A stretch of DNA of 64,000 nt from assembly GCA_963717525.1 (NCBI GenBank), contig OY970343.1:896001-960000 (forward strand), read 5' to 3'. A model generated the notes under the pieces. That model worked only from the letters and a program-made list of their open reading frames with translations. It did no database searches and was not told where the DNA came from. This stretch comes from an uncultured Methanoregulaceae archaeon. Lineage in GTDB: Archaea > Halobacteriota > Methanomicrobia > Methanomicrobiales > Methanospirillaceae. Shown in pieces: positions 1 through 64,000 of this stretch; position 1 is the first letter of the stretch; each line of letters opens with the position of its first letter. A program made the translations under genes and the position numbers.

Positions 1-3000
1 GGGGGAGGTCGTGGGGGTCGATCTGACGGGCCTTCTCAAACGCCTGAACTGCATCATCATCTCTGCCCAGGCGCTCGGAGGAAAGGCCGCGGTGGTACCA
101 GGCTCCGAAGTGATCCGGCTTCAATGCAACCATCCGGTCATATGCCGCGATTGCATCGGTAAACCGGCCGAGGCGTTCGAGCGCAAGACCAAGATAACAG
201 GCAGCATCCCCAAACCCGGAGTCAAGCGCGAGGACACGGTCAAGCGAGGAGGCCGCCTCTTCGTCGCGTCCGAGTTCGAGAAGCGCACGGCCTTTCTCGT
301 AATGCGCATCCGGTTTTGTATCGTCGCGGTCGAGGGCATCCGAGAATGCAGTGACCGCATCATCATACTTCCCGAGACGAGCAAGTGCCACTCCCTTTTC
401 GTACCAGGAAGGGTAACAGCTCTTGTCTATAGCGAGGGAATGGTCAAAGGCATCAACCGCTTCGTCATAATGCCGTAACCGGGAGTGCGCATAGCCTTTG
501 GCAAACCATGCCTCATAGTTTGCCGGGTCCAACCTGATTGCAGCATCGAACGCGTTAACGGCGTCCCCAAACTTTTTCAGGTTTGTAAGAGCGAGTCCCT
601 TGTTGAGGAATGCCGGGACATTCGTGGCATCGATGGCGATCGCGGCATCGAATGCCGTAACAGCCTCCTTATTCTTTGCAAGCCGGGCCAGTGCGAGGCC
701 CTTTTCGAAATGTGCGGCAGAAAAATTCGGGTCAAGTGAGGAGGCCATCTCGAATGCCTCGATAGCCTGCCGGTCCCGGCTGAGGTGAGCAAGTGCATTT
801 CCCTTGTCGTAATAAGCGCTTGTATATTTCGGGTTGATGGAAAGGGCCCGGTCATAGGAGGGGATTGCCTCTTCGAACCTTCCAAGGCCTGCAAGCGCAA
901 CGGCCCGGTCATACCACCCGTTGGCATTTTCGGGCCGGAGTTCGAGGGCTTTGGTGAGCGCTTCGATGGCTGTCTTGAGATCCCCGTTCGAGAGAAGTAC
1001 GCTGCCTTTTCTGAACCAGGCTGCCGTGCAGTCAGAATCTGCGGCAATGACCCGGTCAAAGCACTGGATCGCGTCAGGATACTTGTGTAACCCGGCAAAA
1101 GTCTTCCCTTTCCGGTACCATGCCGTGCTGTTCTCCGGCGTCAGTGCGAGTGCGCGATCGAACGATTCGAGCGCATCCTCCAACCGATCCTGGTCAAGAA
1201 GCACGCTTCCCTTGAGAAGCCAGACATCAGAGACGTTGTTTTCCAGAGCAAGGGATTCTTCGAGAACAGCAAGGGCCTCTTCGGGCCGGGCAAGTTTTGC
1301 AAGCATCCTCCCTTTATGGTAGAGCACTTCCGCGTTCTGCGGCTCCGTTTCGAGAATCTTGTCAAATGCGGAAAGCGCTGGTGTATACCGGCTGCAGCCC
1401 GGCATAGGCAAGACCGGTGTGGAACAAGGCATCTGTTATAGAGGGATCGTGTTCGAGTGCGTGTTTGAAGGAGCGTATCGCTTTTTCATACCTGCCAAGG
1501 GCAAACAGGGCCAGTCCCCGCTGGTAGTGCGCATACGCATGTTCAGGCATGAACTGGATTGCCCGATCGAACGCCTCAATCGCCCCGGCATAATTTTTCA
1601 GCCGCAAAAGCGCAAGCCCTTTCTTATACGCTGCTTCCGGGTAGGACGGTTCGAGACCGAGGACAAGGTCGTATGCGCGAATCGCCTCTTCGTCATTTCC
1701 CAAAAGCGATAATGCTTCCCCTTTGGAGAACGCGGCATCCACGGATTTTGGATCGAGCAGCAGTGCCTGATCAAAGGCAGAAACGGCCCCGGCCCCGTCT
1801 TTTTCGGTAAGCAGCACCCCGCCTTTTGCAAGCCATATGAAAACGTTCTCCGGTTCAAGGGCGAGCGCCCTGTTGAGTGCATCGAGCGCCTTTGTGTGCT
1901 CACCCGTCTCCATAAGGGCCCTGCCCCGGTAATACTGGATGACAGAGGTTTCCGGGCCAAGGGTCAGTGCGAGATCAAAGATCCCGGCTGCATCCATGTA
2001 CCGTCCCAGCATGAAAGAGGCAAGCGCCTTCCGGAACGCGTAATCCTGCTTGGCAGGAGCGAGATCCAATGCCCGCCCAAACGCTGGAAGTGACTCGTCA
2101 AAGAGTTCCCGTTCGAAAAGCACCAGCCCTTTTTGGTACCATGCTGCCGCACACTCTCCGTCCAAGGCAATCGCTTGTTCAAACGATTCCTGCGCCTCAT
2201 TGTGAAGCGCCATGTGCGAGTACGCGATGCCCTTGAAGTACCACGCTGCTGCATTTTTCCCCTCCAGGGCGATCAGTTTGTCAAATATCGCGATGCCCTC
2301 ATCCCAACGCTCATTGTGGAGGAGGGATTTGCCCCGGTGCATCAGGATGAAGGCATTCTTTGGCTCACGCTTCTGTGCCTTTGCAAAGGATTCTGCGGCC
2401 TCTTTGAACCGGTTGAGCCGGTATAAAGCATATCCTTTGCAGGCATAGATCTGTGCATTTCCCGCGTCAAATTCAAGGGCACGGTCGAGCGCGATTACGG
2501 CATCCTCGTACCGGGCAAGGTGGACGAGCGCGGTGCCCATAACAAAATGGGCAATTACGTTTTCGGGGTCGAGCGTGATAACGCGATCGAGAATTGCGAC
2601 AGACTCTTCATACCGCTGGAGGTTGGCAAGGGACTGTCCCTTTTTGACCATCGCACCAGTATGGTTATTTTCCAGTTCGAGCGCACGGTCAAATGAAGAG
2701 ATCGCCTCTTCGTACCTGGTGAGAGCAAAGTACGCGCAGCCCTTCTCGTACAGGATGGGGGCACTCTTCAGGCCGAGACCGAGGTACCGGTCAAAGATTT
2801 CTATGGCATTCTCGTATTTCTCCAGCCGGGCCAGTACAGTCCCGGCCTGCTCCAGCGCATCGGCGTTCTCAGGGTTTATCCTGAGGGTTTTTGCAAAGGC
2901 TTCGATCGCTTTATCGTCGCGGTGGAGTTCGATATAGGCAAGGCCGAGATGATAGAAATTGTCAGCAGCTGCCGGGTCTGCACCGGTTGCCTCTTCGAAT

Positions 3001-6000
3001 GCCACCGCTGCTTCCCGGTACCGTTTCAGGGATTCGAGCGCATGGCCTTTTGCCGAGAGGATGCCGGCATCGCTGGGCGTAATCGCAAGAGCGTTGTCAA
3101 ATGCAGATACTGCATCCTCGTATCTCCCCAGAGAAGTAAGAGCCTGTCCCTTGTGGAAGTATGCCGGCGGATAATTCGTGACGAGACCGAGAACGCGATC
3201 AAATGCCGCGACTGCCTCATCGTAACGCTGGAGTTCCATCAGGTTGAGTCCCAGGTCAAACCAGGCATGCGTATTAGTGCTATCGAGTTCGAGCGAACGG
3301 GAGAGGGCCGGCACGGCATCCGCGCACCGCCGCAGGGCCGATAAAGCAACGCCCTTGTAATACCATGCCTCGGCAAAATCAGGCTGGATCCCCAGTGCTA
3401 AATCCGAAGCCTGGATTGATTCCTCGTCCTGTCCCAGACTGTGCAGTGCTATAGCTTTGTTGAGCGCAGACTCTGCGCTTTTTGGATCATATATGAGTGC
3501 TTTTTCAAAGGAGAGGATTGCCTCCGTATACATACCCTGCGCCGCGAGGGCTACACCCCGGAGATGGTGCGTGGAAGCATGGCCCGGTTCGAGAGCCAGG
3601 GCCCGGTCAAAGGCCTGGATCGCGTCACTGTACCGTTCGAGTTTTAAGAGGGCCGCCCCGCGATGGTACACCGCTTTTTCGAGATGCGAATCGATGTGTT
3701 CAGCAAGGCCCAGTGACTCGATCGCGTCATCATACCGGCCCAGTTCATACAACGCGAGGCCTTTGTAATGCAGTGCATCAGCAGAGGAGGGGTTTAATCT
3801 GAGTGCATGGTTGCAGGCATCGATCACCTCGGTGTAATCGCCAAGGTTAAAATGTGCATGCCCTTTCAGGATCCACGCATCGGCATTATCGGGGTGCTCG
3901 AGAAGGACTTTTTTGAAATCCTTGACGGCATCGCGGAACCTGCCCAGTATCGTTAGAGCCTCCCCCTTGTGGATCCGTGCCTGGACACAGTCGGGCTTGG
4001 CAGCAAGCGCTGTATCATAGGAGAGGATCGCGTCCTCATGCCTGCCAAGGCCATCGAGAGCCCGGCCTTTCTGGTAATGGAGCTGCGCATTCTTCGGCTC
4101 GCCGGAGAGCGCACGATCAATTGCTTCGATGGCCTCCCGGTACCTTCCCAGATGTGAAAGGATCAGCCCCCGGTACCTCCATGCCTCGACAAAGTCCTGA
4201 CGGATCTCCGTCGCCTTTCCTGCTGCCGTCAGCGCATCCTCGTCCTGTCCCAGGTTGTGCAGGGACATGGCCTTGTTGAGCGCAGATTCGGCACTCTTAG
4301 GATCGCATTCGAGAGCACGATCATATGCGTCGATGGAGTCCTGGTACAACCCCTGGGCAGCAAGCGCAACGCCCCTGAGGTGGTGCGCAGGCGCATACTT
4401 GGGCATGAGGATGAGGGCAGCATCGAAGGCCTGCACGGCCTCGCGGTAGCGCTCCAGTTTCAGGAGCGAAGCGCCGCGATGGTAGATGGCATGGTCGAGA
4501 TGAGGGTCACTCTCAAGAGCCTGGTCAAAGGAGAGGATCGCCTCTTCGTACCGCCCTAGCTCGTAGAGCGCAAGACCCTTGTGGTAGTGTGCCTCAGGAT
4601 AGTTCGATTCCACTTCGAGTGCGTGGTCGTATGCTTCGATTGCCTCGATGTAACTGCCGGAGTCAAAGAGGGCCCGGCCTTTCTGGTACCATGCGTGAAA
4701 GTTATGGGGATTTTCTGCGATGGTCCGGTCGAAATCCCGGATGGCCTCGGCAAACCGACCCAGACTGAAGAGTGAAATGCCTTTGCGCATCCGCGCCTCG
4801 GAATACCGGGGTTTGAGAGCGAGCGTCTTCTCAAAGGCCGCGACTGCTTCCTGGTGCCGGCCAAGGCCGTCCAGCGCCCGGCCTTTCTGGAAATAAACCA
4901 GCGCATTCTCCGGGTCATAGATCAATGCCCGGTCAAATGCTTCGAGTGCCTCCTGATACCGCCCGAGCTTGGAGAGTGCAACCCCCTTGAAGTAGTATCC
5001 CGGCGAGTTGCTCGTATCCTTCTCAAGATTCTTTTCAAATGCGTCAATAGCTTCCTGGAATCGCCCGAGCTTGGAGAGTGCAACGCCCTTAGAGTAAAAG
5101 ACCTCGGTATATGCCGGCTCTTTCTCAAGTGCCCGGTCGAACGCGGTTATTGCATCCTGGTACTTCCCAAGGTCAAGGAGCATCTTCCCCTTGTTGTACC
5201 ATGCGGGAGAAAATGATTCCCGGATCCTGAGTGCTGCTTCAAAGGAGGTGAGCGCATCTTTTGGCCGGCCGGAGTTTGCAAGGGCAAGACCCATGTGGAA
5301 ATGTGCTTCGCTATTATTCGCATCTATCTCAAGAAGGACCTCGAAAACCTGGAGTGCCTCCTCTACCCGGTTGATCTTTTCAAGGGCAAAGCCCTTGTAC
5401 AGGAAGGCACCAGTGCTCCGCTGATTCAGGGTAATCGCGTTATCGAATGCATCAATAGCATCCTGGTACCTCCCCAGATCAAAAAGGGCCCTGCCGTCTT
5501 TGATCCAGCCCTCTTCCTGGTCAGGATCCAGCCTGAGGGCCTCTGCATACGCATCCGCTGCATCTCCGGTCCGTCCCAGTATATTGAGGGCATCTCCTTT
5601 GTGCATCCAGATCTCGCCTAGCCCGGAATTGATCTCAAGGGCTTTACTGAATGCTGCTATGGCATCGGGAATCTTGCCAAGATCCGAGAGCAGGACTCCT
5701 TTCCTTGCCCACGCATCCGCGTTGGCCGGGTTAATCTCGAGGACCCGGGTGTAGACTGCGAGTGCGTCCTGTTTTTTTACGAGGTGTTCAAGTGCAATCC
5801 CTTTCTGCATCCAGATCCCGACAAGATTCGGGTTTAAGGACAGAATGCGATCGAAGGTATCGACTGCATCGGCGTACCGCTGGAGCACGAGGAGGGATTC
5901 GCCGCGGCAGAGGAGCGCTTCCATCTGCGAGGGGTTTGCGGCTAGACTGCGGTTGAGCGCAGCTACAGCCTCGTCGTGACGTCCGAGCCGGGCCAGGGCA

Positions 6001-8796
6001 ATGCCAAGGTACATGAACGCATCGGTCAGCGAGGGGTTCATCTGGATTGCCGTATTGAGCGCAGCTGACAGCCTCGTCGTACCTGTGGGACTGCAGGAAA
6101 GCGACACCCTGGTAATAGTGCGTGGCGGCATTGGTGGTATCAAGAGCAAGGGCGTCGGAAAAAGCCCGGATGGCGTCATCATACCGGTCACATTCGATCA
6201 GCGAGATCCCCCTGTAGTGGTGGGCGAGGGCATTGGCCGGGTTGTATTCGAGAGACCGCTCGAACGCTACGATGGCCTCATCGAACCGTTCCCTCCCCGC
6301 GTATGCGATGCCGAGATAATAGAGCGCCTGTGCGTTCCCCGGTTCGAGTATGAGCAGCCGTTCGAAAGTCTTTATCGCATCATCGTATCGTTCGCGCTGG
6401 GCAAGTGCAATCCCCTTCTGGTACAGGGTCTTTGGATTGCCGGGCTCGATCTCGAGAGCCTGATCGTAGGAGATGATTGCCTCCAGCTGCTTGCCAAGCC
6501 GGGCAAGGGCATTGCCTTTCTCAAAGAACGCTCGGGCGCACCGCCGGTTAATCTCGAGCACTCGCTCGAACGCCCGTACTGCCTCCTCAAAACGGGAGAG
6601 CTCCGCAAAGGAGATACCCTTGTAATACCATGCCCGGTCATCCCGTGGGGCGTCCTCAAGGGCACGGTTGAGGTTGGTGATCGCATCCTCGAACCTGCCC
6701 AGGGTGACAAGTGCAATCCCTTTGCAGACAAGGGCATGCGTATTTTTCGGGTTCAGACCGATGACCCGGTCAAAGGCCTCAATCGCCTTCGGGGCTGCAC
6801 TCAGCCGGGCATAGCAAATCCCGGCAGAGAGCCAGGCGTCGGTAAGGCCCGGATCCTGCTCAACGGCCATTTCAAAGGTAGTGACCGCATCCTTCCAGCG
6901 TAAAAGCTGCATGAGCGCCAGCCCTTTTTCATAGAGGGCTGAGGTATTCTGCGGCGAGAGGGTAAGCACCGCATCATAGGCAGCCGCAGCGTCAGAATAC
7001 CGTTCCTGCTTAAAGAGCACGGTCCCCCGGTTGTATAACGCGAGAGTATGGGTGGGATCGATTGCCACAGCACGGTCAAATGCGAGGAGCGCCTCATCAA
7101 GCATCCCCTGCTTTTCAAGAGCGATACCCTTGCTGTAGTACGCGTTGACATAGTTGGGGTAGATCCCGATCGCCTGATCGAATGCTTCGATCGCAGGCTC
7201 GAACCGGTCTGCCTTCAGAAGCGCACTGCCCTTGTCGTAATATGCCTGCGCATTATCGGGTTTTAAGGCAATGCTCTTATTGAACGCATCCAGCGCCTCA
7301 TCAAGCCTGCCGATCTTGACGAGGATCTGGCCTTTCTGGTGGTACGCCTGTGCATTGCCGGGGTTTTCGTTCAAAGCCCGTTCAAATTCCAGCAGTGCAT
7401 CTTCACTGTTTCCAAGTTTGGCAAGAGCAAATCCCTTGTGGTAGATCGCATCAGAATAATCAGGCCGGATCTTCAGCGCACGGTTGTACGCGGCAACGGA
7501 ATCACCAAAACGCCCGAGGCTTGCAAAGGCAAGACCGATCTGGTAGGCAGCCGAAGCGCACCCGGAATCGATGGTGAGTGTTTGTTCAAAGGCCCCGATC
7601 GCCTCTTCCTGCCGGCCAAGCCGGGATAAAACAATGCCCCGGAAATACGACGCCCCGGCATTGTCGCCCCGGGTCGCCAGGATCCGGTCAAACGCCCCGA
7701 GCGCCTCGTCGTACCTGCTCAGGTGGATACAAGAGACCCCCCGGCTGTACGCGGCATCGGCATTCTCCGGCTCGGCTGCAAGCGCCCGGTCAAAATCCGC
7801 TACTGCCTCGCGGAAACGGCCGAGGTGCTGGTTGGCCTTGCCCCGGAAAAAGTAGATCCTGCTATTCTGCGGTGCGAGCTCCGCCGCCTTATCGAGCGCG
7901 TACGCGGCGTCCTGGTACCGCTCCATCTCATACAGGGAGAATCCTTTGTAGAGCCAGGCATCCGGTGCGAGGGGGTTCTGTTCTATGGCATGATCGAACG
8001 ATGCCACAGCATCGCCATACCTTTTGATCTTGTATTGGGCAGTCCCGCGTATCACCCATATGTCTGCATGATCGGGCTCGGAGGCAAGGAAGGTCCCGGT
8101 GGCCTCCGCTGCTTCAGCGTACCGTTCCTGTTTGACAAGGATGAACGAGCGGTAATACCAGACCCAGGGATCAGAAGGATCGAGGGCATGGGCCTGTTCG
8201 AAGGCTCCAAGAGCCTCTTCATACCTCCCGATTTCGTACAGGGAGATCCCCATGTTGTAAAATGCCTTTGCATACTCAGGGATGATCTCGATTGCCTTCC
8301 CGTATGCGAGAATGGCTTCCTCGTGTCTGCCGAGATCTGCAAGAGCGATCCCCTTGTTATAATAGACCTTTGCATGGCTGGGATCGATTGTAAGCGCATG
8401 GTCGTAAGCCGATATTGCGTCCTGGTACCTGCCAAGTTCATAGAATGATATGCCCTTCAGTATCCACGCCTCTGCATTGTCGAATTTAAGAGCGATAAGC
8501 CGGTCGCAGGCTTCGAGAGCCTCCCTGTTCCTGCCGATCTGCGCTAATGTTGCAGCCTTATTGTACCATGCGTTGATATCGGAGGGGTCAAGCGTAAGTG
8601 CATAGTCGTAAGAGTCAATAGCTGCTTCGTAACGGCCGAGATCGTACAGGGCGATGCCCTTAAAATAATGGGCCTTGGGCAGTTTGGGAAAGAGGGTAAG
8701 CGCCCGGTCAAACATGACCACAGCTTCCTGGTGCCTGCCGAGATCATACAATTCGATACCCTGCCGCATCAGTGCTTCAGCATCACTCCTGCTCAT
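1..8796 (-). CDS. Giant tetratricopeptide-repeat protein (>2,900 aa, 3' end beyond window start), split by two apparent single-base frameshifts (~6065, ~1393)
   Basis: ORFs 5788..8796 and 1362..6191 are continuous 34-aa TPR arrays (W/Y-x-x-KG-x-AL-x-x-LGRY-x-EA-x-x-AFD-x-AL). My manual translation of the third frame from ~1390 to base 1 (..RYTPALSAFDKILETEPQNAEVLYHKG..AFEKARQIDPHD) stays open and TPR-like. Each junction is repaired by removing one base. Confidence 0.9.
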
Positions 8797-9218
8797 GGAT
8801 TGTTGTCGCCCCTCAGGTTAGATTTTTATATCGTTTTTGTGTGGCTTGAAAGTATATACGCGTGGGAAAATGCGGCATATACTCTTTCTGGTATTTATAT
8901 GTACATCACTATTTATGAATGCTATTTTTATAGCCTATTAGTTTGCGATGGATACCTTCAACCGGATACTTTTATCGGCAGAGGGAGCCGACGACTCCGC
9001 ACAGTCTTTCGATTCCTTCGTTAATTCTCATGGTACCGGTATCGGAAGGTACGGTCCGAGGACATCCGGCATACCAAGAGAAGAGGTGTCAAGGAGCGCC
9101 TTGTCAGAGAAAACATTTCCGGGATTTTTTAAAACAATTCACAACATAAGAACTGGAGCTCTTAAGATTTTTGGTATGATAGCAAACATTTTTTGATGAA
9201 CGCGTTGATCTTGTTTTC

Positions 9219-9641
9219 ATGAGTGCGTATTCGGGACTCGAACTTTCTCCCAAAAAAGTAGAATATATAAAATTCCTTGATGGGAAAAACGGTCCTATAA
9301 AGACTAATGACATAGCCACCGGTTTTGGTGTAGACCCGTCAACTATCACAAAAATGATGAGCGAACTTGCAGATGAGGGACTCCTGGATTACATACCCTA
9401 TCACGGGGTCTCCCTTTCGGCAAAAGGAAAAATCACGGCAGAATTCCTGGTAAAAAGACACCGGATACTTGCCCTGGCGCTGACGCATTTTGGTCTCTCG
9501 CATGAACAAGCCTGTCAAGAAGTATCAAGGTTTGAGAGTTTTGTTTCCAAGGAGACAATCGATCAGATGTGCCGGGCCATGGGGCACCCGAACAAAGGTA
9601 TCTGCGGAAATATTACGCATAACGACGGGTGCCTTGAATAA
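9219..9641 (+). CDS. DtxR/MntR-family metal-dependent transcriptional repressor (short form, no FeoA domain)
   Basis: N-terminal wHTH (EYIKFL..IATGFGVDPSTITKMMSEL..GLLDYIPYHGVSLSAKG) followed by KRHRIL dimerisation helix; directly upstream of a metal ABC operon. Confidence 0.9.
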   Translation: MSAYSGLELSPKKVEYIKFLDGKNGPIKTNDIATGFGVDPSTITKMMSELADEGLLDYIPYHGVSLSAKGKITAEFLVKRHRILALALTHFGLSHEQACQEVSRFESFVSKETIDQMCRAMGHPNKGICGNITHNDGCLE

Positions 9642-9692
9642 TATTTCATAAAACCACAAAGTGTTTTACCCTCATTTTCCCGGGAGATTTAT

Positions 9693-9722
9693 TTTTGGAT
9701 AAAATTTGGGCATTATCCAAAA
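9693..9722. promoter_or_regulatory. Inverted repeat TTTTGGATAA-N10-TTATCCAAAA, candidate repressor operator
   Basis: Perfect 10-bp arms seen in sequence, in the AT-rich intergenic region between the repressor and the metal ABC operon; function inferred. Confidence 0.5.
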
Positions 9723-9867
9723 TTCTCACAACTATTATATGCACATCCTGCGAAGAAGATTGCAGAATAGACGTACGGTGCAACGGAAAGAATTGTAATC
9801 CGAATGTCAGATGCTACAGGACGGATCATATGTGGCATCAGATGATATAAAGGGAGATAAAAAAATT

Positions 9868-10821
9868 ATGAAATCGGGAACGTACATCGCTATTTGTGGT
9901 ATCGTTGTTGTCCTCATTGCTGTTATTGCCATTATCGTGACTGATGGCTCGCATTCGAATCCGGTTGTTACCAATTCCTCTTCTCTAGTCAACAATACTC
10001 CAAAAATCATACAGATTGTCGCCGCTGAAAATTTCTGGGGCAGCCTGGTATCGCAGATTGGCGGGACGCATGTTCAGGTGCTGAGTATAGTTTCAGATCC
10101 CAATGCAGATCCCCATGAATATGAAAGCAATACAGCGAATGCCCGGGCATTTGCAACGGCAGACTATATCGTTGTCAACGGAGCCGGATATGATGAATGG
10201 GCTAACAAACTCATCAGTGCTGGCATCAAGCCGAATGCCCAAGTTTTGAATGTGGCCAATCTTATTGGACAACAGAACGGCGATAATCCTCATTTCTGGT
10301 ATAGTCCTGATTACGTTAACCAGACCACAAAACAGATGGAATTAGACCTTATTTCCATCGATCCGTCCAATGCAAAAGACTATGAGCAGAATTATGCCAA
10401 TCTGCAGGTATCGCTTTCCCAATATCAAAACCGGATCGGTGAGATCAAACAGCAATTCGGGGGCACGAAAGTTGCAGCCACCGAATCCATCTTTGAATAC
10501 CTGGCAAACGCTACCGGTCTTGATCTTGTCTCTCCGCCGGCATTTACTCACGCTGTAGCCGAAGGAAACGATCCACCAGCAAACAGTGTTGTCCAATTTG
10601 AAACGCAGCTCCAGAGCGATAATGTGAGTGTGCTGGTCTATAACCAGCAGACCGTTACGCCGCTTACGGATAACATGAAGAAACTGGCCTCAGAACAAGG
10701 GATCCCCGTTATTGGTATAACAGAGACTATCCAACCCCCCGATGTCTCATTCCAGGACTGGATGAATGCAGAATTAATCAGTCTTCAGAACGCGCTCAAT
10801 GCAAAAGCTCTGGGAAATTAA
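9868..10821 (+). CDS. Zn/Mn ABC transporter substrate-binding protein (cluster A-I, ZnuA/TroA-like)
   Basis: N-terminal TM anchor, DPHEYE and NPHFW metal-binding motifs; start at ATG 9868 chosen (ORF extends to 9811). Confidence 0.9.
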   Translation: MKSGTYIAICGIVVVLIAVIAIIVTDGSHSNPVVTNSSSLVNNTPKIIQIVAAENFWGSLVSQIGGTHVQVLSIVSDPNADPHEYESNTANARAFATADYIVVNGAGYDEWANKLISAGIKPNAQVLNVANLIGQQNGDNPHFWYSPDYVNQTTKQMELDLISIDPSNAKDYEQNYANLQVSLSQYQNRIGEIKQQFGGTKVAATESIFEYLANATGLDLVSPPAFTHAVAEGNDPPANSVVQFETQLQSDNVSVLVYNQQTVTPLTDNMKKLASEQGIPVIGITETIQPPDVSFQDWMNAELISLQNALNAKALGN

Positions 10822-10824
10822 ACA

Positions 10825-11622
10825 ATGAAAGAAAACCTTCCCCCGATTATCACTGCAGAAAACCTGACCGCAGGATACCAGGAAAATACGGTCTGGCAGG
10901 ACGCTAGTTTCGCGATTGAACACGGCGAATTTGTGGCAATTATAGGCCCCAACGGATCGGGCAAGACAACCCTGTTTCGTTTGCTTCTCGGATTGCAACA
11001 ACCCGTACGAGGCAATATTCAAGTATTTGACGCCCGTCCCAAACGCGGTAACGAGCATATCGGATACGTGCCTCAAAGGCACGTAATTGATGCCGATACG
11101 ACTCTCGAATCCCTTGAACTGGTGCGGCTTGGATTTTCCGGTAATAAATGGGGGTTAAATCCATTTTCCCGGAATGATCACCAGGTCGCATCTGACGCAT
11201 TGAAAGCAGTAGGTGCAGAAGAGCTTGCGCATCGTTCTCTCGGGGGATTATCAGGTGGAGAATTACAGCGGGTGTTTCTTGCGGAAGCGCTGGTTAGTGA
11301 TCCCCATCTGTTATTGCTCGATGAACCGTTGTCAAATCTTGATATCAGGCGTGAGCAGGAATTGGTACAGGTTATCCATAATGTGGTTCGATCACGCGAT
11401 GTGACGGCCTTGCTTATCGCCCACAACATTAATCCTCTTCTACCGGTTCTCGATAAAGTAATCTATATCGCCAACGGCAGGGTTGCGATCGGGAAGCCGG
11501 ATGAAGTCCTGACTTCAGAGGCATTATCGGGATTATATGGGATCCAGGTCGAGGTACTGCGGGGTTCCCATGGTCAGATCGCTGTCATAGGGACTGAAGA
11601 AAACCAGCATCATTATGATTGA
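10825..11622 (+). CDS. Metal ABC transporter ATP-binding protein (ZnuC-like)
   Basis: Walker A GPNGSGKT, GYVPQ, LSGGE signature, LLLDEP Walker B. Confidence 0.93.
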   Translation: MKENLPPIITAENLTAGYQENTVWQDASFAIEHGEFVAIIGPNGSGKTTLFRLLLGLQQPVRGNIQVFDARPKRGNEHIGYVPQRHVIDADTTLESLELVRLGFSGNKWGLNPFSRNDHQVASDALKAVGAEELAHRSLGGLSGGELQRVFLAEALVSDPHLLLLDEPLSNLDIRREQELVQVIHNVVRSRDVTALLIAHNINPLLPVLDKVIYIANGRVAIGKPDEVLTSEALSGLYGIQVEVLRGSHGQIAVIGTEENQHHYD

Positions 11623-11634
11623 ACCGGCGCTAGC

Positions 11635-12516
11635 ATGATTGACATTTCCTTTAGCATTAATTTGTTTTCTGATCTTCAGACGATGTGGCAGTACGACTTC
11701 ATGCAACACGCCTTTGAAGCCGGAACAATCGTCGCAATTATCGCAGGCATCGTTGGTTATTTTGTAGTCCTTCGTCGCTCGTCCTTCGCGGCACATGCCC
11801 TTTCCCATATAGGGTTTGCAGGGGCCGCCGGCGCCGTGCTTTTTGGGGTCGACCCCATTATAGGTCTTCTCCTGTTTACAAGTGGAGGTGGCATTACTAT
11901 CGGGTTGCTTGGCCGGCGCGCTGCTTCCCGTGACATTCAGATCGGAACCGTCCTTGCATTCATGCTGGGCCTTGGCGTCCTGTTCATCAGCCTCTATAGC
12001 GGGTATGCAACCGAAGCGTACTCTATTTTATTCGGAGAAATACTGGGCATCAGCACAAACGACGTCCTTGTGACACTTGTTGCGAGCCTTGTAATTCTTT
12101 TGTTAACCGCTGTCGTGTACCGGCCGCTTTTATTTGCATCTCTCGATGAAGATGTGGCTGAGGCAAAAGGACTGCCCACCCTTTTGCTCGGCGTAATTTT
12201 CATGATTTTGGTTGCAGTTGCAACATCGATCTCCGTCCAGGTTGTCGGAGTCCTTCTTATTTTCGCATTAATGGTGACACCGGCAGCGATTGCTCAACGA
12301 TTATCCAAACAACCCCTCCATGGGATAGTGATCTCTGTGTTTATTGCTCTCATGGCGACGTGGATCGGGCTCTTTGTCTCGTTTTATGAGCCGTACCCGG
12401 TGAGTTTTTTTATAACGAGCATAGTATTCGTTATTTACCTGCTTACCCTGATTGTTCAGAGAATCAATACTTCTCTCATTTCTGAAAGATTATTCCACTT
12501 CAAAAATGAGGGTTAA
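11635..12516 (+). CDS. Metal ABC transporter permease (ZnuB/ABC-3)
   Basis: Multi-TM with ALSHIGFAG, LFGEIL, DEDVAEAKG and VGVLL motifs typical of ABC-3 permeases. Confidence 0.92.
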   Translation: MIDISFSINLFSDLQTMWQYDFMQHAFEAGTIVAIIAGIVGYFVVLRRSSFAAHALSHIGFAGAAGAVLFGVDPIIGLLLFTSGGGITIGLLGRRAASRDIQIGTVLAFMLGLGVLFISLYSGYATEAYSILFGEILGISTNDVLVTLVASLVILLLTAVVYRPLLFASLDEDVAEAKGLPTLLLGVIFMILVAVATSISVQVVGVLLIFALMVTPAAIAQRLSKQPLHGIVISVFIALMATWIGLFVSFYEPYPVSFFITSIVFVIYLLTLIVQRINTSLISERLFHFKNEG

Positions 12517-12876
12517 TCTGTCTTTGCGGACTCCCTCATTTTTATACGATTTTTCCAGAGCAACATTTTCGGCTCTGTAGACCATATTTTTTCAACAAAA
12601 TATCCTATATAAAGAGATGGCGGAGTTTGAGTCCCCCTAAAACGCGCCACTATTTTGCGGTGATGTTGTATAACCATCTCGGGAGATGACACTATATGGG
12701 GCATACGACAGTGACTGGAGCGAAGGCAACAATTGCCGTAATTTCCCAAGAGTGCGAGGAAAGATAAATTGTGAAGATTTCTACAAAGGTAGGGAACTTG
12801 ATCGCCCGTATGCCAGTCTGATGAGTAAACTCAGACCCACTATAAAGGAGAGATAAAAGCGGTGTGCCGGTTTCAT

Positions 12877-14031
12877 TCACCAAAAAGACCGGATCCCGGA
12901 GATGAGAAGGGGTGAAAAGAACCGGAAGAGTGAAGGGTTTTTTGCGAGGATTCCCGCGATCTTTGCCGGCCGGTCCATATCCCCATGCCGGACAATCTCT
13001 TCGATAATTTCAGGGTTGTTCATCGCGAGGATCATCCGGTCGATGGTCGCTGCAGAAAGGTGCCGGCGCATCTGGAAGAGACGGTAACCGAGCGCGAGCT
13101 CCCGTCCGATGTCTGCCTGCCAGCGCCGCTCGTACTCGGCGAGCGCGGCATCAGAGAAGCTATCCTGTTCACAACACGCGGTCGCCACCGCAGCTGCATG
13201 CCGGGCCGAGCGGATACCGGTATAGACCCCTCCGCCGGATGTAGGCTTCGCAAACCCGGCTGCATCGCCGATAAACAGGGTCCGGCGGCCATACGTCCGG
13301 GGCATCACACCCAGCGGGATCGTACCGGTGACCAGATGCAGGTCCGAGCGCAGGCCGATTCTCTTCACAAAGGCCAGAAAACGTTCCCGTACCAGCCTTG
13401 TCCCGCAAAGCCCCACCCTCGCCCGGTCATTCCCGGACGGGATGACCCAGCCGAAGAATTCCGGGGATGCGCCCGGGTACAACTCGACAAGATCAGGGTC
13501 ACTTTCGCGTTTTCCCTCTGCCTGGATACCCGCGAGATAGACCGGGGATCGCTCCATACCGTAACTGCGGGCGATCGTACTCCGGGGCCCGTCTGCTGCG
13601 ATCAGGATCTTATAAGCAATCTCTGCATGCCCATCGATCCCCCGGGTGATTACATGGTAATCCCGGATCCCACTGACCGAAGTCTTGAGCATAAATACCG
13701 CTCCTGCATCTGCCGCTGCCGCCGCCATTTCACGGTCAAGCATGCCCCGGTCCACAATATACGCTTTCGGAGTCTTTGCATCGATGACAAGGGGTGATCC
13801 TGAAGATGACACTATGCGGGCGCCGGTTACGGTGTTCTGGATCGGGCGCCGGGACACGGCGCATTCATCAAACGCAGCAAGGGAGAGGAGGCCGGCGCAT
13901 TGCACCGGGTAGCCGATGCTCCCCTGCTCCTCAATGCAGAGAACAGAAAGTCCGCGATCTGCGCAGGCACGGGCGGCTGCACAGCCCGCCGGCCCGGCTC
14001 CGGCAACAACGATATCATAGGCCGGCGTCAT
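12877..14031 (-). CDS. Geranylgeranyl reductase family FAD oxidoreductase (digeranylgeranylglycerophospholipid reductase-like)
   Basis: GAGPAG Rossmann motif, CAG, FFGWVIP (YxWxFP-like), GDAAG..PTSGGG. Confidence 0.88.
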   Translation of the reverse strand: MTPAYDIVVAGAGPAGCAAARACADRGLSVLCIEEQGSIGYPVQCAGLLSLAAFDECAVSRRPIQNTVTGARIVSSSGSPLVIDAKTPKAYIVDRGMLDREMAAAAADAGAVFMLKTSVSGIRDYHVITRGIDGHAEIAYKILIAADGPRSTIARSYGMERSPVYLAGIQAEGKRESDPDLVELYPGASPEFFGWVIPSGNDRARVGLCGTRLVRERFLAFVKRIGLRSDLHLVTGTIPLGVMPRTYGRRTLFIGDAAGFAKPTSGGGVYTGIRSARHAAAVATACCEQDSFSDAALAEYERRWQADIGRELALGYRLFQMRRHLSAATIDRMILAMNNPEIIEEIVRHGDMDRPAKIAGILAKNPSLFRFFSPLLISGIRSFW

Positions 14032-14049
14032 GACGGGGTACCAAAAAAG

Positions 14050-14649
14050 TTACCGGGAGGTTTTCTCGTCGGTTTTATCAGCCGGTTTTATGGGGAGCCG
14101 GCAGCTGTTGATGATAAAAGTGTGCGGGGATACGGGCACTTCGTCGCCCTCTTTTAAGGTAAGCCCTATAAAGATAGCAAAGAGCCCAAGAACAAAGGAG
14201 ATGGTGCCAACCACGGTCATTACGATAAAGGACCGCATGGCCGGAACAAAGGTAAGAAAGATATAAAGCAGGATCACGCTGCTTGCGATTACGGCGCCTA
14301 CCAGATAATGTTTCGTCTCCTTCCTGGTCAGCGCACACGATATCCCGGTGTAGCCGGCATAGAACGCCAGCACGGCAATGGCAAGGACGAAAACGAACGA
14401 GAGAGAGGACGGAAAGAGCATCTCGATGATACCGATAACTAACAAAGCCGCAGAACAGAGAAACCAGAATAAGGATTCATCTGTAAGGGAGGTGATGGCG
14501 ATCAGAGCGCAGATTATTATTCCTGCGATAAGAAGCACCCAGAATATCCCGGTAAAAAAGGCGAGGACAGGCCCCGGTACCACCAGCGCAAGCCCGCCAA
14601 AGATCACTCCTGCCAGACCTTTCAGGAGGCAGGATAGTTTTGCATCCAT
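14050..14649 (-). CDS. Six-TM membrane protein (HdeD/DUF308-like)
   Basis: Repeated hydrophobic helices, starts with 'LLKGLAGVIFGGLALVVPG' as in HdeD-like proteins. Confidence 0.65.
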   Translation of the reverse strand: MDAKLSCLLKGLAGVIFGGLALVVPGPVLAFFTGIFWVLLIAGIIICALIAITSLTDESLFWFLCSAALLVIGIIEMLFPSSLSFVFVLAIAVLAFYAGYTGISCALTRKETKHYLVGAVIASSVILLYIFLTFVPAMRSFIVMTVVGTISFVLGLFAIFIGLTLKEGDEVPVSPHTFIINSCRLPIKPADKTDEKTSR

Positions 14650-14702
14650 AGAATTACGTCACTGTGATCGCGTTAATAGTTTCGTATGTGCTACAGGGGT
14701 GT

Positions 14703-14936
14703 TTACTCACGCCCGAACCCGAAAAACTCTATGCCCACTACTTTTTCCAGCACGTAAAGGATGGCAAAGAAAAAAACCGCGTACAGGACAAAGCTGATGA
14801 CAAAATTCACCCAGCCGGTCAGGCCGGAGTAATTCATGACAATGTTTGAGAGTGCATCTGCAATAATAATCGCAACGAGGATCCCAAGGAAAAAGATCAC
14901 CCATTTCTTGACATCGGCAAATTCCATACAGATCAT
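14703..14936 (-). CDS. Small two-TM membrane protein
   Basis: 77 aa with two hydrophobic helices; purine-rich RBS-like sequence upstream. Confidence 0.65.
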   Translation of the reverse strand: MICMEFADVKKWVIFFLGILVAIIIADALSNIVMNYSGLTGWVNFVISFVLYAVFFFAILYVLEKVVGIEFFGFGRE

Positions 14937-15218
14937 GTGACCTCATCCCTATTAAAACTCCCAAAACCTGCACAGGTCAAAGGACGCAGTATTCTCATCC
15001 CCATCGACTGCAAAAAGATGTAATCCTTGAGGGAACCCCATGCGTGCAGGAGAAAGCCGGCTGCACCACTCTAAGAAAGTATTTGTGCAAAACCTTCCCA
15101 ACATCACGCAGACACCCGGGATCGCTACCGCTGCCGGGCCACGAAATGTTTGGGCCTGCGCAAGGAAAAAAGAGCACGATTGCCGGGAAAGAGATACTCT
15201 ACCCCAAAACATCAGCTT

Positions 15219-15566
15219 ATGACAGGAAGAAACACGCGCGAACTGCTGCATGGCATCCTTGACGAAATCGTGCAGATCTCCCGGCTGACCGAAGGACGAC
15301 AATACGAGAATTTTTACCGGGACGAGCAGGCCTATGGAAAGGTTACCGTCTGCATCAGGGCCATAGGCGAGATGGTGCGGGGAATCCCGACCATTGTCCG
15401 GGTGAAATACGCGCTCGTGCCCTGGAATGAGCTTGGAGCATTCGAAGAGGCAATCGGCCGGGTAGAGCCGGTCAACCGGCCCCGGCTTGTCTGGAAGATT
15501 AGCACCGAAACTCTTCCGCGTATCCGGCTGATGGTGGAAGACCTGCTCAAAGAGATAAAAACATAA
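15219..15566 (+). CDS. DUF86/HepT-like HEPN protein with degenerate active site
   Basis: Family pattern L..IL..I..I......F..D........I..IGE....IP......VPW...VW.....LP is present; the RxxxxH motif is absent. Confidence 0.7.
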   Translation: MTGRNTRELLHGILDEIVQISRLTEGRQYENFYRDEQAYGKVTVCIRAIGEMVRGIPTIVRVKYALVPWNELGAFEEAIGRVEPVNRPRLVWKISTETLPRIRLMVEDLLKEIKT

Positions 15567-15705
15567 GATTGGCGCAGCGTGTTTTCAGGGCATCCGGCCC
15601 GCACATCTTTACGAGAGGATGATGCTCCTTATCTTCCGGTCTCGATCACCCTTTTTTACCCCTGAGTCGCGAATGCTTATGGCGCCATGAGGCCTTTGTA
15701 CTGGC

Positions 15706-16248
15706 ATGGATGAAGAAGATCCCGGTTTCCTGCCCGGTGCTGATGCCCCTGTGTCGCCGGAGCCTGTACCTGTACCGGCAGCACCCATGGGTCGGGGGTT
15801 CTGGGCAGTGATGACCCTTATAGGTATCCTGATTCTCCTCATCATTTATGCCCAGGTCCAGGGTATAACCCGGCCTGTCTCGGTCAACCTGACCGGCACC
15901 AGCTGGACGCTTGACTCGTATGCGGACGCGGCAGGGAGAATGGTCACGGTAAATACCGGAAATGAGGTAAACCTCTCGTTTGATCCTGAAAACACAACAA
16001 CTCTGGACGGATATGCAGGCTGTAACTGGTACTCGTATACATATTTCAGATATAACACCACCATGCTTCAAATCGGGAACGGGACGTCCACTCAGCGGTT
16101 CTGTGATGATACCGGCGTGATGCAGGCCGAATCGGCTTACCTGCGTGATCTTAACAACACGTCTGTCGTCAGGTTCCGCAGCGGGCAGCTCACCTTATAC
16201 GATGCAACCGGGAAGCCAATTCTCATATTCAAGCAGTCCAGCAGCTGA
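15706..16248 (+). CDS. META (HslJ-like) domain membrane-anchored protein
   Basis: TM segment then LTGTSWTL, GYAGCNWY, STQRFC, MQAESAYL motifs. Confidence 0.85.
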   Translation: MDEEDPGFLPGADAPVSPEPVPVPAAPMGRGFWAVMTLIGILILLIIYAQVQGITRPVSVNLTGTSWTLDSYADAAGRMVTVNTGNEVNLSFDPENTTTLDGYAGCNWYSYTYFRYNTTMLQIGNGTSTQRFCDDTGVMQAESAYLRDLNNTSVVRFRSGQLTLYDATGKPILIFKQSSS

Positions 16249-16399
16249 CCCGGTTGCCTTTTCATTTTCTGCTGGAGACTGGCTCTGTTAACGGTCCGTG
16301 AATGGTCGGCTTTTATGCTGGAAACCAGACTGCACGTATATACGAACATTAAAAAAAGGCGGGTACAAGAAGTAGTAAACGGGAGTTGGAAGAGAAGTT

Positions 16400-17707
16400 A
16401 TGGATGCAAAGAGCGAACGAAAGGAAGGCGTGCTCATCTTTTTTATCAATGGTAGGCTGGACGCGTTCGGTGCCCAGCAGCTGGATGAATGGATAAAAGG
16501 GGCGTTGCACGACGATGATAAGGAACTGGTGCTGGACCTCTCCGGTTCCACATACCTCTCGAGCGGTGGATTGCGTACGTTCAATGCGTTAAAAAAGGAG
16601 ATGAAGCGCAGGAACGGGCGCTTTGCCCTAGCAGGAGTCGGGGAGTACCCCAGAAAAGTGCTCGACATGGCCGGGTTTTCGACCATCCTTGAGATCTTCC
16701 CGACTGCGGATACAGCTGTCGAAGACATGCGAAAGAAGCGTAAGAACCCGACGCTTTTTAACGAGATTTTCTACAAGAAGATCGAGGAGGAGGGCGTTAC
16801 ACTTACCATAGAACCGGGCTGGATGACCCATCCGCCCGCACTCAAGATCACCGGGGACCTGTCGAAAGTACTGCATGCACGGCTCACCGAATCCGATATC
16901 AGGACTAATAAGTTCTCCGAGATCACCTACTCGCTTGGTCTTGGTGCACTTGGGTCCGATAAAAAAGAGGCGATGCCTCTCATGGGAGAGATGATCACCC
17001 TGTACGGCTCCATGGTCTGGCTGCCAACCGACGGGAATAACACCCCGGATTTCTTAACCCCGCTCGATGCGGAGGGAGACGTCCCGGTCTACACGGGGTA
17101 TAACGTCACGCTTGACGGCCCGTTCAACGAGTACCTGACGCTTGAAACCGGGGATCCCAAAGGCGTCAGCATCGCGGACATCTACCGGATGATCTTCTCC
17201 AGCGCAAAAAACCGGGTGAAGAGTAATAAAGGCGTGGTCGCAGTTGCCATCTGGGGCGTGCTTGAGGGTCTCGCGAGTTCCGGGATTAAGAAGGCGCCGA
17301 TTACAGGTGTGACGCTGCCCGGCAACACTACGATCATGGACCCGGCACAGTCAGCACAGTGGATGGCTTCCGACACCGGCATGTCCTATAAGGGAGACAC
17401 GCTCGTGAGCTTCGGTTTTGGTATCGATCTTACCTGCGACCTTGACGGTTTCCGGGCGGAAGACCTCGATGCCCTCTCTTACGCATACCCGGCAAACAAG
17501 GGGACCTCAAAGGTGATGTCCCTCCACAACCATGGCGTGGTCTTCCGGGGAGTACCGTACGACGCCTCGCTTGACCTGAATTCACAGGTAAAAAAGATCG
17601 TGAACGATGCGACGTTTGTGGATATGCGCCACCTGCTGGACAGCACCCGGCTCAAGCGTGCTAAGATCGGCGTTGCCTACATCCAGGAGATCGTCCGGGA
17701 ACCCTGA
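16400..17707 (+). CDS. STAS (anti-anti-sigma) domain fused to ~320-aa uncharacterised domain
   Basis: N-terminal GRLDA..LVLDLSGSTYLSSGGLR..VLDMAGF STAS signature. Confidence 0.85.
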   Translation: MDAKSERKEGVLIFFINGRLDAFGAQQLDEWIKGALHDDDKELVLDLSGSTYLSSGGLRTFNALKKEMKRRNGRFALAGVGEYPRKVLDMAGFSTILEIFPTADTAVEDMRKKRKNPTLFNEIFYKKIEEEGVTLTIEPGWMTHPPALKITGDLSKVLHARLTESDIRTNKFSEITYSLGLGALGSDKKEAMPLMGEMITLYGSMVWLPTDGNNTPDFLTPLDAEGDVPVYTGYNVTLDGPFNEYLTLETGDPKGVSIADIYRMIFSSAKNRVKSNKGVVAVAIWGVLEGLASSGIKKAPITGVTLPGNTTIMDPAQSAQWMASDTGMSYKGDTLVSFGFGIDLTCDLDGFRAEDLDALSYAYPANKGTSKVMSLHNHGVVFRGVPYDASLDLNSQVKKIVNDATFVDMRHLLDSTRLKRAKIGVAYIQEIVREP

Positions 17708-17730
17708 AGGTGTTTTCAGGCCCCCTTATT

Positions 17731-18146
17731 CTACTTTTTTTTTGTTAAGGTCAGGATATTTTTTCCCAGTTCATACCGGTATCGACTGTGTCGGTAACCC
17801 GCCGGATCAGGTAGACGCCAAGTCCCCCGGTCTCACGCTTCTCCAGAGACAAAGTGATGTCAGGGTCCGGGGTACAAAGCGGGTTGAATGCCGGTGCATG
17901 ATCCGTAATCTCCACGGTCAGAAGATCAGGACCGGCCTCACCGTGTATAGTAATCGTGCCCGGACTTCCGCAGTATCCGTGCCGGATGGTATTGGTGATC
18001 GCCTCTTCAACAGCAAGCTGCATATCGAGAACCTGCTGGTCAGAAAAACCAGCAGCCTTCATAAACTGCTCGATCTCAAGGGCGACCCCAGGCACCGCAT
18101 CGAGTTGGGCAGGAATGACAATGTGGGAAGTGGCGGACAGGATCAC
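17731..18146 (-). CDS. RsbW/SpoIIAB-like serine kinase (HATPase_c_2); apparent frameshift ~17780
   Basis: LAVEEAITNTIRHGY N-box, ITDHAPAFNP, RETGGLGVYLI G-box; adding one base restores the typical YRYELGKNILTLTKKK* end. Confidence 0.85.
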
Positions 18147-18464
18147 ACACCCCGTGTACCTGTCTGTCCCTGGTGCCTGCCGGTTATACACACCAGGTAC
18201 AAAAGCAGCCGGTACCAAATTCCCACCGCAGCTGGCATACGATTCCTCTGGTTATGATATTCAAATGCCTACCATAAAAAGACGGCTAACAAAACCGGGT
18301 CAAAATCGGGCCGGGCAAAACAGATCCGGGCCAACGGGAAAAATGGTAGCAGCGCCCCCTATAAACAGCACAACCATTTAAAATAAAAGAGAAGGATTAT
18401 CTCGGTACAGAAAGGATTACTGTAAAAGACGCCCCGGAATGCGCCAGTCTGCAGGGGGATACTC

Positions 18465-18821
18465 ATGGATATTACCACCACGATACATGATACAGCGGCC
18501 GTTCTTTCGGTAACAGGCCGCGTGGATGCCTTGACCGCCGGAGATCTCGAAGGAGCCATCAACGGCCGTATAGACCGTGGCGAACGGAAGATCATCCTTG
18601 ATTTTACCCGCCTGGCATATATCTCCAGCGGAGGGCTGCGGGTCCTGCTTGCGACAGCAAAGAAACTGCACAATGAGGGGGACCGGTTTATCCTCTGCGG
18701 CCTCTCCATCGAGGTGCAGAAGGTCATGAACCTCGCAGGGTTCACGGCCATTTTTTCCATCTGTGCTACGCCATCCGATGCATTGGCCGCGGCAAAAGAG
18801 CCGGCCAAGCCCCGCCCCTGA
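18465..18821 (+). CDS. Stand-alone STAS domain anti-anti-sigma factor-like protein
   Basis: GRVDA..IILDFTRLAYISSGGLRVLL..LAGF. Confidence 0.9.
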   Translation: MDITTTIHDTAAVLSVTGRVDALTAGDLEGAINGRIDRGERKIILDFTRLAYISSGGLRVLLATAKKLHNEGDRFILCGLSIEVQKVMNLAGFTAIFSICATPSDALAAAKEPAKPRP

Positions 18822-18873
18822 TCCTGTTCTTCCGGCCTGCATCCCGGAGTATGGTCCACGGGATCGAAGCCCG

Positions 18874-19642
18874 TCACCCCTCTTTCCCTGTTTTACCAGC
18901 CGTTGCAAGGTAGATCAAAAACTGGCTCGTCCCGTCGATCCCAAGGAGAGAAGCCATCGCGTCATCATCGAACGCAGCAATCGCGCAGACACCACAGCCG
19001 ACTGCCTCTGCGGCTGAGGTACAGGTTCTGGCAGACATGGCCGGCATCGAGGTGGAGGTCACGGTACCCGCGCTCGCCGTACCGCCATGTCATACGGTAA
19101 GGGACCGCAGTCCAGAGGAAGACCACACCGCACCTCATGATAAAATCCTGATCGAGGCAGGCATGAGCAATATCAATGTGGAGCGTGGGATCTGCAGAAA
19201 CCCGCTGGAGATTGTGGGAGAGGGCGAGGTACCGGTAAAGTCCCGGTGCAAGGTCTTCAACATCGTTAATGAGCAGGTACGTCTCGAAGGCATGTCGCGC
19301 CCCGGCAGAAGGGACGGTGCGGAAGGTGGCCACGCTGCCGTGCACGTGCCGGACTCCCTGCGTACACCAGAGCAGGAACGAGAGTTCCTCAAGGGAGAGT
19401 GGTTTTTTCCCGTACGATCGGACGCTGTGCCGCCGTTCGATGGCCATGCGGAGGTCCACAGAGGGGATCGAAAGTTCTGCTGGTTTCGGAAGAGCGACAA
19501 TTGGTATGCCGGGCGCTGCCGGTAGATCGAGCGGAGGCTGAGGCAGGCCGTTCTCCTGATCGGAGCGGCCCAGGTACCGGTACTTCGTGTATTCCATGAA
19601 TTCCCGGCCGATACCGACAGGTGAGGAAACAGGGTCTGGCAT
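18874..19642 (-). CDS. SagB/ThcOx-family nitroreductase; apparent frameshift ~19015
   Basis: RRHSVRSY, RTVPSAGARH, GLYRY, DAGHVCQNLYL; C-terminus (AAEAVGCGVCAIAAFDD..) continues in another frame. Confidence 0.88.
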
Positions 19643-19785
19643 AGGTAACGATCTATAGGATCCGCCCCAGATAGTCCTTGTGCCGGAACAGCCTGGCGAT
19701 GGCCCGGCCGGGATCGGCAGAGCAGGTAGTGAGGAACGGATATCAGTCTCAAAGGAGAACATGTTTCCACAACGGGAGGGATGAT

Positions 19786-20602
19786 ATGCCGGGAGATATT
19801 GCACGAGGTCTGGCGGAGGGGCCGCCGCTTGTAGAGTTTGAGAACGTCACTGTGATCCGGGGCACAACCCGGGTGCTCGAACTCAGTCACGCTTTCCCTT
19901 TGCGAAGGTGAGAACGTCGCCATCCTCGGGCCCAATGGTGCGGGAAAATCATCGCTTGTCAAGGCTATCACCCGTGAGTACTACCCGGTAATCGCAGAAG
20001 AGCCCGTAACCTTCCGGTTTCACGGGGAGGACAATTGGGATGTCTTTGACCTCCGGTCATTTATCGGGATTGTCTCAAACGATCTCCAGTACACCTTCAC
20101 CTGCACCATCACCGGTCATGAAGTGATCCTCTCCGGTTTCTTCTCAAGCATTGGCCTGTTTAACCGGGTGATTATACCTGATATGGAAGGGAAGGCCAAA
20201 GCGATCGAACGGCTCCTTAGGATCGAACGGCTGGCCGATCGGCCCATGAACTCGCTCTCATCCGGGGAGGCCCGGCGGTTCCTGATCGGGCGGGCACTCG
20301 CGCCCGGCCCGGCAACCCTCCTTCTGGATGAACCCACAAGCAGCCTCGATCTCTCTGCGCTGCACACGTTCCGCCAGGCTATGAGGGCGATAGCGCAGTC
20401 AGGGACCGGTATTATCCTTGTGACGCACAACCTCCACGATATCATCCCGGAGATCACCCGGGTTGTCACGATGAAAGACGGCCGAATCTTTGGAGACGGG
20501 GAGAAGACAGCTATGCTGACTGATGAAAAGATCGGCCGGCTTTTCTCGGTGCCGGTCCATGTGCGGGAAGAGGACGGCTGGTATTATGCGACCGGGTACT
20601 AA
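19786..20602 (+). CDS. Orphan ABC ATPase (ModF/YlmA-like); apparent frameshift ~19880
   Basis: GPNGAGKS, LSSGE, LLLDEP, VTH; no adjacent permease. Confidence 0.82.
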
Positions 20603-20803
20603 CGTATCCGCCAGCGTGGGAGCGGCCGGTTAAGAAATCCCGAAAAAAATCCGGTTGGCATGGTCTTTATCTGTGTGCAGGTGACAAGAATTTCTTACCT
20701 CATCAGGTACCGGGATTTCCCCCCTCATCCCTGATGATTCGATAACCGGCACAGGCAGACTTCGTTGAAAACGATGGCCAATCTGCCGGTCGCGAGGTTT
20801 TCT

Positions 20804-21368
20804 ATGGAAAAGATCCAGCTGCATACCCAGGCTCCCGCAGCGCCGCTCCCGATCGTTATCGCCGGCGCTCTCGTACAGGGAAAGGAGAACTACCTGACAA
20901 TAGGCGCGTATGGCATCATGTCCATACAGCCACCGGTGGTCTATATCTCATCCATGAAGGCCCATTACACGAATGCCGGGATAAAAGAGACCGGCTGACT
21001 TCAGCATCAACGTGCCGCCGGCAGGACTTGTCAGGAAGACCGACTACTGCGGACTTGTTTCGGGGCGCGACACCGACAAGTCCGGGGTTTTCACACCGTT
21101 CTACGGCAAGAAGAAGCTCGCCCCGATGATTCGCGAGTGCCCGGTCAATGCACTCTGTAAACTCGTAAAGACCGTAGAACTCCCCAATAACGACGTTTTC
21201 ATTGGCGATGTCATCGAATATTATCTGGACAAAAGCTGCCTTGCAGATGGCATCCCCGATCCAAAAAAGACCGAACCACTCCTCCTGTACGGCCACTCGT
21301 ACCGGAGGCTGGGCCGGGCTGCCGGCACTGCCTTTGCAGCCGGGAAAGCACTCATGAAGAAGCGTTGA
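20804..21368 (+). CDS. Flavin reductase family (flavoredoxin-like) protein; apparent frameshift ~20997
   Basis: HYTNAGIKETG(Y)FSINVP..DYCGLVSGRDTDK..APMIRECPVN. Confidence 0.85.
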
Positions 21369-21496
21369 AAATATTTTTTCCTGTGCGGCACGAAGAGAAC
21401 AGGCGATGCATCGGGGTCACCCTGTCCAAAGTCGGGCACCGGCCTGTCAGCCGTTAATACCCGGCATCGCGGAAAGTCCGGGTAGAGTCCGGAGGA

Positions 21497-22450
21497 TCAG
21501 GCACTCTCCCTCATCCCGATCACATTCCGGATCTGATCCTGTGTCTCCTTCGGTGTCCCGGTGGTGTTGAGCAGGTAGCATTCCGTCCGGTCGATGAGAT
21601 CACCGATGTATTGTTCCCGGAGGGCGGTCTTGCGGGCGTCCCGTACGAGAAGGTGAGGGTTGAAATACCCGTTCTCCGTAAAGAGCGCAAGCGCCTCGCA
21701 CTTCTCCAGCCGGCAGAGTATCCGGGAATTGGCCGGGTACCGGTGCAGGATGATGAGCGTCCCGAGGGTGGAAAGCGGGAGCAGCCTGCCCTTTCCCACC
21801 ACCCACCGGATGTCGGCCACTGCCCGCCCGTCTGCGTCAAACTCGTCTGCAGCGACAAGGCCGTCGAACTCCTTCCATATTGCGGAAAGGTCCTGCCGGA
21901 TGTAGAAGTTCCGCTCGGATCCGTACGCAAGGATCTCTGGGCCGAAGATCCGTGCAAAGAACCAGTCGTCAGAGATGATCCGGGCGTGGGGATCACGGAG
22001 GAGGCCATAGGTCTGCGTGGTCTTTCCCGCGCCAGATAACCCGACCATGCCAAGACCTTTTCCGGCAATGTCAACGCAGGCGCCGTGGACCGAAGAGATC
22101 CCGTGCTCGTCCTCAAGGATATCACCACACAGTCCGAGCGCAATAGACTTGATCCAGCCGTAGTAGGAGAAGTTTGAGAGGAATGCAGTCTTGGAGTACG
22201 GATCGAACTGCACGGTGTTCTCACCCACGGATGGGTCCCTGAAAACATAGAGCCGGCCGTGCGACCGGATGTTCTGGGACATCGGGTAAAAGTTCTCCTG
22301 CCAGGTCTCGAGCAGCGTCCGGTCATCGGAGATCAGCTTAATACAGCAGCCGAATATCTCGGACTTGATCTCGTACCTGGCCCGGGGGGCACAGCGCCCG
22401 GCGAGCCGCTCTTTCTCCTCCGGGGAGATCAGGGTAACATTGTAGGTCAT
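21497..22450 (-). CDS. HPr-kinase/PEPCK-like P-loop protein of unknown function
   Basis: VHGACVD, GLSGAGKTT Walker A, IISDD motif. Confidence 0.7.
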   Translation of the reverse strand: MTYNVTLISPEEKERLAGRCAPRARYEIKSEIFGCCIKLISDDRTLLETWQENFYPMSQNIRSHGRLYVFRDPSVGENTVQFDPYSKTAFLSNFSYYGWIKSIALGLCGDILEDEHGISSVHGACVDIAGKGLGMVGLSGAGKTTQTYGLLRDPHARIISDDWFFARIFGPEILAYGSERNFYIRQDLSAIWKEFDGLVAADEFDADGRAVADIRWVVGKGRLLPLSTLGTLIILHRYPANSRILCRLEKCEALALFTENGYFNPHLLVRDARKTALREQYIGDLIDRTECYLLNTTGTPKETQDQIRNVIGMRESA

Positions 22451-22602
22451 GGAATAGCCTCGGACATGACGCACTTCTCTTGATAATCCGGCGTACCGGG
22501 ATAGGATGCTTTCGGTTGGTAAGTGTCCGTACGTATTGCCGGTACACAGGAATTGCAAAATATCTGTATCTGATAAATACGGAATAAGAGGAAAAACGCC
22601 AA

Positions 22603-23798
22603 TTACGGGATAGCGTCTGTATCGATAAAACAGAACGGATCCTCAGTGGAAAAATCACCGGTCTTTGCAAACGCCCGTACCCGGCAACCCCCGCCACAGA
22701 AATCGAAATACCCGCATTTCCCGCACTTTCCACCGACATGAGCGGGTTTTTTACGGAAGCGCTCAAGCACCGGGTGCGCAGCATCTGCCCAGAGTGTACC
22801 TGAAAGGCTGCGTCCGGATATTCCCGATAAAAAAATCCGGGGATCGGGCAAACTGGCAGGGATACACATTGCCGCACGGGTCGATATTGGCTACCCGGCT
22901 CCCTGCACTGCACCCGCCTTTTGAGGACTCCAACAGTTCGCGGGCATCTGCAAGGTCAGCAGAGCCATCCCGCTCCATGGACCGGATCAGGTGGACACAG
23001 TCCTGCGGTGCATCGACGGTGAGAAATTCCATGGTGCCGGGATCGGTCTCCTGCGCTTTCCGGTACAGCAGGTCAAGGGCAGTGGTAACCTCGCCGGGGG
23101 CGAGCTGGAGGCGGGAATAGTCTGTCGCTCCCCCTGCCACTGGGGACGAGCCAGTACAGGCAGAATCGGGAGGCACCCAGGGAAAGGGCCAGGTCAACGA
23201 TGGCTCCCAGTTCGCCGGCGTTCTCCTTTGTCAGCGTCACCCGTACACCGCAGCGGACCCCGGCCTCGTGACACCGGGCAAACGCCGCAACGGACCGGTC
23301 GAATGCCCCGGGCGTCTGCCGGAAGCGGTCGTGCGTTTCCGCAGTTGAACCGTCCAGAGAGATACCGGCATATTCGATACCACATTTTTTTATCTTTTCA
23401 GCAACTTCCGCTGTGATCAGTGTCCCGTTTGTGGAAAGCGCGGTCTTGATCCCTCGTGCGGCGGCATGGCCTGCAAGTTCCCAGATATCGTGGCGCAGCA
23501 GCGGCTCTCCTCCTGAGAAGAGGATGAGCGGAACTCCCATGCCGGCAAGATCATCGATGAGAGCCAAGGCCTCGGCAGTGGTCAGTTCCCCCTCCGTCTG
23601 CCGGTCGGGGCCTGAGCGGCTGTAGCAGTGGGTGCAGGTAAGATTGCATTTCTCGGTGAGATTCCAGAATACAACGGGTCGAGGCATTTCAGAAAAAGCA
23701 AGGTACCTGCTGGGGACTTGGCCGGCAGGAGTGCGCCGGTGCTTCATAACCTCGCTCACGGTTCCCCGGCCATGCAGGCACTGGGTAATCCGGTTCAT
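22603..23798 (-). CDS. ahbC: Radical SAM/SPASM protein AhbC-like (Fe-coproporphyrin synthase); apparent frameshifts ~23120, ~22795
   Basis: [19 protein letters not shown] (CxxxCxxC), SGGEP, SPASM cysteines (GCSAG..PC..GKCGKC..CGGGCR..DPFC); operon with ahbA/B. Confidence 0.8.
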
Positions 23799-24285
23799 TT
23801 AGAGGTCGCCCCCGTCCTCGCTGATACGGACATTGGGTACGCGTTTGAACTCTTCAGGTACTAAAAAGGACGATATAGTCGCTCACGCCGATCTGGTCGG
23901 CAATTGCTTTGACCTCAGCATGTACCGCATCCCGGTTTCTCCCGTGGTGGACAGTATAGAAGGAAAACTCCCACTGACCAGGGACGGGGCGACGCTCGTA
24001 GCAGTGCGTCACGCAGGGAAATCCTGCAAGAAGAGGCCCGATATCCCGATGTGATGGATCTGCCGGTCTCCATGCAACAAGTGCGTTCGCCGAAATACCT
24101 GCCAGCCTCTGGTTGACGCGTGCCGTGAATTTCCGGACAATTCCTGATGATTTCAGATTCCGGATCCTCTCCTGCACCTCTAAACCGGTCAGGCCCAGGC
24201 GGTTACCGATCTCCTCAAACGGTTCCGGGATCAGAGGGAGCCCATGTTCCAGTTCCCGCAAGAGACGAATATCTAGAGAATCCAC
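23799..24285 (-). CDS. ahbB: Siroheme decarboxylase subunit (Lrp/AsnC-like, AhbB/NirH-like); apparent frameshift ~23856
   Basis: GLPLIPEPF, VTHCYER, YTVHH motifs; repaired stop abuts the ahbC start. Confidence 0.82.
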
Positions 24286-24287
24286 CT

Positions 24288-24785
24288 TTAATCCACCTTC
24301 CCATGCGATGGCAGGAACGGAAAACGTACATCGATTTTCAGCTTTTTTACCGTGGGAAGGTTGAGGTGATCTTTTGCCGGGACACCGGCCTGGTCAAGGA
24401 TCCCGGCCAGTACCTGTCCGACCCGTTCATCATTTTCAGCGGAGATCGTAAACCAGAGGGTGTAGTAATGGTCCCGCCGGAAATTATGGGATACTTCCGG
24501 GCAGCTGCTGATAATGGCAGCGACCTTCCGGACATTGTCCTCAGGAACATGAAGCGCGACGAGTGTCGCAGCGGACAACCCCATCTTCCGGGATTCGAGT
24601 ACCGGGGAAATACCCCGTAAGACTCCCTCTTCTTTCAACTTCATAAGCCGTTCCAGAAGCTCATGTTCGGCTATGCCGACCCGTGATGCGATCACCGCAT
24701 ACGGCCGGTCAACAAGGGGGATGTCATCCTGGAGTGCATCGAGAATACGCAGGTCAACCTGATCCCGTATTACGGGGGCCGTCAC
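24288..24785 (-). CDS. ahbA: Siroheme decarboxylase subunit (AhbA/NirD-like)
   Basis: LQDDIPLVDRPY, STLVA-like ATLVA, VSHNFRR, LWFT motifs. Confidence 0.85.
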   Translation of the reverse strand: MTAPVIRDQVDLRILDALQDDIPLVDRPYAVIASRVGIAEHELLERLMKLKEEGVLRGISPVLESRKMGLSAATLVALHVPEDNVRKVAAIISSCPEVSHNFRRDHYYTLWFTISAENDERVGQVLAGILDQAGVPAKDHLNLPTVKKLKIDVRFPFLPSHGKVD

Positions 24786-25884
24786 GCTGCGCCGCCTCCC
24801 GGTTCATACGGGCACCAGGGATCATCACCGAAGATTCCGGTGTCGGAGAGATTCTCCGCCGGATAAGTCCGTCGCACCATCCCGTGGAAAATGCATCTGC
24901 TCCCCGGTATGCCCGGGCCCTGCACCCCCCGCAGATGGCATTGTAGTGACAACGGCCGCATTTCCCGGTGAGCATCGCCGGGTCGCGGAGTGCAGTAAAG
25001 AGAGGAGAGTTATACCAGATATCAGCAAAAGACGCAGTCCGTACATTCCCGGCACTCACCGGCAGGTACGGGCAGGGGGTCACATCGCCATTTGCGTAAA
25101 TACGGCAGTAGCTGATCCCCGCGATGCAGCCCCGCCCCCATGCAGGACTCATGATCCCGGCCTCATCTGCAATGCGGCGGAACTGCGGGGCACAGGTCGG
25201 GCGGATATTCACTCCATGGTCCCGGTACCTGATAAGGATCTGGCGGATCATCTCTTCGTATTCCAGAATGCCCGGATCTTCCCTTACACGAGCCCTCCCG
25301 GTCGGTACCGCAAAGAAGATCTGGAACTCCCGGACCCCAAGGACCGTGCCTGTCTCAATTACTCCTTCAACATCGCGGAGATCCGGGCGCATGACTGACA
25401 TATTGATCTGGACGCCGATCCCCTGGTTGCGGCAGTCCCGGATGGCCCGGATCGCCTGCTCCCAGACCCCGCTCATCCCCCGGAACTGGTCATGCACGGC
25501 CGGTTCGGCTGAATCAAGGCTGATCGCCACCGCACGGATACCCGATTCGCGCAGTTTTGCCGCGACTTTCTCGTTGATCAAAAAACCGCTGGTACCCATG
25601 ACCATCCGGAGACCCCGGTCGGTCCCGTACCGGGCGATAGAAAATACGTCCTCCCTCATGAGAGGCTCCCCCCCGCTCAGCACGACAACAGGGTTTCCCG
25701 TCTCGCAGATCTGGTCGATGACCCTGAAGGCTTCCTCAGTTGAAAGCACCCCTTCCGCTTCGCGCTCGCCGGCATCCACATAGCAGTGGGCGCATTTCAG
25801 CGGACACCGCAGGGTAATGTTCCACGAAATGATACGCGGTGCACCGGATGCACCGTTCAAATCTTCTGTCCTTTTGCCACGCAC
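24782..25884 (-). CDS. ahbD: Radical SAM/SPASM heme b synthase AhbD-like; apparent frameshift ~24860
   Basis: APRIISWNITLRCPLKCAHC, PTCAPQF, GCIAG..PCPY..GKCGRC..CGGCRARA; repaired end DDPWCPYEP overlaps the ahbA start (GTGA). Confidence 0.8.
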
Positions 25885-25936
25885 TGCCCGGGTTCCTTAT
25901 CCGCCTTCCTCGAGGTTCTCCACGATGAAAAGGCGT

Positions 25937-28172
<2,236 letters not shown>

Positions 28173-28397
28173 TTATCCACTGTGATGAATTGAATATTCC
28201 TATACCTACCCAACTAACGATCGCCTCAGCAGCGGATATGGTTACGGTGTTTGAGTAAGGGGGCCTTCCGACACCGCCGTCCGTTGCAAGACCGGGGTCT
28301 TCTTCTTTGGATCCTGCAAAAACTACCCGGGATGACCGTCATTCATGAAAAGCTTAAAATATCCCTCCCTCCCTTTTTTCAGTTCAGTGAATCCCGG

Positions 28398-29220
28398 ATG
28401 AAAACCGACGACAATCCTGCAGGGATGGAAAAGATGCCCGTGCTCTTTATCGGCCACGGGTCGCCCATGAACATAGTGCTCAAAAACCGGTTCACCCGGA
28501 GCCTCGCCGATCTCGGAGCCTCCCTGCCCCGGCCTGCAGCCATCATGGTCATATCGGCACACTGGCTTACCCGGGGAAGTTTTGTCACCTGCATTGACCG
28601 GCCCCGGATGATCTATGATTTCTATGGGTTCCCGGAGGAACTTTACCGGGTGAAGTACGGGTGCACCGGGGCGCCACTCCTTGCAAAATACGTTACAGAG
28701 GCTCTGGAGCGGGGCTATCCGGTGCGACCATGCATGGGGGATCGACCACGCCTCCTACTCGGTCCTCATGCACATGTTTCCTTCGGCAGATATCCCGGTC
28801 TTCGAGATGAGTTTGGATTACACGGTCAATGACTGGCACCCAAAGACGATCCAGTACCATTACGATCTTGCAAAAAAACTCTCTGCCCTTCGTGAGAGAG
28901 GAGTCCTTGTCATCGGCAGCGGGAACATGGTACATAACCTCGGCCTCATAGACTTTGCCGACATGGACGCCGCGCCTCCTGCATGGGCGAGGGAGGCGGA
29001 CGAGTGGATGCGCGACCGGATTGTTGCCGGAGAGCACCACGAGCTTTTCGAGTATCCGTCCACAGGAGGTGAGTCGGCCTCCCGGGCGGTACCAACCCTT
29101 GATCACTATCTCCCGATGATCTATGCCCTCGCGTTGCAGGAAAAATGGGAGAGCATCCGGTTTACCTGCGAAGGATTCCAGAACGGATCAATCTCTATGA
29201 GGAGTTTCCAGATCGGCTAA
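28398..29220 (+). CDS. ygiD: 4,5-DOPA extradiol dioxygenase (LigB/YgiD family); apparent frameshift ~28710
   Basis: PVLFIGHGSPMN, ISAHW, IYDFYGFP, WGIDH, GSGNMVHNL, PTLDHYLP, SISMRS. Confidence 0.88.
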
Positions 29221-29250
29221 AAGAGGAAACCCCCACCTTGCATAGGATTG

Positions 29251-29472
29251 AATGGGGGCCACCCCCCACCCATTATTTTTTCAAGAGGGGATCACCCCCC
29301 TCCCCCCTTTCCGTGTAAGTGGGGGGTACCCCACCCCATGGTTCCAGCAGCCTGATCCTGTATTTCGCGTGGAGTCTTCACCTGAGCGAGTGTGCCGGAA
29401 ACGGCCGGAGGGGGGTGGCGAATACCCCCCTCCCCATTATTTTTTCAAGTGGGGGGTACCCTCCCCCCATGG
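29251..29472. repeat. Cluster of G-run/C-run hairpin repeats
   Basis: CCCATTATTTTTTCAAG exact at 29269 and 29433; AAGTGGGGGGTACCC exact at 29317 and 29447; five G4-6..C-run units. Confidence 0.75.
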
Positions 29473-29722
29473 ACCTTGGGCGTTTTGGGCCGGATAAATT
29501 CAGGCAGAGGGGAAAGATCGCCTGGCTCCTTTTCCGGACCGGGTAACGCCCTTTCCTGTGGGGGAATCGGTCATGGGAATGACACTGCTTAATAGTGCTG
29601 GTCCTGCCCGTTAATGACTTCTCGTTTTGAAAACTGATTCCTGACGTAACAATTATCTTCTCCGATGGTGAAGTTCCCGTGTCCAAATCCTTCGGTAAGG
29701 ATCGACATCAAAGGTGAACGAG

Positions 29723-30613
29723 ATGGTAAAAGCATACCCGTATGGGAAGGGGGACGGAGGAGTCCAATGGGTATCCGGTGAATGGCTGGAGAACCACCTG
29801 CAGGATAAGGGCCTCCTCATCGTTGACTGCCAGCCGAATGTCCACGAATACATCCAGGATCATATTCCCGGGGCCCTGTATGCCCATGAGAACCTGTTCC
29901 GCATTCATGAAGGCGCAATTCCTACGCGTTGGATTCCGGCCGATGCAGCCGAGGTCCTCTTCAGGACGCTCGGGCTGGAACCGGAAAAACCGGTTGTGGT
30001 GTACTCAAGCGGAGGTCCTCTGACAACGTGCGGCAACTATATCGGCGACGGTCTTGAACAGACTATGGTCGCCTACACGCTCGCCCGTTATGGTCACCGG
30101 AAGGTCTATGTCCTTGACGGCGGGCTGGAGAAATGGAAGGACGAGAAGCGACCCGTCACACGCCAGTTCGATCTTGCCAAACCCTCTTCGTTCATGGTGG
30201 ACCTGCAGAAGGATTTCTTCGTGGACTACTATGAATTTACCCGGATGAAGGATCGGCCGGACGTCGTTGTTCTGGATGCCCGGCCCTCGCCGGTATATGA
30301 AGGGCAGGGCCCGTGGATCCGTCCCGGCCATATTCCCGGTGCCGTCAGCCTGCCCTGGAAGAGCCTGATGGACGACAAGAACAAGAAACTCATGAAACCC
30401 GATGACCAGATCACGACACTCGTGAAGGCTGCCGGGGCAACACCGGACAAGACCATCATCTGTTCCTGCGGGACCGGGCGGGAGGCCACGAACGAGTTCC
30501 TCCTCTTCCGCTATTACCTGGGGTACCCGAATGTCTTCCTCTATGAAGGGGGATTTACCGAATGGTCGTCGTATCCAGCCAACCCGACCGTAACCGGGAA
30601 AAACCCGCGGTAA
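29723..30613 (+). CDS. Two-domain rhodanese / sulfurtransferase (SseA/CysA family)
   Basis: HIPGA twice, LDGGL..W, DAR....YEG, CGTG active-site loop, YEGGFTEW. Confidence 0.92.
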   Translation: MVKAYPYGKGDGGVQWVSGEWLENHLQDKGLLIVDCQPNVHEYIQDHIPGALYAHENLFRIHEGAIPTRWIPADAAEVLFRTLGLEPEKPVVVYSSGGPLTTCGNYIGDGLEQTMVAYTLARYGHRKVYVLDGGLEKWKDEKRPVTRQFDLAKPSSFMVDLQKDFFVDYYEFTRMKDRPDVVVLDARPSPVYEGQGPWIRPGHIPGAVSLPWKSLMDDKNKKLMKPDDQITTLVKAAGATPDKTIICSCGTGREATNEFLLFRYYLGYPNVFLYEGGFTEWSSYPANPTVTGKNPR

Positions 30614-30908
30614 TTTTTTTAACTTATAAAAAATATGCCAGGTTTTGTCCGGCTGAATCAGACAAAAAGAGGGGAAGATACAGCATTTTGAGGGCAAGCT
30701 TCTCGTGCGCCGCGATCACCCGGATCATGATTCCCGGCGCTCTGTGCGATCGCTCAATTGGGGTATACTAAATTATTTATGACAAGGGGGGAATACGTCC
30801 AAAAGATGGATTGTCATGAGTTTTATCAGGGTCACCCATGGCATGTGAGATACCTCCCGGGACCATGAAACACGTTACAGGGCAGAGGGAAAGAGTAAGG
30901 GTGAGCGT

Positions 30909-31877
30909 ATGCAGGTCATAGAGACAAAAAAGCTGACAAAGACCTATACTGCCCTTACCGCTGTTGATAACCTTGACATGAAGATCGAGAAAGGGGAAGT
31001 TTTTGGCCTTCTTGGGCCGAACGGGGCGGGAAAATCGACAACTCTCCTGATGCTGACAACCTTAATCCCGCCGACATCCGGGACGGCTCTGGTGAATAAT
31101 TTTGACATCATACAAGAGCCTGACCGGGTCAGGAAATCAATCGGGATTGTCTTCCAGGACCCCAGTTCAGATGAGGTGCTGACCGGGTACGAGAACCTGA
31201 AACTCCACGGCCTCCTCTACGATATGGACGCCAAACTACGGGAGGAAAGGATCGTGGAGGTGCTTGCGCTCGTCGACCTCACCGGCAGAAAAGACGATAT
31301 GGTCAAGAAATATTCCGGGGGAATGCGGAGAAGGCTTGAGCTTGCCCGGGGCCTGATGCATCACCCCGAGATTTTATTCCTGGATGAGCCGACGCTCGGC
31401 CTCGACCCCCAGACACGTGAGCATATCTGGGAATACATCAAGAAACTGGCCACCGAGAAGCACATCACCATCATCATCACCACTCACTACATGGACGAGG
31501 CCGACCGGCTCTGCGACCGGCTCGCAATCATCGACCGGGGGAAGATCGTTGCACTCGGTTCCCCTGACCAGCTGAAAAAAGACCTTGGCGGCGACATCGT
31601 CCGCATGAAAATGAAAAACTTCGACAAGGACAAGCTCAGGGATCTGGACTACGTCAAGGATGTTAAAGAGGACGATGGGGCTATCAGCGTGACTGTGAAG
31701 GATGCGGGCAGGCACCTTCAGGATCTTCTCGCCCGGGTAGGCACGGTGGAATCAGTCGAGGTCCGACCGCTGACTCTCGAGGACGTGTTTCTCCACTATA
31801 CCGGCAGGACGATCAGGGAAGGTGCCCCCGAAGGCGGCTGGGCCGAGAAAGTAATGGCGGCGAGACTGAGAAAATGA
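30909..31877 (+). CDS. ABC exporter ATP-binding subunit (DrrA family)
   Basis: GPNGAGKST, YSGGMRRRLELA, LDEPTLGLDP, TTHYMDEA, TLEDVFL. Confidence 0.92.
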   Translation: MQVIETKKLTKTYTALTAVDNLDMKIEKGEVFGLLGPNGAGKSTTLLMLTTLIPPTSGTALVNNFDIIQEPDRVRKSIGIVFQDPSSDEVLTGYENLKLHGLLYDMDAKLREERIVEVLALVDLTGRKDDMVKKYSGGMRRRLELARGLMHHPEILFLDEPTLGLDPQTREHIWEYIKKLATEKHITIIITTHYMDEADRLCDRLAIIDRGKIVALGSPDQLKKDLGGDIVRMKMKNFDKDKLRDLDYVKDVKEDDGAISVTVKDAGRHLQDLLARVGTVESVEVRPLTLEDVFLHYTGRTIREGAPEGGWAEKVMAARLRK

Positions 31878-32644
31878 GCGAGCTGAAAGGAATCTATGCA
31901 CTCTGGTACCGCGAATTCAAGGTCTTCCAGCGGGAGCGGTCCCGGATAGTCGCATCCATCGTCAACCCGGTGCTCTGGCTCCTGATTATCGGCGGAGGTC
32001 TTGGATCCGTGTTATCCTTCGGGGGAGTGAATTACTTAACTTTCCTGTACCCGGGAATCCTTGTCCAGTCGCTTTTGTTTTCGGCGGTCTTTTTCGGGGT
32101 GTATATCGTATGGGATAAAAAAATCGATTTCTTAAAAGAAGTGCTGGTATCCCCGATGTCAAGGACATCCATTTTTATCGGCAAGATCCTCGGGGGATCC
32201 ACTGACACGCTTCTTCAGTCAGCCATCCTGCTCGTCATTGGCTATGCATTCACCGTCACCGGCGTACTCGCAGGGCTTACGTTCACTCCGTTCTCGGTCG
32301 TCATTTCCTGTATTTTTTTATTCGTGACGACGGTCGGGCTCGTCAGCATCGGTCTTATCATCGGCTCACAGATGGAGAGCCCCGAAGGGTTCCAGCTCAT
32401 AAGCAGCTTCCTGATATTCCCGATGTTTTTTCTCTCCGGGGCCCTCTTTCCTATCGAGAATCTCCCGGCCTGGCTCACTCCCTTCGTGTTGCTTAACCCT
32501 GCTACCTATTCAGTGGACGGCTTACGGGGGGCGCTCGTCGGACTGCACCGGTTCAACATCGGTCTCGATCTCCTCGTTATAAGCGCATTTTCCCTTGTTA
32601 TGATCCTCATCGGGACGTATGCTTTCAGGAAAATAAAACTGTGA
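31874..32644 (+). CDS. ABC-2 type exporter permease
   Basis: Six TM helices, FLSGALFP, NPATYSVDGLR; 4-bp overlap with the ATPase gene. Confidence 0.9.
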   Translation: MSELKGIYALWYREFKVFQRERSRIVASIVNPVLWLLIIGGGLGSVLSFGGVNYLTFLYPGILVQSLLFSAVFFGVYIVWDKKIDFLKEVLVSPMSRTSIFIGKILGGSTDTLLQSAILLVIGYAFTVTGVLAGLTFTPFSVVISCIFLFVTTVGLVSIGLIIGSQMESPEGFQLISSFLIFPMFFLSGALFPIENLPAWLTPFVLLNPATYSVDGLRGALVGLHRFNIGLDLLVISAFSLVMILIGTYAFRKIKL

Positions 32645-32790
32645 GCGTTGTGCTGTAGCTGCAGGTCCTGTTGCACCTGCGGGACGTTTACCTGCGCACC
32701 GTTGGCCGGGTCACGGCGATAGTAGGGTTGGTTGACACGACCACAGCACGCAACCAGAGGCTCCGGATTCGAAGGAATGCCTAAAATATA

Positions 32791-33483
32791 TTAACTATAC
32801 TGGCTTTCGTTCAGGTTCCCCGAGTTTGAATATCCCCGCTGCTCCCAGTAGCCCTGGTAATTTGGATTATCAGAGAGTTCAATCTCATCGATCCATTTGA
32901 TCCACTTGTAACCCCATTTGTCCTCTGCCACCAGCCGGAAAGGATAGCCGTGTTGGGGATCGATGGTGACATTGTTCATTTTGTATGCGATGATGATATC
33001 GTTGTCCATGACATAGCTGAGCGGGAACGATGTTGTGTACCCGTCAGTAGCGTGGAAGATCACCGTATTTGCCCGCGGGTCGACACCTGCATCATTGATG
33101 AGATCCCTGACAAGCACACCTTCCCAAAGGATCTTAACAGACCAGCCTTCGACGCAATTGAGCGTAACAACCTTGGTGTAGTGCTGGTAATTGTCGAGGA
33201 CCTCATTATAGGTCATCATTTTGGTTGTCGTGGTGAGGCCGGTGACAGTAAGCCGGTAATCAGAGATGTTCACGTTCTGGGTACCGATGATTGCATTCTC
33301 GGGCACATTGCTGATGGACGAGAGGTCCTGTCCCTCATAGGACCGGACTTCGACAGCTGCGAGGTTTGTGGTCCCGGCTGGGGATTGTCCGGATCTAAAC
33401 ACCGGGCTCAAAAAGACTACCACAAGAGCGATAACGACGACCGCTATCACAAGCGCGATCACGAGGTACAAGCGATTGTTCAT
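32791..33483 (-). CDS. Membrane-anchored molybdopterin-dependent oxidoreductase (sulfite oxidase/MsrP-like)
   Basis: LNCVEGW Moco-ligating Cys, WEGV, DGYTT, HGYPFRL, GYKWIKW, GYWEQRGY. Confidence 0.88.
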   Translation of the reverse strand: MNNRLYLVIALVIAVVVIALVVVFLSPVFRSGQSPAGTTNLAAVEVRSYEGQDLSSISNVPENAIIGTQNVNISDYRLTVTGLTTTTKMMTYNEVLDNYQHYTKVVTLNCVEGWSVKILWEGVLVRDLINDAGVDPRANTVIFHATDGYTTSFPLSYVMDNDIIIAYKMNNVTIDPQHGYPFRLVAEDKWGYKWIKWIDEIELSDNPNYQGYWEQRGYSNSGNLNESQYS

Positions 33484-33562
33484 TGATTGTTACCTGCACC
33501 CTCAGTCACATTAAGGTTGGGATTGGGGAACAGGACCGGTGTCTCCCGGCCGGGATTGCCGG

Positions 33563-33865
33563 TCATACCGTTCCAGCAGCACCCTTTTTCTTCGGATACC
33601 GGTACGCGACAAGTTCCGCCGAAGCGCCGATAACAATCCCCATGACAAAACCCCATGGGGAAAGCCCGCAGACGCCCTGCCATTCTGTTATTATCATTCC
33701 AAGAAACGTGCAGGTGATGAGAATGGGTACAAAGAGCTTCCCGGGGATCGGCTGTCGCCTGCCACCCTGTACAATTTCACGTTTTTCTGCCCGGAAATAC
33801 AGGAACAGACAAAGAACGGCAAGTGCAAGGCCACAAAGGGCAATAATCGTGAAGGTCTGGGACAT
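33563..33865 (-). CDS. Small three-TM membrane protein
   Basis: Hydrophobic helices; co-oriented upstream of the Moco enzyme. Confidence 0.5.
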   Translation of the reverse strand: MSQTFTIIALCGLALAVLCLFLYFRAEKREIVQGGRRQPIPGKLFVPILITCTFLGMIITEWQGVCGLSPWGFVMGIVIGASAELVAYRYPKKKGAAGTV

Positions 33866-34084
33866 GGTTGAAGGATGGGATCTGCACGAAAACATTACAG
33901 CGATCTGGATATATAGTTCGGGTTGATGACAATCATGGGAGCGAGCGATCAAGGGCAAAGCCTGCACATTCTGCATAAAACCCCCCTGCCTGTCGACGTT
34001 TTTCACTGCACTACGGGGACTTTCCAAAGGGGCTTTCAGGGCCGGGCCGGGGTTTTTCCATCGTACTTCATCTGCCTGATGCGA

Positions 34085-34146
34085 TCACTTTCACCCCCCG
34101 CGTGGCCGGCACTTTATCTCCCTCAGCAGGGCAGGGATCCGGTGCC
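34085..34146 (+). promoter_or_regulatory. Promoter copy 1 of the PolB2 cassette: TCACTTTCA element, C-run, TTTATC TATA-like box, leader CAGGGCAGGGATCCGGTGC
   Basis: Near-identical to 41881..41943 with the same spacing (ACTTTC starts 60 bp before the ATG in both). Confidence 0.7.
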
Positions 34147-34668
34147 ATGCATATCGAGCTCCGCAAGGGTCTGACACTCCGGCCAGGCACATTCAACGCG
34201 GTCATTGCACCCGAGAAAGAGATAGTCACCGCCATTAACAGCAACGCGGATCTCCAGCGGTTCCTGTTCCTTTACATCAGCGGGAACTACTCCCGGATCC
34301 TGTCAGGTATCAACAGGCAGTCAAAAAACTTTGATGTCCGCCGTGGATTTACCGCCCACCAGCTCTTCACCATACTCCGGGAGGCCGGCCATACGGTCGT
34401 CTTTGTCGAGCACGACCCCTCGCTTTTTGACGGGGCGGCAGCCATGCTCGAACCAATTGCCAGTGCCTTGAAAGAGGCCGCCCGGGAGTCGCTCGTCATC
34501 CTCTATACGCCGGTTGCCGACCGCACATTCTCAACACTTGGACGGAACGCGGATCACTACATCGAGATCGTTCCGGTTGAAGAGACCCGGTACCCGATCC
34601 GCACCAGCCGTACCGTACGGCAGTGCGGCCTGCGTCCCTCCGGGCAACGCACGCTGGAGGTATCATAA
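34147..34668 (+). CDS. Degenerate RadA/RecA-like protein of the PolB2-associated type (no Walker A)
   Basis: VRRGFTAHQL (RAFT-x-x-Q-like) and VVFVEHD Walker-B-like strand; a 5' paralog sits directly before polB2. Confidence 0.7.
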   Translation: MHIELRKGLTLRPGTFNAVIAPEKEIVTAINSNADLQRFLFLYISGNYSRILSGINRQSKNFDVRRGFTAHQLFTILREAGHTVVFVEHDPSLFDGAAAMLEPIASALKEAARESLVILYTPVADRTFSTLGRNADHYIEIVPVEETRYPIRTSRTVRQCGLRPSGQRTLEVS

Positions 34669-34933
34669 ATGGGCAGGACATTTCCCAGTGTCCGGCAGGG
34701 TGTCAACAGCACGGCGGACCGGTGGGCCCGGTCAGCCCGGGCACTTAAGAGGGGAGACCAGCAGTACCGGTGAACAGCTCGTGAACCTGGCAAAGACGCA
34801 TTCGAGCGAGGCGTTTGTAGCCTGCGACGATCCCCTCGAAGCCGTGGTCTTCTCAGCACTTGTCGAAATCCTCAAGCGGCAGGACCGGCTCGAAGAGGAC
34901 ATGAAAAAGCAACGGGACGAGCCGCCCGGATAA
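34669..34933 (+). CDS. Small alpha-helical PolB2-associated protein; apparent frameshift ~34768
   Basis: MGRTFPSVR..W....RALKRGDQQ(Y)GEQL...AKTH.....DPLEAVVFSALVEILK matches, from recall, the small protein encoded with archaeal PolB2; ATG abuts the upstream stop. Confidence 0.7.
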
Positions 34934-35378
34934 CCTCAAGAATCAGGACGGGGTCCAGCGCCGCTTATCCCACCTTTTGACGTCTGAAAAACTCCCGTAA
35001 AATCGCCCGATTGATCTCTATAAAATTCAAAGCCCTTTTATCCTCCTATTTGCCAAAATACGCCAAAATTGAGCCCCATATAATGGCCTTTAGAGCCCCA
35101 TATTCGCGTTCCAGAGGCCTTGTTTTTCCGGATCGTGCAATTGGTAATTTTACCTGTGATCTGCCAAAATAACCCCGTTGTTGAGTCCGTTTTAATTTGT
35201 CCGATTGGCAAAATAAGGCTGATTTAAGGTTATTTTAAAACGGAGCCCGATACGGGCTTCTTTTGGAGGTAGAAGCGGGCAATCGGGACTCAAATTGGGG
35301 CCGGATTGAGGAGGGCGGATCACTGATAGATCCAGTGGAAAAACAGGTGGACCAGAACTGAGGTTTTCCACGCGGCTC

Positions 35379-36041
35379 TCACAATGGTTTGATTACCTGC
35401 TCGTCATCTGCCGCTGTATTATTTATCAGGTCCGGGACCGGGTACGCCTCCATCCCCTCCGCAGGAAACGGTGAGAGGATCCGGTGCATCTCCTCAGCGG
35501 GAAGCGCCTCGCGGGAAACCCAGCGGATCTCATCCTCCTGCCGGAGGATCGCCGGCATCCTGTGGTGGATGGGAGCGACGATGCTGTTTGCGGGGGTCGT
35601 TATAATCGTGTACGTCGCAAGAGTTGTACCTGCCGGGTTGTGCCAGATATCGTAGAGCCCGGCAAACGCAAAGACCGGATCGTTGGTTTTGTGGATATAG
35701 AACGGGATCCTGCGCCCCCATTCCTCCTTCCATTCAAAAAATCCGCTCGCGGGTACAAGGCAGCGTTTCGTCCGCAGCAGATCGCTAAACATCGGCTTAT
35801 CTGCAAGGTTCTCTGCCCGGGCATTGATCGGGCGGTGCATTGACTTGATGTCCCGTGCCCAGTGCGGGACAAGCCCCCACTGCATCATGACCGCTTCAAC
35901 CCGTTGCTCGTGCGCCACGATCACCGGGTTCGTGCTGCCCGGCGCGATGTTGAAGTGTGAGCGAAAGCCAATGGACGGGTCCATCACCCGGAACCTCCCG
36001 CAGATATCATCAATGCAGAGAAGCGAGTACCGGCCGCACAT
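35379..36041 (-). CDS. SOS-response-associated peptidase (SRAP/HMCES/YedK abasic-site crosslinking protein)
   Basis: MCGRY N-terminus (catalytic Cys2), FNIAP, MQWGLVP, INARAE, RCLVPASGFFEW, FAGLY, IHHRMP. Confidence 0.93.
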   Translation of the reverse strand: MCGRYSLLCIDDICGRFRVMDPSIGFRSHFNIAPGSTNPVIVAHEQRVEAVMMQWGLVPHWARDIKSMHRPINARAENLADKPMFSDLLRTKRCLVPASGFFEWKEEWGRRIPFYIHKTNDPVFAFAGLYDIWHNPAGTTLATYTIITTPANSIVAPIHHRMPAILRQEDEIRWVSREALPAEEMHRILSPFPAEGMEAYPVPDLINNTAADDEQVIKPL

Positions 36042-36137
36042 ACGCTTCACTCTGGTGCAGGGTCTCTTCAAGGTTTTGCGCCGGGCTGCTGCACCGGGAA
36101 AAATGGTTACCTCAGAAAAAAGTTTTCCTTTCTGAAC

Positions 36138-36998
36138 TTATGAGATCTTTTTGATAAACGTGTCATTTTCGTACTCGTCAAACGCCTGCTGCAGTTCCTC
36201 CTGCGTGTTCATGACGATGGGGCCGCCCCATGCGATCGGTTCGCGGAGCGGTTTTCCCGAAAAGAACAGGAACCTCACTCCTTCGCCGCCCGCACGGACA
36301 CCGACCGCGTCACCCTCATCGCCAAACAAGGCCATCGTCCGGTTCGCCAGCTCATCTTTATGGCCCTCGTCAAATCTCCCGGTGCCGCCGATCACATAGG
36401 CCGCTGCCCGGTAACCGGGTTTTACCGGGTGGGAGAACTGCGCACCCGGTTCAAGGGACACATCGAAGTACTCGGGGTCCGCCATGATATCGCGGACCGG
36501 GCCGGTGACACCGGCGATCGTTCCGCAGATGACCCTGGCACTCGCGCCACCCGGCAGGGTGACACTGGGGATTGCATCGGCCTTGATTTCCTGGTACCGC
36601 GGATCCATCACCTTATACTTCCGGGGCAGGTTAACCCAGAGCTGGAACCCCCCCATGCGGCCGTTGACCGGTTTTGGCATCTCCTGGTGGATGATGCCGG
36701 AACCTGCCGTCATCCACTGGACACATCCGGCGTCGACATTACCCGCATGGCCCATGCTGTCACCGTGTTCGACGGTCCCCTCCAGCATGTAGGTCACCGT
36801 CTCGATGCCCCGGTGTGGGTGCCAGGGAAAACCGGCAAGATAATCCCTGGGCCGGTCTGCACGGAAGTCATCCAGCATCAGGAAGGGATCAAAGTCCGGG
36901 ATCTCGTTATAGCCGAACGCCCGGTTAAGGTGAACGCCAGCTCCTTCAAGGGTAGGTCTGCTCTTCAGGATCCTGGCAATCTCCCTGGTTTTAATCAT
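36138..36998 (-). CDS. Pirin family protein
   Basis: DPFLMLD, GFPWHPHRGIETVTY, WMTAGSGIIHQE, FQLWVNLP, GPIVMN. Confidence 0.95.
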   Translation of the reverse strand: MIKTREIARILKSRPTLEGAGVHLNRAFGYNEIPDFDPFLMLDDFRADRPRDYLAGFPWHPHRGIETVTYMLEGTVEHGDSMGHAGNVDAGCVQWMTAGSGIIHQEMPKPVNGRMGGFQLWVNLPRKYKVMDPRYQEIKADAIPSVTLPGGASARVICGTIAGVTGPVRDIMADPEYFDVSLEPGAQFSHPVKPGYRAAAYVIGGTGRFDEGHKDELANRTMALFGDEGDAVGVRAGGEGVRFLFFSGKPLREPIAWGGPIVMNTQEELQQAFDEYENDTFIKKIS

Positions 36999-37077
36999 AT
37001 ACAGTCTCCCTGCAAGTACCTGAATTGTTCAGACTGCTTCGCCACATACAAGGTATAGTAATCACACGACCTTACAC

Positions 37078-37731
37078 TCACACTTTTTTAAAGCAGAGGT
37101 ACCAGTCCTTGCACTCGTACCCTTCGCTTAAGCGCTTCTCCATCTCAGCTGCGGTCTTTGGCGGCGCCACGACCACCTTGTCGCCCGGCTGCCAGTTTGC
37201 AGGTGTTGACACCTTGTACTTGTCTGTCGTCTGGAGGGCTTTTACCATCCGGATGATCTCCGGCATAAACCTCCCGTTCGATTGCGGGTAGTAAATCATC
37301 GCCCGCATGATCCCCTTGTCATCGATAAAGAAAACGCTCCTGACCGCCGCGGTAGAGTTCAGGGCCGGGTGGATCATGCCGTACTTCTTTGCCACTTTCA
37401 TGTTCAGGTCAGCAATGACCGGGAACGGGATAGTGACATCCATCTTCTCCTTGATGTTACGAATCCAGGCAAGGTGTGCCGATATGCTGTCAACGGAGAG
37501 CCCTACCAGTTTCACGTTGAGCGCTGCAAGTTCATCGTTGATAGCGGCAAATGCCATGAATTCCGTTGTACAAACAGGGGTGAAATCAGCGGGATGTGAA
37601 AACAGCACCACCCATTTCCCCTTCAGGTCCGAGAGTTTGATCGGGCCCTGCGTGGTCTCAGCTTCAAAGTCCGGGGCAGGTTCTCCCAGTGCCGGAAAAC
37701 TTATACATTCCTCTTCAGCCATTGTAACCAT
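37078..37731 (-). CDS. Peroxiredoxin (Prx6/archaeal type)
   Basis: LFSHPADFTPVCTTE, YYPQSNGR, TPANWQPGD, C-terminal CKDWYLC. Confidence 0.95.
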   Translation of the reverse strand: MVTMAEEECISFPALGEPAPDFEAETTQGPIKLSDLKGKWVVLFSHPADFTPVCTTEFMAFAAINDELAALNVKLVGLSVDSISAHLAWIRNIKEKMDVTIPFPVIADLNMKVAKKYGMIHPALNSTAAVRSVFFIDDKGIMRAMIYYPQSNGRFMPEIIRMVKALQTTDKYKVSTPANWQPGDKVVVAPPKTAAEMEKRLSEGYECKDWYLCFKKV

Positions 37732-37917
37732 CTCCTTTGCTTCCCTTGCAGGGAGTTAAGGTACCTTCAGTGGAACCCCTGTCTCCCTGTATCTGTTCAT
37801 GATACCCACCTGATTTATCAGGCATGAGATCCTCAACGGGCATACTTCGCATCCGTTCGGGACCGGATACGTTCCTCTTTCCGTTTGATCCGATAAATGA
37901 ATGGATGCAGGAATCAC

Positions 37918-38530
37918 CTACTGGAGCCCGATCATTGCGCCGTAGCGGGAATATACTTCCCTGACAAGTTCCATGGATTTCGGGTTAGCCCAGTCGTGCA
38001 TCCATTCCGATATCAGCGATTCGGTCGTGATCGGAATTACGCCAGCCTGCAGCATCCTCTCTATCCCGTACCTGTGGGCATCAGCAGTGGAATCACCGCC
38101 TGCATCAATCAGGCCGTAGACTTCATACCCTTCCCTTATCGCGTGGAGGGCAGTATAGGCAAAGCACATACTTGTCCACAGTCCGGAGACAACGAGCTTC
38201 TTCCGGCCCGTCTTCCTGAAGGCAGTCCATACCTTATCATCCTCGAATGCATCGAAGCTGAGAACCGATCGCGAGATCGCTTCCTGTCCGGGAAAGAGTC
38301 GGGTGATCTCCCCGATGAAATTACCATTATGTTCCGGGTTGATGGTTGTCAGTACCAACCGGAATGTTCAGGATAGTTGCTGCCTTGGCAGCGCAATAAG
38401 CCGAGTTCCGGATAATTGTCTTGTCACCCGATGCTACACCGGCAAACATCGCACGCTGGTAGTCCACGAGCACCAGTGCGCTGTTCTTGTCGCTCAGCAG
38501 TTCCAGTTTTCCGTCTTTTGGATTTGCCAT
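37918..38530 (-). CDS. Isochorismatase-family hydrolase (YcaC-like); apparent frameshift ~38358
   Basis: LVLVDYQ, SFDAF, GLWTSMC, DAGG...AH. Confidence 0.85.
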
Positions 38531-38639
38531 GTTTCAAACCTCCCTGTGTGCTACCTAAATTGTCCGGACATTTTACTCCGTATAATTCAGGTCAGTCTTA
38601 TCTTCTAATCCGAACTTTTTCTTCTATTCGGAGCCTCAG

Positions 38640-39343
38640 TTAATGCTGTACGTGGCTCCCGTCGCAGAACGGCTTGTTGTGCGATTTCCCGCAACGGCAG
38701 AGGGTGACCCGGTTCCGTACCGTGTAGGGTTTCCCGTCGGCGGACACAACAGGGATTTCACCCCGCACCCAGAGTGGCCCGTGCTCGCCCTTTGCAGGAT
38801 ATTCGATGACAACGATGGACTTTTCCAGGACCGGTTCGACCAGCTCCTCGCTCCTCCGGTCCCGGATAACAAGCCGGCCGGACGGGCAGTTGCAGGCCTC
38901 TTCGATAGCAGTATCCCGCGCTTCCGGGATACCTGACTGTTCGGTGAGGTTCCAGATCCCGCCGGCCCGCATGCAGAACCGGGCATGGACGCAGAGCTCG
39001 TGATAATCGGTAAGCTCCAGCTTCCGGGCCCCGGATTATTTCCGGGTCGACTGAGGTACGGTTCGTTCCCGGCAGTTTCGGTACCATTGAAGCGGGTCTT
39101 GGCATGGGTCCCGTCGCAGAAGGGTCTGTTCTCGGAATGACCGCACCTGCACAGGGCGCATTCCTCTCTTACGGGATAACGGTCAACGATCTTCCAGGTC
39201 CGGCAGTACCCTTCATTATCATTGCATATCTCCGCAACAACAATAGGAACGCCACCGGTCGCGATATAAGGACCGTTCTTCGTGACGGTGATCTTCATGG
39301 AATCGTTTTCCGGGTCCTGAGATTTTTTTATCTGGTCTTTCAT
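38640..39343 (-). CDS. CDGSH iron-sulfur protein (two CDGSH domains flanking a divergent ferredoxin-like domain); apparent frameshift ~39030
   Basis: LCRCGHSENRPFCDGTH and LCRCGKSHNKPFCDGSH; central CVHARFC..CPSGRL. Confidence 0.88.
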
Positions 39344-39366
39344 ACCGGTAGTTTCACCACCCGGAA

Positions 39367-39780
39367 TTAAATCTTGACAAGCACGTCGCTGCCATCCACT
39401 TTCACTGCGTAAACCGGTTGATCGTACGTCTTGATCAGGCGCTGCTCCTCGGCAATTCCCTCAAACATCAGCGCCACCGCTTTTTTCACTTTATCGGGAC
39501 AGCCGGTAAACATCTCCTTAAGCCCGCCGAGTTCCAGAACCGGCCCTGACATCAGTTTCCCGGTGGTTATGTCAAACTGTGAAGAATGCATGGGGCAGGT
39601 CACGATGGTATCCATAAGGGATCCCCGGGAGAGCCGGGCGTTCTCATGACCACACCGGTCCCCGATCGCGTAGAATGTACCCCCGACATTCGCGATGCAC
39701 AGCTCTGTCGCGCCGGCCTCAACATGTTTCATGGTTCCGGCAGGAATCTCGCTTACTCTGGCAACTTTGACAAAACCCAT
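39367..39780 (-). CDS. Rieske [2Fe-2S] ferredoxin with C-terminal insertion
   Basis: CGH...CPMH ligands, FDITTG. Confidence 0.88.
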   Translation of the reverse strand: MGFVKVARVSEIPAGTMKHVEAGATELCIANVGGTFYAIGDRCGHENARLSRGSLMDTIVTCPMHSSQFDITTGKLMSGPVLELGGLKEMFTGCPDKVKKAVALMFEGIAEEQRLIKTYDQPVYAVKVDGSDVLVKI

Positions 39781-39805
39781 AGGATCGACCCCCCTTGACA
39801 GGCTT

Positions 39806-40243
39806 TCACATGAGGCCGATCTGCTGCATCAGGCCGATTTTATCGTAGAAGAGTTTCTCCTCAGTGATCTCCCCGTTCTTCCAGTGTGCGACCGTGCAGA
39901 ACTCCACTTTAAATTTCTTGCCGGTCGGCGGGATGACCTTCCCGTCCGGCCAGGTCATCGGGCCCTTGAAGGTGCCGGTGAATTCGGCGACCGAACACGT
40001 ATAATCCCCCTGGCCGAAGAATATCTTGTACGGCCGGTTCCCGACCCTGTTGTCCGGGAAGATCTTAAAGAACGCGATTGCCTCTTCCTTGTGAGACAGG
40101 CGACCATGGGTCGGATCTGCCTGCGCCGGCCAGAAGACATCGACCTCTTTCGCATGGCGTTTCTCAAACGTTACCCAGTCCTGAGAATTCCAGGCATCGT
40201 CCAGCGTCTGCATGAGACGCATGTTCTCTTCCACAGTTGACAT
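39806..40243 (-). CDS. SnoaL-like / ester cyclase family (NTF2 fold) protein
   Basis: FPD, FTGTFKGP, PPTGKKF, W.NGEI.EE..FYD pattern. Confidence 0.85.
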   Translation of the reverse strand: MSTVEENMRLMQTLDDAWNSQDWVTFEKRHAKEVDVFWPAQADPTHGRLSHKEEAIAFFKIFPDNRVGNRPYKIFFGQGDYTCSVAEFTGTFKGPMTWPDGKVIPPTGKKFKVEFCTVAHWKNGEITEEKLFYDKIGLMQQIGLM

Positions 40244-40600
40244 CGTTGTTCTCCTTGTGTTACGAAACCTGAATTACCCTGCCGGGGGATAAGGATTTTG
40301 TAATATATATTCGGGAAAATGCTAATCGTTGGTACACCTGATGAAACGACATCACGAACCTCTCTTCCTGTGGACATTGCAAAGGCATACTCATGTGATT
40401 ATGTGAAGCGGGCCCGGAAGGTGGCTAAAATGATAAACAGGTTCAGAGGGGGTCATCCCGCCCGGTTGATCTTATGCGATCGGGGGGCCCTGCTGCCCGG
40501 TACGAGAGTAACGGAGGACCCGAAACCAGCCGCCACCGGGATGCACAGGCACCCGCACTGATTTCAGATAAATTACGATGTGTGGTAAAAAAGGGTGGTT

Positions 40601-41159
40601 TTAGTGCCCGAACTGGACATCGAAGTAGATGTTCTTCCCTGACGCCTTGAGGGGGAGGCCATAGGCGACACTGCAGCCTTTCAGGTGCCCGGCTTTGAGG
40701 GCAACAAACCCGGCCGTGTACATGATCCGGTTGTCGACATTGTGGATGGATGCCGTCTTCGCCGCTGAGCCGACGGCAATACCGAGGTCCGAGATCTTGA
40801 GCACACAGTTGGGTCCGGCATAGGCTGAACCCTTGTTCTTCCGGCCCTTCTGCGCCTTTGCCATCTCTGCACAGGCTCACGTACCCGCATCCGCCACAGT
40901 TTATGCCAAGTGTCTTCTGGCCTTCGACACCAATAAGGACCGTGGCGTCGCTTGCCTTCACCTGTTCACCGTTAATCCGGAGAAACTCCATCCCGGTCTC
41001 TTTTGCTGCGGCAATCATCGCATCTCCGAGCGCCTTCTGTTCCTCTCCGGTAAGCACCTCGATTTTTATCGAGTCAATGCCACAGGCTTTCGGTGCCGTA
41101 CGGGCGGCAAGCGCCATGAGGCCGGCAACGGTCTTTACTGCATCTGATTCACTGGTCAT
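40601..41159 (-). CDS. DUF2148-like ferredoxin-domain protein; apparent frameshift ~40877
   Basis: ARTAPK..G, NCGGCG...C, GPNC..K..DLGIAVGSA, VDNRIMY, KNIYFD. Confidence 0.8.
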
Positions 41160-41238
41160 AAACGGGAATTGACCCCGCCAGGTATTAAACCATCAGGGTA
41201 CAGGTACTATTTCCTGCCGGTGAAGGCCGGCCCCCGTA

Positions 41239-41520
41239 TCACAGGCCGCAGCACGAAATCACGGGAGCCGGGCGGACAAGGCCCGCCGGCCTGCGCCGCT
41301 CGTAGTCCCGCAGGTAATCGTAGACCACGCCGGGGAAGAACCGGCTGTTCCCGGCCACGGCTGCGGCCGTGTGCGGGTCGGGTTCCGCTTTGTGAGCGTG
41401 CTGTCGGGTGAGCTCTGCAAGGATCCTTTTTATCGTCATAAGTTCTCCGAGCGTTGCAGGGCACTCATTATCATCGATCACGGCTTCGATCTGCTGTACA
41501 ACTTCATCCATCCGGGTCAT
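41239..41520 (-). CDS. Hypothetical protein
   Basis: 93-aa ORF with plausible composition and upstream GGAG; no family recognised. Confidence 0.45.
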   Translation of the reverse strand: MTRMDEVVQQIEAVIDDNECPATLGELMTIKRILAELTRQHAHKAEPDPHTAAAVAGNSRFFPGVVYDYLRDYERRRPAGLVRPAPVISCCGL

Positions 41521-41880
41521 GAGTTTTTTTCACTCCTTTTGCAGGTTTCTGCTGGATGGATGTCAGCGGGGGTGGTTATATAATGGAAAAATCGCCGGGG
41601 TTCGTTTGAAGAACGGCCCGGTATCGCGGTCGAACCCCCGGGTTATACAAAAAGACCGTAAGCATCTCTGCATCCGGCCATGGAAATGGAAGCGGTCGCA
41701 TCATAGACCGGATCGGAGCCCCCGGCCGGCATCAGGCTCGTAATTCGCATGAAGCCCTAATGTGCAGTGCAGAGAAAAAAGCATAAGAGGAGCACATCCG
41801 GTCTGCACCGTCAAGGTACCGCTGGCAGGGTACCGGGGAGTTACCGGGACCGGGCTGCCAACGTTTCTTACCCTGACCTG

Positions 41881-41943
41881 TTCACTTTCGCCCCCCGCAG
41901 GGCCAGCCTTTTATCTCCCTTGGCAGGGCAGGGATCCGGTGCT
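41881..41943 (+). promoter_or_regulatory. Promoter copy 2 of the PolB2 cassette (TTCACTTTCG..TTTATC..CAGGGCAGGGATCCGGTGC)
   Basis: Direct paralog of 34085..34146. Confidence 0.7.
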
Positions 41944-42111
41944 ATGCAGATCGAGATCCGCAACGGGTTCACATTCCAGCCGGGCACCTTTAACGCTCTC
42001 ATCGCACCCGGGAAGGTGATCGTTTCCGCCATCAGCACATACGCGGATCTCCAGCGGTTCCTCTTCCTTTCCGTAAGGAAAATTTTCCCCGTACCAGGGA
42101 TGATCAGGTGA
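41944..42111 (+). pseudogene. Truncated 5' fragment of the RadA-like gene (paralog of 34147..34668)
   Basis: MQIEIRNGFTFQPGTFNALIAP..ADLQRFLFL aligns with MHIELRKGLTLRPGTFNAVIAP..ADLQRFLFL; similarity ends ~42070, about 45 bp before polB2. Confidence 0.8.
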
Positions 42112-42117
42112 ACGACC

Positions 42118-44104
42118 GTGTGGATCCTCGACTCCGCGTACCGGGACGGTGGTATCGATCTCTGGACAAAGGACGGGACCGTCTCAAAAGTACACCACGA
42201 TTACAATCCGCCATTTTACGTCCACTTCCACGACCCGCACGCTCATTACGAGATGATTGAGGCGCTGGAAGAACGGTACTGCGCGGAAGAGTGCACCATC
42301 CACACCCTTTTTGGCAAGATCCCGGGTTACGCGGTCTCTGCCCGGCCGGGACGTGGCCGAAGCAATTGAACGGCAGGCACACTATAAGGTCGATCTCTTC
42401 AACGTGGACGTGCGCCGCGACCAGAGGTTCATGGCCGAGCGCGGGATTTTTCCCTGTGCAAAGGAAGGTGACACCCGGTTTTCCCCGGAGATCACGCACG
42501 ATCTTTCTGTCCTGAAGACCTGCATCCACGGTAATCCGACGCTTTCTGTATCCCCGACCGAAATTGAGGTGACGGGCGGCCACACCGAACGGATTACCGG
42601 TGAGACAAAGGATGTGCTCGCAGATTTTTTCGGGCTCATCAGATCGCTTAACCCTGATGTGATTCTCATCCCGGATGCCGATACCTGGATGCCGAAGATC
42701 CGGGCCCTGGCACGGCAGTATGATCTTCCCATGCCCTTCTCGCGGAACGGGAAATACCGGCAGATGGCTTCCCGGTCGTACTGGAGTACGGCCATATGGA
42801 GCACAAGGAGTCTGCACTCATTCCGGACGGCCGTATCCTGATCGACACGGAGCAATCGTTCGTGTACCGGGAAGGCGGTCTTGAAGGGGTGCTCATGGCT
42901 GCCCGGCTCTCCGGGCTTTCCCCTAATCTTGCATCGCGGTTCACGCCCGGCACGCTCATCAGCAGTTATGAGACCTGCGAGGCGGTAAAACGGGGGATCG
43001 CGGTACCGTTCCGCAAGAGCGATCCGGAACAGGTACGTAAGCTCTCCGCGCTCCAGGCAGCCGACCGGGGCGGGCTGATGTTCCAGCCAGAGCCAGGGAC
43101 GTTTGAGAATGTCGAAGAAATCGATTTCACATCTATGTATCCTTCGATCATCGTGAAGGCCAATCTATCACCGGAGACGATCGGACATTCGGAGCGCCAC
43201 GGTTTTCTCCCTGAAGTGCTCAAGCCGCTGCTCGACCTCCGCTTCGAAACAAAACAGCTCAAAAAAACCGATCACCGGTACTCCGGATCCGATGCAATCC
43301 TCAAGTGGATGCTTGTCACCTGCTTCGGGTACACGGGATACAAGAACGCGAAGTTCGGGAGGATCGAGGTGCACGAGAAGATCACGGGCAGGTCACGGGA
43401 GATCCTGCTGCAGACAAAGGAGATCGCGGAATCCATGAACTTCCGCGTGCTGCACGGTATCGTGGACTGCCTCTGGGTGCAGGGATCGTCAGTTGAGGCA
43501 CTCAAAAAACGGGTCGAACGCCAGACTGGCCTATTTCTCGAGATCGACCATTTCGACTGGATCGTTTTCCTGCCTCTGGCAGACGGTTTCGGTGCGTACA
43601 ACCGGTATTATGGCCGGCAACCGGATGGCAGCGTCAAGGTCCGGGGGATTGCAGCACGCAGGCACGATACCCCGGAATATATCAGGGAGATGCAGGAGGA
43701 GATGCTCACGGTGATGGGCGGTGCGGCAACTATTGGGGAGCTCCGGGAAAGGGAGTGTGCGGTCAGGGATATATATGAGAAGTATTGTGAAGGACTGCCT
43801 TATGCGAATGTCCGCAAGTTTGTAGTCAACCGGCGTATCGAGCCGGGTGACCTATGCGCACCGGTGTCTGGAGTCCTCAGCCATTCAGGCTTACAAAAGC
43901 CAGGGCGTTCCTGTCGCACCGGGGATGAAGATATCCTATGTGGTGCAGGATGCGAAGCGATACTTCGTTGACACCGGGTGGAGTGCGTCGGTCATCGATG
44001 CCGGGTATTACCAGGCGCTCCTCGAAAAAGCATGGCAGGAGATCAGCTACGCGATGTTGAATGACACTTGCACAATCCACGATGAAAAATGCAGTAAAGA
44101 ATGA
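42118..44104 (+). CDS. polB2: Family B DNA polymerase, PolB2/Dpo2 type; apparent frameshifts ~42340, ~42790, ~43845
   Basis: [10 protein letters not shown] (motif A), [12 protein letters not shown] (motif B), HGIVDCLWV (degenerate motif C in place of YGDTDS), NRYYG, KVRG; exonuclease motifs not evident. Confidence 0.88.
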
Positions 44105-44398
44105 TCTCCCCTCCCGAAACTGCCTGTCGTCATCACATGGGGTGGGCGATAAGCATCATCAGCATCCGGAAGAGTGCTAAAGCCCAGTCATCTGTAAATC
44201 CGCCGGTTCTGCGTAAAATTATATTTCCACGTTCTGCATAGGAACGGGGTGGAACGGCTATAGGCCTGCACCAGATATTCCTGCCCGGTCTTTTCTCCCA
44301 TTAAATATAACCGGAAAATACTCTTGTCAATTACCAAAAGTGTTTATACCCCCTTGGAAGATTACCAGTTATCGAAATACCGATGGAGCGAATGAGAT

Positions 44399-46360
44399 AT
44401 GGCACAAGAAGAACCAAAGCCCGTGATGGTCCGGGAACGGCTCGACGTCTGCGAGCTGGACCGGGCCCGGATGTCCCTGATGAACCCTGCACTCATTGAG
44501 CAGAAGAAACAGGAACGCACGATCGATGAGAATGCCAAGCCCCTCCTTGAAATGGCGATGAAGGAGGGCCTCGAAACGGTCTGGGACCGGTACGAGATGC
44601 AGCAGCCACCCTGCAAATACTGCGAAGCGGGGACCTCCTGCATGAGGTGCACCATGGGCCCATGCCGGATCATCCCACCACACCGCATCCGCGGCGTCTG
44701 CGGGGCCGATGTCGACCTGATCGTTGCCCGCAACCTGCTTGACACGATCGCGACCGGGTCGGCAGCCCATTCTGACCACGGCCGTGACATCGTCGAAACA
44801 CTGTACCTCGTTGGAACGGGAAAGGCCAAAGACTACGGCATCGCCGATCCGGACAAACTGCGCGTGCTCGCAAAGGAATACGGTATTGCTACGGACAAGA
44901 AAGGCACAATGGAGATTGCAGCCCTGCTCGGACGTGCCCTGCTCGAAGAGTACGGCATGACCAAAAACACCCTCCAGCTCCTCAACCGGGCCCCGAAGGC
45001 CACCCGGGATATCTGGGAGGCGGCCGGCATCTCCCCGCGGGGGATCGACCGCGAAGTCGTCGACTGCATGCACCGGATCCAGATGGGGGTCGGTGCGGAT
45101 TATGTCAACATCCTGCTCCAGGGCCTGCGCTGCAGCCTCTCGGACGGCTGGGGCGGGTCGATGCTGGGTACCGATATCTCGGATGTCCTCTTCGGGACGC
45201 CGACCATTAAGGAATCGAAGGTGAACCTCGCGGTGCTCAAAGAAGACCATGTGAACATCGCAGTCCATGGCCACAACCCGGTTCTCTCCGAGATGGTAGT
45301 AAAGGCAGTCGCTGACCCGGAACTTGTTGGGCTTGCAAAGAAGAACGGTGCAAAAGGCATCAACCTCGTCGGGCTCTGCTGCACGGGAAGCGAGCTGCTG
45401 ATGCGCAAAGGCGTCCCGATGACCGGCAACCACTTCAACCAGGAGCTCGTCATCATGACCGGGGCACTTGAAGCGATGATCGTCGATTACCAGTGCATAT
45501 TCCCCTCGCTCCCGCGGACCGCAAGCTGCTTCCACACGCTCATTGTCTCAACCAGTTCCAAGGCAAAAATACCGGGCTCGTACTTCTTCGATTTCAGCGC
45601 GGACAAGGGCCTTGTGACCGCAAAGGCAATCGTCAGGATGGCAGTTGAAAACTACAAAAACCGGAACCCAAAGCGGGTCAACATCCCCGGAACCCCGGTC
45701 CCGCTCATGTCCGGGTTCTCCAACGAGGCGATCAAAAAGGCGCTGGGCGGATCGTTCAAACCCCTTATCGATGTCATCGCTGCCGGTAAGATCAGAGGTG
45801 CAGTCGGTATTGTCGGGTGCAACAACCCACATGTGAAACATGATTACGGTCACGTGACCCTCTCCAAGGCACTGATCAAGAAAAATATTCTCTGTGTCGA
45901 GACCGGCTGCGCAGCGATCGCCTCGGGAAAGGCCGGCCTTCTCATGCCATCAGCCGCAGCGCTTGCGGGCGATGACCTGCGGGCGGTCTGCGAATCGTTA
46001 AAGATCCCGCCCGTGCTCCATATGGGCTCCTGTGTGGATAACTCGCGTATCCTCGTGCTTGCGGCTGAACTGGGCAATGCACTCAATGTCCCGATCCACA
46101 AGCTGCCCATCGCTGGCGCGGCACCGGAATGGTATTCGCAGAAAGCGGTCTCGATCGGCGCATACTTTGTCGCCTCCGGTGTCTACACCGTGCTCGGCGT
46201 CATGCCGCATATTTCCGGCAGCCCGGCAGTGGTATCGCTTTTGACCGACGGGCTCAAGGGAGCGGTGAACGCGAACTTTGCCGTGGAGCCCGATCCCTTA
46301 AAAGCAGCCGATCTCATCGCAGGCCACATCGAGAAGAAACGCATCGATCTGGGGATTTGA
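44399..46360 (+). CDS. cooS: Ni,Fe carbon monoxide dehydrogenase catalytic subunit (monofunctional CooS)
   Basis: C-x2-C-x4-C..GVCG B-cluster ligands, HSDH, C-cluster ligands HGHNP, CCTG, DYQC, GCNN, TGC, GSCVDN, and SQKA. Confidence 0.95.
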   Translation: MAQEEPKPVMVRERLDVCELDRARMSLMNPALIEQKKQERTIDENAKPLLEMAMKEGLETVWDRYEMQQPPCKYCEAGTSCMRCTMGPCRIIPPHRIRGVCGADVDLIVARNLLDTIATGSAAHSDHGRDIVETLYLVGTGKAKDYGIADPDKLRVLAKEYGIATDKKGTMEIAALLGRALLEEYGMTKNTLQLLNRAPKATRDIWEAAGISPRGIDREVVDCMHRIQMGVGADYVNILLQGLRCSLSDGWGGSMLGTDISDVLFGTPTIKESKVNLAVLKEDHVNIAVHGHNPVLSEMVVKAVADPELVGLAKKNGAKGINLVGLCCTGSELLMRKGVPMTGNHFNQELVIMTGALEAMIVDYQCIFPSLPRTASCFHTLIVSTSSKAKIPGSYFFDFSADKGLVTAKAIVRMAVENYKNRNPKRVNIPGTPVPLMSGFSNEAIKKALGGSFKPLIDVIAAGKIRGAVGIVGCNNPHVKHDYGHVTLSKALIKKNILCVETGCAAIASGKAGLLMPSAAALAGDDLRAVCESLKIPPVLHMGSCVDNSRILVLAAELGNALNVPIHKLPIAGAAPEWYSQKAVSIGAYFVASGVYTVLGVMPHISGSPAVVSLLTDGLKGAVNANFAVEPDPLKAADLIAGHIEKKRIDLGI

Positions 46361-46362
46361 GC

Positions 46363-47208
46363 ATGCCGGTCGGGACCCGGTCAGAGAGAAAGGGATCCGG
46401 GTCGTCATCACCGGGAAAGGTGGTGTCGGGAAGACCACCCTTGTGGCTCTCCTTTCCCACATCTTTGCAAAAGAGGGAAAACGGGTCCTTGCGATCGACG
46501 GGGACCCCCAGCAGAATCTCGCGGCAACACTCGGGATCCCCAAAGCCGAGGCGGAGCAGATCGTCACGGTATCGGAGAGCACAAACTACCTCCGCGAGAA
46601 AACCGGGGCCGGCCCGGACGTATCACCGGGCGGGCTTCTCACCCTCAACCCCGATGTCAGCGATGTGGTCGACCGGTTTTCTGTGCCAGCGGGCGATAAT
46701 GTCCGCCTGCTGGTCATGGGAGGCATAAAGGAGGCGGGCGGCGGATGCCTCTGTCCCGAATATACCCTGCTTGCCGCGATTCTCCGGCACATGCGGCTCC
46801 TCGAAGACGAGGTGATCATTCTTGATACGGCAGACCGGCCTCGAGCATTTTGGGAGGGCGGTGGCCGAAGGGTTCACCTGCGCGGTGGTCGTGACGGACC
46901 ACTCCTATAACGCAGTTTCCGTGGCCCGGAAATCCGCGGCGCTTGCGCACCAGCTGGGGATCGAAAATGTGATCCTCGTCGTAAACCGGGCAGAGGACGA
47001 GACCGACATCCGCAATGCCTGCGGGAGCGAGGGGGGCGTCACGGCGTTTTCGCAGACAATTGTCCTGCCTTTCGACCCCGGGGTCAGCCGGACTGATCCC
47101 GCGATAACCTCCCTTGTTGACAGCAATTCAACGTTTATCAGGAACGTTTCGACCCTTGCAGCGGCCATCGCCGGCCGGTGCGAGAGCTGGTCCCCGCCGC
47201 TTCGCTAA
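46363..47208 (+). CDS. cooC: CODH nickel-insertion ATPase; apparent frameshifts ~46390, ~46830
   Basis: ITGKGGVGKTT, IDGDP..NL, GGCLCPE (CxC), GLEHFGR. Confidence 0.88.
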
Positions 47209-47395
47209 CAACGGGGGCCGGGGAATTCTCTGGATTTCTCTTTTTCTCCATCCGCATCACCCTGGAAGATAAATCTCTTATCTCCATTCACCATTATGAA
47301 AATTCTCCGGCACATGTGCAGTGACCACCAGTGGACCGCTTGTTTATTGTGGGAAGGAACCAACGTCTGGTACCAGAACATAGGATGGTGAATGC

Positions 47396-48306
47396 ATGCA
47401 ACGCTCCGATCAACCTGTAGTTCAGGCCCATCATGCGGTCTTCTCGGTCACCGCACTCTCCTCCCGGTTTCCCGTACCGCCAGAAATCCCGGCCGATGCA
47501 CTCTGGGTCCTTATCGTCGGCCAGGGTGTGGCAATACGGGACGGCGACACCCCGGAGATCTATGCTCAGGCTGCCCCCCCACCGTACACCCGTTCCGGTC
47601 CGGTCGAGTATCTCGGCCACCGGGGCACCGTCCCCTTTTACGCAGTGGGCCTCCGTGAAGATGCCACGCTCCCGGAGGGCCTGGTTGTTGCCGGTGTGCG
47701 AGAGCTTTCGGCAGGATACCAGAAGAGGATCTCGCCATTGCATCCTTCGCGGTCCGGATGATCGGATCGGCAGCAGCGAGCCGGTTCTGTGGCAGGTGCG
47801 GCCATGCGACCGAACCGGTCCTTTCCGAGCGGGCATGGAAATGCCCGGGCTGCGGCCTTGGTGTCTATCCCCGCATATCTCCGGCAATTATCGTGCTAAT
47901 TATCCGGGGCGAAGAGATCCTCCTCGCTCGCTCTCCGCGGTTCCCTGCCGGTATGCATTCCGTGATCGCCGGTTTTACCGAACCAGGCGAGACGCTGGAG
48001 CATGCCGTTTGCCGCGAGGTGCGGGAAGAGATAGGTATTACCATAAAAAATATCCGCTATTTTGCGAGCGAACCCTGGCCGTTTCCCGATTCTCTCATGA
48101 TCGCGTTTGTGGCTGATTACGCTACCGGTGAGATCACCATCGACAATAACGAGATCGTTTCCGCGGGCTGGTTCTCCCGGGACAACCTCCCGGGACTCCC
48201 CGCACGTATGAGCATCGCGCGGGCGCTCATCGACTGGTGGGTAAAATCCGAAGAAATACCGGTATCAAAAAGCGACGCTGCAGGCAGCAGACGGCGATTG
48301 GCATAA
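47396..48306 (+). CDS. nudC: NAD(H) diphosphatase / NAD-cap decapping Nudix hydrolase; apparent frameshift ~47708
   Basis: FCGRCG..CPGC zinc ribbon, YPRISPAII, Nudix box GFTEPGETLEHAVCREVREEIG, SEPWPFPDS. Confidence 0.9.
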
Positions 48307-48363
48307 CCGCTGGCGATATAAACATAGATATAATATAAAGCCTTTAAATTCTGTTAGAGAGCA

Positions 48364-51300
48364 ATGGCGATGAATTCTGAACCATTAGGTACAGATCCGG
48401 ACATCCCTGACGGGGAGAGTGCCATCGATGTCTTTATTCTCTGCAGCGATGACCGGGATTCCCAGGAACTCAGCGGGCAGCTCGCACCACAGGGATACCG
48501 GATCACACTTTTTTCTGACAGCGCAGATCTGCTTACGACCCTCCATGCGGGAAAACCCAACCTTCTCATCTGCGACGCCACCGGCCCGGAACAGGATGGC
48601 TACGAGGTTTGCCGCGAGATAAAAGCAGACGGCGATCTCTGGAGGATCCCGGTGCTCCTTGTCACTGGTGTCGCAAGCCTGGGCAACCTCCTGGGAGTCC
48701 TTGACAGTAACGCAGACAACTTCATCGCCCGGCCCTATGATCCCCAGTACCTCCTCTCCCTGATCGAGACGATGCTTGCATCGCCGGTCGAAAAACCGGA
48801 TCCCGAGAAAGTCAGGACCCAGTTCAAAATCCGGCACGAGGACCGGGACTACGTGATCATGGCCGACCGCAGGAAACTCCTGGAGTTCCTGCTCTCCTCG
48901 TTTGAGATTGCGGTTGACCGGGCTGGCGAGCTCGTGCAGGTCCAGAACTCGCTGGACGGTCTCAAGGCCACGCTCGAACGACGGGTCGCAGACCGCACGA
49001 GCGAACTGGGCACAGAAACCGCCCGGCTCCAGATGCTTCTGAACGGGAAAGCCCGCGAGCTCGAAAGCTCTGCAAAAGCGCTGGATGTGCAGAAGAAGGA
49101 AGGGGAAGCCTTGCGTTCCCGGATTGACGAACGCGAGAAGATAATCGCCACACAACGGGAAGAGAACTCCCGGTTCACGCAGGAACTTGAATCGACCCGT
49201 GCACGGCTCGCGGAGGCAGAAGATTCAATCCGTACGCTCGGGACCGAAAAAGACGAACTCGAACAGGCCCTCCGTGGCGACGCAGAGTCCTTGAATCGTG
49301 ACCTCGGTCAGACGAGAAAGGACCTCGAAGAGGCAAAAAAGGAGCTCGCTGACCTCTCCGGGCACCGTGACGCGCTGGAGACACAGGTTGCAGATCTTAC
49401 CCGCAACCATGAGGATGCACAGAAAGCGCTGAACGCCGGGTCGATCGAGATCGGGCAGCTCAGGAGCGCACTTTCAGGAGAGAAGAACCGGGCAGAAGCG
49501 GCCGAGATGGAAGTCAAATCCATCCTGCAGGAGAAGGCAAAAGCAGAGCAGGAACTCCGGCAGATGGTTGAGGACATCACTGAAAAGGCAAAGCAGCAGT
49601 CACAGGAGTGCATGCGTCTTGCCGATGACCTAGCCGCCGAAAAAGAACGGCGAGAGGCTGCCGAGCAGCAATACCGTGTGGTTGTGCAGGAGGCGGCAAA
49701 AAAAGAGGCCGCGTTTGCCGCAGAAAAAGGCTCGCTTGTGGAGCACCACGAGGCATTCCAGCAGAAATACGACGCGCTGACGGAATCTTTTGGTGCCGAG
49801 CGCCAGAAGTGCTCGTCGCTCGAAACAGAAATTACCCGCATCACCGGGGCAAAAGAGCAGGCCGACCAAAGATTGCAGGCCGTACAGGAAGAGCTCCGCA
49901 CCACCTGTGCTACAGGTGATGAGGAACACCGCCTGCGTATCGCAGCAGAAACAAACGCCGAGGAGATGGCTGCGACAAAAGATGCGGAGGTTCAGGCGCT
50001 GAAAAACGATCTTACCACCCTCCGCGACGAACTCGGGCGCGCCAGGTCAGATCTGTTACAGGCCCGGCAGGAACTTGACGGCGCACTGGGCACGCATAAA
50101 GGACTCAGGGAGGAGCTTGCTGCAGCCGCTCTTACCGGTGCACAGGCCGAGAAGCTGGCCCGCTCGGCTGCGTCCGAAACTGAACAGGTCAGGGAAGAAC
50201 TGGAGACCGAGCGGCGCCTGCATCATGCAACCGAAGAGAAACTTTCGGAGATAACCCGGGTAAAGGAGCAGATCGAGCATAACCTTGGAGCCGTTGGGGA
50301 GCAGGCCGCGGCACAGGAGCGCGAGCTGCTCGCAAAGATTCAGGGGCTCAGCGAAGCCCTCGATGCAGAACGTGATGCCCGGGCACAGGCAGAAGAAACC
50401 CTTGTCCGCATAGCAGCAGAGAAGGAGACCGCACACCAGAAACTGCAGGAAGCAGCCGAAGAAAGGACAGCAGCGCGGACCACCGGTGAGCAGGCCGCGG
50501 CACGTGAACGTGAGCTGCTCGCAAAGATCCACGGGCTCACCGATACCCTCGATGCCGAGCGCGATGCGCATGCACAGGCCGATGACGAGCTCGCCCGTTT
50601 AGCGCGGGAGAGGGAGGTGGCGGATCAGCAGCTCAAAGCCGCTCTTGAAGAGCGGGTTGCGGAGGTGGGACACCGCAACGAGCGGATCGCTGCGCTCGAA
50701 GGTGATCTGAAGATCGCACTTGACCGGCAGCGGTCGCTCGAAGAGCAACTCCGTGCTGCAGAGCGGGAACAGGCCGAAAAAGAGGCGGCTATGCTGACCC
50801 TTTCTCGGGAGATCGAACAGGCTACCGCAGCACTCGACGCAGAAAAAGAAGAGCGGCAGGTGGCCCAGGAGGCTTATGCGGAAGCACATGACGCGCTTGT
50901 TGCACTCAGGAAAAAGCCGCAGATCCCCTCTACCGCGATAGAAGAGATCCCCATACGAGAGCACGCGATCGTCACACAGCATCCGGATCTTCCTGCAACG
51001 ATCAGGGAAGGGCCGCACGCCCTTACAAGAAAGGAGATCGGGCATGAGCTTCCGGTACCCCGGAACCGTTAGATCCTGTTCCTGCAGAAATGGAAAGTCC
51101 TCATGTGAGGATCAGGACAGTGGAGGACCTCTTTGAAGATCCACGGGAGCTCGGGGCCGACGAGCTGTCAGATGCGGTCCGGGGCACGATGCCACCGGTT
51201 GAAGGAAATGACCTATCTCGTGCACCAGAAGATGATCTTTCACCACCCTACGATACCGGGCAGGAAGAAACAGCGGAGGTCACCGGGGATGAGGAGCCCG

Positions 51301-51581
51301 GTGACGAAGATTCTGATGAGGACGAGAGCGGTTTTTCTCCCGGAGGAGCCGCGGGCGATACTGTCCACGGGGACGGCGTCCCGACATTCAGCCGCCAGCA
51401 GTGGTTTGAACTGGTAAAATGGGCGCACAACACGGATACGCTCAGCCATGACGAACGTATCAGGATCGTGAAACTTGGCCGTCTGATCCAGAAAGGCCGG
51501 GTTTTGACCCGGCGGCAGGAAGCGCAGCTTGCCGAGCTGATGCTGCTCGCCCGCACGAAGGGGTACCGGCCGCGGGAATGA
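48364..51581 (+). CDS. Response-regulator receiver domain fused to a long coiled coil, an acidic linker and a small C-terminal domain; apparent frameshift ~51060
   Basis: PNLLICD..DGYEVCREIK..IPVLLVT..ADNFIARPY receiver; ~650 aa E/A/K/R heptad-rich region; one extra C joins ORF 51090..51581. Confidence 0.8.
50299..50570 (+). repeat. Internal 189-bp-period duplication within the coiled-coil gene
   Basis: GAGCAGGCCGCGGCAC..GAGCTGCTCGCAAAGAT..CCCTCGATGC at 50299 and 50488 (EQAAA.ERELLAKI.GL...LDAERDA twice). Confidence 0.8.
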
Positions 51582-51692
51582 ACGGCCGGCCTGGCTGACA
51601 TTTTCCCTCGTGAAGATCGTACCCGGCTTCGGGCCGGGATTCCCCTTTTTTGTTTGATGCCCTTGTACAGGATCTCACAAATGTGTCCTGTA

Positions 51693-52442
51693 TCACAGGC
51701 GCCCGGTGCTTTTTACAGGGAACGACATCCTCACCGTGCCGGCCGGGCCGGGATCCTTCCGGATCGCGACATCCGAAAAGTACACCATGATGCCCAGACA
51801 AGCGGTCAGACCAGCCAGGCTTACCGGGAGGGCGAGAGCCGGTGCGATGATACCGGTGCTTTCAAGAAAGAGAAGGAGAAGGAGTATCGAACCGTGCTGG
51901 ATGTGATACCAGGAAATGCGGGGATCAGTCTCGTCGCAGGGGCGGATGGAACCGGCGATCTTCTCCCGGCTAAACGGAAAGAAGGGGAAGATTCCTTTTC
52001 GCGTGCAGAGATCCTCTGCCAGGTGGAGGCCCATACCAAGAAGGAGACCGGCTAAAAAGAGCGCGACATCCCCGGCAACTGCACGGTCCACGGAGATGGC
52101 AGGGACATACAGAAACAGGCCGGCACACGCAGTGATAAAGAGGATGCCGGGGATGGAGTGGGTGAGGCGCTTATCCGATGGACCAGTGGCCGGGTACCCT
52201 GTGCATGCAGAGATCCGGCACAGCACCGGGGCGCAGAGCTGCCGGGGAAGCTGGACGACAAGCCATGCCAGCGTGCGGAAGACAAACTTTTTTGGCCGGG
52301 ACATGTGGATATCGGGAAGGATTGCACCGATACAGGTGCCGAAGCAGAAGATGATGACAAGGAGCGGATTTTTGAAGACAAAGGAGCTGCAGACAATGAG
52401 GGCGCATATCAGGGCAAGTGCGATATGATGCCGGGTTATCAT
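51693..52442 (-). CDS. Metal-dependent membrane hydrolase (YdjM/DUF457-like)
   Basis: TRHH, GAILPDI, KRLTHS, HLAEDLCTRKGI..FFP. Confidence 0.75.
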   Translation of the reverse strand: MITRHHIALALICALIVCSSFVFKNPLLVIIFCFGTCIGAILPDIHMSRPKKFVFRTLAWLVVQLPRQLCAPVLCRISACTGYPATGPSDKRLTHSIPGILFITACAGLFLYVPAISVDRAVAGDVALFLAGLLLGMGLHLAEDLCTRKGIFPFFPFSREKIAGSIRPCDETDPRISWYHIQHGSILLLLLFLESTGIIAPALALPVSLAGLTACLGIMVYFSDVAIRKDPGPAGTVRMSFPVKSTGRL

Positions 52443-52831
52443 GGTTATAGATCCTCGTTTCTTCTTATGATTTACCGGCCAGCGGATCACAAAGATTAAC
52501 GCTGACTGGTTTTAGCTGCCGCCGGAATTACCCGGTGTTCGGGAGATATTGTTGCACCTGATGAGAGGCTTGGAAAATAATCTTGCGTCAGGCAAATATA
52601 TGTGTTGGGATTTTACTTATTTTTCAAGAGAGGTAAAGTAAGAATAGTTGACTGAATGTAGGAATACGGGTCGCGGTTCGCCGCTGTACCAGTAACGGAC
52701 AGCAGGAATTAGGTACGGTAACCGTACGGCTGACGACAAAATTCCGGCCGGGTCAACACTGGTGAGCAGTAACCGGAGCACTCTCATCTGTTCCGGACAA
52801 CTGATCATGTATACATCATTCGGGTCGGCAA

Positions 52832-52851
52832 AGTAACATAGTATAGTTACT
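52832..52851. promoter_or_regulatory. Palindrome AGTAAC-N8-GTTACT upstream of modA, candidate operator
   Basis: Seen in sequence ~85-105 bp upstream of modA in an AT-rich region; function inferred. Confidence 0.4.
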
Positions 52852-52935
52852 ATTTCGATAAAATAAAACAAAATTTTTAACTACTATCCTGTGAAAAGAT
52901 ACTTGAACAGATTAATTTTTGAGGATTGTTAAACC

Positions 52936-53883
52936 ATGAAAGATAAGCTGACACCATCTAACCTTGTACTTATCAGCATTGTCTGCGGACTCCTGATGAT
53001 AACGGCACTCTTTGCCGGCTGCACGCAGAGCACGAATACCGCCGCGGTTGCAACCACTGTACCAACGGAAGCGGCGACCGCGATGCCCACACCTGTGGCG
53101 ACTACTACCACCGCGATCCCGACCACGATGGCGACAACCGCGACACCGGTCCCGACCTACACGCCCTCGAACAGCAACCTTGTTGCCTTTACTGCTGCCT
53201 CATTGACCGGCGCATCAGGTACGATTGGCTCCTCATTCACCGCTGCCTATCCGGGAACTACGGTCTCCTTTGACCTTGATGGTACCCAGGCCCTCAAGAC
53301 ACAAGTTGAGAATGGTGCGTACGCAGATGTCTTTATCTCGGCAAGCAACTCCTACACTAACACCCTCACTAAAGAGGGGTATTTTGTCCCCAACTCGGTC
53401 AAGACCCTGACGACAAACTACGTCATCGTTATCCTGCCTGAATCGAACCCGGCAAACATCCAGTCTCTCGCCGATCTCGCAAAGCCCGGCGTAAAGATTG
53501 CGATGGAGGCAAAAACTGTCCCGGCCGGCACCGCAACGATAGCGGTCTTAAACAATCTTGCAAACGACACCTACAGCCAGAGCTGGATGAACCAGACCCT
53601 TGGTAACGTCGTGACCTACGAGACATCCGAGCCGGCCGTTGCAACCAAAGTCGCCCTTGGCGAAGTCGACGCTGGTTTTGTATACCAGTCCACGGCAACT
53701 GCAGCACCGAGTGGAACCTACCAGTCAATTACCATCCCCAAGAAGGATAATTATCTCCAGACCTACACTATCGGCATCCTTAACGGAAGCCAGAATAAGG
53801 CAGCGGCCGGATGGTTCGAGCAGTATATGCTCTCTTCCGCGGGGCAGAATATCCTCACGCAGTACGGGTTCATTGCCCCATAA
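52936..53883 (+). CDS. modA: Molybdate/tungstate ABC transporter substrate-binding lipoprotein
   Basis: Lipobox LFAGC, T/P-rich linker, FTAASL, ADVFISA, VPAG, GEVDAGFVY. Confidence 0.9.
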   Translation: MKDKLTPSNLVLISIVCGLLMITALFAGCTQSTNTAAVATTVPTEAATAMPTPVATTTTAIPTTMATTATPVPTYTPSNSNLVAFTAASLTGASGTIGSSFTAAYPGTTVSFDLDGTQALKTQVENGAYADVFISASNSYTNTLTKEGYFVPNSVKTLTTNYVIVILPESNPANIQSLADLAKPGVKIAMEAKTVPAGTATIAVLNNLANDTYSQSWMNQTLGNVVTYETSEPAVATKVALGEVDAGFVYQSTATAAPSGTYQSITIPKKDNYLQTYTIGILNGSQNKAAAGWFEQYMLSSAGQNILTQYGFIAP

Positions 53884-53959
53884 CTTAAAAAAAAGATCAC
53901 ACCCTTTTTAATGTGAGCCGGGCCGGCCGGTACTCCTGCCGGTATCAGATTGTGTCTCC

Positions 53960-54783
53960 ATGATCCCCAGATTCCTTTGGCCAAAAAACTACCGGCGGAG
54001 CCTGACCTACCTCGCCGCAGGGATCCTGATCGCTGCAGTCACGCTGTATCTTGCCCTGCCCATAGTCGCACTTTTTTTCAGGGTAACGCCGGAAATGTTC
54101 TTTACCGCGCTTCATGACCCCGATGTCATAAGCGCACTCTGGCTGAGTCTGATTACCACGTCCATCACCCTTGCCGTGGTCATCCTTGTCGGAACGCCGT
54201 TTGCTTACTTCCATTCCCGGTACTCGTACCCGGGAAAGGTGATCGTCGATACCCTTATCGATCTCCCGCTGGTCCTCCCCCGGCCGTTGCAGGGGTCGCC
54301 CTTCTCGTGTTATACGGCCGGGTCGGGATTCTCGGGCGGTACTTCACTATGTTCGGGATCTCGATTGCCTTTACCACGCTTGCGGTAGTTATGGCTCAGA
54401 TTTTTGTCGCATCCCCGTTTTACCTCCGTCAGGCAAAATCGCTCTTCGAGCAGCTGGACCCGGCCTACGAGCAGACCGCACGGACGCTCGGGGCGCGGTC
54501 CCTGCGGACGTTGACGCTCGTTACTATCCCTATGACTGCAGGTGGCCTTGTTTCTGGTGCTGTTATGACGTTCGGGCGGGCTCTCGGGGAGTTTGGCGCA
54601 ACGATCATGTTTGCCGGTAACCTGCCCGGGGTGACCCAGACCATGCCGCTTGCAGTATACGTGGGGATGGAGGGGAGCAATATCAACGTCGGGCTGACTA
54701 TCTCGATCCTGCTCGTGATTATCTCGTTTGCGATCATGATCGTCGTGCGTCTGATCCAGAAACGGGAGGCGGGCCGTGCTTGA
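53960..54783 (+). CDS. modB: Molybdate ABC transporter permease; apparent frameshift ~54280
   Basis: LPLVLP(P)AVAG, ARTLGA (EAA), RALGEFGATIMFAGN, TMPLAVY. Confidence 0.9.
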
Positions 54784-55474
54784 GGCTGTGATGGTAAAAC
54801 GCCTGCGTGACTTTACACTTGACCTTACGCTCAGTGCAAAGCCCGGGGAGATCACGGTCTTGATGGGCCTGAATGGTTCGGGAAAGTCAACGACCCTCAA
54901 TATCATCTCTGGCCTCCTGCAGCCGGACACCGCTTCGATAACCTTAAACGGCGAGTGCCTCTGCGGAACCCGCGAGGGAGTCGATATCCCGGCTGAAGAC
55001 CGGCGGATTGGGTACGTCCTCCAGAACCCGGCCGTATTTCCCCACATGACCGTGCGCGACAACGTGGCGTTCGGTCTTCGCGCCCGGCACCTCCCGCGGA
55101 AGGTCATTTCCGAACGCATCGCCTCCTGGTTGGAGCGCATGCATATCGCAGACCTTGACGGCGTAAGGGCAGGGAGCCTTTCCGGCGGGCAGAAGCAGCG
55201 GGTCGCGCTTGCCCGGGCCCTCGCCACTGAGCCGGTCCTCCTGATGCTTGATGAGCCATTTACCGCACTTGACGCGGAGAGCACACAAACGGTAAAGGAT
55301 CTCACGCGCCGGTTCGTCAGGGATATGAATATTCCCTGTATTCTCGTGACCCACCGGGTGGCAGACAGTGAAGAGATCGGGGACAGGGCCTGCGTGCTCT
55401 GCCAGGGCAGAATGGAGTGGGAAGGCGTTCCCGGCGATATGCCTGCGATATGCACGGTCTGCCGGTGTACGTGA
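54776..55474 (+). CDS. modC: Molybdate ABC transporter ATP-binding protein
   Basis: GLNGSGKST, FPHMTV, LSGGQKQRVALARAL, LDEPF. Confidence 0.9.
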   Translation: MLEAVMVKRLRDFTLDLTLSAKPGEITVLMGLNGSGKSTTLNIISGLLQPDTASITLNGECLCGTREGVDIPAEDRRIGYVLQNPAVFPHMTVRDNVAFGLRARHLPRKVISERIASWLERMHIADLDGVRAGSLSGGQKQRVALARALATEPVLLMLDEPFTALDAESTQTVKDLTRRFVRDMNIPCILVTHRVADSEEIGDRACVLCQGRMEWEGVPGDMPAICTVCRCT

Positions 55475-55780
55475 AGACCGGGGGCGGGCCGGAAGTTCCA
55501 TCGGCCCCAAGTGCCGGGATATGCACCATTTTTCCCAGTTGAGTAATACTATGAAACCTGAAGATCGGGCCGGGTAAGTTCGCGCCCGTTTTCTATTGTC
55601 TCCATCGTATTCTTTTGTGTGGTTTATAATCAACCGCTGTTCACCCCGGAGCCCCCGTTTTCTTCCGGCGTTCTTTGCAAAACAGGGAACACGGGCATAT
55701 TTATACCTAGGAGAAAAACACCTGATCGCGTGATTGCCGGTATATCCGGCCTGGCAAGAGACGCATGGGGTAATCATCCG

Positions 55781-56425
55781 ATGACTACCGATTCAATCGG
55801 GGCAATGATCAAAAAACAGGTAAAACCTGCGGTGCTGATTTTTTTGGTGCTCACCCTTCTTGTGGGCATTCTTTATCCGCTTGTGGTCACCGGTATCGCA
55901 CAAGTGGTATTCCCGACCCAGGCAAACGGGGATCTCATCATGCATAACGGGAAACTCGCCGGTTCATCGCAGATCGGCCAGCCTTTCTCATCCCCGCAGT
56001 ATTTCTGGGGGCGCCCCTCGGCCACCACCCCGGTCCCGTACAATGCCGGGTCATCGACAGGCTCCAATCTGGGGCCCAACAACCCGGCGCTTGTGCAGCT
56101 GGTCCAGGCCCGGGTCGATGCCCTGCATGCAGTCGATCCCGGTAACACCAACCCCATCCCGGTCGACCTTGTCACAGCCTCGGGAAGCGGCCTTGACCCG
56201 GACATCTCGGTAGCGGCCGCGTACTACCAGGCGCCTCGTGTCGCCCGCGAGCGCAACCTGTCAGAATCGGATGTCTCAGCGCTTGTCTCATCGCAGATCG
56301 AGCCCCGAGAGTTCGGGATATTCGGTGAGCCCCGGGTCAACGTCCTCTCGCTGAACCTTGCCCTCGACGACCTTTCTCTGCATACGATCTCCGTGCCGCA
56401 GGCCGGATCATCGCCCCCCCCTTAA
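55781..56425 (+). CDS. kdpC: K+-transporting ATPase subunit C (probably fused in frame to KdpA)
   Basis: YP..VTGIAQ, GSSQIGQPF..YFWGRPS, SGSGLDPDIS, RVNVLSLNLALD. Confidence 0.92.
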   Translation: MTTDSIGAMIKKQVKPAVLIFLVLTLLVGILYPLVVTGIAQVVFPTQANGDLIMHNGKLAGSSQIGQPFSSPQYFWGRPSATTPVPYNAGSSTGSNLGPNNPALVQLVQARVDALHAVDPGNTNPIPVDLVTASGSGLDPDISVAAAYYQAPRVARERNLSESDVSALVSSQIEPREFGIFGEPRVNVLSLNLALDDLSLHTISVPQAGSSPPP

Positions 56426-56451
56426 ACCACCCGCCCGATCTGGTCTTTGGT

Positions 56452-58209
56452 ATGCAGATCGCGGACTGGATCCAGGTGATCCTCTTCATTGTCATCGTCG
56501 CACTCATTTCAATACCCCTCGGTGCATGGATGGCAAAGATCTTTACCGGTAAGCCAAACTTCCTCTCCCCGGTCATCGGCTGGTTCGAGACAAAAGTCCT
56601 CACCGCATGCGGCGTTGCCACCGGAGAGGAGATGGACTGGAAGCAGTTTGCTGTCGCCCTCATGGTCTTTGCGGTTCCCTGTATCGGCGCTGTTTTCATC
56701 CTTCAGGAAGTCCAGCAGTTCCTGCCCCTCAACCCGGCAGGACTTGGGGCTGTTCCGTGGGATCTCTCGCTCAACACTGCGATCAGTTTTGCGACCAACA
56801 CCAACTGGCAGGCATACGTGCCGGAAGTAACGGTCAGCTACTTCACGCAGATGGCCGGCCTTGTCGTTGAAAACTTCATTTCGGCGGCAGTCGGGCTGGC
56901 AGTCCTTATCGCGCTCATCTACGCGTTCTCGCGGAGATCGGCCACGACTATAGGAAACTTCTGGGTGCTCCTGGTGCGCAGCGTCATGATCCTCATACCC
57001 ATCGCCCTGGTAATCTCCCTTGTGCTCGTCTCGCAGGGAACGCCCCAGACATTCTCCGGGCCTGCCACAGTGCCTCTCCTTGATCCGGTAAAGGACAGCA
57101 CTGGTGCGCTGGTTACCACCCAGACCATTCCGCTGGGGCCGGTCGCCTCTCAGGTCGCGATCAAGATGCTGGGGACGAATGGCGGCGGGTACTATAATGC
57201 CAATTCTGCGCACCCACTGGAAAATCCCACCCCGTTTTCAAACATTATAGAGATGCTTGCGATGATCATTATCCCCGCCGCGCTCTGTCTCACGTTCGGA
57301 ACAATGATAGGATCGAGGCGCAAAGGCGTCGCACTTATCCTCGCCATGACCCTGATCTTCCTGCCGCTCCTTGGCTTTGCCATCTGGTCTGAGCAGGGCG
57401 GGAACCCGGTACTTACTCCGCTCGGGATCGACCAGACCCCCTCCGCGCTCCAGTCCGGCGGGAACATGGAAGGAAAAGAGGTGAGGTTCGGGATCGTTCC
57501 CTCCGTCCTCTTTGCCGTGGTCACCACCAGTACCTCCTGCGGCGCCGTCAATTCGATGCATGACTCGTTCATGCCCGTTGCCGGTGGGATCGTGCTCTTT
57601 GACATACACCTGGGTGAGGTGGTCTTCGGCGGCGTCGGGTCCGGCCTCTATGGTATGCTCGTCTTTGTCATTATCGCGATGTTCATTGCCGGCCTGATGG
57701 TGGGCAGAACGCCGGAGCTCTACGGCAAGAAGATCGAACAGTACGAGATGAAGATGGCGACAATCATCATCCTCATCCCGATCGTCATGATCCTCGCCTT
57801 CACATCCCTTGCCGTCCTCACGACTGCCGGCCAGGCCGGCGTCGCAAACCCCGGGCCGCACGGTTTTACCGAGATCCTGTACGCGTTTACCTCGGCCTCG
57901 CAGAACAATGGCAGCGCCTTTGCCGGGCTGAATGCAGGCAGCCTTTTTTACACTATCACCACCTCTATCGCGATGTTTATCGGGCGCTACGTGATCATTA
58001 TCCTGACCCTTGCACTCGCAGGATCGCTTGTCACAAAAAAGATCGTCCCCCCCAGCGAAGGGACGCTCTCGGACCACCGGCCGCTCTTTATTTTGTGGCT
58101 GGTCTTTGTAATCCTCATTGTCGGCGCGCTCAGTTTCCTGCCAGCGCTCTCGCTTGGTCCCATCGCGGAGTACATGGGGATGGTCGCAGGAGGACTGATC
58201 CATGTCTGA
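56452..58209 (+). CDS. kdpA: K+-transporting ATPase subunit A
   Basis: TNTNWQAY, LGTNGGG, NSAHPLENP, SCGAVN, GRTPE, NNGSAFAGL. Confidence 0.96.
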   Translation: MQIADWIQVILFIVIVALISIPLGAWMAKIFTGKPNFLSPVIGWFETKVLTACGVATGEEMDWKQFAVALMVFAVPCIGAVFILQEVQQFLPLNPAGLGAVPWDLSLNTAISFATNTNWQAYVPEVTVSYFTQMAGLVVENFISAAVGLAVLIALIYAFSRRSATTIGNFWVLLVRSVMILIPIALVISLVLVSQGTPQTFSGPATVPLLDPVKDSTGALVTTQTIPLGPVASQVAIKMLGTNGGGYYNANSAHPLENPTPFSNIIEMLAMIIIPAALCLTFGTMIGSRRKGVALILAMTLIFLPLLGFAIWSEQGGNPVLTPLGIDQTPSALQSGGNMEGKEVRFGIVPSVLFAVVTTSTSCGAVNSMHDSFMPVAGGIVLFDIHLGEVVFGGVGSGLYGMLVFVIIAMFIAGLMVGRTPELYGKKIEQYEMKMATIIILIPIVMILAFTSLAVLTTAGQAGVANPGPHGFTEILYAFTSASQNNGSAFAGLNAGSLFYTITTSIAMFIGRYVIIILTLALAGSLVTKKIVPPSEGTLSDHRPLFILWLVFVILIVGALSFLPALSLGPIAEYMGMVAGGLIHV

Positions 58210-60301
58210 TATGAAGAAGGCCCGGAACCCGGGTGCAGTCCCGGGCCTCTACCAGCGTGCGGTCGTGGATGCAATCTTCAAGCTCGACCCGAGAACGCTC
58301 ATTCATAACCCGGTGATGTTTACTGTCGAGGTCGGCAGTGCGATCACGACCGTGCTGTACGTCCAGGCGCTTTTTGGGGCCGGGGAGGCACCGGCCGGGT
58401 TTATCGGTGCGATCTCCGCGTGGCTCTGGTTCACCGTGCTCTTTGCAAACTTTGCCGAGGCTCTCGCGGAAGGGAGAGGCAAAGCGCAGGCCGAGTCCCT
58501 CCGGAAGATGCGGCAGGACACAACGGCGAAACGGCTGGGAGACCGGTACCAAATCACCAAAGGGAGCGAACCGCAGGATGCCGATTTCAAACTGGTCTCC
58601 TCTTCGGAGTTGAAAAAATCCGACCTCTTCTATGTCAAAGCCGGGGACACCATCCCGGTGGACGGCGAGATCCTTGAAGGCATCGCTTCAGTGAACGAGA
58701 GCGCGATCACCGGGGAGAGCGCACCTGTTATCCGTGAATCCGGGGGGACCGTAGTGCCGTCACCGGCGGGACGGTCATCCTCTCCGACTGGCTGATCGTC
58801 CGCGTAAGCGCAAATCCCGGCGAAGGTTTCCTCGATCATATGATCAGCCTCATCGAGGGAGCAAAGCGCCAGAAGACGCCCAACGAGATCGCGCTCAACA
58901 TCCTGCTTCTCGGCCTGACAACAATCTTTATTATAGTCGCCGCAGCCCTCTACGCATTCTCCGCATACAGTGTCCAGGCCACGGGTGCCGGGACCACGAT
59001 CACCGTCACCGTACTCGTGGCGCTCTTTGTCTGTCTTGCTCCGACCACCATCGGCGGGCTGCTCTCTGCCATCGGTATCGCAGGCATGGACCGGCTGATC
59101 CAGAGAAACGTGATCACGACCTCGGGCAGGGCCATCGAGGCGGCAGGGGATGTTGATGTCCTCCTGCTCGATAAGACCGGTACTATTACCCTTGGGAACC
59201 GGCAGGCGGTCGAGTTTATCCCGGTGGATGGGACATCCATCGAGGATCTTGCCGGGGTCGCTCAGACTGGCATCGCTCGCCGACGAAACCCCAGAGGGGC
59301 GCAGCATAGTGATCCTCGCAAAGGAGAAGTACGACCTCCGGGGCAGGACGGTCGGGGCCTCGGGGCCCGATGCCGGTATGCAGTTTGTTCCCTTCTCCAG
59401 CCAGACCCGTATGAGCGGTGTCGATCATGGCGACCTCCACATCCGGAAAGGTGCAGCAGACGCAATGTTCAGGTACATCGAATCCAGTGGAAATGCCATA
59501 TCGGATCAGCTCAAAGAAGCGGTCGACACCATATCGCGGGCGGGAGGAACGCCGCTTGTCGTTGCGCAGAACGGGAAGGCACAAGGTGTCATCCACTTAA
59601 AGGATATCGTCAAGGGTGGGATCAAGGAGCGATTTGTCCAGCTCCGTAAGATGGGTATCAAGACCGTCATGATCACCGGGGATAACCGGCTTACGGCCGC
59701 GACGATCGCGGCAGAGGCCGGTGTCGATGACTTCCTTGCCGAGGCAACACCCGAGAGCAAGCTGAAACTGATCCGGGAGTACCAGGCCGGGGGGCGGATG
59801 GTGGCGATGACCGGGGACGGGACAAACGATGCGCCGGCGCTTGCGCAGGCCGATGTGGCGGTCGCCATGAATACCGGCACCCAGCCGGCACGCGAGGCGG
59901 CAAACATGATCGATCTCGACTCCAACCCGACCAAGCTCATCGAGATCGTGGAGATCGGAAAACAGCTCCTCATGACCCGGGGAGCGCTCACCACCTTCTC
60001 CATCGCAAACGATATCGCCAAGTACTTTGCCATCATCCCGGTTGCGTTTGCCTCAACCTACCCCTCGCTCTCCGCGCTCAACATCCTCGGCCTCCACGAC
60101 GGTATCCTCTCCGCTGTGATCTTCAATGCCATCATCATTGTAATCCTCATCCCGCTTGCCCTGCGAGGGGTTAAGTACCATGCGATGTCGGCAGAGGAGG
60201 CACTGCGCAACAACATCCTGATCTATGGGGTCGGTGGGATCATCGCCCCCTTTATCGGGATAAAGATCATTGATATGCTGCTGGTTTTTTTAGGAGCGTG
60301 A
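58202..60301 (+). CDS. kdpB: K+-transporting P-type ATPase subunit B; apparent frameshifts ~58745, ~59262
   Basis: NPVMF, TGES, PTTIGG, DKTGT phosphorylation site, TGDN, GDGTND. Confidence 0.95.
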
Positions 60302-60310
60302 ACCTGACCC

Positions 60311-62287
60311 ATGCCAACACCCGCTGAATGTCGCCAGGATCAACGTCCTGACCCTGATACCATTCTTGCCTGCGTCCAGAAAGAAGAGCTCCAGAAGAAG
60401 CGGGGCAAGCTCAAGATCTTCCTCGGGTATATTGCCGGTGTGGGAAAAACTTACGAGATGCTCAAGGCCGCGCACCTGCGAAAGGACGAGGGAATCGATG
60501 TAAGGATAGGGTACATCGAACCCCACGGGAGGCACGAGACCGAGGTGCTCATGGAAGGCCTTCCTGTCATCCCCCTCCGCACCAACGAGTATCATGGCGT
60601 TAAACTGACCGAGATGGACCTCGATGCAATCCTTACGGCCCACCCGCAGCTGGTCCTTGTGGACGAGCTGGCCCACACCAATATCCCCGGTTCCCGGCAC
60701 CTGAAACGGTACCAGGATGTGGAAGAGCTGCTCGCAGCAGGGATCGATGTCTATTCCACCCTCAACGTCCAGCATATCGAGAGCCTCAACGATGTGGTGG
60801 CCCGGATCACCGGCGTTATCATCAAGGAGAAGATTCCCGACAGGGTAATAGACGAAGCAACCGAGATCGAGGTCGTAGACCTTGCACCTCCCGAGCTTCT
60901 CCAGCGCCTCCGCGAGGGGAAGGTGTATGTACCCGAAATGGCGGCCCGGGCGATCGAGCAGTTCTTCAATGAAGGGAACCTCTACGCCCTCCGTGAACTG
61001 GTATTGCGCCGTGCGGCAGAGCGTGTCGACACCCAGATGCTTGCATACATGCAGACCCGCTCGATTCCCGGCCCCTGGCCGGTGGGCGAGTACCTGCTGG
61101 TCTGCATCGGCCCCGGTCCGCTTGCAGAGCGCCTTATCCGTACGGCCCGCCGTCAGGCAGACCGGATCAATGCACACTGGTGTGCTATCTATATCGAAAC
61201 ACCTGCACATCACCGGCTCTCGCGGGAGGCAAAGGAGCAGGTCGATCGCTCGCTTCAGATGGCGGAAAAACTGGGGGCGACAACAATAAGCCTGTTCGGG
61301 CTCAATGTCGCAAACACAGTCATTGAATACGCACGGCAGCACAACGTAACCCGGATTATTATCGGGAAGACCCTGCGCCCCCGGTGGCAGGAATTTGTCT
61401 TTGGTTCGGTGGTCGACCAGCTCATCCACAACAGCGGGCCCATCGATGTGTACGTGATCAGCAGTGGAAAAGACATGCCGGAAAAACCGGCAGACGCAGA
61501 ACCCCTGCTCCCGGCATCACCACCGCGGGATTACGTGGACAGCCTGACACTGGTGGTTGCTGTCACCATCTTCGGGTGGGTTTTCCACCCCCTCATCTCC
61601 CCGGTCAACCAGCTGATGTTCTACCTGCTTGCCGTGGTCGTTATCGCGTTCAAGCGGGGCCTGCGGCCCGCTATCTTCACCTCGATCCTCGGTGTGATCG
61701 CGTTCGATTTCTTCTTCGTTCCGCCGTACCTGACCTTCCGGCTCTCCGATACACAGTACCTGGTAACTTTCGTGGTCATTCTCATTGTAGGATCCCTCAT
61801 CAGCATGCTCGTGGCCAGCGCCCGCCGGCATGCCGATGCGGCACAGATCCGGGAGAAAGAGACGGGGACTCTCTATGCACTCTCGCAGGACCTCGCCGGG
61901 GCCACGGACGCAGCTACGATCATGAATGCCGTGGGCCGGCACGTACGGGAGATCTTCCAGTGGGAGAGTGTCTTCTTCCTCCCGGAAAATGGCCTTCTGG
62001 CGGTGCATGCGCAGAGCCCGGGGCTTGTCATAGACGGGGACGACATCGCTGTTGCGACATGGACTTTCCAGCACGGAACAATTGCAGGATATGACACCGA
62101 CACCCTGCACGGGTCAAAACTCAGGTACATACCCCTCCTGAGCTCCCGGGGCGTCCTCGGGATCATGGCAGTCCAGCCGGCCGAACCAAACGGCGTCATC
62201 ACCTACGAACAGTCCCGTATCCTGACCGCGTTTGCCAACCAGGCTGCACTCGCGCTCGAACGGGTAAACCTGGCAAAATCTGCCTGA
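60311..62287 (+). CDS. kdpD: KdpD-like sensor (KdpD + USP + 4TM + GAF) lacking the histidine kinase domains
   Basis: GKLKIFLGYIAGVGKTY, DELAHTN, KRYQD, NVQHIESLND, LRELVLR, FDFFFVPP; stops after the GAF helix (ALALERVNLAKSA*). Confidence 0.9.
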   Translation: MPTPAECRQDQRPDPDTILACVQKEELQKKRGKLKIFLGYIAGVGKTYEMLKAAHLRKDEGIDVRIGYIEPHGRHETEVLMEGLPVIPLRTNEYHGVKLTEMDLDAILTAHPQLVLVDELAHTNIPGSRHLKRYQDVEELLAAGIDVYSTLNVQHIESLNDVVARITGVIIKEKIPDRVIDEATEIEVVDLAPPELLQRLREGKVYVPEMAARAIEQFFNEGNLYALRELVLRRAAERVDTQMLAYMQTRSIPGPWPVGEYLLVCIGPGPLAERLIRTARRQADRINAHWCAIYIETPAHHRLSREAKEQVDRSLQMAEKLGATTISLFGLNVANTVIEYARQHNVTRIIIGKTLRPRWQEFVFGSVVDQLIHNSGPIDVYVISSGKDMPEKPADAEPLLPASPPRDYVDSLTLVVAVTIFGWVFHPLISPVNQLMFYLLAVVVIAFKRGLRPAIFTSILGVIAFDFFFVPPYLTFRLSDTQYLVTFVVILIVGSLISMLVASARRHADAAQIREKETGTLYALSQDLAGATDAATIMNAVGRHVREIFQWESVFFLPENGLLAVHAQSPGLVIDGDDIAVATWTFQHGTIAGYDTDTLHGSKLRYIPLLSSRGVLGIMAVQPAEPNGVITYEQSRILTAFANQAALALERVNLAKSA

Positions 62288-62357
62288 GCCCGGGTGCGTC
62301 CCACCTCTAAAAAAAATCATTTTTGGCACAGTTTCCCGCGCCGGGCATCCACAACGA

Positions 62358-62576
62358 TCAGATGATCTCAGTCCGGCGCAGCCACAGTCCGATCATGATA
62401 TAAACAATAACCGCCCCAAAAATGCCGGCGAGAATCCCCAAGAGAAACAGGTAATTGCCGGTGACAACCGCTTCAAAAACCCCTATGAGTACCCGCAGGA
62501 CACCGTATACTACGAGAGCAATGCCGGCATAGAAAACGATCAGGGCGACGATGCCGGAAACAAGCAGTTCATCCAT
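62358..62576 (-). CDS. Small membrane protein
   Basis: 72 aa, two or three hydrophobic helices, 9 bp downstream of the glycosyltransferase gene. Confidence 0.6.
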   Translation of the reverse strand: MDELLVSGIVALIVFYAGIALVVYGVLRVLIGVFEAVVTGNYLFLLGILAGIFGAVIVYIMIGLWLRRTEII

Positions 62577-62585
62577 GGGTGCACC

Positions 62586-63674
62586 TCATTCGAGATATCC
62601 CGCCAGCAGCTCGTCATAGAGCCGCTTTGTATTATCCGCGGTCCCGGGCATCGCCGGGAACCCGGCGTATTTCTTTGTCCTGGCCACATCTTCTGCGAGA
62701 TCCAGCTTGTCCTGGTCTTCTGAATAGAACCAGCCTTTCTGCCGGTAGTACCACGAGAGGTACTCCTGCTCGGTCTGGCCCGGGGTCGGGATCAGGAGAG
62801 CCTGTGTTTTTCCCAGTTCTGCCAGTTCCATCAGGGTCGTGTATCCCGAACGGCAGATCACACATTTCGCCCGGTTCATCAGCTCAGCCTTTATTTCGGT
62901 TGGGACATAGGGGATACAGATCCAGTCCCCGCGCCGGGCCGGGGTTTTTGACCCTTGCGGGCTTCCGAGCAGCACGACACCGGAGCCATCGAGCTCCCCG
63001 ATCCGCGCCAGAATGATCTTTTCAAGGATACTCCGCTGCGGTTCCGGCCCGGAGATGATAATAAGATAGTCAAGGTCCTGGCTGCACGCCATCTGCCGGG
63101 TGCCGGAAAGGATCCCCGAGAAAAAAACCCGATCCCGTGCCACGTCGGTCTGGGGACGGGAGAGTTTTCCTGCAAGGGAAAGGGGCCCCGGAGAATTGTC
63201 GGGGACGATGATGCGGTCGTACTGTTCATGGAGATACCGGTTGGCCGGGATGGCGAGGAGCTCTGCCGGCCAGTACAGGAGCGGCAGGTGGTAGTGGAGC
63301 TGGTGGGAAACAAAGATTGAGGGGACACGTGACGAGAAGACACCCAGCCGGTTGTCGCTGATGACGAGGTCGTAATGATCTTTCGCGAGGATCGAATCAA
63401 GGGTCGCGTGCTCGCGGGCGACTGCCGTGAGCATGAAGGGCAGGGATGCAACGAATTTCGGGACAAACAGGTGCCCGGAACTGAACGGGACCGGGTAATC
63501 CGGGTACTCGATAAAGGGAGCGTCCGGGAATTCCTGCCTGAGTACCGAAAGGGCGTTGCCGCACGCGGCGATCGTCACCTCGTGGCCGTGATCCCGTAAG
63601 GTCCGTATCACCGGGATGTCGCGCGTGGCATGGCCAAGTCCCCAGTTCAATGGTGATACGAGCACATGCGCCAT
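62586..63674 (-). CDS. Glycosyltransferase (GT-B, family 28 C-terminal-like)
   Basis: PLNWGLGHATR, DLVISDNR, SGPEPQR, RSGYTT, PTPGQTEQ. Confidence 0.88.
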   Translation of the reverse strand: MAHVLVSPLNWGLGHATRDIPVIRTLRDHGHEVTIAACGNALSVLRQEFPDAPFIEYPDYPVPFSSGHLFVPKFVASLPFMLTAVAREHATLDSILAKDHYDLVISDNRLGVFSSRVPSIFVSHQLHYHLPLLYWPAELLAIPANRYLHEQYDRIIVPDNSPGPLSLAGKLSRPQTDVARDRVFFSGILSGTRQMACSQDLDYLIIISGPEPQRSILEKIILARIGELDGSGVVLLGSPQGSKTPARRGDWICIPYVPTEIKAELMNRAKCVICRSGYTTLMELAELGKTQALLIPTPGQTEQEYLSWYYRQKGWFYSEDQDKLDLAEDVARTKKYAGFPAMPGTADNTKRLYDELLAGYLE

Positions 63675-63788
63675 CAGATCCTTCCCTGAATTATCATTGC
63701 CCTCATAAAGTATATTGAGGTGATGTGCAGCAGGACCCGGGCAGCTCCGGAAAACCAGTTGCTCCGTTTTTTGGATCTCTCTGCCCGG

Positions 63789-64000
63789 TCAGATCGCAAG
63801 CATCCGTTCATTCTCGCGCAGCCATTGGCGGTGCTGCTCGTAGTCCGGCATGGCCTTTTTCACTTTTTCCCAGAAACGGTCCGAGTGATCCGGCTGGCGC
63901 ATGTGAACCAGTTCATGGACGATCACGTAATCTATCACCTCGGGTGGGGCAAGGACAAGACGCCAGGAAAATGAGAGGGTCCCGGTCGTACTGCATGAGG
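63789..64000 (-). CDS. 3' part of a YgjP/DUF45-like zinc metalloprotein (not in ORF track; start beyond window)
   Basis: Manual translation: SCSTTGTLSFSWRLVLAPPEVIDYVIVHELVHMRQPDHSDRFWEKV..PDY..WL* (HExxH). Confidence 0.85.
   Translation of the reverse strand, partial: SCSTTGTLSFSWRLVLAPPEVIDYVIVHELVHMRQPDHSDRFWEKVKKAMPDYEQHRQWLRENERMLAI

Follow-up and report, generated by a model that had tools for sequence, protein, structure and literature searches.

Introduction

The archaeal B-family polymerase PolB2 (Dpo2 of Sulfolobus) belongs to a mutasome operon (PMC4104785, PMC11791011), and the arrangement iRadA-PPB2-PolB2 with a SRAP gene nearby has been published, together with descriptions of the MGRT motif of PPB2 and the D(K/R) loop of PolB2 (PMC11791011). 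An extra iRadA-PPB2 pair without a polymerase has been reported in haloarchaea (PMC4104785). Two damage-related promoter elements have been described in archaea. In Sulfolobus, polB2 is under DDRE/Orc1-2 control: the sequence ANTTTC is bound by Orc1-2 and is required for induction, and dpo2 is Orc1-2-dependent (PMC6061795). In Halobacterium, the motif TTTCACTTTCA was seen in 2008, without a regulator, upstream of UV-induced genes and also upstream of M. hungatei radA (PMC2556686). We searched the literature for studies of such a regulon in methanogens and found none. Bacterial SOS cassettes of the LexA regulon (imuA-imuB-dnaE2 and umuDC) likewise join an inactive RecA-like helper to an error-prone polymerase; the ImuA-ImuB-DnaE2 cassette has a C-family DnaE2 and a Y-family-like ImuB.

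Here we describe a PolB2 cassette in a 64,000-nt stretch (the window) of the genome of an uncultured Methanoregulaceae archaeon. An initial annotation had presented it as a candidate SOS-like module uncharacterised in methanogens; its novelty was overstated, since the operon with SRAP and the polymerase-less pair are both in the papers above. Taken by itself, the split departs only modestly from the published operon, and the promoter box that its two halves share matters more.

Results

The cassette lies behind two copies of one leader

A 206-nt direct repeat occurs at 34075-34280 and 41872-42077 (80% identity, spacing 7797 nt). In copy 1 the leader is followed on the forward strand by a 173-aa ORF, iRadA (34147-34668), and the small helical gene PPB2 (34669-34933), with no polymerase downstream. 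In copy 2 the same leader precedes an iRadA stub (41944-42111, forward strand), made up of 44 homologous codons (41944-42077; 66% amino acid and 78% nucleotide identity to copy 1) and a short junction, and then polB2 (42118-44104, forward strand). The stub's stop sits 6 nt 5' of the polB2 GTG start, and a Shine-Dalgarno-like AGGTGA is present at 42106-42111. This is the layout that the initial annotation had read from the sequence, and it is borne out, with the stub being 44 codons long. The genome as a whole has a single full RadA-like gene and a single polB2 of the PolB2-mutasome kind, one full PPB2 gene and one decayed PPB2 copy elsewhere.

The locus and its relatives share with the described PolB2 mutasome operon an iRadA of RecA fold lacking the ATPase motif and having a clamp-like tail, an MGRT arm on PPB2, a D(K/R) loop and altered DxD in PolB2, and SRAP in the neighbourhood; the relatives also share its three genes and their order. 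In contrast to that operon, no locus here contains all three genes, which are divided between two promoters; polB2 is read from the duplicate promoter through the stub; and no orc1/cdc6 or lexA gene adjoins the locus.

Between the two copies, and annotated on the reverse strand, are a 220-aa SRAP/HMCES-family gene (35379-36041) and a block of cargo genes (36138-41520): by Pfam, pirin, peroxiredoxin, isochorismatase-family, Rieske, SnoaL and DUF2148 genes, together with a 93-aa ORF and a gene whose product we take from its motif to be a CDGSH-like iron-sulfur protein. Part of this block adjoins SRAP in relative G012. A non-coding dispersed repeat of ~330 nt (34985-35315), absent from the earlier description, lies between PPB2 and SRAP and occupies the expected start of a copy-1 polB2; the genome has 17 copies of at least 200 nt, and a comparison with Rfam gave no match.

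The SRAP assignment is strong (PF02586, E 2.5e-67, 227 bits against a cut-off of 27.1), and the protein starts MCGRY, with the N-terminal Met-Cys-Gly-Arg whose Cys2 has a catalytic role. The gene had been thought to go with copy 1 and to be co-regulated with it. It points towards copy 1 (convergent) and away from copy 2 (divergent). In relatives it lies divergently upstream of the polB2-bearing unit, so its orientation fits copy 2 instead. Co-regulation is not supported either: the box described below is in 0/15 SRAP leaders on the SRAP strand, and in this genome it is on neither strand of that leader.

The three proteins

The AlphaFold model of iRadA (pLDDT 84.8) has its top structural matches in a RAD51 paralogue, RecA and DMC1 (Z 11.9, rmsd 3.0-3.6 over 143-150 residues), and a Foldseek search also returned RecA/Rad51, which settles in its favor the RecA fold that had been proposed for 34147-34668. 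No Walker A motif (GxxxxGK[ST]) is present in a 29-row iRadA alignment. As a partner of RadA/Rad51 fold, iRadA has neither the N-terminal domain nor the ATPase motif; its C-terminal end is a QxxL clamp-like tail (QRTLEV). PPB2 (arCOG07300-type) begins MGRTFPSVR and carries the MGRT arm. PolB2, in its 661-aa read-corrected frame, matches NF004416 (593 bits, cut-off 516) and PF00136. Its motif A is intact (DFTSMYP at 336), the first Asp of DxD is replaced in motif C (GIVD at 447), and the D(K/R) loop before motif A is a single DR at 316 (...QAADRGG...). The family identities first assigned to the three genes are thus upheld. The parallel drawn with ImuA-ImuB-DnaE2 holds as an analogy and not as membership, given the B-family polymerase and PPB2-type small subunit.

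Nei-Gojobori dN/dS values against relative G004, at near-saturated dS, are ~0.09 for PolB2, 0.14 for iRadA and 0.08 for PPB2. These values indicate purifying selection on all three genes as an average over a long branch, on which recent relaxation would be invisible. Complex prediction with a 350-aa piece of PolB2 and the PPB2 of G004 scored 0.59 (best control 0.00); in calibration, scores of 0.60 or less were given to 18 of 157 solved complexes and to both of the mismatches that passed. The runs share at least 70% of contacts and the partner pLDDT is 81. This weakly favors a predicted PolB2:PPB2x3:iRadA heteropentamer.

Origin of the split and its distribution

In a 33-row tree of leader plus coding sequence (194 columns), copy 1 and copy 2 are sisters with support 97/89, and the distance from the iRadA ATG to the polB2 start is 174 nt here against 718-832 nt in the full three-gene operons of relatives. 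Both results agree with the origin suggested initially, duplication followed by complementary loss. Among relatives, which are non-independent samples for such counts, all three genes are in order in 18 of 29 loci, and genomes with a polB2 hit nearly always have iRadA (29/30) and PPB2 (28/30) hits. Comparable splits are seen in the sequences of four others. In G005 (a 60% complete assembly whose polB2 is itself frameshifted) locus L037 has iRadA and PPB2, and L036 has box, stub and polB2; in G024 the pieces are L005 and L038 (box, PPB2 and polB2); in G030 and G040 iRadA is alone and box, PPB2 and polB2 are elsewhere.

Might the two halves persist simply because loss of a duplicated operon is unfinished, with no working complex? 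Three of the four closest relatives (RadA ~95-97% identical) hold fragments or nothing: G003 keeps only a C-terminal polB2 fragment, no iRadA, PPB2 or polB2 was seen in G015 or in G012 (73% complete), and only G020 retains an operon; loss of the system is thus frequent in this clade. The genus has many copies that are orphaned or internally deleted (L008, L040, L045, L047, L050, L033), this genome has a further box+PPB2 pseudogene, and the dN/dS average would miss a recent relaxation. Against such slow decay, all three remaining genes are full-length with intact motifs, both boxes and the polB2 ribosome-binding-like site have been kept despite ~20% divergence of the copies, and complementary retention recurs in the four other genomes. 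We consider decay unlikely, though deserving of some weight.

It is also unlikely that a resident operon was joined by one acquired from a congener and that each was trimmed later. The coding sequences of the two copies are 78% identical over 132 nt, no higher than to some congeners, copy 2 is 80% identical to L005, and the cargo varies among relatives (in G004, for example, it includes genes labelled from sequence as restriction-modification-like); however, the tree unites the two copies, which are only 7.8 kb apart in the same orientation. A horizontal origin would alter the history of the locus and leave its mechanism unchanged.

A promoter box shared with repair genes

Both leaders carry a box, CACTTTC(A/G)C, ~18 nt 5' of the TATA box. 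In copy 1 (34086-34102, forward strand) the core is CACTTTCAC at 34086-34094, with TATA-like TTTATC at 34113-34118; in copy 2 (41883-41899, forward strand) it is CACTTTCGC at 41883-41891, with TTTTATC at 41909-41915. The copy-1 box is conserved in relatives' iRadA leaders and ranks among the top sites in the genome by a position weight matrix (PWM) trained on relatives only. The initial annotation was right that the halves share a promoter, and hence probably regulation, but it missed that the box is common to the genome's main repair genes. Exact cores number 29 in the genome, and a TATA-like word follows 10 of them (background 4%). At PWM scores of at least 15 there are 20 sites, 15 with TATA, compared to 4-7 sites, 0-1 with TATA, in three shuffled genomes. 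Eight of these 15 precede repair genes or remnants (radA, iRadA, the polB2 leader, yprB-mrfA, nreA-dinB, RPA-like, uvrA and the PPB2 pseudogene). In six cases the next gene is unknown or there is no ORF, and the remaining site lies before a YdjM-family gene; ydjM is an SOS gene.

In relatives, again not independent samples, ACTTTC is found in 28/28 iRadA leaders and upstream of radA (29/29), yprB of yprB-mrfA (29/29), the RPA-like gene (25/29), uvrA (19/30) and a gene for a 139-aa protein (27/29), against a background of 40/2780 ORF leaders and 0/30 for control Orc1/Cdc6 leaders. Upstream of nreA (nreA-dinB) it is present in 26/28; both misses are a ~33%-identical paralogue, giving 26/26 orthologues. 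Five genomes of three other families have 31 pattern matches versus one for the backwards control; these precede radA (5), RPA-like genes (2), iRadA, mre11 and MCM, as well as two TIGR03916 radical-SAM genes and an Orc1/Cdc6 paralogue. At the level of sequence comparison, these counts show an order-wide box at a fixed position, conserved upstream of repair genes.

The box corresponds to the UV motif of Halobacterium. It includes ANTTTC, the Orc1-2 element of Sulfolobus and the core of an archaeal damage element, at a fixed distance 5' of TATA in repair-gene promoters. With the Halobacterium motif (PMC2556686) it shares the core CACTTTCA, the location 5' of TATA and radA as a target; it differs in that the core extends 3' (C-C-Y-(G/C/A)-C-R-C), the 5' TTT is dispensable, and the targets are wider (PolB2 operon, nreA-dinB, yprB-mrfA, RPA-like, uvrA, mre11 and Hef). 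Like the Sulfolobus DDRE (PMC6061795) it lies upstream of the core promoter, but its flanks differ from the 20-bp Sulfolobus consensus and its targets include recombination and excision-repair genes.

By analogy with these two systems, the box likely is the binding site of a putative DNA-damage-triggered activator, and likely marks an SOS-like damage regulon in many related methanogens. We infer damage induction from Halobacterium and Sulfolobus, and activation rather than repression from the location of the box, which precedes BRE/TATA by a constant distance, as the Sulfolobus element does. The most likely candidate regulator is an Orc1/Cdc6-type winged-helix protein. Two Orc1/Cdc6 genes are present in this genome (87% complete), and unlike Sulfolobus Orc1-2, which is self-activating, neither is seen to carry its own box: the one tested across relatives has none at regulon distance (0/30), and none was found for the other in this genome. 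A third paralogue, in G028, does carry the box.

We think it distinctly improbable that the box is instead a general or growth-linked element of DNA-metabolism genes, with the two halves constitutive or replication-linked. Such a role would suit the RPA-like gene and, in one genome, MCM and the Orc1/Cdc6 paralogue, which are replication genes; several other targets are of unknown function, and literature searches gave no induction data for methanogens. The box is, however, rare (11/2780 ORF leaders at PWM of at least 12), most of its targets are genes for repair or tolerance, and the same word marks UV-induced Halobacterium genes and is experimentally a damage element in Sulfolobus.

Read support for the arrangement

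As deposited, the assembly has one frameshift in PPB2 and three in polB2. Logan contigs from runs of four studies, one of which may be the source sample of the assembly, have compensating single-base indels at 34767, 42786 and 43840 in 4/4 runs and at 42341 in 3/4, run X10 having no cover there. The indel at 34767 is an extra base in the assembly, removal of which gives an 87-aa PPB2. With the contig sequences none of the four frameshifts is left, PPB2 (87 aa) and PolB2 (661 aa) have intact frames, and the polB2 frameshifts over which the initial annotation had hesitated are assembly errors. Apparent cargo frameshifts at 38355, 39022, 39048 and 40874 are assembly indels too. The 9178-nt contigs of X1 and X3 span 35237-44419 unbroken, across the copy-2 deletion junction, and a 5364-nt contig in a third study also bridges it. 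No single contig in the runs examined crosses 35237-35259, inside the multi-copy repeat, so the join between copy 1 and SRAP rests on the assembly and on equal depth on both sides. The split of the cassette between two promoters is real. That it is a long-read misassembly with a polB2 pseudogene is hardly credible, and largely refuted by the short-read contigs, in spite of the ten single-base indels common to the runs within 14.5 kb and the unbridged 23 nt, because those indels are missing from short-read contigs, the copy-2 junction is spanned in three studies, and the repeat copies are only 80% identical.

Discussion

We regard the following as the probable history and mechanism of the locus. 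The iRadA-PPB2-PolB2 operon would have been duplicated and each copy would then have lost complementary parts, leaving iRadA and PPB2 behind one promoter copy and an intact polB2 behind the other. Both promoter copies retain the box common to radA and other repair genes, so that one damage signal, through a putative activator at the box, would switch both halves on together. Made from separate loci, the three proteins would come together in trans as a predicted PolB2:PPB2x3:iRadA complex, an error-prone lesion-bypass polymerase whose mutagenic activity we infer. The likeness to bacterial SOS extends to a promoter box common to a recombinase, uvrA, dinB and a YdjM-family gene; it differs in the B-family polymerase, the lack of LexA, a non-palindromic box 5' of TATA, and likely activation instead of de-repression.

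A broader joint reading is put forward tentatively, at somewhat less than an even chance. One box, YACTTTC-N-C-N-C-Y-V-C-R-C, would define an SOS-like regulon in Methanomicrobiales, and probably in ANME/Methanosarcinales, with radA, RPA, uvrA, nreA-dinB, mrfAB-like genes, mre11, Hef and the PolB2 mutasome as members. If its activator is a homologue, in its logic, of Sulfolobus Orc1-2, the control of damage responses would be an ancestral trait common to the two main archaeal branches; and because each piece has its own box, repeated splits of the mutasome operon would leave it able to function in trans. The strongest box is upstream of the gene for the undescribed 139-aa protein, for which a Whirly-like fold of beta-beta-beta-beta-alpha repeats is predicted; this protein has a Q-x-x-I tail and is a candidate new archaeal repair factor.

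These findings bear on the way in which DNA damage is sensed and repair genes are turned on in euryarchaea, methanogens among them. A precise order-wide box can serve directly as bait in DNA pull-downs, and its target list supplies predictions for RNA-seq. The box also points to genes that lack annotation as probable repair factors, and in methanogens of wetlands and digesters it would link recombination and excision repair with mutagenesis under stress (PolB2, DinB).

The Split polB2 Cassette and Its Assembly

The two halves of the cassette each begin with one arm of a 206-nt direct repeat (80% identical; 34075-34280 and 41872-42077 within the window). In copy 1 the repeat runs into a 173-aa ORF, which encodes the RadA-like protein iRadA, followed by a small gene starting MGRTF (the helical subunit PPB2); in copy 2, 7797 nt on, 44 homologous codons come first and a B-family polymerase gene (PolB2) follows, which lies in four pieces in the assembly. 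A SRAP gene occupies the minus strand at 35379-36041. No second full RadA-like gene and no second polymerase of the polB2 kind was found in the 2.29-Mb genome.

The duplication and the polB2 frameshifts were checked against contigs from sequencing runs: of 22 runs listed, 12, from four studies, cover the sampled words to a fraction of 0.86 or more, and contigs of four runs, one per study, were compared with the assembly (one run may be the source sample). No RNA run was listed, which bears neither way on expression. Compensating indels are present at 34767, 42786 and 43840 in all four runs and at 42341 in three of the four, and the corrected frames give a PPB2 of 87 aa and a PolB2 of 661 aa. 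Contigs of 9178 nt from two runs span the copy-2 deletion without a joint, which bears out the gene arrangement described in the initial annotation; the sole unbridged point, 35237-35259, is within a multi-copy repeat. On these contigs both misassembly and real polB2 frameshifts are rejected: the frameshifts are assembly errors and the split is real. Between 33000 and 47500, single-base indels turn up in the assembly at a rate of about one per 1.5 kb (10 places), and other "broken" genes of the window, at 38355, 39022, 39048, 40874, 46382 and 46834, are assembly errors too.

The multi-copy repeat is an AT-rich, non-coding element of ~330 nt with sharp ends (34985-35315; other loci, e.g., L320-L334). 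This genome has 17 copies of at least 200 nt at 67-80% identity, and there are 5-38 matches in three congeners and none in two other genera. A structured RNA was rejected, as there was no Rfam match (one chance hit elsewhere, E 0.97) and only one of 34 predicted pairs had a two-sided change, with one strand tested; no consistent link to tRNA genes was found. The repeat is possibly a MITE-like element, and elsewhere in the genome two SRAP fragments have copies of it nearby.

Protein Identities

iRadA matches no Pfam or NCBIfam family, and the best E value in an HMM search against the PDB was 0.07, so iRadA is placed by fold search and not by sequence searches. The RecA fold proposed for 34147..34668 was found in the predicted model (pLDDT 84.8), whose top matches are RAD51 paralogues, RecA and DMC1 (Z 11.9, rmsd 3.0-3.6 over 143-150 residues), and Foldseek agrees. 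A Walker A motif is lacking, and the C-terminal residues are QRTLEV. PolB2 passes NF004416 and keeps motif A and the DR loop, with GIVD in place of DxD. These features of iRadA, PPB2 and PolB2 are those given in PMC11791011, which also has SRAP enriched near polB2; SRAP is rare in archaea (PMC3765255), and an extra two-gene iRadA-PPB2 operon is known in haloarchaea (PMC4104785). The present locus is a split version of this known system. Complex prediction for the three proteins, with a 350-aa PolB2 piece and the PPB2 of a relative (G004), gave a weak score of 0.59 versus 0.00 for the best control; scores of 0.60 or less were also reached by 18 of 157 solved complexes and by both passing mismatches.

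The Operon in Relatives and the Position of SRAP

Among 41 genomes (this one included) matches were found to iRadA in 30, polB2 in 30, SRAP in 31 and PPB2 in 28. At the 29 relative iRadA loci polB2 is directly downstream in 20, and all three genes are present in 18. Full three-gene operons have 718-832 nt between the iRadA ATG and the polB2 start versus 174 nt here, so ~550-650 nt were lost from copy 2; the GTG of polB2 follows an AGGTGA, 6 nt past the end of the remaining stub. A 194-column tree, from which 12 duplicate, frameshifted or distant loci were left out, groups the two copies as sisters (97/89), and some congeners match them in coding sequence at least as well as they match each other. 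Sister copies and shortened spacing support the duplication and reciprocal deletion proposed initially. Complementary splits are also present in four other genomes (G005, G024, G030 and G040). A third box in this genome precedes a decayed PPB2 pseudogene (G000:C1:526921-527250, locus L056), and many genomes of the genus have a second, divergent PPB2-like gene outside the operon that is missing the N-terminal arm.

SRAP is divergent and ~110 nt upstream of iRadA at five of the 29 relative loci; in G004 it is again divergent, at 4.5 kb upstream and separated by other cargo, and in G005 and G024 it is divergent upstream of the polB2-bearing unit. Here SRAP sits 5.9 kb upstream of copy 2 in divergent orientation and so most likely goes with that copy, redox-type cargo having been inserted into the interval; this orientation, here and in relatives, points away from the partnership with copy 1 assumed earlier.

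But is the split system functional? Three of the four closest relatives are without most or all of it and broken copies are common across the genus, both of which argue against a functional reading. The dN/dS values versus G004 are 0.08-0.14 across iRadA, PPB2 and PolB2, and this sequence comparison shows long-term constraint and does not speak to current constraint.

A Conserved Promoter Box

Within the shared promoter claimed earlier, both copies carry the box CACTTTC(A/G)C, ~18 nt before a TATA box. ACTTTC lies 54-62 nt before the start in 28 of 28 relative iRadA leaders, and the flanking DNA is not conserved. A genome scan with the iRadA-leader core gave 29 exact sites, 10 of them followed by a TATA-like word (background 4%). 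Box sites include radA (NF003301), a YprB/RNase_H_2 gene upstream of an MrfA-type helicase, and a YdjM-family gene; nreA, followed by dinB, has a box with one mismatch. A matrix was trained on 100 relative sites from radA, nreA, yprB and iRadA leaders, so only other genes are out-of-sample. At a score of at least 15 it found 20 sites, 15 with TATA (three shuffles, 4-7 sites, 0-1 with TATA), and added uvrA and an RPA-like OB-fold gene. A strong box at G000 1827881 has no evident ORF behind it. Two paralogous genes of ~125-158 aa starting MEKIPVRKY, at G000:C1:1134581 (+) and 1292406 (-), have a leader nearly identical to that of iRadA, and in G003 one such gene (L033:5461-5979) takes the place of iRadA, divergent to SRAP; Atlas matches of these proteins are at most 0.81 and unnamed, with weak archaeal and viral clusters.

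In relatives' leaders ACTTTC is present for radA in 29/29, yprB in 29/29 and nreA in 26/28 (a distant paralogue accounts for both misses), and, this genome included, for the 139-aa gene (below) in 27/29, the RPA-like gene in 25/29 and uvrA in 19/30; a control Orc1/Cdc6 gene, also counted with this genome, gave 0/30 and the background was 40/2780 ORF leaders. These kin are not independent. Rows L001 and L030 (iRadA), L121 (radA/nreA/yprB set), L217 and L247 were left out, and the distances for yprB L154-156, whose start was miscomputed, are not meaningful.

In five genomes of three other families a 16-nt pattern gave 31 matches versus one for a backwards control; 11 of the 30 loci read there match reference genes, and among the remaining 19 are mre11, MCM and two TIGR03916 radical-SAM genes. 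A box-plus-TATA scan of the GTDB collection, modelled on radA-type promoters and hence biased in its proportions, gave at least 118 stretches; the 80 with titles comprise 75 Methanomicrobiales, four other archaea (including Methanoperedens and Methanimicrococcus) and one bacterium. Downstream genes among the 118 listed are the 139-aa gene (at least 67), radA (at least 14), mre11, Hef and a distant iRadA-like gene. Box-plus-TATA precedes a Hef nuclease gene at L358, L389 and L440 (Methanoperedens and an unassigned euryarchaeon) and an unannotated gene at L405 (Methanimicrococcus). In other Methanomicrobiales families the box also precedes genes for a family of small basic proteins of 50-80 aa (L461, L467, L477, L459, L354); the two tested had no NCBIfam match.

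The highest-scoring box stands before the conserved 139-aa gene (G000:C1:73422-73838, minus strand; L051:1923-2339). Its product has no Atlas match, Pfam family, PDB sequence match or Foldseek match at E 0.001. The model has two beta4-alpha repeats and a Q-x-x-I tail; its weak VIA matches (MRP1/2, Z 6.9, rmsd 2.9 over 86; SsgA-like, 6.2; PBF-2, 5.0) offer a Whirly/MRP/SsgA-like fold as a lead, and we regard the modelled protein as a candidate ssDNA-binding repair factor.

Candidate Regulators

SRAP co-regulation with the cassette did not hold: none of 15 SRAP leaders has the box on SRAP's strand, and the SRAP leader of this genome has it on neither strand. The reverse-strand core in eight of the 15 is mostly the box of the neighbouring divergent promoter, through which the box may act indirectly on SRAP. 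The earlier observation is confirmed and its interpretation partly supported: for a split cassette of sister copies with one promoter type, but not for SRAP under the box.

A winged-helix gene behind a box (G000:290117) is present in only four of 41 genomes, too few for a general regulator. The second Orc1/Cdc6 gene was rejected as a self-boxed regulator, with no box at regulon distance in 30 leaders (10 of the 30 have ACTTTC 115-157 nt away, most of them sharing a single unrelated context), and both Orc1/Cdc6 genes detected in this genome lack a box. An extra paralogue in G028 (C1:1044213-1045385; L473) has a box 57 nt upstream, which resembles the self-activating Orc1-2 of Sulfolobus; third paralogues are present in other families and were not found in this genus. 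In Sulfolobus, Orc1-2 binds ANTTTC, an element that induction requires, and the induction of dpo2 is Orc1-2-dependent (PMC6061795). A viral Orc1 acts in a haloarchaeal damage response (PMC10123103), NreA works with UvrABC in Haloferax (PMC7776575), and MrfAB are reported as mitomycin repair factors (PMC11194089, PMC7797055). A literature search with the literal motif gave PMC2556686 as the only relevant match among those listed, a paper that places the motif ahead of UV-induced Halobacterium genes and of M. hungatei radA, and searches of literature mostly accessible without subscription found no description of a box regulon in methanogens, a point on which supplements may bear.

Proposed Mechanism

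Starting from the demonstrated layout, intact genes, folds, and box conservation and targets, we propose that a factor activated by DNA damage would bind the box, ~18 nt ahead of TATA, and bring in the basal machinery. The promoters of both copies would then fire, PolB2 would be translated behind the stub, and it would join copy-1 iRadA and PPB2 in a heteropentamer of the published type, possibly docked on PCNA via the iRadA tail. Since the box travels with each copy, splitting the operon would cost little, and this low cost fits the recurrence of splits. Of these findings, it is the shared box that makes damage control in methanogens accessible to testing.
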